A stretch of DNA of 24,610 nucleotides from Patescibacteria group bacterium (GTDB lineage: Bacteria; Patescibacteriota; Patescibacteriia; UBA1558; 2-01-FULL-52-15): positions 1-24,610 of the forward strand of contig JBBTUM010000134.1 in assembly GCA_038063795.1 (NCBI GenBank), in the 5' to 3' direction. Numbering within the stretch: position 1 is the stretch's first letter; the number at the start of each line of letters is the position of its first letter. The notes beneath the pieces are model-generated. The model was given only the letters and a program-made list of their open reading frames with translations, was not told the origin of the DNA and ran no database searches. Below are positions 1 to 24,610 of this stretch, piece after piece. The position numbers and the translations under genes are program-made.

Positions 1-1645
1 TCATTCCATGATTTTCATAGTGCGCGTCGGGTGAGAGGACCGGCACCTTGGAGCGACACAGAACTTTCGTCGGATCTGCAAGGTCAAGGAGCATAGCACC
101 CAGTTTGTAGCGGTCAGGATCGCGGACGTCCATGGCATGATAGAACAGCAGCCAGCCCTGGTCGGTCTTGATAGGCGGAGAACCGGCTCCCCGCGTCCAG
201 TTATCCCAGGCGCCTACCCGTGGTGCTCTGCCATAGCAGCTTCTGATCTTTTTTCTGCCTTTTTCCAGATCATCGAGAGAGTCGACATACTCGATCAGTA
301 TGTCCGGGGAAATGCTGTGCAAGAGCGCGTACTTACCCTTGATCTTTTCAGGAAACAGTACCCAATTCTTGTGAACTTCGTTCGATGGCGAGAGCAAAAC
401 CGCCTTCTTCCAGCGCCAGCGGTGTGCGAGAAAATCTTTGACCGCTATCGAAGTCAGTGCAACCCGCGGATAGTTCCAGCCATTGTACGCGACGTACGTC
501 ATATAATAGCGGTCACCAATGCGGCATACTCGCGGGTCTTCGCAGCCGCCCCAGGTGCCACCGGATTGGTATTGGTTCGGGATCCCGTCATGCGATACGT
601 TCTTTCCCTCGTATCCCTCGCGAGGCGCATACGCAGGGTCGGAAAGGCGCTCGTCAAAATGAACGCCGTCAGCGCTCGAAGCATACCCCAGTACCGAAAG
701 GTCGCTGTCGCCTATCGCCCGGTACATGAGATGTACTCTCCCGTCCTCATACACCGCGGCAGGATTGAACGTCGCTTTGGATTCCCATCGGTTGCCGGTG
801 TTCGGGCGTATGATCGGATTGCCGTCATGCCGTGCCAGTTCCGGACGATGATCGACCGTAAGCGCTTCTAGTTTATCGCCGGGCAGACACAGAGAAACGA
901 ACAGGTGACCGTACCGATCCTGCCAGTAGTACAGCGTTTGATCGTGTATATCGGCGACACCGATCGGCTTGACCGCATGCCTCCATGAGCTTGGCTGCTC
1001 CCAGACCGGTCCGTCGCTGCGCCATATGCACATGGTCGGTCGTTTCGGATCGAACACCGCGACACCGATAGAGTATCGGGTCTGCCGCTTGACTTGCTTC
1101 TTCGTATAGTAGGTCAATTCGATCCCCCTGTCGGTCAGCCGGGCGCGCGCAGGTTCCAGAGGATGCTCATCGAATTCACCGGGTCGCGGTTCGAGCACCG
1201 GAGTCGAATAAATGTGCCATTGGCGCAGATTATGGGACGATGCGAGATGTATCTGCCTGTCGCCAAAGAACATCAGATACCGATGTTCAGGCAGCGGCGT
1301 CTCGACAACAGTGCTGCAATGCTCGATATCCTGGAAGTACCCCTGCGTCAACCAAAAATTGATGTCGTGCGCCACCGCAATGTTCAGAGTGCGCTTCTTT
1401 GCTCGCCGCTGCCGCGTATATGACATGAAAAAAACATCCTTGTTGGATGTTACTCTGAACGAAGCGCACTCGTTCAAATTCCTCAAAAGTCCGTTTTCAC
1501 CGCACAACTCGGAAGTTTCACCTGTGTCCCGGAAGTGGACACCGTCATCACTTGCAGCGACAACGAAGACTTTATAGCCAGCCCTTTTTTTTCGATATAA
1601 GAGAAATACCCGGTTATCTTTTACTGCAACCGCCGCCTCTTGCAT
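1..1645 (-). CDS. GH130-family glycosidase/phosphorylase-like protein with tandem domains (degenerate N-terminal copy plus intact C-terminal copy); 3' end lies beyond the window
   Basis: Manually translated open frame from ATG 1645 off the left edge, absent from the ORF track. C-terminal domain has WESKATFNPAAV..VHLMYRA, GGCEDPRV..YYMTYVAYNG, KNWVLFPEKIKGKYALLH, GAGSPPIKTDQGWLLFYH and YKLGAMLLDLADPTKVL. In-frame TAG at 1670-1672 bounds the 5' end. Confidence 0.9.
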   Translation of the reverse strand, partial: MQEAAVAVKDNRVFLLYRKKRAGYKVFVVAASDDGVHFRDTGETSELCGENGLLRNLNECASFRVTSNKDVFFMSYTRQRRAKKRTLNIAVAHDINFWLTQGYFQDIEHCSTVVETPLPEHRYLMFFGDRQIHLASSHNLRQWHIYSTPVLEPRPGEFDEHPLEPARARLTDRGIELTYYTKKQVKRQTRYSIGVAVFDPKRPTMCIWRSDGPVWEQPSSWRHAVKPIGVADIHDQTLYYWQDRYGHLFVSLCLPGDKLEALTVDHRPELARHDGNPIIRPNTGNRWESKATFNPAAVYEDGRVHLMYRAIGDSDLSVLGYASSADGVHFDERLSDPAYAPREGYEGKNVSHDGIPNQYQSGGTWGGCEDPRVCRIGDRYYMTYVAYNGWNYPRVALTSIAVKDFLAHRWRWKKAVLLSPSNEVHKNWVLFPEKIKGKYALLHSISPDILIEYVDSLDDLEKGRKKIRSCYGRAPRVGAWDNWTRGAGSPPIKTDQGWLLFYHAMDVRDPDRYKLGAMLLDLADPTKVLCRSKVPVLSPDAHYENHGM

Positions 1646-1684
1646 GGAGAAAGACGAATTTGTAATGCGCTAGAGCGCAAAAGA

Positions 1685-1693
1685 ATTATACCA
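1685..1693 (-). promoter_or_regulatory. Extended -10 promoter (TGGTATAAT) for the GH130 gene
   Basis: TGnTATAAT about 40 nt upstream of ATG 1645; no good -35. Confidence 0.5.
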
Positions 1694-1741
1694 CTTTTGA
1701 GGTCCTTCAGCTAGACCCCATGCAGCGAGCCACAACGACAA

Positions 1742-1764
1742 TGGGCGGCCTTAACGGCCGCCCA
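1742..1764 (-). terminator. Probable intrinsic terminator downstream of tRNA-Glu
   Basis: 9-bp GC stem TGGGCGGCC/GGCCGCCCA with 5-nt loop; only a partial U tract. Confidence 0.5.
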
Positions 1765-1799
1765 CGATTCGATTGGCAAAATTTCTGTAAGTCAGATTC

Positions 1800-1874
1800 T
1801 GGTACCGCTACGGGGAATCGAACCCCGGTTTACAGGATGAAAACCTGTTGTCCTAACCACTAGACGATAGCGGC
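1800..1874 (-). tRNA. tRNA-Glu (TTC)
   Basis: GCCGCTA/TAGCGGT acceptor stem, D loop AGTGG, anticodon arm ACAGG-TTTTCAT-CCTGT, GGTTCGATTCC T arm, encoded CCA. Confidence 0.97.
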
Positions 1875-2058
1875 GTAAAAATTTTATTTCTGTTTAAGGT
1901 TCGACTCTCCGTCCTCTACGACCTTGTCACCGAGGCAAAGGATGCTACCGCCTGTGGCGGGGTCCCGCCGAAGCGGAGAAAAACCTGATGCCTGCCCACC
2001 GTAACTCCGAGGGAGCGAAGGCGGAGACGATGGGGACGCAACGTCTAAAACGTTCCTT

Positions 2059-2087
2059 ATAGTAGAATAAATAAGATACTCCGTCAA
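2059..2087 (-). promoter_or_regulatory. Sigma70 promoter for tRNA-Glu
   Basis: TTGACG-17 nt-TACTAT on the minus strand. Confidence 0.65.
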
Positions 2088-2096
2088 TGAACGCTG

Positions 2097-2125
2097 TTGA
2101 AGTATCTCGCGTTCTGGCCTATACT
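2097..2125 (+). promoter_or_regulatory. Sigma70 promoter for the hsp20 operon (near-leaderless transcript)
   Basis: TTGAAG-17 nt-TATACT ending 9 nt before ATG 2135; supports 2135 rather than 2087 as the start. Confidence 0.6.
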
Positions 2126-2134
2126 ACATGTACT

Positions 2135-2623
2135 ATGTTCGGAAAAAAGAAAAAACAAGAGACAGAGAAAAGCGGGCATCAGTCCGAGAGCTTTCTCGAT
2201 ACGACCCGCGTCAGGACCGGGGACGAGGAACCGAGAAGCGACCTTTCCGGTCTCGAGAACCAACCCGAGTGGATAGACGAAGAGCAGGAGGAAGGTCAGC
2301 TTTCCGTGGATGTCTATCAGGAGGGTGAGAGCATGGTCGTCAAATCAACGATCGCGGGCATCGAGCCTGAGGACGTCGATATCTCCCTCACGAACGACAT
2401 GCTGACCATCCGCGGTGAGCGAAAACGGGACATCTCAAAGAAAGACCGTCATTACTTTTTCGAGGAGTGCTACTGGGGTTCTTTCTCCCGTTCCATCATT
2501 CTGCCTGTCGAGGTCGACATCAAGAAGATTGACGCCACCATCAAGAACGGCATTCTCACGGTCACTCTGCCGATCATCGAAAGCAAAACGAAGAAACAGA
2601 TCAGCGTTAAAGATGAAGAATAA
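2135..2623 (+). CDS. hsp20: Hsp20/alpha-crystallin small heat shock protein
   Basis: LSVDVYQ..VVKSTIAGIEPEDVDIS..LTIRGER..EECYWGSFSRSIILPVEVD..A..KNGILTVTLP alpha-crystallin motifs. Confidence 0.93.
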   Translation: MFGKKKKQETEKSGHQSESFLDTTRVRTGDEEPRSDLSGLENQPEWIDEEQEEGQLSVDVYQEGESMVVKSTIAGIEPEDVDISLTNDMLTIRGERKRDISKKDRHYFFEECYWGSFSRSIILPVEVDIKKIDATIKNGILTVTLPIIESKTKKQISVKDEE

Positions 2624-2835
2624 TGCTGCTCCCGAACCTCAAGGTCACGGTCGCTGAGGTCACTGACGCCTTTCTCCTTCTGAAAACCGAGCAAGGCCAG
2701 ACCATCACCGTACCAAAGAATCTCATGCCGGGTGCAAGTGAGGGAATGCAGTTTTATCTGGCAGCAGATGGGAAGCCGCTTGTGAGCGCCGATACGCACG
2801 CGAAGGACGTGCTGAACGAGGTGATGGGAAAATAA
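2623..2835 (+). CDS. Small hypothetical protein, DUF3006-like beta-rich pattern
   Basis: 70 aa; ATG overlaps the hsp20 stop (TAATG); L.TEQGQTITVPKNLMP.ASEG pattern. Confidence 0.7.
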   Translation: MLLPNLKVTVAEVTDAFLLLKTEQGQTITVPKNLMPGASEGMQFYLAADGKPLVSADTHAKDVLNEVMGK

Positions 2836-2836
2836 T

Positions 2837-3631
2837 ATGGTCCATGAAGATCTCCAAAACTTAGGACTCAGCGACAAAGAAGCAAGCGTCTATCTTGCCG
2901 CGCTCGAGCTGGGAAGCGACACTGTACAGCGCATTGCTCAGAAAGCAAAGGTGAAACGAGTAACCACGTATGTGGTGCTTCAAACACTTCTCAAAAAAGG
3001 ACTCGTCAGCAAAATAGATAAGAGCAAAAAAACTCTTTTCATCGCTGAGGAGCCTTCTCGTCTTGTACGATTTATCGAGCAGCAGATCAAGGATCTTGAC
3101 TTCAAAAAAAATACCATTCAAGGCCTGATATCGCAATTGAAATTGATAACCAACAGTAATCCGAATAAGCCTATTGTTCGCTTTTACGAAGGCAAAGAGG
3201 GTGTAGACGCGCTTATGGACGAATTTATCAAGGAGTTTAGATCGAATGATACGACGAAACAAGATGCTTCAGATGATTCACATAATTTATTTATCGCATA
3301 TTCCCGGGATTTGTTAGAAAAAATTTTTTCAAAGGAAGAACGAGAGAGAGGACGAAAAGAGCGACTTAAAGCAAAAATTGAAGCACGCCCTCTATATAAT
3401 TGGCAAAAACCCACTGAAGACTTCAAGCTCAGCAAAGGGATTAAACTATCGTATGATCTCTTTCCCTTCCCCTGTGATATAGCTGTTTTTCAAGATAAGA
3501 TTCGCTTGATATCTCTTACAGCCGAACCAACCGCTGTCCTTATTATTGATAAAAATCTTGCCGAAGGACTACGATCTCTATTCAAGCTCGCGCATCATGG
3601 AGCTCAAGAGTTAAAAAAAAATAAAATTTGA
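2837..3631 (+). CDS. TrmB-family (winged-HTH) transcriptional regulator
   Basis: LGLSDKEASVYLAALELG..IAQKAKVKRVTTYVVLQTLLKKGLV HTH, then KPIVRFYEGKEG and a PLD-like C-terminal sensor region. Confidence 0.9.
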   Translation: MVHEDLQNLGLSDKEASVYLAALELGSDTVQRIAQKAKVKRVTTYVVLQTLLKKGLVSKIDKSKKTLFIAEEPSRLVRFIEQQIKDLDFKKNTIQGLISQLKLITNSNPNKPIVRFYEGKEGVDALMDEFIKEFRSNDTTKQDASDDSHNLFIAYSRDLLEKIFSKEERERGRKERLKAKIEARPLYNWQKPTEDFKLSKGIKLSYDLFPFPCDIAVFQDKIRLISLTAEPTAVLIIDKNLAEGLRSLFKLAHHGAQELKKNKI

Positions 3632-3645
3632 TCGAGAAATGATTA

Positions 3646-3688
3646 GGGCCCGGCCTCACGCTTGTGCGTGATGCCGGGCCCCTTTTTG
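3646..3688 (+). terminator. Intrinsic terminator of the hsp20-TrmB operon
   Basis: GGGCCCGGC..GCCGGGCCC stem with inner TCACG/CGTGA, followed by CTTTTTG. Confidence 0.8.
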
Positions 3689-3689
3689 C

Positions 3690-4018
3690 TTTGCCTGCTA
3701 CTTTTCTCCTGTCCTGGACTGAAGGTCCAGCTCATTGGAGCGTACAGAGCTCGCAACCAAACCCGCTTTCGTCTTCGGGATCTAGGCCGCAGATGAGTGA
3801 ACCGACTAACCGCTAGTCTCCCATGTTCATGTTACCTCCAAAGAAATAGTGACTTTGACACCGGCAGGGCCATTTTAGCACGGCGGGAGCGCTGCCCGAG
3901 GTCTACCTCGGGCAGCGCTTCGCTCAGGCGCTAGTGGCCCACTATTTACCTCCCTTTCTGCCCTTAAAAGGGCTGAAAATTGATCAGTTAGCGAAAAAAA
4001 AGATATTAATGTAAAGAA
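3690..4018 (-). ncRNA. Candidate structured small transcript with two SD-led tripeptide mini-ORFs
   Basis: Consensus promoter at 4025-4053; no ORF of 60 aa or more; GGAGGT followed by GTG GGC CAC TAG (3942-3931) and by ATG GGA GAC TAG (3824-3813); 14-bp hairpin 3888-3919. Ends are approximate. Confidence 0.45.
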
Positions 4019-4024
4019 CCGGAC

Positions 4025-4053
4025 AATATAGCGCACGGCGGCTTTTATGTCAA
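4025..4053 (-). promoter_or_regulatory. Sigma70 promoter (leftward) of the accessory block
   Basis: TTGACA-17 nt-TATATT. Confidence 0.75.
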
Positions 4054-4181
4054 TAGCAAGTAACAGAAAGCGTTACATCAATATTTCATTTCGAATAATC
4101 TAAAATAGCATAATTATAATCAAAATAATACTCTATATTAGCAGTATAATTGATTGTTCATTGAATTAATGTCATCGAGAC

Positions 4182-4210
4182 TTGACAGAAATTTGATAAT
4201 GCGCTAGGAT
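4182..4210 (+). promoter_or_regulatory. Sigma70 promoter (rightward) of the accessory block
   Basis: TTGACA-17 nt-TAGGAT preceded by an AT-rich tract. Confidence 0.75.
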
Positions 4211-4445
4211 GCTCTGTTAAGTCATTTTTGACTGTTCATTGTCAGATTTCGTTACAATCGCACTCCCAGCAGCTAATGTACCGCGATGGTAAATAATCAC
4301 CTTGATCGCGCACTACGAACCTGCTGGTCGTACTATCTCCCCTTTATGGGGAGACCTGGGCAAGTATAAACCTGCTTTTCCGGGTCTCCCTGTATAGGAC
4401 GAGTAACGGCAACTTGAAAAAATCAGGTCAAAAAAGGAGGTCGCC

Positions 4446-4631
4446 ATGCGGACGACGTCGCGCGCTCAGTCACTCGAACAGAAGATTATGGAGTTCCTGA
4501 AGCGGCACGGGTGTACCGCCGACGGCCGCAAACTGTCTGACGCTCCTAGCGCATTCCAGCTCAAGATGGAGCGCAAGGTCGCGACAGGACAGGGCTCCAA
4601 GGGGTGGCGCAGAAAAACACGTCGCCCTTGA
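4446..4631 (+). CDS. Small basic hypothetical protein (61 aa)
   Basis: AAGGAGG SD at 4434-4440, 5 nt before ATG; Arg/Lys-rich C-terminus. Confidence 0.7.
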   Translation: MRTTSRAQSLEQKIMEFLKRHGCTADGRKLSDAPSAFQLKMERKVATGQGSKGWRRKTRRP

Positions 4632-4930
4632 ACCAATCATTTTCGCGCATGCAGGTCGGCGCAGCGGCCCAGGCATGTATCAGGGTTCCGCCCTGTTTCC
4701 GATACCGAGGCCTGCAGGCTCCGGAACGGAAAAACAGCGGACGGGGGTTCGATAGTGGCGGCTATCGACGACTCAGGGAGCAGGGCACTTTGACCGCCAG
4801 CTCTGCTCCCACTGCGCATTAGTTCTTCGAAACCGTAGCCAAGCAGGAAAGGCTTTTGTGTCAACCTGGCGATGGCAGGTGGCGAGAGCCGAGTACATGA
4901 GTCTTGGTGAATAACCGAAAGGGGGAAACG

Positions 4931-5416
4931 TTGAAAAACGTCGCCTTCGTCACCTACAACACGGTAGGTGACAAGCTTTCGAGCGGCTGGCACGGGTCCA
5001 ACGGCCGACGTGCGCTGGTCCTCCAGAATAGCAGCGGTGATCGCTGGGCGGTAGATAAATTCTACCGAAGCGATCCTGCGAGCTATCGTCGGAGTGACCA
5101 CGCAAGCCACGTTATGGACGAGATCAGCAACCTCTGGAATGAACTCCAGACGGTATTGTCTGAGATCGACCACATCGTGGTATACGTCGGATCACGTGGA
5201 TCGGAGCAAGCCATTGCGCTTGCTGCGCAACTGCCCGCATCCAAGGTCACGTTCGTCGGCTGTGACTGTGGCATCCTCGTAAAGGAAGCCATGGTCCAGG
5301 CGGCTGGACTAGCCAAGGCGCGGCGATTGCTCTGCGAGTGTGGTGGTCACCGGACTATGGAGACTCTCTTTGAGAGCTTCATGGAAACTGGTGAGCTCCT
5401 ACCCGTGGCTGCGTAA
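4931..5416 (+). CDS. Hypothetical protein (161 aa) with VVYVG, CDC and CECGGH motifs
   Basis: TTG start preceded by AAAGGGGG; protein-like alpha/beta pattern. The ORF-track start at 4904 lacks an SD. Confidence 0.8.
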   Translation: MKNVAFVTYNTVGDKLSSGWHGSNGRRALVLQNSSGDRWAVDKFYRSDPASYRRSDHASHVMDEISNLWNELQTVLSEIDHIVVYVGSRGSEQAIALAAQLPASKVTFVGCDCGILVKEAMVQAAGLAKARRLLCECGGHRTMETLFESFMETGELLPVAA

Positions 5417-5569
5417 GCTCTCGCTTACCGAGAACGGTAACCTTCGTGGAGAAGGTGCGCACGGCTATAACGGTCGCGGTGCGCAAGCTGCCAAAGGGGA
5501 GGCCCTCCACAATCGCCCATGCGAATCCCAGAGTCGCAACCGAAAACTGCGACTACGAAAGGCGAACGC

Positions 5570-5770
5570 ATGGCCACGAGGAACAGGAGAAACTGCATCC
5601 AGTCCCTCACCGGCGCAAGCTTTGCTTGCGCCTCCACCAGAGCTGGTAATGTCATTATCATTTCTGGCGGGGTCCGATGGTTCCTCGATAGGGTTGACGG
5701 GCGCATCCATCACCTCATATTTGTCCGTGGTTTCCATGGGCTGCCGATGGTCCTTCGTGACCAAAGGTAA
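5570..5770 (+). CDS. Small hypothetical protein (66 aa)
   Basis: ATG preceded by GAAAGGCG; beta-strand-like pattern NVIIISGGVRWFLDRVDGRIHHLIFVRG. Confidence 0.55.
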   Translation: MATRNRRNCIQSLTGASFACASTRAGNVIIISGGVRWFLDRVDGRIHHLIFVRGFHGLPMVLRDQR

Positions 5771-5988
5771 GGGAGCTGGCAACCTTCGAATATGAGGCGG
5801 GTGCATGGTGATCAACCTAAACCACTTGAAACGCCACACGCCAACGTTTCAAGCGTTGCCCGCGAGAGTGCAATGTTAGAGGTGAGCAACTGATGTGAAA
5901 GCCAACGGAATGGCTTCACAACAGGGAAACCTCGAACTCTCGCATCGTACTTTTCATCAACGAAATAAACCACCACAAGGAGGCAACT

Positions 5989-6198
5989 ATGGCATGCTAT
6001 TGCAGCTACAAAGTCCGCTATCGTGGCCGCCTTGTCGAAATCGGGCTGCGATATGGATGCTACAACGGCGCCATCGTGCGAGAAGGCAAACCGCTTGCCT
6101 TCTCCGATCCCTACACCTGCGAGGATCTCAGCAGAGATACCAAAAAGCTGCTGCGGATGTTCAGGCGTCAGGTGCCGAAAACGGGTTGTTGCCCGTGA
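5989..6198 (+). CDS. Small Cys-rich hypothetical protein (69 aa)
   Basis: AAGGAGG SD at 5977-5983; six Cys (CYC..C..C..CC). Confidence 0.7.
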   Translation: MACYCSYKVRYRGRLVEIGLRYGCYNGAIVREGKPLAFSDPYTCEDLSRDTKKLLRMFRRQVPKTGCCP

Positions 6199-6303
6199 AG
6201 TACTATGGCGCAAATCTTTATTTGCGCCCTCTACCAGAACTGTGGAGTCGCTCGACAGTTGCGGTGGGGTTTATTCGTCCTCACACTGAAAAAAGGAGGA
6301 GTC

Positions 6304-6630
6304 ATGGCCAGGATCGATCTGATGTTCTGCGACGATGGTACAGGCAATGTTGCGTACGGTAGAACGATCGAGGAAGACCAGCAAGAAGATCGGGCCAATA
6401 GTGGTGACAGCACGATCGTCGCCCACGTGACCTTTGAGGAAAACGACGAAGATTTCCGGGGCGCCGTGGTGGACGTAATCTATGCAACCCACACCATCGA
6501 GTGTGCTGGCTGCGCTGGCGAGCTCGGTTGCACGGTGTTCGAAAGGTTCATTTCCGAGATCTTCAAGGCTGGCCTCGAGTATGGTCGCGCATCTGCGCTT
6601 CAATCGACAACCCCTTCCAAGGAGGAATGA
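6304..6630 (+). CDS. Acidic hypothetical protein (108 aa)
   Basis: AAGGAGG SD at 6293-6299; CAGC..C motif; C-terminal FKAGLEYGRA helix. Confidence 0.75.
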   Translation: MARIDLMFCDDGTGNVAYGRTIEEDQQEDRANSGDSTIVAHVTFEENDEDFRGAVVDVIYATHTIECAGCAGELGCTVFERFISEIFKAGLEYGRASALQSTTPSKEE

Positions 6631-6632
6631 CC

Positions 6633-6926
6633 ATGAAGACCGCTATCGCTGTCGTCGCCATCGCGCTGCTGCTCGCCGGCTGCCTCATGCAGGGCGGCAC
6701 GCTCGTAGAGGAATTCTCCTCGATCTCTTGCTCCTGCGAGGTGCGCGAGATCAAGCAGGGCGAATTCAGGATCACAGCGACCTGGGACGTTTTCAATCCC
6801 AGGACAGGGGAGATCATTCCTCTGCTGCCGAACCGAACGTCCAAGCGTGTCGGTTCCATCGAGGAGGTGAAGAGCTTCCTCGAAACGCTGGCGAAAGAGC
6901 CAGCGTGTGCAGGACTTCCGCACTAA
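6633..6926 (+). CDS. Putative lipoprotein (97 aa)
   Basis: AAGGAGG SD at 6619-6625; MKTAIAVVAIALLLAGC signal peptide with lipobox. Confidence 0.7.
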   Translation: MKTAIAVVAIALLLAGCLMQGGTLVEEFSSISCSCEVREIKQGEFRITATWDVFNPRTGEIIPLLPNRTSKRVGSIEEVKSFLETLAKEPACAGLPH

Positions 6927-6964
6927 CCAATGTCCTGAGCCAAGACATTAAATTGGCTCGATTT

Positions 6965-7150
6965 TTTTAAACAAAAAACCGCTCGAGGCTTGTAAATATT
7001 TATCTGCACCCAAGAAATTTTTTCCAAGCAGTTACCTAGCCGGAGCCAGATAAAACTAAGAAAAAACCCCATGCTTGTCGTGGATGCAGATAAATAATCG
7101 CTAACCTTAGCGGTTTTCTATTCTGCCATCAATTGTCAATCTTCAGGCAA
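6965..7150 (-). ncRNA. Candidate rod-shaped small RNA (6S-like) or long inverted repeat
   Basis: Nested inverted repeats 6975-6983/7109-7117 and 6998-7012/7081-7095; consensus promoter at 7157-7185; U-rich 3' end. Ends are approximate. Confidence 0.45.
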
Positions 7151-7156
7151 CTTTGA

Positions 7157-7185
7157 ATACTACCATCGAACCACCGCTCTGTCAA
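7157..7185 (-). promoter_or_regulatory. Sigma70 promoter pointing back into the accessory block
   Basis: TTGACA-17 nt-TAGTAT. Confidence 0.7.
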
Positions 7186-7256
7186 GCACACAGGTGTTCC
7201 ACGGATTATCCACCAAGCATCAACAGCCTGCATAACGTTGAAACGCTTCCGGCCCC

Positions 7257-7285
7257 TTGCACGACGTTTACTTTTGTTCTATAGT
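7257..7285 (+). promoter_or_regulatory. Sigma70 promoter of the rpmF-nusB-rnc-smc operon
   Basis: TTGCAC-17 nt-TATAGT, 50 nt upstream of rpmF. Confidence 0.65.
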
Positions 7286-7335
7286 AAGTTTGCTTTTTTG
7301 ATGCAATTTAATAATTCAAGGGATCAGACTACCGC

Positions 7336-7548
7336 ATGGGAACACCGACAAAGAAACGCACCAGCGGGCAACGCAAACGACGTGCATCGCACTTCGCGCT
7401 CAGAAGCAAAAGCGTACGCCCCTGTCCGAAATGCAAGAAGCCGGTACTACCTCATCACGCATGCGCTTTTTGTGGCTACTACAAAGGACGCCAGGTCATG
7501 ACCGTTGCTGTCGAGGCACGAAAACCGGGAACAGCAGCCAAAAAGTAG
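7336..7548 (+). CDS. rpmF: 50S ribosomal protein L32 (Zn-ribbon type)
   Basis: PKKRTSGQRKRRASH..CPKCKKPVLPHHACAFCGYYKGRQV. Confidence 0.97.
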   Translation: MGTPTKKRTSGQRKRRASHFALRSKSVRPCPKCKKPVLPHHACAFCGYYKGRQVMTVAVEARKPGTAAKK

Positions 7549-7554
7549 GATCGT

Positions 7555-8448
7555 ATGGCCAATCGGCATCTCGCTCGTACCTTAACATTGCAGGCGCTCT
7601 TTCTGTGGGATTTTTACCGTGGAGAGACTAAGGTGGACGAGGCGCTCGAGTATATCATTGCCGAGTTCGCGCCTGACTTTGAGGAAAAAGAATTTTCATA
7701 CAACCTCGCGCACAAGGTGATCGAACATCAAGCTGGGATCGATACGCTGATCGTTCGCTTTGCGCCCGAATGGCCCCTCGACCAGATAACGACTATCGAC
7801 CGCAATGTGTTACGCATTGGGGTTTTTGAATTGAAATTTGCTGACGACATCCCTCCGAAAGTCGCCATCAACGAGGCGATCGAACTCGCAAAAACGTATG
7901 GAGGCCCCTCGAGCGGAAAGTTCATCAATGGGGTCCTCGGGAGCATTTACAAAGAGATGATAGGGCTTGGCGAGAAGCAGTCTCCCGAAAGCCAAGGCAT
8001 CAAAGAGATCTCCGCTGGCGGACTCGTCTACCGCAAGTCAGGCGACGTGCTGTATTTTGCCCTCATTCTTGACGCCTATGGCAAATGGACATTCCCGAAG
8101 GGGCATGTCGATTCGGTGGAATCGCTCGAAAAGGCCGCTGCGCGGGAGATCTCCGAAGAGATCGGTATTAAGGAGCTGACGCTCGTCGCCCCGCTCGGCA
8201 GCGCAGAGCTCAAAGTACATCGAACCGGCGAGTCGTCATTCCGAAAACTGGTGCACTACTTCCTCTTCAAGACCGACAAGGAGACACTGATCGTTCCGAA
8301 GGTGGCGGAACTCACGGATGTGAAATGGTACCCGACCGAGGAAGCCGAGGCAAAGCTATCCTACAATCAAAATAAAGAAATGTTCGCAAAAGCACTTGAA
8401 TATATCAAGGAATATGAAGAAACTGGCACCGTTGGAAAAAAAGATTAA
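7555..8448 (+). CDS. nusB: Transcription antitermination factor NusB fused to a C-terminal Nudix hydrolase
   Basis: NusB motifs RHLAR..LQALF, IDRNVLRIGVFEL, PPKVAINEAIELAKTYG..SGKFINGVLG; intact Nudix box GHVDSVESLEKAAAREISEEIGI. Confidence 0.93.
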   Translation: MANRHLARTLTLQALFLWDFYRGETKVDEALEYIIAEFAPDFEEKEFSYNLAHKVIEHQAGIDTLIVRFAPEWPLDQITTIDRNVLRIGVFELKFADDIPPKVAINEAIELAKTYGGPSSGKFINGVLGSIYKEMIGLGEKQSPESQGIKEISAGGLVYRKSGDVLYFALILDAYGKWTFPKGHVDSVESLEKAAAREISEEIGIKELTLVAPLGSAELKVHRTGESSFRKLVHYFLFKTDKETLIVPKVAELTDVKWYPTEEAEAKLSYNQNKEMFAKALEYIKEYEETGTVGKKD

Positions 8449-9106
8449 GATCGCCTTCACAGATAAGGATCTGCTCCAGATGGCGCTCGTGCACCGCTCA
8501 TATCTGAATGAGCACAAGACCTTCAAACTCGAACATAATGAGAGATTGGAATTCTTAGGCGATGCGGTCCTCGAGCTCATCGTCACCGAGTATCTCTACA
8601 AAACGTTCCCCAACCCTGAAGGCGAGCTCACGAATTGGCGGTCCAGTCTGGTGAATTTCAAGATGCTTGCCTCCCGAGCTGAAGCGCTCGATCTCTACCC
8701 GCTGATCTCCATGAGCCGCGGAGAAGCACTCGACCAGAGCGCGAAAGCCCGGTCCTACATCCTTGCGAACGCCTACGAAGCGCTGATCGGCTCCATCTAC
8801 CTCGACAAGGGCCTCGAGGTCGCCAGAACCTTCATCCTGTCGCACCTCATTCCCGAGCTGCAGCCCATCATCGACAAAAAATCGTATGTCGATCCAAAGA
8901 GCCACCTACAGGAAAAATCCCAGGAGGTAAGCGGCATCACGCCGCGATACCGCATCGTGAGCCAGTCCGGGCCAGACCATCTGAAGAACTTTACGGTCGG
9001 CGTCTACCTTGACGACGAACTCATCGCGGAAGGCACCGGAATGAGCAAGCAGGAGGCAGAGCTGGACGCCGCCGCTATGGCGCTCTCAGCCAAAGAGTGG
9101 GACTAA
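8414..9106 (+). CDS. rnc: Ribonuclease III
   Basis: ALVHRSY, HNERLEFLGDAVL signature, ANAYEALIGSIYLDKG and C-terminal dsRBD (DPKSHLQE..GPDHLKNF). Start is 8414 or 8396, overlapping the nusB end. Confidence 0.97.
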   Translation: MKKLAPLEKKIKIAFTDKDLLQMALVHRSYLNEHKTFKLEHNERLEFLGDAVLELIVTEYLYKTFPNPEGELTNWRSSLVNFKMLASRAEALDLYPLISMSRGEALDQSAKARSYILANAYEALIGSIYLDKGLEVARTFILSHLIPELQPIIDKKSYVDPKSHLQEKSQEVSGITPRYRIVSQSGPDHLKNFTVGVYLDDELIAEGTGMSKQEAELDAAAMALSAKEWD

Positions 9107-9118
9107 AACCGCCCGACA

Positions 9119-11722
9119 ATGTACCTGCAAAAAATAGAAATACAAGGCTTCAAGTCATTCGCGGAACCCACGACCCTAGTCTTCAATAAGGAACTGACGG
9201 CCATCGTCGGCCCGAACGGCTCCGGCAAATCGAATATTGCTGACGCGATACGCTGGGTCCTGGGCGAGCAAAGCTTGAAGCTCCTCCGCGGGAAAAAAAG
9301 CGAGGACGTTATCTTTGCCGGAAGCGATACAAAATCACGCCTTGGCTTCGCGAAGGTCATCCTCTACCTCGACAACGTCGACCGGAAATCCGACCTCGAC
9401 TATGACCAGATCGTCATCGAGCGATCGATGAATCGGAACGGTGAAAGCGAATATCTCGTCAATAACAACAAAGCCCGCCTCTCGGACATCCAGATCATGC
9501 TCGCGAAGGCAAGTGTTGGACAGAAGAGCTACAGCGTCATCGGCCAGGGCATGATCGACACTCTTCTCGCGCTCTCCGCACAGGAGCGGAGAGATTTTTT
9601 TGATGAGGCGACAGGCGTACGTCAGTATCAGCTGAAAAAAAGCCAGGCACTGAACAAGCTCGACCATACGGAAGACAATCTCGAGCAAGCAGAGCTCGTT
9701 CTGCAAGAGCTCGAGCCGCGTCTACGAACTCTCTCCAGACAAGTTCGACGGTTAGAACGGAAGGAAGACCTGGAACAACAGCTCATCCGATCGCAGAATG
9801 AATGCTACAGCTTTCTCCTGGGGAACCTGGATGCGGAGCTTGCATCGTCACGCGCGAAACTCTCAAAGGCGGAAGCTGCGATCACGGAGCTCACTCGGCA
9901 ACAGAAAGATATCCAGCGCCGGATCGACGCTGACGAGCATGAGAAGGGACGCGGAGAAGCATACAATACGTTGCAAAAAAAATTATTCAATCTCCAGCAA
10001 GAATACAACACGCTTTCAAAGAAGAAGATCGTCCTCGAGGGACAAAAGGACCTCGAGCTCATCCAAAAAGGCGAGAGCGAGAGCGTCCTCTTGGCGCAGC
10101 GCTTGAGTGAACTCGAGAACAAAAAAAATTCACTCGCTGCGGATATCGACGAGCTGCAGCACCAGACGAAAAAAGGTCAATCGCTCGTCGCCGCGCTCGA
10201 AAAGAGCATCCGTGAGAGCAGCGAGAAACTCAGTCGCATCGAGCATGAGCTTGCAGCGCCACGGGGGATCGACCAGTCGACGATCGAAGCCACCGCCCGA
10301 GAGCTGCACGACGAGCATGAACGGATCACCCTGTACATCGAGCGCATGGCATCAACGGACGACATCGCTTCATTCAAGGAACGCTTCAGGACGTTCGCAG
10401 GAAAACTCAAATCCTTCCTGCAGCATCTGCGCACAGCGAAACAGGACACCCACGAGGGACTCTGGAAAAGCTTCACCCAGCTGAACAGCGACCACAAGCA
10501 CATCGATCAGGAGCTCCGCAATGAAGAGCTTTCGTTCGGACGGAAACAACACGAACTCGACATAGCCCGGCGGCAGCTCTCAGAGACCGAAAAGGAGATC
10601 GCTGAACTTTCACGCCACGCAGAGCAAGACAAGGACGAACATGCGATCAGCTCCGATATACGGGAGATCGAGAAAACGCTTGCGGGGAAAGAAGCGGAGG
10701 TGAAGATCCTCCGCGAGCAGATCGACACGTTCAATGAGCGGGAGGAGGCGAAAAAACAGGAGCTCGTCGATCTCCAAAAAAAATTCCGACTTCTCCAGCA
10801 TGATTTTACGATCAAAAATAACGAAGTGACCGCCCTCAAGGTCGAGCTCGCAAAAATCGAGACGAAAAAAGAGGACCTGGAGCGGGAGATTGCGCAGGAG
10901 GCGCCACGTTTCTCCCGCATCGAAGCTGGACGCGTGAATGAAGTGGAACTTCGCGAACGGATCGAAACCTTAAAACGTCAGCTCAATATCATCGGGGGCA
11001 TCGATACCGAAACGGTCAAAGAATATGGGGAAGTGAAAGAGAAACACGATTTTCTGACGCAGCAGACGACCGACCTATGGTCTGCCCAAAAATCGCTCAT
11101 CACTCTGATCAAGGAGCTTGATGAACACATCACGAAACAATTTGAGCAGGCGTTCAAGGGCATCAATACCCTCTTCGGCAAATACTTCAAACGCCTTTTC
11201 GATGGAGGCACCGCGAAACTAACGCTGAACATGATCCAGGAAGCTCCCGAAGACAGCGAAGAGGCCGACGACGAACCTGAGGACGATGAGAAAAAAAACG
11301 AGACTGAGGGAACAAAACCGAAGAAGGGTTTGAGCGAGATCAAAAAACTCAAAGCACAACATTTTGACTACACGATCGACATACTGGCCGTGCCACCCGG
11401 GAAAAAGCTCTCCGGCATCAACATGCTGTCGGGCGGCGAAAAAGCGATGACAGCGATCGCGCTCATCTGCGCTATCATCGCGAATAATCCGCCTCCGTTC
11501 GTGGTTCTCGACGAGGTCGATGCGGCCCTCGATGAGGCGAACTCGATACGCTTCGCGGAGATCATCAGCGAACTTCTCGACAGAAGCCAGTTCATCACGA
11601 TAACCCACAACCGTGCGACGATGCATCAGGCAAAAATATTATATGGCGTGACCATGGGCGATGACGGCATTTCCCACCTCCTCTCTGTCAATTTCTCAGA
11701 AGCAGACAAGCTGAGTTCCTAA
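9119..11722 (+). CDS. smc: SMC-family chromosome segregation ATPase, shortened (867 aa)
   Basis: GFKSFA, Walker A GPNGSGKSN, signature LSGGEK, Walker B VVLDEVDAALD, QFITITH; coiled coils; conserved rnc-smc gene order. Confidence 0.95.
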   Translation: MYLQKIEIQGFKSFAEPTTLVFNKELTAIVGPNGSGKSNIADAIRWVLGEQSLKLLRGKKSEDVIFAGSDTKSRLGFAKVILYLDNVDRKSDLDYDQIVIERSMNRNGESEYLVNNNKARLSDIQIMLAKASVGQKSYSVIGQGMIDTLLALSAQERRDFFDEATGVRQYQLKKSQALNKLDHTEDNLEQAELVLQELEPRLRTLSRQVRRLERKEDLEQQLIRSQNECYSFLLGNLDAELASSRAKLSKAEAAITELTRQQKDIQRRIDADEHEKGRGEAYNTLQKKLFNLQQEYNTLSKKKIVLEGQKDLELIQKGESESVLLAQRLSELENKKNSLAADIDELQHQTKKGQSLVAALEKSIRESSEKLSRIEHELAAPRGIDQSTIEATARELHDEHERITLYIERMASTDDIASFKERFRTFAGKLKSFLQHLRTAKQDTHEGLWKSFTQLNSDHKHIDQELRNEELSFGRKQHELDIARRQLSETEKEIAELSRHAEQDKDEHAISSDIREIEKTLAGKEAEVKILREQIDTFNEREEAKKQELVDLQKKFRLLQHDFTIKNNEVTALKVELAKIETKKEDLEREIAQEAPRFSRIEAGRVNEVELRERIETLKRQLNIIGGIDTETVKEYGEVKEKHDFLTQQTTDLWSAQKSLITLIKELDEHITKQFEQAFKGINTLFGKYFKRLFDGGTAKLTLNMIQEAPEDSEEADDEPEDDEKKNETEGTKPKKGLSEIKKLKAQHFDYTIDILAVPPGKKLSGINMLSGGEKAMTAIALICAIIANNPPPFVVLDEVDAALDEANSIRFAEIISELLDRSQFITITHNRATMHQAKILYGVTMGDDGISHLLSVNFSEADKLSS

Positions 11723-11780
11723 AACCTGTGGGAACAATAGTGATGATATGCTATACTAACCCTGCGAAACATTCTTCTCT

Positions 11781-12569
11781 ATGAAACGCCAACATGTAGC
11801 CACATCCATTTCCCTGCTTCTTCTCATGCTCGCAGGCCCCCCCACGGCCGCGCAGGCGCAGAGCGATAATGCCCAGACAACAGCCACCGAGAGCAACACA
11901 AACGAGACACTGCCGCGAGCGAATCGCTTCGATCGAGCGCTCCAATTCTCGAATGTCGGACAACGGATGACGCTCTACCTCGAACAACTCCGTAATCGTC
12001 TCAGAAATGCCGCCGGCATCGCGGAACGTGAGAAAGAGAATTTCATCACCTCGCTGAACGAGGACATTTCCTATCTACAATCCGAGGCTATCAGCATCGG
12101 TAAAGCACGCACCGACGAAGATCTTGATGCCAGACGTGAGCGGCTCCGTGAGTATTGGCTCACGCATGAACGACGCGTAAAGTTCCTTGCTGGCGCCCTT
12201 CTTAGCAGCCATGTCAGATTCACGATAGAGCGCATGGAGGGCCTGCAGCCGAAAGCGGCAGAATTGATCAAGCGTCTGACAGACGAAGGTGATGAGAATG
12301 TAGACGTGCTGAAGGATGCCTATGATACGTTCACTTCCTACGTCACTGCCGCAAGAACCGAATACGATGAAGCACGAACAAGCTTTCAACAGATCGAAAC
12401 GAGCGACGACCCCCAAGCACTCTTCGTAGCTGGCCACGACCATCTCAAGGCAGCGCACGAGAGCCTGCGGATGGCAAGGAAAACTTTCAAAGAACTCCTG
12501 GTGAGCCTTCGAAAGGCACTGCCGCCGACTGAGAACGCGACCACTACCCAATCAGACTATAACCAATGA
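11781..12569 (+). CDS. Exported alpha-helical hypothetical protein
   Basis: Signal peptide MKRQHVATSISLLLLMLAGPPTAAQA, then a long charged helical region; extended -10 TGCTATACT at 11749-11757. Confidence 0.8.
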   Translation: MKRQHVATSISLLLLMLAGPPTAAQAQSDNAQTTATESNTNETLPRANRFDRALQFSNVGQRMTLYLEQLRNRLRNAAGIAEREKENFITSLNEDISYLQSEAISIGKARTDEDLDARRERLREYWLTHERRVKFLAGALLSSHVRFTIERMEGLQPKAAELIKRLTDEGDENVDVLKDAYDTFTSYVTAARTEYDEARTSFQQIETSDDPQALFVAGHDHLKAAHESLRMARKTFKELLVSLRKALPPTENATTTQSDYNQ

Positions 12570-12868
12570 TCACTACGAATAAAAAAATACTTTTCCTGAT
12601 CCTTGGCCTCGGGCTCCTCGCACTTGCGGTCATCGCACTACAGTATGACACACTCTTAGGGATCACAAATCGTGCACTACCAAACGGAAGCAGCAGCAGC
12701 AACGACCTAGAGCAGGAACTCAGGCAGCAGGAAAGTAATGAGATCTTCGATCGCATCGACAATGATTTCGAGAGCATCGAACAAGACTACGATTTTGATA
12801 CCAACCTCGATTCTGACACCCTCGAGGCTCCTGATTTTGCAGGCGAACTCAGTAAACCAGCCGAATAG
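12566..12868 (+). CDS. Small membrane-anchored acidic hypothetical protein
   Basis: N-terminal hydrophobic helix, acidic tail, ATGA overlap with the upstream gene. Confidence 0.75.
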   Translation: MITTNKKILFLILGLGLLALAVIALQYDTLLGITNRALPNGSSSSNDLEQELRQQESNEIFDRIDNDFESIEQDYDFDTNLDSDTLEAPDFAGELSKPAE

Positions 12869-12893
12869 GCGCTGCAGGCGTAAGACATTGCAA

Positions 12894-12928
12894 AATCGCC
12901 CCGACGGTACCGTCGGGGCGATTCTTTT
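12894..12928 (+). terminator. Terminator (perfect 30-bp palindrome plus T tract)
   Basis: AATCGCCCCGACGGTACCGTCGGGGCGATT followed by CTTTT. Confidence 0.7.
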
Positions 12929-12958
12929 CAATTTCTCACCATGGCCTCCTCTAGTCCC

Positions 12959-12986
12959 TTGACAAATATAACCCTTGTGGTAGCAT
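12959..12986 (+). promoter_or_regulatory. Sigma70 promoter for the 3D-domain gene
   Basis: TTGACA-16 nt-TAGCAT with extended TG. Confidence 0.55.
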
Positions 12987-13048
12987 CGAGCGTCAAATAA
13001 ACATCAAATACGAGTATACGAGAACCAATCACTTGATTGGTTTTTTTG

Positions 13049-13540
13049 ATGAAATCACCCCATATGTACCATTATTTCATACAGCAGAATATACGCATGC
13101 AGACGCTTGCCTCTGCTCTGCTTCTGATACTCGTAGCGCTGCTCGTTCCGCAGCATAGTATCGGTGCCACGGCGATGCTTTTTCCGACGAACACCGCATA
13201 TCAGGCAAGTTTTCTCTTCCTGAATAAAAATGAGGACCTCTATGTCCCGGCTCGAACGACGACGCAGATCGTCGTCACCTCATACAACAGTGAGCCTGGA
13301 CAGACCGATTCGACTCCTTTTATCACTGCCTTCGGCACCGAGGTCCGCGACGGCATCGTAGCCACGAACTATCTCCCGAAAGGCACGCAGGTCCGCTTTC
13401 CCGATCTCTTTGGCGATAAAGTTTTCGTCGTCGAAGACCGTATGAACATCCGGTACAACAAGCGTATGGATATCTGGTCGGCCGACAAGGAATTCTCCCG
13501 CAACTTCGGCGCAAGGTATCTCAGGATGGAAATTTTATAA
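13049..13540 (+). CDS. 3D-domain (Asp-Asp-Asp, MltA-like) peptidoglycan hydrolase-like protein
   Basis: VTSYNSEPGQTDSTPFITAFG..IVATNYLPKGTQV..VVEDRMN..RMDIW; N-terminal hydrophobic segment. Start uncertain (13037, 13049, 13064 or 13097). Confidence 0.88.
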   Translation: MKSPHMYHYFIQQNIRMQTLASALLLILVALLVPQHSIGATAMLFPTNTAYQASFLFLNKNEDLYVPARTTTQIVVTSYNSEPGQTDSTPFITAFGTEVRDGIVATNYLPKGTQVRFPDLFGDKVFVVEDRMNIRYNKRMDIWSADKEFSRNFGARYLRMEIL

Positions 13541-13545
13541 GACTT

Positions 13546-13577
13546 AAAAACACCCCGTTAGTGACGGGGTGTTTTTT
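13546..13577. terminator. Bidirectional intrinsic terminator between convergent genes
   Basis: AAAAACACCCCGT-TAGTG-ACGGGGTGTTTTTT. Confidence 0.85.
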
Positions 13578-13592
13578 ATTTGTATTACTACT

Positions 13593-14522
13593 CTACAGGC
13601 ACGGGGTCACATCAACATCTATGGGCGTTGCTTTCGAGCCCTCGTTTCCATTTCCATCAATAGCCGCGACAGTATACGTTCGCGTTGTGGTCGCCATGTA
13701 ATGGATTGTTGAATCCGTTGCTGATGAATTGAAATATCCTAAATTCACCCAATAGCCAGGAAGCGTAGGGCTAGCATAGTAAGCATGATAATACACGCGC
13801 CCAGCGGCACCCAACTCAGGGAGATCAGTTGCTTCGTCCCATGTGAAAGTTACATGATGGCGCGCATCTCTACATGACTGCGAAACATACGAAACATTAT
13901 CCGGTGTTGTTGGCGGAGTCGCATCATAGAAAGGGACAACACTAATGATATCCGAAGCTGACGACGCTCCTCCATTGAATGCTCTCACTCGGTATGCTAA
14001 TACACTACTTGGGTACGGTTGAGGTGAAATTAAAATCGGTGCATTGGAGTCAGCTATAAGGCGCGGCATCATAGGATCACAAGTATAAATATTTGGATCA
14101 CAGGTGAATGCTCCTATGGTTGTAACGACCTCCCAGTTAGCTAATGAACCATCAGAGCGCTCGAGGTTAAACCCCTCTTCATTAGTTGAAAGGTCATAAA
14201 AGTCAATACTAACTGAGCCAGGCAAAACAGTGGCATGCGTTGCTACCGGGGCTGTTGGAGCTGTTGAACTGCCCCCGCCTCTTCGTCTTTTCGTCTGTGA
14301 ACAATCACTGCTTGAGTCTCCATCTGATGTGTAACATAAAGCTGCCGACGCCTTCCCTATTTTCGCTTCTTCCGAGAGTCGCCCAAAGTAATTAAGCCCG
14401 GTCCCAAAAAGCGACTCGGTCAAAAGAACCCCGAGGAGGAACGTCGTGACCATGGAGATCACCAGAGCGATATATATCGCATAGTGCTCCATCCGGCCGA
14501 CTTGGATCTTTTTGCTTTCCAT
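13593..14522 (-). CDS. Membrane-anchored surface protein with two fibronectin type III-like domains
   Basis: N-terminal TM; DLSTNEEGFNLERS..YRVRAFNGG and PPTTPDNV..FTWDEATD..YTVAAIDGNGNEG Fn3 patterns. Confidence 0.75.
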   Translation of the reverse strand: MESKKIQVGRMEHYAIYIALVISMVTTFLLGVLLTESLFGTGLNYFGRLSEEAKIGKASAALCYTSDGDSSSDCSQTKRRRGGGSSTAPTAPVATHATVLPGSVSIDFYDLSTNEEGFNLERSDGSLANWEVVTTIGAFTCDPNIYTCDPMMPRLIADSNAPILISPQPYPSSVLAYRVRAFNGGASSASDIISVVPFYDATPPTTPDNVSYVSQSCRDARHHVTFTWDEATDLPELGAAGRVYYHAYYASPTLPGYWVNLGYFNSSATDSTIHYMATTTRTYTVAAIDGNGNEGSKATPIDVDVTPCL

Positions 14523-14737
14523 ACAATTTATTTACATTTTTTAAAAGTCGCTATAAGTATATCACTTCATGGGTCTCGTGTTAACCAATAAAAAAACCGG
14601 ATTTCTAATCCGGAATTCTTAAGAGCAAACGCGGTCGAACCCACGAATACTTGCCCGCCGACCTGCCCCCCCGAAGTTTTAACGAAGGAGGAAGCCTTAC
14701 GCGAAGATGGAAGGATTTCGTCCCGCAGTTCAAATTT

Positions 14738-14812
14738 TGGAGGCACGAGGGGGATTCGAACCCCCGAATAAGGGTTTTGCAGACCCTTGCCTTACCACTT
14801 GGCTATCGTGCC
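14738..14812 (-). tRNA. tRNA-Cys (GCA)
   Basis: GGCACGA/TCGTGCC acceptor stem, U73, anticodon loop CTGCAAA, GGTTCGAATCC, encoded CCA. Confidence 0.97.
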
Positions 14813-15054
14813 CCGTTACACGCCCGCGTATAACGGAGCGTGACATATAAAAACTCGCGTATACGGTAACAGAAAGATTTTGAAAAGTAAATTGCCCATG
14901 CCGCGTCAAGATGCTAGTATAACCAAATGCATCCCGTTAGAGGCCGCGGTCGCTTCTCGGGAATGTTAAAAGGAGTGTTAAGAAATGAAGATCTCACATA
15001 AAAAATATCGCAAATTCCGGTCACTTTGTATGACCGCGACCTGCCTCTAACGGG

Positions 15055-17796
15055 ATGAAAAAACTCGCCATCATCGACACGTTCGCACTGCTGCATCGCG
15101 CCTGGCACGCGATACCGAACCTCACCACGAAGGACGGCCGAATGGTGAACGCAGTCTATGGCTTTACCTCGATACTTCTCAGGATACTGAAAGAGTTGAA
15201 CCCTGATTATGTCGTCGCCGCCTTTGATCTGCCGCATGAGACCTTTCGTAAGAAAGAATACAAGGAGTACAAAGCCCAGCGCGAGGCTCCTGAGAAGGAC
15301 TTCATCGATCAGATCAGTCTCGCCGAGGATATCCTGAAAGCGCTCAATATCCCGATCCTGGCGAAGCCAGGTTATGAAGCTGATGACATCATCGGCTCTC
15401 TCGCGAAGTATTTCTATGCGAAACACAAGGACGTGGAAACGATCATCGTGTCCGGAGATCTCGACACGCTGCAGCTCGTGAACGACCGCACGAAGATCTA
15501 CACCATGCGGAAGGGCCTCGCGGATACCGTCTACTATGATACGGCTGCGGTACGCGAACGATACGACCTTGAACCCAGACAGATCATCGACATGAAAGCG
15601 CTGGCCGGCGACCCCTCTGACAACATCCCCGGCGTCAAAGGCATCGGCGTGAAGGGAGCCGCGACGCTCATCAAGGAGTTCGACAGCCTCGAGAATCTCT
15701 ACGAGCATCTTGATTCTCCGAAGATAAAGCAGCGGACCCGAGAGCTGCTGACGGAACAAAAGGAAGGCGCGTTCATGAGCAAACGCCTCTCCACCATCGT
15801 CACCGACCTGCATATCCAGCTCGATGAAAAAAAAGCGCAGATCGAGAACTATGACCTGTCGAAAGCGACGAAGATCTTTCAAGATCTCGAATTCCGATCC
15901 CTCCTCTCGAAACTCCCAACGAACGGCGGCGATGCTACTCCCCGCGCTCAACAGACAAAACCCTCTTCACAGCACTATGACGTCATTGATAACGAGGCCG
16001 GCATGCGCTCGCTCGCGAAAGACCTCGAAAGCCAAAAACTGTTCGCCATCGATACAGAAACGACGGGCCTGAACACGCTCCAAGACACGATCCTGGGCGC
16101 AAGTTTCTCCTGGCAGTCGAAGCAAGGCGTCTTCGTCCACCTCCGCGATGAAAAGAGTAGAGCAGATTTCAAAAAACACCTCGGACCTGTCCTGGAAAAC
16201 CCGCGCATCGGAAAAACAGGTCATAACCTGAAGTTCGATTATCAAGTTCTCAAACATCTCGGCATCACGCTCGCACCGATAGCCTACGATACGCTGCTCG
16301 CAGCCTATCTGCTGCACCCGAACCGCAGCCTGAAGCTTGAGGACCTCGCTTTCAGCTATCTGCGCGTGAAAATACAAAATTTGACTGAACTGTCTGAAGA
16401 GCAGTCGGAAGAAAAAGGATCCGCTCATCAGCGGAAGAAAAAAGAACTCGATGTCGCGGCGATCGACCCTGAAAAGCTCGCACAGTATGGCGCTGCCGAC
16501 GCCGATATGGCGCTCCGGCTCTATGAAAGACTGCGGCAGGAGATCCGACGGGAGGGTTTCGAGAAGTTGCTCCAGGAGATCGAGATTCCGCTGGCACCTA
16601 TCCTCGCAGAGATGGAGCTCGCCGGGATCCTCATCGACCGTCCGTTCCTCGCGAAGAAAGCGAAAGAGTTCGGCAGCGACATAGCCGCGCTTGAAAAAAA
16701 GATCCATTCGCTGGCCGGCGTGGAATTCAATATCGCCTCCCCGCTGCAGATGAAGGAGATTCTCTTTGAAAAACTGCAGATCGCGAGCAAGGGCATCAAA
16801 CGGAAAAAAACCGGTCTCTCGACCGCGGCGGGCGAGCTGGACAAACTCGTCGGGGCACACCCCATCATTCCGCTCATCCTCGACTATCGGGAGGTGACGA
16901 AGCTGGTGAATACCTACGTCGCGACGCTTCCGACGATGGTGGATCCGGGAGACCACCGCATACACACGAGCTTCAATCAGACCGTGACCGCGACTGGCCG
17001 ACTCTCATCATCCGACCCGAATCTCCAGAATATTCCGGTGCGTACCGAGCTCGGTCGCGCTATCCGAAAAGCTTTCGTCGCAAAAGACGGCTACCAGCTC
17101 CTTTCCGCCGACTACTCGCAGATCGAGCTCAGGCTCGCCGCCATCATGTCGCAAGACCCGAAGATGCTCGCGAGCTTCAAGGCGGGCGAGGACATCCACC
17201 GGCGCACTGCCGCCGAGATCAACGGCGTCGCGCTCGACGAGGTGACGCCTGAGCAACGGCGTCGCGCGAAGGAAGTGAACTTCGGCGTGATATACGGCCT
17301 CGGCTCGACCGGACTCGCACAGCGGACCGGCATCTCGCGGCAAGAGGCGAAAAGCTTCATCGAAGAATATTTCAAGCTGTACAAGGGGGTAAAGAACTAT
17401 ATCGAAAGCACGAAATCGTTCGCGCATGCGCATGGCTATGTTGAGACACTTTTCGGAAGGCGTCGGAAGCTACCCGAGGTCTATTCATCATCCCCGATGC
17501 TCATCGCTCAAGCCGAGCGCATGGCCATCAACATGCCGCTTCAAGGAACGGCCGCGGACCTCCTGAAGATCGCGATGATACGGCTCGCGGCACGGTTGCC
17601 AAATGAACTGCCTGATGTCAGAATGCTGCTCCAGGTTCACGATGAGCTCGTCTTTGAGGTGCCGAAGGCTGAACTTCACGCGGCAGGCAAGCTGATACGC
17701 CACGAAATGGAGCATGTCGCCGACTATCCGATCCCGCTTGTCGTGGAACTGAAAGCAGGGCAGAACTGGGCGGAGATGACACCTCTCGATGCATAA
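15055..17796 (+). CDS. polA: DNA polymerase I
   Basis: 5'-3' exonuclease (YEADDIIG, GDPSDNIPGVKGIG), 3'-5' exonuclease motifs DTET, NLKFD and YGAAD, polymerase motifs SADYSQIELR, RRRAKEVNFG, LQVHDEL. Confidence 0.98.
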   Translation: MKKLAIIDTFALLHRAWHAIPNLTTKDGRMVNAVYGFTSILLRILKELNPDYVVAAFDLPHETFRKKEYKEYKAQREAPEKDFIDQISLAEDILKALNIPILAKPGYEADDIIGSLAKYFYAKHKDVETIIVSGDLDTLQLVNDRTKIYTMRKGLADTVYYDTAAVRERYDLEPRQIIDMKALAGDPSDNIPGVKGIGVKGAATLIKEFDSLENLYEHLDSPKIKQRTRELLTEQKEGAFMSKRLSTIVTDLHIQLDEKKAQIENYDLSKATKIFQDLEFRSLLSKLPTNGGDATPRAQQTKPSSQHYDVIDNEAGMRSLAKDLESQKLFAIDTETTGLNTLQDTILGASFSWQSKQGVFVHLRDEKSRADFKKHLGPVLENPRIGKTGHNLKFDYQVLKHLGITLAPIAYDTLLAAYLLHPNRSLKLEDLAFSYLRVKIQNLTELSEEQSEEKGSAHQRKKKELDVAAIDPEKLAQYGAADADMALRLYERLRQEIRREGFEKLLQEIEIPLAPILAEMELAGILIDRPFLAKKAKEFGSDIAALEKKIHSLAGVEFNIASPLQMKEILFEKLQIASKGIKRKKTGLSTAAGELDKLVGAHPIIPLILDYREVTKLVNTYVATLPTMVDPGDHRIHTSFNQTVTATGRLSSSDPNLQNIPVRTELGRAIRKAFVAKDGYQLLSADYSQIELRLAAIMSQDPKMLASFKAGEDIHRRTAAEINGVALDEVTPEQRRRAKEVNFGVIYGLGSTGLAQRTGISRQEAKSFIEEYFKLYKGVKNYIESTKSFAHAHGYVETLFGRRRKLPEVYSSSPMLIAQAERMAINMPLQGTAADLLKIAMIRLAARLPNELPDVRMLLQVHDELVFEVPKAELHAAGKLIRHEMEHVADYPIPLVVELKAGQNWAEMTPLDA

Positions 17797-17925
17797 AAAT
17801 TCTAAAATCGAAATCCTAAATTCTAAACAATATCTAAATCAGAAACCGGAAACCATGCTTTGCCTGAATTTAGGATCTATAATTTCAAATCTGTTTCTGA
17901 TTTCAGATTTATAACTTCAGATTTG
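17796..17925. repeat. AT-rich ~7-nt-periodic imperfect inverted repeat between polA and holA
   Basis: Left arm AAATCCTAAATTC and AAATCAGAAAC pair with right arm GAATTTAGGAT and GTTTCTGATTT; related half-copy at 24498-24545. Confidence 0.75.
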
Positions 17926-17932
17926 AATCAGT

Positions 17933-18898
17933 ATGATTTACTTCTATTACGGTGACGATACCTACCGGGCGCGCCAGATGATCACGCAGCTCAGGGACAA
18001 GTTCAAGAAGCTGTACGATCCCGCCGGGCATCAGCTCGAAACGATCGACAGCGATGAATTTTCGCTTGAGCGGTTCTTTACGTCCGCAAAGTCGAGCGGG
18101 CTTTTTGCGAAGAAAAAAATGATCATCGTAAAGAATATTTTTTCCTGCAAAGAATTCTCAGACATCCAGGACGAAATTCTCGCGTACCTCAAAAGCCTCA
18201 AAAACACGAAGGACGAGAACTACCTCATCTTCTGGCATGAAGGGACCCCGAAGCGTACCACGAAACTCTTCAAATATCTCTCCACCGTGTGCGCCGATAA
18301 CAATTGTATGAAGGAGTTCACGCCGCTCCCCCGTCCCCAGCTGGTCCGCTGGCTGCAGACAGAAGCCGGTATGTACGGAAAGAAGCTCGACACAGATGCC
18401 GCGGAAATGCTGATCTCGCTCGTCGGCGAATCGACATGGTATCTGCACCATGAGGTCCGCAAACTCTGTCATTTTCACACACAAGAATCCATCAACGCGA
18501 AGGATGTCGAGGCGCTTATCAAGGCAACACACGGCGAGTCCATCTTCTCGCTCATGGACGCGATCACGGCGCGGCAGCGCAGCCACGCGCTCGATCTCCT
18601 CGAAAAATATCTCATGCAGAAATCTGATCGTCATTTCCTGCTGAACATGATGATCCGCCAGTTCCGTCTCATCGTGCTCATCCAGGGTATCGCCGCGCGC
18701 ACGCGGAACTCCTACATCGTCGCGCAGCAGCTCGGACTCCACCCTTTCGTAGCAAAAAAAATGCTGGAGCACAGCAAGAACTTCACGCGGAGCGAACTCC
18801 GCGACGTATACGGCTCTCTCATACAGATCGAGCACATGCTCAAACGCGATCCCGAGTACCTCGAGACCGCGCTGACCGTGTGTATCGCTAAACTGTGA
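17933..18898 (+). CDS. holA: DNA polymerase III subunit delta
   Basis: MIYFYYGDDTY, GLFAKKKMIIVKN, HEVRKL, IFSLMDAI..ALDLL, MIRQFR, LGLHPFVAKK. Confidence 0.9.
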   Translation: MIYFYYGDDTYRARQMITQLRDKFKKLYDPAGHQLETIDSDEFSLERFFTSAKSSGLFAKKKMIIVKNIFSCKEFSDIQDEILAYLKSLKNTKDENYLIFWHEGTPKRTTKLFKYLSTVCADNNCMKEFTPLPRPQLVRWLQTEAGMYGKKLDTDAAEMLISLVGESTWYLHHEVRKLCHFHTQESINAKDVEALIKATHGESIFSLMDAITARQRSHALDLLEKYLMQKSDRHFLLNMMIRQFRLIVLIQGIAARTRNSYIVAQQLGLHPFVAKKMLEHSKNFTRSELRDVYGSLIQIEHMLKRDPEYLETALTVCIAKL

Positions 18899-18900
18899 GG

Positions 18901-19176
18901 CTATTTCTTCGCCTGCAGTGAACGGAGCTTCTTGCTGAAGCGGCTCTTCAGCCGCGCTGCCGTATTCCGATGCAGGAAACCGCCTCGTTTCGAGGCCTTA
19001 TCGACGGCTTTCTGGAGATCGACCAGAAGTTGCTTCATCGTGTCGGGCTTCCCGCCGGTGGTCAGCTTTTCGAGCTTTTTCCGAAGATCCTTGATCTTCT
19101 TTTTGAGAGCTAGATTGCGCTCATGGTGCTTGTGCGATTGCCGGAGCGCTTTTGCTGCTGATTTCGTCTGGGGCAT
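18901..19176 (-). CDS. rpsT: 30S ribosomal protein S20
   Basis: MPQTKSAAKALRQS..KAVDKASKRGGFLHRNTAARLKSR; promoter TTGATT-17-TAATCT at 19217-19245. Confidence 0.95.
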   Translation of the reverse strand: MPQTKSAAKALRQSHKHHERNLALKKKIKDLRKKLEKLTTGGKPDTMKQLLVDLQKAVDKASKRGGFLHRNTAARLKSRFSKKLRSLQAKK

Positions 19177-19286
19177 GTTTACGTGAAAAAATTAATTAAA
19201 GTGTAAGAGCACGGGCAGATTAGCATACGTTTTCCTGAAAATCAACCCCTCCGGGCTTTGCAGGGCAAAAGAACAATCGCATCTAG

Positions 19287-19961
19287 TTACTGGCTTTTCA
19301 AGACAAAAGGGTTGAAGTCTGTATCTTTGTCGTAAAAATCCTCGCTTTCTAGCTTCTTGAGTTTTCCGACGACCGCATAGGTGAGCGGCGTAAAAATAAT
19401 TTCGACCGCGACCTTTATCAGCCAGCCGGATAGAATCGAATTGACAAGTAGGTTGCTTGGGAGCACTGCGTAAAGAGCGATCGTATAGAACAGGATCGTA
19501 TTGGCAAGCTCGCCCACGACTGTAGAGCCCACCGTTCTGATCCAGAGATATTTTCCTTTAGTCAATACCTTCATTTTTGCGAGAACGTAGTCGTTCAATA
19601 TGCCGCCTACCCATACTGCGATCCAGCCGCCAAGAAGGATTCTAGGCACTGAGCCCAGTACGGTTGCGTAAGCGTCATTAGAGGGAAATCCTGCCGCCGG
19701 TGGGAGTGCTATAACAAGCTGATACACGAGGCCTGCGAGAATAGAGCTGAACAGCACCATCCACACTACGCTGCGAGCTTTCGCATATCCGTATACCTCT
19801 GTCAGCACATCGGAGATAATATACGTTATCGGGAAATAGAGAACAGTGACCGATACTGGAAAAATAAAAAACTGGATGATCTTGCCGGCCGTTATATCCG
19901 ATACAAGCTGCATGGTGATGTACAGTGCTGTAATCAATCCCAAAAATTTATATTGTTTCAT
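19287..19961 (-). CDS. yhhQ: VUT family (YhhQ-like) queuosine precursor transporter
   Basis: YFPITYIISDVLTEVYGYAKAR, RTVGSTVVGELANTILFYTIA, KVAVEIIFTPLTY; multiple TM helices; own extended -10 at 19971-19979. Confidence 0.92.
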   Translation of the reverse strand: MKQYKFLGLITALYITMQLVSDITAGKIIQFFIFPVSVTVLYFPITYIISDVLTEVYGYAKARSVVWMVLFSSILAGLVYQLVIALPPAAGFPSNDAYATVLGSVPRILLGGWIAVWVGGILNDYVLAKMKVLTKGKYLWIRTVGSTVVGELANTILFYTIALYAVLPSNLLVNSILSGWLIKVAVEIIFTPLTYAVVGKLKKLESEDFYDKDTDFNPFVLKSQ

Positions 19962-19998
19962 ATGGATCTAAGTATAACATATCACTTGCTGAGTCGCA

Positions 19999-21108
19999 TC
20001 AATGATAGAGCGTGGCAATGAGCTGTACCTGGAGTTCCGGCATGGAAACGAGATGATCCTTCCACGTCGTATCGGATAGCTTTGAAACGCTGACTGCCTC
20101 GGAGACCGAAAACGTCCCTATCTCTGTCCTACGGAGCGCTATCATGACAGCGCCGGTCTTGAGCTTTGCGCCGATATCATGGATCAGGGACCGGACATAG
20201 GTACCGGTCGAACAGGCTACGCGGAACGTCAGAGATGGGTACTCGTAGGAAAGCAGATCGATCGAGTGGACCGTAACGAGGGCCGGTTTCCGCTCGATAT
20301 GCTTCCCCTTCCGGGCCATCTTATACAGCGGCTGCCCGCCGACCTTCTTCGCCGAAAACATGGGTGGTATCTGCTCGATCGTTCCGGTGAATTGCTTCAA
20401 CACATCCGTTACCTGCCCCTGCGTCGGCGCAGCGTGCCCCTTTCGCGTCACCGTGCCTTCGCTATCATACGTCGACGATGTCGCGCCAAGCTCTGCGGTC
20501 GCTTCATAGGTCTTTGGAAAAAAATGCCACCAATCGAGCAGGCTGCAGGCCTGTGAAATGCCGCACACGAGTAGCCCCGACGCGATCGGATCAAGCGTCC
20601 CTGCGAAACCGATCTGCTTGATGCCCGTGATCTTCCGGAGCTGGCTCACGGTATGAAACGACGGCTCTCCTACAGGCTTATCGATCAAGAGAAACCACGC
20701 GTCCTCATCTTCAGCGACGGCACGGATCTTTCTCGACGCAAAAATATCTGCATGGAACGACGGTAGCGTGATAATTTTCGTCGAAAGCTTCTGTTCAGAA
20801 ACATACTGTTTAAGCGAATCAACGAACAGTTTCTGATCATACCCGAGTATTACGACGTCAGGCTTGATCTCGCGAAACGCTTTCAGCCGGTCACGCTCAT
20901 CGCCCGGAAGCGCGTTCACTTCATACGCTTCAAGCTGTCGCACCCGCTCATGGAGCGCGTGCACGGGGGGTCTGCCCTTCACCTTCCGAATGGTCGAATC
21001 AAGCGCCAAAACCGCATGCACCTGACCGTGCTTCTTTGCTTCATTGATGAGAAACAAATGACCGGGATGAAGAATATCAAAAGTTCCGAATACAAGAACT
21101 CGTTTCAT
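19999..21108 (-). CDS. truB: Fusion of a cytidylyltransferase-like (RibL/TagD-type) domain and tRNA pseudouridine(55) synthase TruB
   Basis: FGTFDILHPGH (HxGH), ER, KPDVVILGYDQ in the first ~130 aa; then IDKP, AGTLDP, KTY, QIPPMFSAKK.GGQPLYKMARKG, CSTGTYVRSL..DIG, LRRT. Confidence 0.92.
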   Translation of the reverse strand: MKRVLVFGTFDILHPGHLFLINEAKKHGQVHAVLALDSTIRKVKGRPPVHALHERVRQLEAYEVNALPGDERDRLKAFREIKPDVVILGYDQKLFVDSLKQYVSEQKLSTKIITLPSFHADIFASRKIRAVAEDEDAWFLLIDKPVGEPSFHTVSQLRKITGIKQIGFAGTLDPIASGLLVCGISQACSLLDWWHFFPKTYEATAELGATSSTYDSEGTVTRKGHAAPTQGQVTDVLKQFTGTIEQIPPMFSAKKVGGQPLYKMARKGKHIERKPALVTVHSIDLLSYEYPSLTFRVACSTGTYVRSLIHDIGAKLKTGAVMIALRRTEIGTFSVSEAVSVSKLSDTTWKDHLVSMPELQVQLIATLYH

Positions 21109-21111
21109 AAC

Positions 21112-21351
21112 TTAGAGATCATATGTTGTATCGCTTCGCCGCTCAATTGAAATGACCCTATATCCTTCCTTGGTCCGCAGGAACAGCATCCTCATATTCC
21201 CTGACCTGACTCGAAAAATATCCCCGTGCCCGCTGAGTTTCTTTACATCAAGTCCTTCAATATTCTTGCGCCCAAGCTTATTGATAATCAATAATACCCG
21301 CTGCAAATCTTTCTTTGGCAACCTCTTCAAAAACTTGCGTACCTTATCCAT
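21112..21351 (-). CDS. RelE/ParE-family type II toxin
   Basis: 79 aa basic protein with DVKKLSG..IFRVRSGNMRMLF; directly downstream of the antitoxin. Confidence 0.85.
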   Translation of the reverse strand: MDKVRKFLKRLPKKDLQRVLLIINKLGRKNIEGLDVKKLSGHGDIFRVRSGNMRMLFLRTKEGYRVISIERRSDTTYDL

Positions 21352-21359
21352 GGCGCTCC

Positions 21360-21590
21360 TTAAGTGAGCAGCCCTGTTAGCGCCTTCTTAACGGTGTCCA
21401 GCGGGACCCCTCGGGGATCAATGCTGGTGAAATCGATAACCGTCTCCCAGGCATCTTCGTCAACGGGGATAAGCCTGAACACCGGTTTCGATTTTCTCAT
21501 GACTAAAAATGATACGCCTTTTTGCACTTGCGCAATATACGCATCCGTATTTTCGCGTAAGGCTTTTAATCCTACGATTTTTTCTGCCAT
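21360..21590 (-). CDS. Phd/YefM-family antitoxin
   Basis: IVGLKALRENTDAYIAQVQKGVSFLVMRKSKPVFRLIP N-terminal pattern. Confidence 0.85.
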   Translation of the reverse strand: MAEKIVGLKALRENTDAYIAQVQKGVSFLVMRKSKPVFRLIPVDEDAWETVIDFTSIDPRGVPLDTVKKALTGLLT

Positions 21591-21602
21591 ATCAATAAGT
21601 TA

Positions 21603-21647
21603 ATCTTAAGATAATCTTATGATATCGTATGATCATAGAGCTGTCAA
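21603..21647 (-). promoter_or_regulatory. TA operon promoter with palindromic operator candidates
   Basis: TTGACA (21642-21647)-17 nt-TATCAT (21619-21624); palindromes TATGATCATA (21628-21637) and ATCTTAAGAT (21603-21612). Confidence 0.7.
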
Positions 21648-21648
21648 A

Positions 21649-21729
21649 TTACCTCTTCCTCGCCTTCTTCAAAACAACTATCTGATCCCGTAACGTCGTG
21701 GCCTTTTCAAAATCCAGATTTTTCGCACA
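21649..21729 (-). pseudogene. Orphan, diverged copy of the uvrB 3' end (UVR domain tip), no start codon
   Basis: Translates to CAKNLDFEKATTLRDQIVVLKKARKR* versus the UvrB end AAENLDFERAAVLRDQIAILKKRKHG*; in-frame TAG just upstream (21742-21744). Confidence 0.85.
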
Positions 21730-21743
21730 GAAAAAGTATAGCT

Positions 21744-21782
21744 AAAAAAGAGGGCGGCCGCCATGCAAGAGCTTGGCGGCCG
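21744..21782 (-). terminator. Intrinsic terminator after the orphan gene
   Basis: GGCCGCCA..TGGCGGCC stem followed by CTCTTTTTT on the minus strand. Confidence 0.75.
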
Positions 21783-21789
21783 GTAGTCA

Positions 21790-22143
21790 TCAGGACTTCA
21801 CCTTCGAATGCTTGGAGATGCCCCGTGCGTAGCTTGCCCCGTGCTCGAAGGAGCGCGCGACCATCTGTGAAACGTTCGCAATGATCGGCCACGGGATTGT
21901 TAGAGCAGAAGCGGCCCCCAGTCGATCCAGTGCGTCGAGAAAAGCGCACTCATGCGGGTCCAGAAGCTCGACGATCGTGAATCGTTTCGTGTCTAGAGCG
22001 CACGAATCATGCTCGCCCCAATCAGAACCCCTAGGCGGCCTCTTCCCAACCTCAGGCTCGTCAGCTTCTCTGCACCGCATCAGGTGCAGGTGCGCTTCGT
22101 TTTCGCCTTGCACAACTGCGAAAAACCACTGGTTTCTCTCCAT
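21790..22143 (-). CDS. Hypothetical protein (117 aa)
   Basis: GGAGGAGG SD before ATG 22143 (MERNQWFF...); own terminator. Confidence 0.7.
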   Translation of the reverse strand: MERNQWFFAVVQGENEAHLHLMRCREADEPEVGKRPPRGSDWGEHDSCALDTKRFTIVELLDPHECAFLDALDRLGAASALTIPWPIIANVSQMVARSFEHGASYARGISKHSKVKS

Positions 22144-22233
22144 GCAGCCCTCCTCCATGAAAGGACACAAAAACAATAGTTTCACTCTAGGCGAGTGGTT
22201 TAAAAAAATCAACACGAGGCCTAATTGCGCTCT

Positions 22234-24213
22234 CTACCCATGCTTCCTCTTTTTCAATATCGCGATCTGATCTCTCAGCACTGCCGCTCTTTCAAAATCC
22301 AAATTCTCCGCCGCCAGCTTCATCTGCGCTTGCAATGTCTCGGCAAGGAACGCCTTCTCCTCTCGCTTCAGGTGCTTCACCTCGTCTCGGAACTGATCTT
22401 TCGTCACAAGCCCCTTGATAGAGACGTCCTTCACGTCGCGGACGATCGTTGTCGGCGTAATATGGTGCTCTGCGTTGTACGCCGTCTGAATTTTCCTTCG
22501 GCGCACGGTCTCCGCGATCGCGAGCTTCATCGAACGCGTCGTGCGGTCGGCATACATGATTGCGTGTCCGTCGCTGTGCCGCGCCGCACGCCCCATGACC
22601 TGGATGAGCGAGGTTTCATTTCTCAAAAAACCTTCCTTGTCCGCGTCGAGGATGACGACCAGCGAGACCTCGGGCAGATCGAGCCCTTCACGGAGCAGGT
22701 TGATGCCGACGAGAACGTCATACTTTCCCTGCCGCAGATCTTTCAGGATCACCAGGCGATCAAGCGTATCGATATCCGAGTGCAGATACTGCACCTTGAT
22801 ACCCTTCATGAGCAAGTGTTCAGCCAGATCCTCAGCGAGACGCTTCGTCAGAGTGGTTATCAGCACACGCTGCTTTTTCTTCACCCGCTTCTGAATCTCG
22901 AGCTCGACATCGGCGAGCTGACCGCGCGTCCTCCGCACCTCCACATCCGGGTCCAGGAGCCCCGTCGGCCTGATCAGCTGTTCTACCACTTCTGCTGATT
23001 GCTGCACTTCATACGGCATGGGCGTCGCCGACATGAAGACCGTCTGTCCGGTCCGCTCGAGAAACTCCTCCCAGTTCAGAGGACGGTTATCTATGGCCGC
23101 GGGGAGACGCCAGCCATAGTCAACCAGTGTCGTTTTACGCGAACGGTCTCCCTGATACATGCCACGTATCTGCGGGATGGTGATATGCGACTCGTCGATG
23201 ACAAGCAAAAAATCGTCAGGAAAATAATCGATCAGGGTCGCCGGAGGTTGACCGGGTTGCCTGCGGTCCAGATAACGGGAGTAATTCTCGATGCCGCTGC
23301 AGTACCCAACGGTTTCGATCATCTCCAGATCATACTTCACGCGCTCTTCGATTCGCTGCGCCTCGATCAGCTTATCCTCTTTTTTGAATTGTGCCACCCG
23401 CTTCGCGAGGTCAGTCCGTATCTCGCTCACGATCTCAGGAAGGTTCTGCTCCGGGGCGAGGAAATGCTTCGCCGGAAATATCGAAATAGACGCGAGATTC
23501 GCATCGACGACATCACGCGTCAGATAGTGAACGCGTTTTATCTTCTCGAGTGTGTTGCCGTGGAACTCCAGGCGATAAAATCCGTCGACTTCGCTCGCCG
23601 GCAGGATCTCAAGTACCTCGCCCTTCACGCTGTATGAGCCGCGCACGAGGCTCAGGTCATTGCGCTCATACTGCAGATGATGGAGCCGGCGAAGGATGTT
23701 TTCGATCGAGTATTCCTTGCCTCTCGAAAGCTCGATGCGGACGCGGGAATAGTTCTCCGGCGAGCCAAGACCATAAATGCATGACACCGAAGCCACCACG
23801 ATGACATCACGGCGCGTGAGTACCGCTTGCGTGCTCGCGTGGCGCAGCCGATCGATCTCTTCATTGATATCGGTCTCCTTTTCGATATGCGTATCGGTCG
23901 TCGGAATGTATGCTTCCGGCTGATAGTAATCGTAATACGAGACAAAGTAATGAACCGCGTTCTGAGGAAAAAAATCCTGGAATTCAGACGCGAGCTGCGC
24001 CGCAAGCGTTTTGTTGTGCGAAATGACGAGCGTGGGACGATTGAGCTGCTCGATAACGTTCGCTATCGTGAACGTCTTACCGGAACCTGTGACGCCCTTT
24101 AAGGTCATCTTATCCACGCCGTGTGAAATTCCCGACGTCAATTTCTCAATGGCCTGCCCCTGATCACCAGCAGACTTGAATTTTGAAATCAGTTTAAAAG
24201 CACTTTTTGACAT
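22234..24213 (-). CDS. uvrB: Excinuclease ABC subunit B
   Basis: GVTGSGKTFT, YYDYYQPEAY, DESHITIPQ, MSATP, LVGINLLREGLDLPEV, QVMGRAAR, C-terminal UVR helix. Confidence 0.98.
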   Translation of the reverse strand: MSKSAFKLISKFKSAGDQGQAIEKLTSGISHGVDKMTLKGVTGSGKTFTIANVIEQLNRPTLVISHNKTLAAQLASEFQDFFPQNAVHYFVSYYDYYQPEAYIPTTDTHIEKETDINEEIDRLRHASTQAVLTRRDVIVVASVSCIYGLGSPENYSRVRIELSRGKEYSIENILRRLHHLQYERNDLSLVRGSYSVKGEVLEILPASEVDGFYRLEFHGNTLEKIKRVHYLTRDVVDANLASISIFPAKHFLAPEQNLPEIVSEIRTDLAKRVAQFKKEDKLIEAQRIEERVKYDLEMIETVGYCSGIENYSRYLDRRQPGQPPATLIDYFPDDFLLVIDESHITIPQIRGMYQGDRSRKTTLVDYGWRLPAAIDNRPLNWEEFLERTGQTVFMSATPMPYEVQQSAEVVEQLIRPTGLLDPDVEVRRTRGQLADVELEIQKRVKKKQRVLITTLTKRLAEDLAEHLLMKGIKVQYLHSDIDTLDRLVILKDLRQGKYDVLVGINLLREGLDLPEVSLVVILDADKEGFLRNETSLIQVMGRAARHSDGHAIMYADRTTRSMKLAIAETVRRRKIQTAYNAEHHITPTTIVRDVKDVSIKGLVTKDQFRDEVKHLKREEKAFLAETLQAQMKLAAENLDFERAAVLRDQIAILKKRKHG

Positions 24214-24362
24214 ATGTTCATAAGGCTGGCCTGCCCTGCACTTGAAGCGTAGCGAATAGTGCGGGGTCGCCGGTGGGCTTGAACGCTGAAGCGAGTGTGA
24301 ATCGCGCGGGCATCATGATTCACCAAGAATAGCAGATTCTATACGTACCGCAAATGAACCCG

Positions 24363-24384
24363 ATTTCGCCCTTAAGGGCGAAAT
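24363..24384. repeat. Perfect 22-bp palindrome upstream of uvrB
   Basis: ATTTCGCCCTTAAGGGCGAAAT, with imperfect extension CCG/CGG. Confidence 0.7.
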
Positions 24385-24497
24385 ATCGGGGCGGGTTTGT
24401 TACGAGATGAGTCGGCTCCGCCGACATATATTTTCAAAGCCCTTCATCCCCGCGCTTAAAAGCACGGGGTACTCGGGCGAACGTAATAACAACAAAA

Positions 24498-24545
24498 GCA
24501 TAAAATCCTAAAAACGAAACAATATCTAAACTCTAACATCGAAAC
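24498..24545 (+). repeat. Second (half) copy of the AT-rich repeat seen at 17796
   Basis: GCATAAAATCCTAAA....AAACAATATCTAAA..GAAAC shared with 17791-17853. Confidence 0.65.
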
Positions 24546-24610
24546 ATTTTTACAGCGTCGAGCAGAGCCTATCTCAAAAGCATCCCTCGTCATTCCGGCC
24601 TTCCCGCCTG

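What the first reader, a model, noticed from the sequence alone, without database searches (positions are those of the whole stretch)
3690..7190. Self-contained accessory block: three promoters, two candidate RNAs and a polycistron of small orphan ORFs separated by structured spacers
Between the TrmB terminator and the rpmF promoter are back-to-back TTGACA-17 promoters (4025-4053 minus, 4182-4210 plus) and a third convergent one (7157-7185 minus). The plus transcript carries six ORFs of 61-161 aa. The first five are each preceded by 100-300 nt of hairpin-rich sequence, although the genome elsewhere has overlapping or near-leaderless genes. There is no integrase, transposase or known defence gene. 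Inference: an RNA-controlled small-protein system in which processing or protein binding at the spacers sets expression, with flanking RNAs acting as regulators.
Basis: partly seen in the sequence, partly recalled or inferred. Interest (0 to 1): 0.75.

Follow-up and report, generated by a model that had tools for sequence, protein, structure and literature searches.

The report
TrmB-headed cassette array with RNA spacers
The block is a real 4-kb accessory island of an ultra-small (CPR) bacterium, in which a regulator gene and paired promoters drive a string of swappable small genes separated by conserved folded RNA, in the slots where related islands carry self-cutting hammerhead ribozymes.

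Summary
All three promoter-like sites are at the stated coordinates. I find five Shine-Dalgarno (SD)-led ORFs, not six (61, 161, 69, 108 and 99 aa). The spacers fold far better than shuffled sequence.

The block is not self-contained. It is the cargo arm of an island (2837-6968) that begins with the TrmB gene and is missing at this site in three relatives.

The same layout recurs in unrelated chromosomal sites across CPR bacteria: TrmB, then a ~380-nt leftward RNA with 3-6-codon mini-ORFs, then an AT-rich divergent promoter pair, then a GC-rich array of small genes.

The 161-aa protein is not an orphan. It belongs to an uncharacterised four-cysteine alpha/beta family (about 300 clusters) that usually lies downstream of a TrmB gene. 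Its 5' and 3' flanks are structured RNAs with strong covariation. In sibling islands type III hammerheads occupy those slots, so RNA processing or insulation at the spacers is the best reading. Cleavage here is untested.

The third promoter belongs to something else: a ~117-nt core-genome sRNA found in 109 of 121 genomes of the class and absent from Rfam.

Earlier follow-ups in this scan described the same island type on other DNA. My literature searches found no description of it.

The parts
2837..3631 (+). TrmB-family regulator gene (264 aa). It is the conserved head of the island and is AT-rich (GC 0.40).
   Evidence: Pfam PF01978, E 3e-14, above the cut-off. It is absent together with the block in G001, G003 and G009. 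It lies upstream on the same strand in about 18 of 24 sibling loci.
3646..3681 (.). GC-rich hairpin terminator after TrmB, followed by a T-run on the + strand. It is also the probable end of the leftward transcript.
   Evidence: Inverted repeat I7: 16-nt arms, 94% complementary. Sequence read.
3640..4018 (-). Leftward ~380-nt structured transcript carrying two SD-led mini-ORFs: GTG-GGC-CAC-TAG at 3942-3931 and ATG-GGA-GAC-TAG at 3824-3813.
   Evidence: MFE z-score -6.0. SD-led mini-ORFs of 3-6 codons occur in 7 of 8 islands: 16 on this strand, 0 on the other, 0.64 +/- 0.83 in shuffles.
4025..4053 (-). Sigma-70-like promoter of the leftward transcript.
   Evidence: 11 of 12 consensus matches. 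A promoter at the equivalent place, 390-470 nt after the TrmB stop, is present in L011, L016, L023 and L050.
4170..4210 (+). Sigma-70-like promoter of the cassette operon (4182-4210), with a candidate operator TGTCA-N8-TGACA (4170-4187) overlapping the -35 box.
   Evidence: 10 of 12 matches. It sits in a 28% GC island that recurs in all 8 loci compared. The TGTCA...TTGACA motif recurs in L011, L050 and L023. The operator role is an inference.
4217..4445 (+). Structured 5' leader of the operon.
   Evidence: z-score -5.9. It is 85-95% identical in relative L128, while the ORF that follows is replaced there.
4446..4631 (+). 61-aa basic ORF (pI 11.5) with a strong SD. It is a swappable cassette.
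   Evidence: In L128 the segment 4360-4625 is replaced by unrelated sequence between conserved flanks. No Pfam, PADLOC or PHROGs match.
4632..4832 (+). Non-coding spacer, 86-95% conserved with L128.
   Evidence: It is more conserved than the variable middle of the neighbouring coding sequence.
4833..4930 (+). Conserved structured 5' element of the 161-aa gene. It has three nested helices, a GGAAA / GAGUACAUAAG internal loop, and then the SD.
   Evidence: Alignment A3 (11 distinct loci): 10 of 17 pairs compensatory; 95.5% paired against 25-46% when slid. nhmmer finds it only directly upstream of this gene.
4931..5416 (+). 161-aa four-cysteine (CxC...CxC) alpha/beta protein. It is the conserved core gene of this island subfamily.
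   Evidence: >120 homologues; 295 clusters at 50% identity. AF2 model pLDDT 93.5. Generic flavodoxin/CheY-like fold with no specific structural match. Invariant residues: T8 Y9 N10 W69 Y85 C111 C113 K118 C135 C137 G139.
5417..5580 (+). Conserved ~165-nt multi-helix 3' element directly after the stop codon. It has seven helices and invariant motifs CUCUCGCU, GCUGCCAAA and CGAAAGGCGAA.
   Evidence: Alignment A2 (8 distinct loci): 22 of 35 pairs compensatory; 90.3% paired against 32-41% when slid; 0 of 500 shuffles reach this. The G-U pairs show it acts as + strand RNA. No Rfam match at E<5.
5581..5988 (+). Long ORF-free structured spacer, including a 14-bp hairpin at 5823-5855.
   Evidence: z-score -5.3. 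Hairpin. No homology by blastn or tblastx in sibling loci.
5989..6198 (+). 69-aa Cys-rich ORF with a strong SD.
   Evidence: tblastx homologues in the sibling islands L086, L091 and L111 next to the 161-aa gene, in varying order.
6199..6303 (+). Structured spacer. Its core, 6222-6265, is shared with L011, where it lies upstream of a different gene.
   Evidence: z-score -4.6. 82% identity over 44 nt with L011 4006-4049.
6304..6630 (+). 108-aa very acidic ORF (pI 4.3) with an ECAGCAG motif.
   Evidence: Three homologues at 68-88% identity, in other neighbourhoods. One lies directly after a 161-aa family gene. The AF2 model is poor (pLDDT 50).
6627..6926 (+). 99-aa predicted lipoprotein (signal peptide plus LAGC lipobox). 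Its start overlaps the previous stop (ATGA).
   Evidence: A single homologue at 90% identity.
6937..6968 (+). Intrinsic terminator of the operon: GAGCCAA, a 9-nt loop, TTGGCTC, then GATTTTTTT.
   Evidence: Read from the sequence. The 9-nt loop exceeds the scanner's limit, so it is not listed.
6990..7185 (-). Not part of the island. This is a core-genome ~117-nt rod-like sRNA (core 7105-6990) with its promoter at 7185-7157.
   Evidence: Alignment A4 (15 genomes): 24 of 42 pairs compensatory; 94.8% paired against 37-51% when slid. Covariance model R1 hits 109 of 121 genomes of the class, scoring 80-120 bits on this strand against 24-40 on the other. No Rfam match.

Best explanation
The block is the cargo arm of a TrmB-headed accessory island (2837-6968), a recurrent and apparently undescribed locus type of CPR (Patescibacteria) bacteria.

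How it is built:
- The TrmB-family regulator gene is followed by an AT-rich control region with two divergent sigma-70-type promoters.
- The left promoter makes a ~380-nt structured RNA with SD-led mini-ORFs.
- The right promoter makes one long transcript that carries interchangeable small-protein cassettes.
- Each cassette has a strong SD, and the cassettes are separated by folded RNA modules.

How it most likely works. The modules act at the RNA level to cut or insulate the long transcript into single-gene units with structured, stable ends, and so set the expression of each cassette. Hammerhead ribozymes do this in sibling islands. Here, non-hammerhead structured elements flank the core 161-aa gene.

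Shown: the island is an insertion; the architecture recurs; cassettes are swapped between conserved flanks; the flanking RNAs covary; hammerheads occupy the equivalent slots elsewhere.

Inferred: transcription as one RNA, cleavage or insulation at the modules in this window, TrmB control through a TGTCA-N8-TGACA operator, and every protein function.
For: 1. Insertion. G003, G009 and G001 have DUF3006, then about 200-550 nt, then the sRNA and rpmF, with no TrmB and no block. G004 carries a different insert at the same site: a 240-aa ORF plus a ParE/RHH toxin-antitoxin pair.
2. Same architecture in 8 loci with different neighbours: TrmB, about 400 nt of GC-rich sequence, a 26-36% GC island holding the promoter(s), then a GC-rich array.
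3. TrmB lies upstream on the same strand in about 18 of 24 distinct loci of the 161-aa family.
4. Cassette swap. Against L128, the promoter, leader and spacer are 85-95% identical, but the 61-aa segment is replaced. The 69-aa and 108-aa genes recur in other islands in a different order.
5. Covariation in the 5' and 3' elements, with controls.
6. Type III hammerheads lie on the coding strand only, in the spacers of 7 distinct sibling islands. In L023 they sit on both sides of the 161-aa gene, and in L099, L105 and L116 30-160 nt after its stop.
7. In this sample, loci with hammerheads and loci with the 5'/3' elements do not overlap.
8. Hammerheads that flank single variable genes and cut long transcripts in vitro are published for prophages (PMC3088659).
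9. All 5 island ORFs have strong SDs and 0 of 17 neighbouring genes do. The 16S 3' end of same-order relatives keeps CCUCC.
10. The spacers fold at z -4.6 to -5.9, against -1.7 and +0.3 for the controls.
Against: - The window has no hammerhead or any other known ribozyme (Rfam at E<5; regex over the window and the whole genome). Cleavage here is argued only by analogy of position.
- The 5' and 3' elements occur only next to the 161-aa gene. They could therefore be gene-specific UTRs rather than general linkers.
- The other spacers of the window share almost no sequence with sibling islands.
- The split between loci with hammerheads and loci with these elements follows sequence relatedness of the 161-aa gene. 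It may reflect ancestry rather than functional replacement.
- No RNA-seq of this organism was found. One sediment metatranscriptome gave only 79-247-nt contigs on the coding sequence (4976-5271), and DNA carry-over cannot be excluded.
- No mobility gene explains how the island moves.
Confidence: 0.55

Rival explanations
1. The structured flanks are ordinary gene-specific UTRs of the 161-aa gene. The 5' element would be a riboswitch or protein-binding translational operator next to the SD, and the 3' element a stabiliser or terminator. No transcript cutting would be involved, and the rest of the block would be loosely packed small genes.
For: Both elements are found only next to this gene. The 5' element ends at the SD and contains a GGAAA / GAGUA internal loop of the kind proteins bind (the motif reading rests on my own knowledge). 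No ribozyme core is present in the window.
Against: Hammerheads occupy the same two slots in sibling islands. No known riboswitch class matches. A 165-nt, seven-helix element placed straight after a stop codon is unusual for a plain stabiliser. This reading does not explain the cassette swaps between conserved non-coding flanks.
Confidence: 0.25
2. The block is a decayed prophage or integrative-element remnant. Its small genes would be leftover morons, and the RNA structures relics of phage transcript processing with no present role for the host.
For: Published hammerhead-flanked genes lie mostly in prophages (PMC3088659). The family is sporadic: 3 weak hits in 400 representative genomes, yet present in many CPR lineages and in a Nanoarchaeota MAG. 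One homologue follows an array of about 28 tRNAs (L029). The site is an insertion hotspot.
Against: No integrase, capsid, terminase or any PHROGs match. No relative of the 161-aa protein was found in IMG/VR viral contigs. The head architecture is conserved across 8 loci, and the 161-aa protein and both RNA elements keep conserved residues and compensatory pair changes.
Confidence: 0.12
3. Most of the region is non-functional: chance ORFs in GC-rich intergenic DNA, or an assembly chimera.
For: Two ORFs (61 and 99 aa) have almost no homologues. The bin has 6.8% contamination.
Against: The same 7 kb is 100% identical on a 158-kb contig of another public assembly, and DNA contigs from several runs cover it. 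Three ORFs have homologues. All five have strong SDs. The promoter, leader and spacers are conserved in L128.
Confidence: 0.03

Closest known systems
Clustered hammerhead ribozymes flanking single genes or short gene blocks in prophage operons (Perreault et al. 2011, PMC3088659)
   Same: A long same-strand transcript carries variable, mostly unknown small genes, each set off by a structured RNA. Sibling islands of this locus carry canonical type III hammerheads in exactly these slots.
   Different: This window has no hammerhead. The slots next to the core gene hold two other conserved structures. The array is headed by a TrmB regulator and a divergent promoter pair, lies in CPR chromosomes, and has no integrase or phage genes.
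Discovery logic for twister, twister-sister, pistol and hatchet: new self-cleaving classes found beside hammerheads or beside the genes hammerheads associate with (review PMC6765202)
   Same: A conserved, covarying RNA sits where relatives have a hammerhead and shares its gene association.
   Different: Self-cleavage of the 5' or 3' element has not been tested. Neither matches any Rfam ribozyme family.
Integron cassette arrays and CALINs (attC clusters lacking an integrase)
   Same: Promoter-distal strings of small, mostly unknown, interchangeable ORFs separated by structured repeats, driven from one end. Cassette order differs between relatives.
   Different: No IntI. The spacers are not a repeated attC-type imperfect palindrome. 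They are multi-helix, mostly unrelated to one another, and their G-U pairs show selection on the RNA of one strand. An attC model was not run.
6S RNA
   Same: A promoter-driven, rod-like, highly conserved small RNA.
   Different: The conserved core is about 117 nt and has one 10-nt one-sided internal loop, not a two-sided central bubble. RF00013 gives no match in the genome.

Membership tests
Hammerhead-punctuated gene array (Perreault 2011 type) | Canonical hammerhead cores (CUGANGA ... GAAA with stems I-III) between genes on the coding strand | tested here: not met
   None in the window (Rfam at E<5; regex) and none convincing in the whole genome. The feature is met in the sibling islands L023, L030/L107, L097, L099, L105, L116 and L119.
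Hammerhead-punctuated gene array (Perreault 2011 type) | Variable genes set off singly by the RNA elements | tested here: met
   Five SD-led ORFs separated by structured spacers. Cassettes are swapped or reordered between relatives.
Hammerhead-punctuated gene array (Perreault 2011 type) | Prophage context (integrase and phage genes nearby) | tested here: not met
   No integrase or phage family in the island or its flanks. No IMG/VR hit.
TrmB-family transcription regulator (the 264-aa protein) | N-terminal TrmB-type winged helix-turn-helix | tested here: met
   PF01978, residues 6-68, 53.1 bits against a cut-off of 25.6.
TrmB-family transcription regulator (the 264-aa protein) | Binds an operator at the promoter it controls | not testable with these tools
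   Only a recurrent TGTCA-N8-TGACA motif over the -35 box in 4 loci.
Integron / CALIN | IntI tyrosine recombinase at the head of the array | tested here: not met
   The only ORF of more than 170 aa in the island is TrmB.
Integron / CALIN | attC sites (R''-L''...L'-R' imperfect palindromes) after each cassette | not tested
   No attC model was available. The spacers share no repeat with one another.
Known self-cleaving ribozyme classes and riboswitches (for the 5' and 3' elements) | Match to a curated covariance model | tested here: not met
   cmscan of 3600-7350 against all 4227 Rfam 15 families at E<5 returned only three chance-level hits elsewhere.
Anti-phage defence systems | A protein matching a known defence family | tested here: not met
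   PADLOC: no hit for the five ORFs. Only the HTH part of TrmB resembles the CasR/Csa3 HTH.
6S RNA / SRP RNA (for the sRNA at 7105-6990) | Rfam model match; central bubble (6S) or GNRA-capped domain IV (SRP) | tested here: not met
   RF00013, RF00169 and RF01854 give no match in the genome. The structure has a one-sided loop and a UNCG-like apical loop.

The most novel reading that the evidence does not exclude
The ~165-nt 3' element (5417-5580), the ~100-nt 5' element (4833-4930), or both, form a new class of self-cleaving or processing RNA. In this branch of TrmB-headed CPR islands it would have replaced the hammerhead, making the island a natural plug-in expression platform whose cassettes are released from one transcript by RNA catalysis.
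Probability: 0.15. Interest if true: 0.85.

Novelty: new variant of a known kind. Interest (0 to 1): 0.68.

Why it matters
CPR bacteria make up a large share of bacterial diversity, yet almost nothing is known about how they express or exchange accessory genes.

This locus type would be a compact, reusable expression platform: a regulator, twin promoters and a transcript split by RNA modules, into which small genes are swapped. It offers three things:
- two covariation-supported RNA structures that can be tested directly for self-cleavage, the route by which several ribozyme classes were found;
- a large uncharacterised four-cysteine protein family with a confident model;
- as a by-product, a near-universal small RNA of a whole CPR class that no database names.

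If the spacers only stabilise or regulate, the locus is still a useful case of gene-by-gene control in a minimal genome.

Tried and rejected
- Large known RNA (rRNA, group II intron, GOLLD/ROOL, tmRNA, RNase P) filling the ORF-poor stretch: no Rfam hit.
- Direct or inverted repeats marking att sites or target duplications at the island ends: only short, chance-level repeats.
- Other copies of the block in the genome: none.
- Function of the 161-aa protein. All of the following gave only generic Rossmann/flavodoxin/CheY-like resemblance or nothing: Pfam (weak MptE-like hit, E 0.008), PADLOC, PHROGs, a PDB sequence profile (only spurious designed-repeat hits), Foldseek against PDB and AFDB, VIA-wide (best Z 8.1, within the noise range), ESM Atlas, and longer family members scanned for extra domains.
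- Structure of the 108-aa protein: pLDDT 50, unusable, so no fold search was run.
- IS200-like reading (a small ORF with structured ends, about 760 nt): rejected. There is no HuH/Y1 motif or Pfam hit, the gene is single-copy, and the fold differs.
- Transcription evidence: no RNA run of this organism. One sediment metatranscriptome holds only short contigs on the coding sequence.
- SRP RNA identity for the sRNA: rejected for lack of the defining motifs.
- My first dinucleotide-shuffle script hung. I replaced it with a swap shuffle, which if anything understates the z-scores.

Full report
**What is at the coordinates**

The window is contig C134 of a 1.16-Mb, 210-contig CPR-type genome.

- Between the TrmB gene (2837-3631; PF01978, E 3e-14) and rpmF (7336-7548) there is no ORF longer than 170 aa.
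- Five ORFs carry strong Shine-Dalgarno (SD) sequences (AAGGAGG or AAGGGGG): 4446-4631, 4931-5416 (TTG start), 5989-6198, 6304-6630 and 6627-6926. The last is a lipoprotein with an LAGC lipobox. I found no SD-led sixth ORF.
- None of 17 flanking genes in the window has such an SD. The 16S rRNA of two same-order relatives ends in GGAUCACCUCCUUUCU, so the anti-SD is there to be used. Strong SDs do occur elsewhere in the genome.
- Rfam finds only two tRNAs in the window. At E<5 it finds nothing meaningful in 3600-7350.
- The spacers fold much better than dinucleotide-preserving shuffles: z -5.9 for the leader, -5.3 for 5581-5988 and -4.6 for 6199-6303. Parts of the TrmB and nusB genes give -1.7 and +0.3.
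- A public assembly carries the same 7 kb at 100% identity on a 158-kb contig, and DNA contigs from several runs cover it. The block is therefore not an assembly artefact.

**The block is an insertion, and TrmB belongs to it**

- In relatives G003, G009 and G001 the Hsp20-DUF3006 genes are followed within about 200-550 nt by a conserved ~110-nt element and rpmF. They have no TrmB and no block at this site. The inserted unit is therefore 2837-6968, about 4.1 kb.
- G004 carries a different insert at the same site: a 240-aa ORF plus a ParE/RHH toxin-antitoxin pair. The site is a hotspot for accessory DNA.

**The 161-aa protein is not an orphan**

- It has more than 120 homologues at 90% clustering and 295 clusters at 50%. 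All are small, single-domain and without a Pfam family.
- They come from Uhr-, Lloyd-, Yanofsky-, Moranii-, Peregrini- and Saccharibacteria, an 'Obscuribacterales' MAG and a Nanoarchaeota MAG.
- The family is rare among species representatives: 3 weak hits in 400 genomes. No relative was found in IMG/VR.
- Invariant residues are T8, Y9, N10, W69, Y85, C111, C113, K118, C135, C137 and G139.
- The AlphaFold model is confident (pLDDT 93.5). It is a three-layer alpha/beta fold with the four cysteines at the ends of strands 4 and 5.
- Foldseek, VIA-wide, AFDB, the ESM Atlas and a PDB profile search give only generic Rossmann/flavodoxin/CheY-like resemblance. A metal site is likely. The function is unknown.

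**The architecture recurs**

- In contexts as different as MreC-PBP2, transketolase-aldolase, IleRS and Hsp20, the 161-aa gene lies downstream of a TrmB-family gene, inside a run of small unannotated ORFs.
- Over all loci fetched, about 18 of 24 distinct loci with at least 2.5 kb of upstream sequence have a same-strand TrmB gene upstream. Three have it on the other strand.
- In eight loci the order is the same: TrmB, about 400 nt of GC-rich sequence, a 26-36% GC island, then a GC-rich array. A consensus rightward promoter lies in that island in every case.
- In five of the eight, a consensus leftward promoter lies 390-470 nt after the TrmB stop and 130-200 nt before the rightward one.
- A TGTCA-N8-TGACA motif overlaps the -35 box of the rightward promoter in four loci. 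It is a candidate operator, which is an inference.
- In three loci the array ends at the tmRNA gene. Here it ends at another small-RNA gene.

**Cassettes are swapped**

- Against the related contig L128, the promoter, leader (4132-4358) and spacer (4640-4930) are 85-95% identical. The segment holding the 61-aa ORF is replaced by unrelated sequence.
- The 69-aa ORF has homologues in three other islands, upstream or downstream of the 161-aa gene.
- The 108-aa ORF has three homologues. One lies directly after a 161-aa family gene, and two lie upstream of infC.
- The 99-aa and 61-aa ORFs are near-orphans.
- A close relative (L011) has 90% identity in DUF3006, but only 61% in TrmB and 76% in the 161-aa protein, and its cargo set is different and longer.

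**The spacers next to the core gene are conserved RNA structures**

- The 165 nt after the stop codon (5417-5580) align in eight distinct loci. RNAalifold gives seven helices. 22 of 35 pairs show compensatory double changes. 90.3% of cells pair, against 32-41% when partners are slid by 1-3 columns, and no shuffle of 500 reaches the observed values.
- The ~100 nt before the start codon (4833-4930) align in eleven loci. They form three nested helices, 10 of 17 pairs are compensatory, and 95.5% of cells pair against 25-46% when slid.
- Frequent G-U pairs place both elements on the + strand as RNA.
- nhmmer finds both only next to this gene.
- The coding sequence itself is unusually structured: z -10 here, and below -4.8 in 6 of 8 homologues.

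**Hammerheads in the same slots**

- A core-and-stem search finds canonical type III hammerheads (CUGUC, stem I hairpin, CUGAUGAG, stem II, CGAAACAG) in the spacers of seven distinct sibling islands: L023, L030/L107, L097, L099, L105, L116 and L119. All lie on the coding strand.
- Rfam scores four of them at E 1.5e-5 to 3e-4, below its gathering threshold.
- In L023 they flank the 161-aa gene on both sides. In L099, L105 and L116 one lies 30-160 nt after its stop.
- Loci with hammerheads and loci with the 5'/3' elements do not overlap in this sample. The split follows sequence relatedness, so it is suggestive rather than decisive.
- Perreault et al. 2011 described multiple hammerheads flanking single variable genes in prophages and showed cleavage of ~2-kb transcripts in vitro (PMC3088659).
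- New ribozyme classes have been found precisely because they share neighbourhoods with hammerheads (PMC6765202).
- Full-text searches combining hammerhead with CPR or Patescibacteria terms found no paper describing this arrangement.

**The two 'flanking RNAs'**

- The leftward transcript (about 4018-3640) is strongly structured (z -6.0). It carries SD-led mini-ORFs of 3-6 codons: M-G-H and M-G-D here, M-x-G-G-x in other loci.
- Across eight islands there are 16 such mini-ORFs on this strand and none on the other, against 0.64 +/- 0.83 in shuffles. In WIN, L011 and L050 they lie at nearly the same distance from the promoter. Their role is unknown.
- The rightward 'third promoter' (7185-7157, minus strand) drives a different thing: a ~117-nt rod-like sRNA (core 7105-6990).
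- This sRNA is conserved in relatives that lack the island. It shows 24 of 42 compensatory pairs, and 94.8% of cells pair against 37-51% when slid.
- A covariance model finds it in 109 of 121 genomes of the class, nearly always as a single copy (two tandem copies in G467 and G483), and far better on this strand.
- It has an invariant one-sided loop, CACGACAAGCAUGG. It is not in Rfam, and it has neither the 6S bubble nor SRP domain IV. It is not part of the island.

**Verdict**

Three of its points need correcting: the unit includes TrmB, three of the ORFs are not orphans, and the right-hand RNA is a core-genome gene.

The locus is one more instance of the TrmB-anchored, ribozyme-punctuated variable array that earlier follow-ups of this scan reported on other genomes. 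I reached the same picture from this window's own data.

New here are the 161-aa family with its two covarying RNA flanks, which are candidates for a non-hammerhead processing element, the quantified mini-ORF RNA, and the class-wide sRNA.

Cleavage, transcription and every protein function remain untested.

Noticed in passing
window 6990-7105 (-), promoter 7185-7157 (-): A ~117-nt rod-like sRNA with an invariant one-sided loop CACGACAAGCAUGG. Covariance model R1 finds it in 109 of 121 genomes of the class, nearly always as a single copy, next to varying genes. Covariation is strong. It is not in Rfam 15 and its identity is unknown.
   Followed up: yes
whole genome G000 and 20 relatives of the order: No SRP RNA (RF00169; RF01854 in G000 only), no Ffh M domain (PF02978) and no SRP54-type GTPase domain above the cut-off (PF00448, which covers Ffh and FtsY) in any of 21 genomes. 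The same searches ring in 12-14 of 14 control genomes (7 of 14 for RF01854). Either the order lacks the SRP pathway or the search misses it. This deserves its own check.
   Followed up: partly
window 3942-3931 and 3824-3813 (-); L011, L050, L022, L025, L014, L016: SD-led mini-ORFs of 3-6 codons (MGH, MGD, MxGGx) on the leftward transcript next to TrmB, in 7 of 8 islands. There are 16 on that strand, 0 on the other and 0.64 in shuffles.
   Followed up: partly
window 4931-5416: The coding sequence of the 161-aa gene folds far better than shuffles (z about -10). The same holds in 6 of 8 homologues (z -4.8 to -13).
   Followed up: partly
L145 (G004:C79:500-3200): At the same chromosomal site a relative carries a 240-aa ORF with no Pfam match and a ParE/RHH toxin-antitoxin pair instead of the TrmB island. 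The gap between DUF3006 and the sRNA is an insertion hotspot.
   Followed up: yes
L029 1-7700: A MAG contig labelled Obscuribacterales carries about 28 tRNA genes in an array directly upstream of a 161-aa family gene. This may be a phage or mobile-element fragment, or a binning error.
   Followed up: no
L023 10625-10963: Group I intron match (E 1.9e-8, just below the Rfam gathering score) inside what looks like a tRNA gene, within a sibling island.
   Followed up: no
L014 8331-8696, L022 8625-8967, L025 15204-15556: In three sibling islands the cassette array ends at the tmRNA gene. L025 also carries a Ro60 (TROVE)/vWA gene just upstream of it.
   Followed up: no
window 2750-2782 and 7025-7057: A 33-nt inverted repeat (76% complementary) between the 3' part of the DUF3006 gene and the sRNA gene. 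Given the sRNA's strand, the two RNAs would be alike rather than complementary. It may be chance.
   Followed up: no

Follow-up and report, generated by a model that had tools for sequence, protein, structure and literature searches.

A conserved pair of three-codon reading frames on a putative, strongly folded RNA beside a TrmB-like regulator gene in Patescibacteria

The locus described here lies in the window, the whole 24,610-nt stretch of DNA that was analysed, taken from contig JBBTUM010000134.1 of a Patescibacteria group bacterium with a 1.16-Mb genome (completeness 96.5%, CheckM-type estimate). Its neighbourhood holds an HSP20 gene, the gene of a TrmB-like regulator, small ORFs and rpmF-nusB. 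On the minus strand, a promoter-to-terminator unit running from ~4018 to 3646 converges on the regulator gene and encloses two mini-ORFs of three sense codons, each led by its own Shine-Dalgarno (SD) site. The features of the locus are as follows:

2837-3631, plus strand: TrmB-like regulator gene (Pfam PF01978), convergent with the RNA
3646-3682, both strands: GC-rich hairpin terminator, common to the RNA and the convergent TrmB-like gene; it has a good T-run for the plus strand and a weaker one for the minus strand
3687-3803, minus strand: predicted structured 3' body of the RNA (fold prediction), its sequence not conserved in relatives
3804-3818, minus strand: small hairpin, GACTAGCGGTTAGTC, predicted in both the minimum-free-energy and the centroid structures and containing the stop codon of mini-ORF 2
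3813-3824, minus strand: mini-ORF 2, ATG GGA GAC TAG (Met-Gly-Asp-stop), from sequence reading
3834-3839, minus strand: SD site 2, GGAGGT, from sequence reading
3867-3940, minus strand: predicted long GC-rich hairpin with mini-ORF 1 as its 5' basal strand; local structure of -54 kcal/mol from codon 2
3931-3942, minus strand: mini-ORF 1, GTG GGC CAC TAG (Met-Gly-His-stop), from sequence reading
3948-3958, minus strand: SD site 1, GAAAGGGAGGT, with its GGAGGT core at 3953-3948
4025-4053, minus strand: sigma-70-type promoter TTGACA-17-TATATT, agreeing with the consensus at 11 of 12 positions; probable transcription start near 4018
4048-4065, minus strand: palindromic operator TGTTA-N8-TGACA overlapping the -35 box of the RNA promoter, from palindrome comparison
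4170-4187, plus strand: second operator, TGTCA-N8-TGACA, overlapping the -35 box of the divergent promoter
4182-4210, plus strand: divergent promoter TTGACA-17-TAGGAT, which would drive a predicted rightward small-ORF transcript

The two mini-ORFs repeat one design. The GGAGGT core at 3953-3948 is followed by taaata and the GTG of mini-ORF 1, and that at 3839-3834 by aacatgaac and the ATG of mini-ORF 2 (minus strand in both cases). Initiation from the second SD site at an in-frame ATG at 3830 would yield MNMGD. The first-pass annotation, made by a model from the letters of the sequence, had described these frames as twin SD-led MGH-stop and MGD-stop frames on the minus strand; its coordinates match to the base, the 118 nt between the two start codons are confirmed on the sequence, and its translations, together with the two strings that readthrough of the stops would yield, are reproduced exactly. 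The SD sites are complementary to 8-11 nt of the 16S rRNA 3' tail (CACCUCCUUUCU; GAUCACCUCCUUUCUA); the assembly of the window genome lacks a 16S gene, and the tail used in this comparison was read from the relatives G006 and G155.

The arrangement is rare. Both strands of the 1.16-Mb genome together hold 29 GGAGG-led ORFs of at most three sense codons, and these form a single pair spaced 90-140 nt apart on one strand, which is this locus, where chance would give ~0.02 such pairs in the whole genome. A three-codon ORF is opened by 12 of the 528 GGAGG-plus-start sites genome-wide (2.3%). The twin mini-ORF arrangement thus exceeds chance. The codons themselves are common ones, with GGC, GAC and CAC ranking 7, 8 and 40 of 61 in this genome, and sequestration of a rare-codon tRNA was rejected on these ranks; the mini-ORFs contain neither repeated codons nor Pro-Pro.

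Judged by its sequence, the minus strand from 4018 to 3646 most likely specifies a stand-alone, strongly folded RNA of ~380 nt. Its predicted parts are a 64-nt AU-rich leader and a GC-rich body with ~55% GC, as against 27% in the flanking intergenic DNA. The predicted folding energy of the 381-nt RNA is -158.7 kcal/mol, compared with -126.6 for shuffles (z = -5.5), and at the base of the long hairpin GGGCCA (3940-3935) is predicted to pair with TGGCCC (3872-3867). Mini-ORF 2 is followed by ~130 nt of structured sequence in the window and by up to 300 nt elsewhere, in neither case conserved. The SD sites have a predicted unpaired probability of ~0.3, versus ~0.4 for the whole RNA, and the notion that they are specially exposed is therefore unsupported by the pairing probabilities.

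When codon usage is profiled as log-odds, with 452 long ORFs from this genome as the training set, no frame between 3600 and 4900 gives a coding signal. Those 452 ORFs end in TGA (165), TAA (164) and TAG (123). A small protein or an alternative genetic code was rejected on the missing coding signal, on the three stops all being common, and on translation table 4 opening no frame. In Rfam nothing reaches the gathering score, and the matches at E values up to 10 (mir-3569, and a DnaX-like match on the terminator) are at chance level. The genome encodes its tmRNA elsewhere (C2:1974-2372, beside smpB) and its RNase P RNA on contig C78; a whole-genome search for 6S RNA found none. Literature searches found no description of this RNA family, which is found in Komeilibacteria and other lineages of the same class of CPR/Patescibacteria and is apparently undescribed.

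DNA searches with the RNA (40 relatives and the congeners of G006; local BLASTN or tBLASTx) returned no match outside its own locus, and homologues were therefore located by synteny, via the orthologue of the TrmB-like gene alone and independently of the RNA sequence. In G006, which belongs to another genus (Candidatus Komeilibacteria), the orthologue is 58% identical and is followed by the same convergent unit, with a TTGACA-17-TAGACT promoter, a clean terminator, a fold z of -7.2 and two mini-ORFs 124 nt apart, GTG AAC GAC TAA (MND) and ATG GGC GAC TAG (MGD). BLASTN finds no similarity between this RNA and that of the window. Metagenomic orthologues at 73%, 64% and 61% identity (L043, L045 and L051) again adjoin the unit, which carries MGLW-stop and MGDKLRQF-stop in L043, MGH-stop and MDHLS-stop in L045, and MDHLS-stop in the partial locus L051, the last separated from its L045 counterpart by three synonymous differences (GAC/GAT, CTG/TTG and TAA/TAG). 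Orthologues from other lineages that are 41-44% identical also come with the unit: L053 (MPD, MND), L052 (MGH, MGG) and L055 (MEG, MLG). Clear twins among 29 fetched loci of the class are L056 (MPD/MND), L057 (MED/MDD), L066 (MGD/MSD), L074 (MND/MGD), L082 (MND/MQD) and L084 (MDG/MND), and most of the remaining fetched loci have a single SD-led ORF of 3-6 codons, often starting with Met-Gly-Asp (MGDEG, MGDSGD, MGDCG, MGDEGN). At 18 loci of lower-identity TrmB paralogues no twin was found.

What do these RNAs share? In 12 full-length RNAs the only k-mers in common above shuffled expectation are AAAGGAGG(T/G) and GACTAG/GACTAA, and an ungapped alignment of 21 modules gives the consensus AAAGGAGG-N5-ATG-Gnn-GAC-TAG. 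Each module consists of the long SD AAAGGAGG, a spacer of 5-9 nt, AUG or GUG, one variable codon, a last sense codon and a stop, and sits within or ahead of a stable predicted hairpin. The rest of the RNA, that is its body and 3' half, is unalignable even among fairly close relatives. Within the module, the start alternates between AUG and GUG across loci and UAG, UAA and UGA all serve as stop. Codon 2 specifies widely varying residues (G, N, P, E, D, S, Q or L), with Gly spelled GGC, GGA or GGT; at the last sense codon most modules have Asp, spelled GAC or GAT, and the others Gly (GGY) or His (CAC). Transcripts delimited solely by their operator and promoter contain 23 GGAGG-plus-start sites, of which 17 lead into a three-codon ORF, compared with the 2.3% genome baseline, and 22 into an ORF of at most six codons (baseline 11%). 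This pattern of variation looks like selection on translation signals. On comparison of the loci, the two mini-ORFs are real and conserved across genera and families, and they are the sole conserved part of the RNA. The first-pass annotation had counted the lack of the pattern in relatives among its refuting conditions; the SD-Met-x-x-stop design is kept across genera and families, and the leftward promoter that it had placed here is conserved in the relatives as well.

The structures predicted around the modules also recur. In the RNAs compared, the predicted local structures have energies of -18 to -54 kcal/mol and set in 0-25 nt past the start codon. For the first mini-ORF a very stable structure (-19 to -54 kcal/mol) begins no more than 5 nt from codon 2 in 10 of the 12 RNAs, so that in most of them mini-ORF 1 and its stop are predicted to make up the 5' side of the long hairpin's base; for the second, structure begins 0-25 nt downstream.

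The same comparison bears on programmed or ancestral readthrough of TAG, which would produce peptides of 30-35 residues. In the window, both frames do stay open beyond the TAG, over 26-32 codons. In the relatives, the frames past the stop extend over anything from 0 to at least 40 codons and have no similarity to one another, many lineages use UAA or UGA as the stop, and in L043, the closest relative, AAA stands in place of TAG and leads into five codons of unrelated sequence. The Arg-Leu pair that the first-pass annotation had seen after each TAG is present in the window and kept in no relative; its remark that TAG is a normal stop here, ending rpmF, is borne out by that gene (7336-7548) and by the share of TAG among the 452 long ORFs. 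The readthrough frames also have no coding signal. Since these frames are not conserved, TAG readthrough is rejected, and we give it virtually no chance.

Upstream, 11 of 12 homologous loci have a TGTCA-N8-TGACA palindrome whose right half is the -35 box TTGACA of the RNA promoter, and the same promoter type occupies the same place in the relatives. Of the five left-half positions, 4 or 5 agree in 10 of those 11 loci and 3 in L052, the chance of four or more left-half matches at any one site being 0.016. Relaxed operator matches number four in the window's own genome, two of them at this locus; the operator is there all but restricted to this divergent promoter pair. The back-to-back layout of operators and promoters recurs in L024, L043, L045, L053, L055, L074 and L082. 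At the other end of the unit, the homologues have a clean U-tract on the RNA strand of the terminator.

The features that mark the TrmB family, a PF01978 winged helix, a long helix and a C-terminal PLD-like domain of the effector type, are all found in the neighbouring protein. Its model (pLDDT 93.8) comprises a winged helix, a long coiled-coil or dimerisation helix and a PLD/Nuc-like C-terminal domain, and its best structural matches are TrmBL2 (5bqt, E 2.5e-11) and TrmB (3qph), with Nuc/NucT for the C-terminal domain. This adjacent TrmB-like protein is most likely what binds the operator, to judge from the DNA. From adjacency and the palindrome we infer that it would repress both promoters. 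The regulator gene is the sole constant neighbour of the RNA, at loci that were found via the regulator. The orientation of the pair differs: the two converge in the window, G006, L043, L045, L053/L056 and L057, and the RNA lies upstream of the regulator gene on the same strand in L052, L055, L061, L066, L068, L074, L082 and L084.

Why would such an RNA maintain ribosome-loading sites that lead into only three codons? The only parts under selection are the ribosome-loading signals and a fixed minimal ORF, which makes it quite probable, from the pattern of conservation, that the RNA acts through ribosomes rather than via a protein product or stop-codon readthrough. The reading that we favour, by analogy with known minigenes and at a probability of roughly one third (0.35), is that this is a repressor-controlled minigene RNA that would serve as a translational brake by engaging ribosomes. 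The TrmB-like repressor would hold the RNA promoter off, and derepression would yield abundant RNA that loads ribosomes onto the three-codon genes. On an ORF of three codons, the duplex between SD and anti-SD may persist as the stop codon reaches the A site, within limits set by the spacing. With the SD duplex still in place when termination comes, ribosomes, together with peptidyl-tRNA or with release and recycling factors, would be held or cycled unproductively. Among the proposals of the first-pass annotation, a ribosome-engaging or decoy RNA is the one that fits best; translation-coupled switching, taken up below, retains some probability even though refolding around a ribosome footprint changes neither terminator nor SD2 pairing in a consistent way, and readthrough fails for the reasons given above.

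The closest design is that of the CreT RNAs, the toxins of CRISPR-regulated toxin-antitoxin modules (CreTA) of Haloarcula hispanica, Halobacterium hubeiense and Pseudomonas aeruginosa, which are likewise stand-alone RNAs with a strong, repressed promoter. The toxicity of CreT depends on every one of four elements, namely a strong SD, an efficient AUG or GUG start, a mini-ORF of few codons and a stable GC-rich hairpin, and a DNA-binding repressor complex silences its promoter (PMC8501985). The CreT of Pseudomonas uses common Pro codons and arrests translation, its hairpin serving RNA stability (bioRxiv 10.64898/2026.06.02.729485). CreT acts by being translated and not through its peptide (PMC8501985; bioRxiv 10.64898/2026.06.02.729485). 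The combination of strong SD, efficient start and mini-ORF of a few codons is found in both modules of the window and in the 12 homologous RNAs, and predicted structures place a stem-loop directly after or around the mini-ORF, as in CreT. Consecutive rare codons (AGA-AGA, AUA-AUA) or Pro-Pro of the CreT kind are absent from the window mini-ORFs. As their codons are common and unrepeated and lack Pro-Pro, the feature that makes CreT toxic is missing, which counts against the brake. The RNA also differs from CreT in having two modules per RNA, a length of 380-500 nt, common codons and no sequence homology. CreT is repressed by CreA-guided Cascade beside a type I CRISPR-Cas system, whereas here the repressor is likely to be a TrmB-like protein acting at a palindrome of the protein-binding type; no cas genes are seen beside the locus.

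Minigenes of similarly small size are found at the bar sites of phage lambda and in engineered constructs, in which a strong SD, a start, one or two sense codons and a stop lead, at high expression, to peptidyl-tRNA drop-off that starves translation. The bar sites form part of a phage transcript, and their toxicity is seen chiefly in hosts deficient in Pth; a minigene is also reported for axe-txe. Unlike the RNA described here, the lambda bar sites lack a dedicated repressor, are not arranged as twins and show no conservation of the last codon such as that of Asp in this family. Several further observations weigh against the translational brake. The ordinary exposure of the SD sites, as modelled, is one. 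Two different mini-ORFs per RNA, together with ~130 nt of structured sequence, are more than a minimal toxin needs. Finally, Gly is specified by codons for different tRNAs, and Leu by CUG in one and UUG in the other of L045 and L051, which suggests selection on the peptide, something that a pure ribosome trap does not predict.

It is also possible, though rather unlikely, that the RNA is a stall sensor resembling the vmlR leader: a ribosome paused on a three-codon ORF would block the base of the long hairpin and refold the RNA, and this would decide between termination and readthrough at the 3' terminator. Transcripts that read through would enter trmB at loci where that gene follows the RNA, and would be antisense to it at convergent loci such as that of the window. 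The vmlR leader of Bacillus subtilis has a translated three-codon uORF (MIN) with its own SD at the base of a stem-loop, where the ribosome prevents helix formation, and its natural variants include MDN and MDK (PMC9226507). In most members of the present family mini-ORF 1 is predicted to occupy just such a position, as the 5' basal strand of the long hairpin, and at 8 of ~15 loci trmB follows the RNA on the same strand, the interval between them showing no more than weak promoter-like matches. The vmlR leader is, however, 219 nt long, directly upstream of the gene that it controls and equipped with a defined antiterminator, whereas the present RNA has its own strong terminator; half of the loci have no downstream gene, and no change of the terminator with occupancy is predicted. 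In the window and six other lineages, where RNA and trmB are convergent, there is no downstream gene on the same strand, and the arrangement of vmlR, erm and trpL, with a uORF upstream of the regulated gene, is accordingly not found in the window, G006, L043, L045, L053/L056 or L057.

The modelled refolding does not favour this sensor either. When a ribosome footprint is forced on ORF1, ORF2 or both, the pair probability of the terminator stem stays at 0.96-0.99, in modelling that is thermodynamic only and covers G006, L043, L045, L052, L066 and L084 (the loci in which the stem was captured). The accessibility of SD2 changes in no consistent way under the same footprints. Coupling of mini-ORF occupancy to the terminator or to SD2 is therefore unsupported by constrained refolding. 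A sensor of this kind would moreover have to act across the non-conserved sequence, ~130 nt in the window and up to 300 nt elsewhere, between ORF2 and the terminator, and readthrough would affect TrmB with opposite sign in the two orientations.

Alternatively, the tripeptides themselves, fMet-x-Asp, -His or -Gly, might be the product and serve as intracellular effectors of the TrmB-like regulator, in a feedback that reports translational capacity. The conservation does resemble that of amino acids: Gly is kept through three codons and Asp through both of its own, MDHLS is maintained via synonymous changes, and the longer variants retain an N-terminal Met-Gly-Asp (MGDEG, MGDSGD, MGDCG, MGDEGN and MGDKLRQF). 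The C-terminal domain of the regulator is modelled with the fold of a TrmB effector domain, and RNA and regulator gene are always adjacent. Against this reading stand the high variability of position 2 and the encoding of two different peptides by one RNA, and TrmBL2, the best structural match, has no known ligand; we know of no precedent for a directly translated effector of three residues. We regard the tripeptide effectors as quite unlikely.

A broader and bolder formulation, on balance unlikely, would take the RNA and its TrmB-like neighbour as one self-contained module in which the three-codon genes are the active principle and rank among the shortest genes under purifying selection. In its boldest form the tripeptides (fMet-x-Asp or -His) would be the cognate effectors of the regulator, in a peptide-repressor loop that reads translational capacity; otherwise the pair would be a protein-repressed RNA-toxin module for addiction or growth arrest in CPR bacteria.

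A last explanation takes the ribosome-binding sites as protective roadblocks. In STAB-SD elements and 5' roadblocks, such as the cryIIIA and ermC leaders, a strong SD near the 5' end binds ribosomes without protein output. By analogy, a bound 30S or 70S particle might shield a non-coding RNA from 5' exonuclease or Rho, with the function residing in the structured body. The strong SD sites do lie near the 5' end of a long and presumably stable RNA, and hairpins in RNAs of the CreT type also serve stability (bioRxiv 10.64898/2026.06.02.729485). Roadblocks of this sort need no start codon, fixed ORF length or stop, all three of which are conserved here along with the Asp codon, and the structured body, which would be the functional part, is the least conserved. 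Such a roadblock is very unlikely.

If the mini-ORFs are translated, they would be three-codon genes under selection across a whole bacterial class, on an RNA in which the ribosome-loading signals alone are conserved. The minigene principle known from lambda bar and CreT would then also apply to ultra-small symbiotic bacteria, in a chromosomal module that is vertically widespread and under transcription-factor control. Such a module would offer a handle on how translation is throttled or monitored in cells with ~1-Mb genomes and single-copy tRNA genes, and the operator-repressor pair would define a circuit in organisms whose regulation is almost entirely unmapped. The small size of the module would allow complete cell-free testing.

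Its distribution was estimated from synteny with the regulator gene and from a narrow pattern search. The exact pattern GGAGG-N4-10-ATGGGNGACTAG matches only in G000 and G006 among 86 genomes of the order. In 401 genomes of the class, AAGGAGG-N4-9-RTGNNNGAYTAR gives 15 matches, versus 9 for the control, so that single matches are at chance level; double matches occur in only three genomes, all with a TrmB orthologue. A sequence-only covariance model of the module (R1, 19 bits) is too weak to recover the window's own modules. Within the family, 2 of 14 genomes have the TrmB orthologue, and among the 401 genomes sampled from the class 50 do; neither orthologue nor RNA was found in two congeners of G006. 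Given this patchy presence, the module behaves as an accessory one.

Other candidates for a constant partner were rejected. HSP20 is nearby in the Komeilibacteria loci, and nothing other than the regulator is constant; a Ro60/TROVE gene adjoins only the L052 and L053/L085 loci. In L052 and L053 the Ro60/TROVE gene is carried as divergent cargo, and in L052 RF1-PrmC follows the regulator.

The TGTCA-N8-TGACA palindrome that overlies the promoter of the mini-ORF RNA, the leftward transcript carrying two SD-led three-codon ORFs, is also present at a divergent TTGACA-17-TAGGAT promoter on the plus strand of the window. A structured leader of ~230 nt separates this second promoter from a 61-codon ORF.

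4170-4631, plus strand: divergent unit, with TTGACA-17-TAGGAT promoter, leader and small ORF
4446-4631, plus strand: 61-codon ORF with a GGAGG site, downstream of the divergent promoter

The back-to-back promoter arrangement recurs in G006, a relative of another genus, and at six loci fetched around TrmB orthologues in other genomes (L043, L045, L053, L055, L074 and L082). The cargo on the divergent side varies by lineage, being a Ro60/TROVE gene in L052 and L053, where a gene-free leader of 0.7-1 kb precedes it, and small orphan ORFs in some others.

L052 1-3000: vWA-domain Ro60/TROVE gene, in divergent orientation to the mini-ORF RNA
L053 3760-6759: the same gene type, likewise divergent

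The mini-ORFs of the 12 related twin RNAs end in TAG (13 of 24, raw counts) or TAA (9), and in TGA only twice; TGA is the most frequent stop of the long ORFs in the window's genome. TGA often terminates the variants with a single short ORF.

Two further genomes carry a 12-codon ORF beside the TrmB orthologue.

L069 ~1100-1130, minus strand: putative operator-controlled promoter leading to a 12-codon ORF
L071 ~2600-2640, plus strand: putative operator-controlled promoter leading to a 12-codon ORF

The two ORFs share their C-terminal residues (MPYPETAARGAH and MHRYRTAARGAH). They may represent another conserved mini-peptide, in a regulon of the same kind as that of the mini-ORF RNA.

ARAGORN found no tmRNA in the entire genome of the window, but a 94-bit match to the tmRNA model of Rfam lies on contig C2 at 1974-2372, adjoining smpB. 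The element is a divergent tmRNA overlooked by one standard detector.

Elsewhere in the window, many ORFs of 100-180 codons overlap on both strands of 4637-7000. Their coding signal is weak or patchy, and just two of them have counterparts in relatives, 4904-5416 in L045 (75% identity) and 6205-6630 in G006 (30% identity). A single 297-residue ORF (7555-8448, plus strand) fuses NusB to a NUDIX hydrolase domain, a fusion also found in L043.

What the first reader, a model, noticed from the sequence alone, without database searches (positions are those of the whole stretch)
21649..22311. Duplicated uvrB 3' end: footprint of an insertion that replaced the end of uvrB and carries an orphan gene
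A start-less 26-codon fragment (CAKNLDFEKATTLRDQIVVLKKARKR*) matches the UvrB C-terminus (AAENLDFERAAVLRDQIAILKKRKHG*). DNA identity peaks at TTTCAAAATCCA.ATT.T.CGC (21705-21726 vs 22290-22311). The fragment's stop abuts the TA -35 box, so it is probably the original end. Between the two copies lie one SD-led orphan gene and a terminator. This is the pattern left by elements that recombine into a gene's 3' end and supply a replacement tail, but no integrase is present. It suggests a minimal cassette or decayed island using uvrB as an attachment site.
Basis: partly seen in the sequence, partly recalled or inferred. Interest (0 to 1): 0.65.

Follow-up and report, generated by a model that had tools for sequence, protein, structure and literature searches.

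The report
Displaced uvrB tail: a recombination scar
A dead second copy of the last 26 codons of the DNA-repair gene uvrB is real. It marks where two alternative gene fillings of a strain-variable gap between uvrB and truB were joined by sloppy recombination, not where an integrase-driven element docked.

Summary
Window 21649-21729 (minus strand) is a start-less 26-codon copy of the UvrB C-terminus: 16/26 residues and 51/81 bases match the live tail, and it scores above the Pfam UVR cut-off. It lies behind a 117-aa orphan gene and a terminator, and abuts a RelE/Phd toxin-antitoxin promoter.

The organism is a groundwater Komeilibacteria-like Patescibacterium. In relatives uvrB abuts truB directly, so this gap is a hypervariable slot. 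Conspecific strains share 1879/1880 uvrB bases, then differ in the last ~100 bases and in all downstream DNA. A second lineage has the same layout with two stacked remnants, and a third has a near-identical duplicated tail.

The remnant diverged almost only synonymously, so it was a working tail until recently. The 20 bases in front of it are the truB leader of a congener. The locus is therefore "uvrB-orphan-truB leader" joined to "uvrB tail-TA-truB" by one illegitimate junction, in a patch where the truB start and the UVR codons look alike.

Best reading: homology-facilitated illegitimate recombination, that is, C-terminal displacement. I found no integrase and no fixed att core. Which half arrived first cannot be told. 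The scan has noted similar scars on other DNA, including a uvrB tail in a mollicute. Interest is moderate.

The parts
22234..24213 (-). uvrB, intact, 659 aa
   Evidence: Pfam UvrB_inter, Helicase_C, UvrB, ResIII and UVR. It is 93-94% identical to congener UvrBs P0003 and P0004.
22234..22314 (-). Live UVR tail of uvrB (AAENLDFERAAVLRDQIAILKKRKHG*), the copy homologous to the remnant
   Evidence: This is the genus-typical tail type: 69/85 bases match congeners over positions 1881-1965.
21790..22143 (-). Orphan gene of 117 aa, SD GGAGGAGGG at 22148-22156
   Evidence: No Pfam, NCBIfam or PHROG family. It found only itself among 5.8 billion proteins, and the HMMER hits were spurious repeats. One syntenic weak relative exists in L038: 28% identity over 67 aa, E 4e-5.
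21744..21782 (-). Intrinsic terminator of the orphan gene: GC hairpin 21755-21782 and U-run 21744-21749
   Evidence: RNAfold gives -25.3 kcal/mol; the element is single-copy in the genome.
21730..21749 (-). truB-proximal leader (U-run plus AGCTATACT, a -10-like TATACT), now cut off from truB
   Evidence: 15/15 exact and then 5/7 matches to the sequence that sits 7 nt before the truB ATG in congeners L055 and L057.
21706..21730 (-). Junction zone: the single illegitimate join. Here the truB start codons and the UVR codons resemble each other (G.A.A.T.T.GATTTT).
   Evidence: Four-way alignment A2. The exact crossover base cannot be fixed.
21649..21729 (-). Start-less UvrB tail remnant, 26 codons plus TAA
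   Evidence: Its divergence is of the coding type: pS 0.85-0.87, pN 0.16-0.21.
21599..21647 (-). TA promoter TTGACA-17-TATCAT, with the operator-like AAGATTATCTTAAGATTAAC at 21599-21618
   Evidence: The same 20-mer fronts related TA pairs in other contexts (L049, L043, L052) that have no UVR remnant.
21360..21590 (-). Phd/YefM-type antitoxin, 76 aa
   Evidence: PF02604 at E 3.6e-5 (below the gathering score) and TIGR01552 at 0.0014.
21112..21351 (-). RelE-like toxin, 79 aa
   Evidence: phrog_1213 RelE-like toxin, E 5.8e-7. 85% nt identity to L038's copy, against about 60-72% for the flanks.
19999..21108 (-). Cytidylyltransferase-TruB fusion gene, the right border of the slot
   Evidence: Pfam TruB_N, CTP_transf_like and TruB_C_2. 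It directly follows uvrB in relatives.

Best explanation
The fragment is a non-functional, displaced C-terminus of UvrB. In this family the backbone femAB-ruvA-uvrB-truB-S20 is conserved, but the gap between uvrB and truB is a slot that is empty in some lineages and filled with different genes in others. The window's slot is a recombinant of two such fillings. The left part is 'uvrB with the genus-type tail, orphan gene, terminator, truB leader'. The right part is 'last 26 codons of another uvrB, RelE/Phd cassette, truB'. They are joined at one illegitimate junction (21706-21730). That junction lies in a short patch where the first codons of truB and the UVR-motif codons happen to be alike. 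The likely mechanism is uptake of DNA from a relative, followed by homologous recombination in one conserved flank and a microhomology-assisted illegitimate join at the other end. This is homology-facilitated illegitimate recombination, which gives 'C-terminal displacement'. Shown here: the remnant is a UvrB tail; relatives have the empty slot; tails swap with cargo between strains; the truB leader lies in front of the remnant; the remnant's divergence is coding-type; the TA cassette is much more similar between the two lineages than the core genes around it. Inferred: the recombination route itself. Undecided: which half was resident and which came in.
For: (1) In relatives uvrB is followed at once by truB. 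L059, the sister of the window's clade in the UvrB tree, has the two genes overlapping; L061 and G009 have a gap of about 20-50 nt. (2) Conspecific strains L036 and L055/56/57 match at 1879/1880 uvrB bases, then at 68/85 with almost only synonymous changes, and then carry unrelated downstream DNA (L055: TrmB-type regulator, two radical-SAM genes, small ORF, truB). (3) L038, which lies outside the window's clade, has uvrB, a 129-aa weak relative of the orphan, a GC hairpin, two stacked start-less tail remnants, the same TA promoter, the TA pair and truB. G082, from another family of the order, has uvrB, a 53-nt hairpin, a near-identical tail remnant, a terminator, an ORF and truB. (4) Remnant versus own tail: pS 0.85, pN 0.21 (Fisher 5e-6). 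Remnant versus L038 remnant B: pS 0.87, pN 0.16 (6e-5). So the remnants were coding until recently. (5) The 20 nt before the remnant equal the truB leader of congeners. (6) Synonymous divergence between the window and L038 is 0.25 (antitoxin) and 0.51 (toxin), against 0.73-0.87 for uvrB, truB and the remnant. The TA cassette therefore shares a more recent ancestor than its flanks. The truB 5' part is more diverged from the congener (pS 0.63) than femAB, ruvA and uvrB (0.29-0.45). (7) No recombinase lies on the contig, and the hairpins are single-copy. (8) ComEC and DprA are present, so DNA uptake is plausible. (9) The same model was proposed for T6SS and Rhs arrays (PMC5361080).
Against: No donor or parental allele was found, neither uvrB-orphan-truB nor an intact uvrB ending in KKARKR followed by the TA pair. 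The two-allele reconstruction therefore rests on one 20-nt leader match and on divergence statistics from very short sequences (16-26 codons). All three remnant-bearing loci have a GC hairpin right in front of the remnant, and two lineages carry members of one orphan family at the same place. This regularity could point to a directed process. The contig data had no power to detect excision or empty sites (depth 3-7, contigs only). Natural transformation has not been shown for this organism.
Confidence: 0.6

Rival explanations
1. Site-specific integration. A small cassette or decayed island recognises a core in the UVR-coding end of uvrB, integrates there using a recombinase encoded elsewhere or since lost, and supplies a replacement tail.
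For: There is an exact 12-mer shared by the two copies. The pattern of live tail, cargo and displaced tail matches e14/phage 21 at icd (my own knowledge). A related orphan gene plus hairpin occupies the same place in L038. Each remnant is preceded by a GC hairpin. Three tyrosine recombinases exist elsewhere in the genome.
Against: No recombinase lies in the 585-bp insert or on the 24.6-kb contig. Homology starts at different codons in the four remnants. The DNA in front of the remnant is the truB leader, not an element arm. L036 and L037 have near-identical tails but different DNA straight after the stop codon. The shared 12-mer encodes conserved motif residues, so it is expected anyway.
Confidence: 0.1
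2. A directed but integrase-free cassette process. Hairpin-ended cassettes of the orphan family spread into uvrB tails, for example because the tail repeat on both sides serves as homology arms, so that the structure copies itself into naive uvrB loci.
For: The same layout occurs in two lineages that are not sisters. The coding-type divergence of the two remnants argues for independent displacements.
Against: Only two examples exist. The orphan family has no other members in 5.8 billion or 1.8 billion protein searches. G082 has no cargo gene at all. Ordinary slot exchange explains the same facts.
Confidence: 0.12
3. Local tandem duplication of the uvrB end within this lineage, followed by drift of the spare copy and later insertion of the orphan gene.
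For: Two copies lie in direct orientation 585 bp apart. G082 shows a near-identical (young) duplicate.
Against: The window's copies differ at saturated synonymous sites but at few replacement sites (pS 0.85, pN 0.21). A dead copy would not evolve that way. The truB leader lies between the copies.
Confidence: 0.04
4. The fragment is a relic of another UVR-domain gene (a decayed uvrC or similar), or it is kept for a function of its own, such as an alternative tail or a promoter upstream element.
For: The UVR motif also occurs in UvrC. The fragment's frame is still open. Its stop codon abuts the -35 box.
Against: uvrC is intact on contig C114, with its UVR motif internal. The fragment aligns to UvrB tails right up to the basic end and the stop codon. 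It has no start codon or SD. Related TA promoters elsewhere lack it.
Confidence: 0.03

Closest known systems
C-terminal displacement in rhs, CDI and T6SS effector-immunity loci (Jackson et al. 2009, as cited in PMC5361080; Kirchberger et al. 2017, PMC5361080)
   Same: A conserved gene body; a 3' end exchanged together with the gene behind it; old start-less 3' ends pushed downstream and stacked (two in L038); no dedicated recombinase. [quoted passage not shown]
   Different: Here the gene is a housekeeping repair gene, and the swapped end is a conserved 26-residue UVR motif, not a variable toxin domain. The cargo is an unknown small protein and a RelE/Phd pair, with no evidence of an effector-immunity relation to the tail.
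Homology-facilitated illegitimate recombination during natural transformation (de Vries and Wackernagel 2002; Prudhomme et al. 2002; Meier and Wackernagel 2003; cited through PMC5361080 and PMC3240628)
   Same: One homologous anchor in a conserved flank; one join at a short patch of similarity; foreign DNA gained next to the anchor. ComEC and DprA are present in this genome.
   Different: Those are laboratory events. Here only the scar is seen, in an uncultured Patescibacterium, and the direction of transfer is unknown.
Integrative elements that insert in the 3' end of a protein gene and carry a replacement end (e14 and phage 21 in E. coli icd; ICESt1/ICESt3 in fda; my own knowledge)
   Same: A live gene with a substituted end, cargo, then the displaced original end as a pseudogene fragment.
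   Different: Those elements have an integrase and a fixed att core at both ends. Here neither was found, and the junction position varies between lineages.

Membership tests
Integrase-driven element in a gene's 3' end (icd/e14 type) | The element encodes, or is linked to, a site-specific recombinase | tested here: not met
   There are no PF00589 matches on this contig; the three in the genome lie on C12, C152 and C175. The insert holds one 117-aa orphan with no family. Serine recombinases were not searched.
Integrase-driven element in a gene's 3' end (icd/e14 type) | Identical att core at both ends, at the same position in independent insertions | tested here: not met
   A shared 12-mer exists, but homology starts at AKNLDFE in the window, at FEKATEL in G082, and at VLRDQI and ATLRDQI in L038.
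Integrase-driven element in a gene's 3' end (icd/e14 type) | Displaced original 3' end downstream, and an empty site in relatives | tested here: met
   The remnant is at 21649-21729. uvrB abuts truB in L059, L061 and G009.
Integrase-driven element in a gene's 3' end (icd/e14 type) | Excised circular form or precise excision | tested here: inconclusive
   No joints were seen in four groundwater runs, but these were contigs only, at depth 3-7.
C-terminal displacement / HFIR scar | The 3' end of a conserved gene is exchanged together with downstream DNA between close strains | tested here: met
   L036 versus L055: 1879/1880 bases identical, then 68/85, then unrelated DNA.
C-terminal displacement / HFIR scar | Start-less displaced 3' remnants downstream, which can stack | tested here: met
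   One in the window, two in L038, one in G082.
C-terminal displacement / HFIR scar | The remnant was functional until displaced (coding-type divergence) | tested here: met
   pS 0.85-0.87 against pN 0.16-0.21, Fisher 5e-6 and 6e-5. The samples are small (16-24 codons).
C-terminal displacement / HFIR scar | Illegitimate join at microhomology, with no repeated element at the junction | tested here: met
   The junction lies in a patch shared by the truB start and the UVR codons. The hairpins are single-copy.
C-terminal displacement / HFIR scar | DNA-uptake and recombination machinery present | tested here: met
   ComEC 177.8 bits and DprA 203.1 bits. Actual competence cannot be tested here.
Polymorphic toxin-immunity module | The variable end is a toxin domain and the next gene is its immunity protein | tested here: not met
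   The exchanged end is a conserved UVR motif. The orphan has no family or usable fold: pLDDT 39.6.

The most novel reading that the evidence does not exclude
The uvrB tail is not just a passive border. A family of small hairpin-ended cassettes (the 117/129-aa orphans) repeatedly and specifically displaces UvrB tails in Komeilibacteria-like bacteria without any integrase. It would use the tail copy it leaves behind as a homology arm to invade naive uvrB loci, making it a self-propagating, recombinase-free cassette at a housekeeping gene.
Probability: 0.1. Interest if true: 0.65.

Novelty: new member of a known kind. Interest (0 to 1): 0.38.

Why it matters
It gives a clean, dated natural example of how tiny-genome, uncultured Patescibacteria gain genes without mobile-element enzymes. 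A slot between two core genes is refilled by recombination with relatives. Occasional illegitimate joins leave gene-end remnants, which record the history. The same logic is known from toxin loci; seeing it at uvrB shows that it is a general by-product of recombination at variable slots. For annotation, the practical lesson is that such fragments should not be read as att sites or pseudogenes of separate genes. The case also flags a RelE/Phd cassette that moves between lineages and fits exactly between a stop codon and the next start codon.

Tried and rejected
1. Orphan identity. Pfam, NCBIfam and PHROGs gave nothing. The word-based search found only the protein itself. The full HMMER search returned only repetitive eukaryote-like artefacts. 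The ESM Atlas gave no usable hit. The AlphaFold single-sequence model had pLDDT 39.6, so no fold search was made.

2. Empty site or circles in reads. Eight runs hold the stretch, but only as low-depth Logan contigs, and no joints were seen. This test had no power.

3. The remnant as part of the TA cassette. Rejected. Related TA pairs with the same operator have no remnant, and the remnant's synonymous divergence is core-like, not TA-like.

4. Phylogeny of the tails, to tell the native tail from the foreign one. The sequences are too short and saturated; the remnant is 61-67% identical to every tail.

5. Class-wide survey of UVR remnants. The output was cut to the best 150 matches, so short remnants could not be seen.

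6. Hairpins as repeated elements (MITE or attC type). They are single-copy in their genomes.

7. Decayed uvrC. uvrC is intact elsewhere in the genome.
Full report
**Setting.** The window is one whole contig of a 1.16-Mb, 96.5%-complete genome. Its closest named UvrB relatives are Candidatus Komeilibacteria (Patescibacteria). The same DNA occurs letter for letter in an NCBI assembly (157-kb contig, L033), in Logan contigs of several groundwater runs, and in an ENA contig.

On the minus strand the order is:
- uvrB (22234-24213)
- a 117-aa orphan gene with a strong SD (21790-22143)
- a hairpin terminator (21755-21782, U-run 21744-21749)
- the fragment (21649-21729)
- a TTGACA-17-TATCAT promoter that starts one base after the fragment's stop codon
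- a Phd/YefM-type antitoxin and a RelE-like toxin
- four bases later, a cytidylyltransferase-TruB fusion gene

**Observation.** The fragment reads CAKNLDFEKATTLRDQIVVLKKARKR*. It has an in-frame stop five codons upstream and no start codon. On its own it passes the Pfam UVR gathering score: 28.1 bits against 21.5, profile positions 14-35 of 36. It aligns with UvrB tails of the same family up to the basic end and the stop codon. The genome's uvrC is intact on another contig, with its UVR motif in the middle of the protein. A scan of 1046 ORF tails against their own downstream DNA ranked this pair second. From the matched sequences the other high hits look like repeated or paralogous genes, though I did not check each for a start codon.

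**The gap between uvrB and truB is a variable slot.** The backbone femAB-ruvA-uvrB-truB-S20-holA-polA is conserved. Several relatives have an empty slot:
- In L059, the sister of the window's clade in a UvrB tree (support 99/99), uvrB overlaps truB.
- L061 and G009 have a gap of about 20-50 nt.

Other relatives have the slot filled:
- L060 has a RidA-like gene.
- G003 has unrelated reverse-strand genes.
- The congener strains L055, L056 and L057 have a TrmB-type regulator, two radical-SAM genes and a small ORF.
- L037 starts a lipoprotein-like ORF there.

**Tails travel with cargo.** L036 and L055 belong to one species. Their uvrB genes match at 1879 of the first 1880 bases. From base 1881 they match at only 68/85, with almost all changes synonymous, and the DNA after the stop codon is unrelated. 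L037 is identical to L036 for about 900 bases and is then a mosaic. So the last ~100 bases of uvrB serve as the left border of slot exchange between diverged relatives.

**More remnants.** L038 is a Logan contig from another lineage (uvrB about 72% nt identity). It lies outside the clade of the window, its congeners and L059. It has uvrB, then a 129-aa gene that is a weak relative of the orphan (28% over 67 aa, E 4e-5), then a 15-bp GC hairpin. Two stacked start-less tail pieces follow (AAVLRDQIAVLKGKG, then ATLRDQIAILKKPRRK*). After them come the same TAATTTGACAG junction, the TA pair and truB. A survey of the UVR family in 86 genomes of the order found one further short-frame match: in G082 the uvrB stop is followed by a 53-nt hairpin and a near-identical copy of the tail. 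In all three loci a single-copy GC hairpin sits just in front of the remnant. Homology starts at a different codon in each case.

**The remnant was a working tail.** Between the remnant and the live tail, synonymous sites are saturated (pS 0.85) while replacement sites are not (pN 0.21; Fisher 5e-6). Between the window's remnant and L038's distal remnant the values are pS 0.87 and pN 0.16 (6e-5). Random mutation at the same density would give a stop codon in 43-57% of trials, and as few residue changes in under 1%. A tandem duplicate decaying in place is therefore excluded. The two tails come from different uvrB lineages. The live tail is the genus type (69/85 bases matching the congeners). 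The remnant is 61-67% identical to every tail sampled.

**The TA pair is a separate, younger passenger.** From the -35 box to the toxin stop codon, the window and L038 are about 85-91% identical. On both sides identity then drops to about 60-70%. Synonymous divergence is 0.25 for the antitoxin and 0.51 for the toxin, against 0.87 for the remnant, 0.73 for uvrB and 0.75 for truB. Related TA pairs with the same 20-nt operator-like repeat sit in other contexts and have no UVR remnant. The remnant is therefore not part of the TA cassette.

**One junction explains the structure.** The 20 bases in front of the remnant (21749-21730: the U-run plus AGCTATACT and five more of seven bases) equal the sequence that lies 7 nt before the truB start codon in the congeners L055 and L057, where it follows a different terminator. 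So the left part of the window's slot, up to 21730, is "uvrB, orphan, terminator, truB leader". The right part is "uvrB tail, TA, truB". In the four-way alignment, the truB start, the remnant and the live tail all share the pattern G.A.A.T.T.GATTTT just at the junction. This gives a patch of chance similarity for an illegitimate join. Only one non-homologous event is needed: a one-sided homologous exchange in uvrB or in truB, plus this join.

Which half was resident cannot be told from the product. Three points fit arrival of the TA half, with a foreign tail piece, into a genus-type "orphan" allele: the genus-type live tail, the TA cassette being far more similar between the two lineages than the core genes, and the raised synonymous divergence of the truB 5' part against the congener (0.63, against 0.29-0.45 for femAB, ruvA and uvrB). 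But the same points fit equally well if a TA allele came first by clean exchange and the orphan half arrived second. The stacked order in L038 fits the classical left-anchored displacement.

**Mechanism and comparison.** No tyrosine recombinase lies on the contig; the genome's three are elsewhere. ComEC and DprA are present. The pattern matches what has been called C-terminal displacement in rhs loci, and sequential displacement by homology-facilitated illegitimate recombination in Vibrio T6SS clusters (PMC5361080; see also PMC3240628). It also resembles the icd/e14 type of gene-end replacement (my own knowledge), but it fails that type's defining features of an integrase and a fixed core.

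Earlier notes of this scan describe like scars on other DNA. They include a duplicated uvrB tail in a mollicute and a moaC tail beside a TA cassette. I did not test those notes.

**What remains open.** No parental allele was found. The orphan family has only two members and no assignable function. The recurrence of "orphan-family gene plus hairpin" in front of a remnant in two non-sister lineages leaves some room for a directed, integrase-free cassette process (about 10%). The read data had no power to detect excision.

**Verdict.** This is a new example of a known kind of recombination scar, at an unusual gene and in an under-studied phylum. Interest is moderate.

Noticed in passing
window 21109-21651; L038:2316-2863; L039: The RelE/Phd cassette fits exactly between a uvrB-type stop codon (TAA, then TTGACA) and the truB ATG (stop, 4 nt, ATG) in three lineages whose truB genes are only 54-61% identical. 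The cassette itself is 85-91% identical. Synonymous divergence rises from antitoxin (0.25) to toxin (0.51) to truB (0.75). This looks like recent lateral spread or homogenisation of a precisely fitting cassette.
   Followed up: partly
window 21730-21749; L055:6228-6257; L060:5800-5847; L061:7000-7034: truB appears to have a -10-like box (TATACT, TATAGT or TATAAT) only 6-7 nt before its ATG in several relatives, which suggests a leaderless truB mRNA. In the window this box now points into the remnant and the TA pair.
   Followed up: no
L036:4254-4275: Forty-four bases after the uvrB stop codon of congener L036 lies a 22-nt stretch that is 86% identical to the truB start region of L055. It is followed by unrelated sequence and the contig end. 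This may be a displaced truB start, the mirror image of the uvrB remnant.
   Followed up: no
window 21682 (run X6): One contig in a groundwater run matches the remnant from 21682 upward. Below that point it carries 111 other letters that would continue the frame as ...LRDQ-EREIRRQLDK. It could be another organism's UVR-motif gene or a variant junction. It could not be retrieved.
   Followed up: no
window 19287-19961; L038:4067-8641; L060:6960-7703: A second variable slot lies between truB and the S20 gene. It holds a Vut_1 transporter in the window; a methyltransferase, a GMC oxidoreductase, a Fic protein and a peptidase in L038; a 247-aa gene in L060; and nothing in L059 or L061.
   Followed up: no
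L055:2417-6129; L057:2159-5949: The congener's slot holds a TrmB-type HTH regulator, two radical-SAM proteins and a small family-less ORF (139 or 165 aa, differing between strains). It may be a small peptide-modification cluster.
   Followed up: no
L058 (G082:C50:5100-5340): The uvrB tail is duplicated. About 40 nt are nearly identical, then the basic ends differ. The copies are separated only by a 53-nt single-copy GC hairpin with no cargo gene.
   Followed up: partly
L037 versus L036, uvrB bases 900-1900: Within one species, uvrB is identical for the first ~900 bases and is then a patchwork of 78-100% identical windows. This shows frequent recombination with diverged alleles inside uvrB.
   Followed up: no
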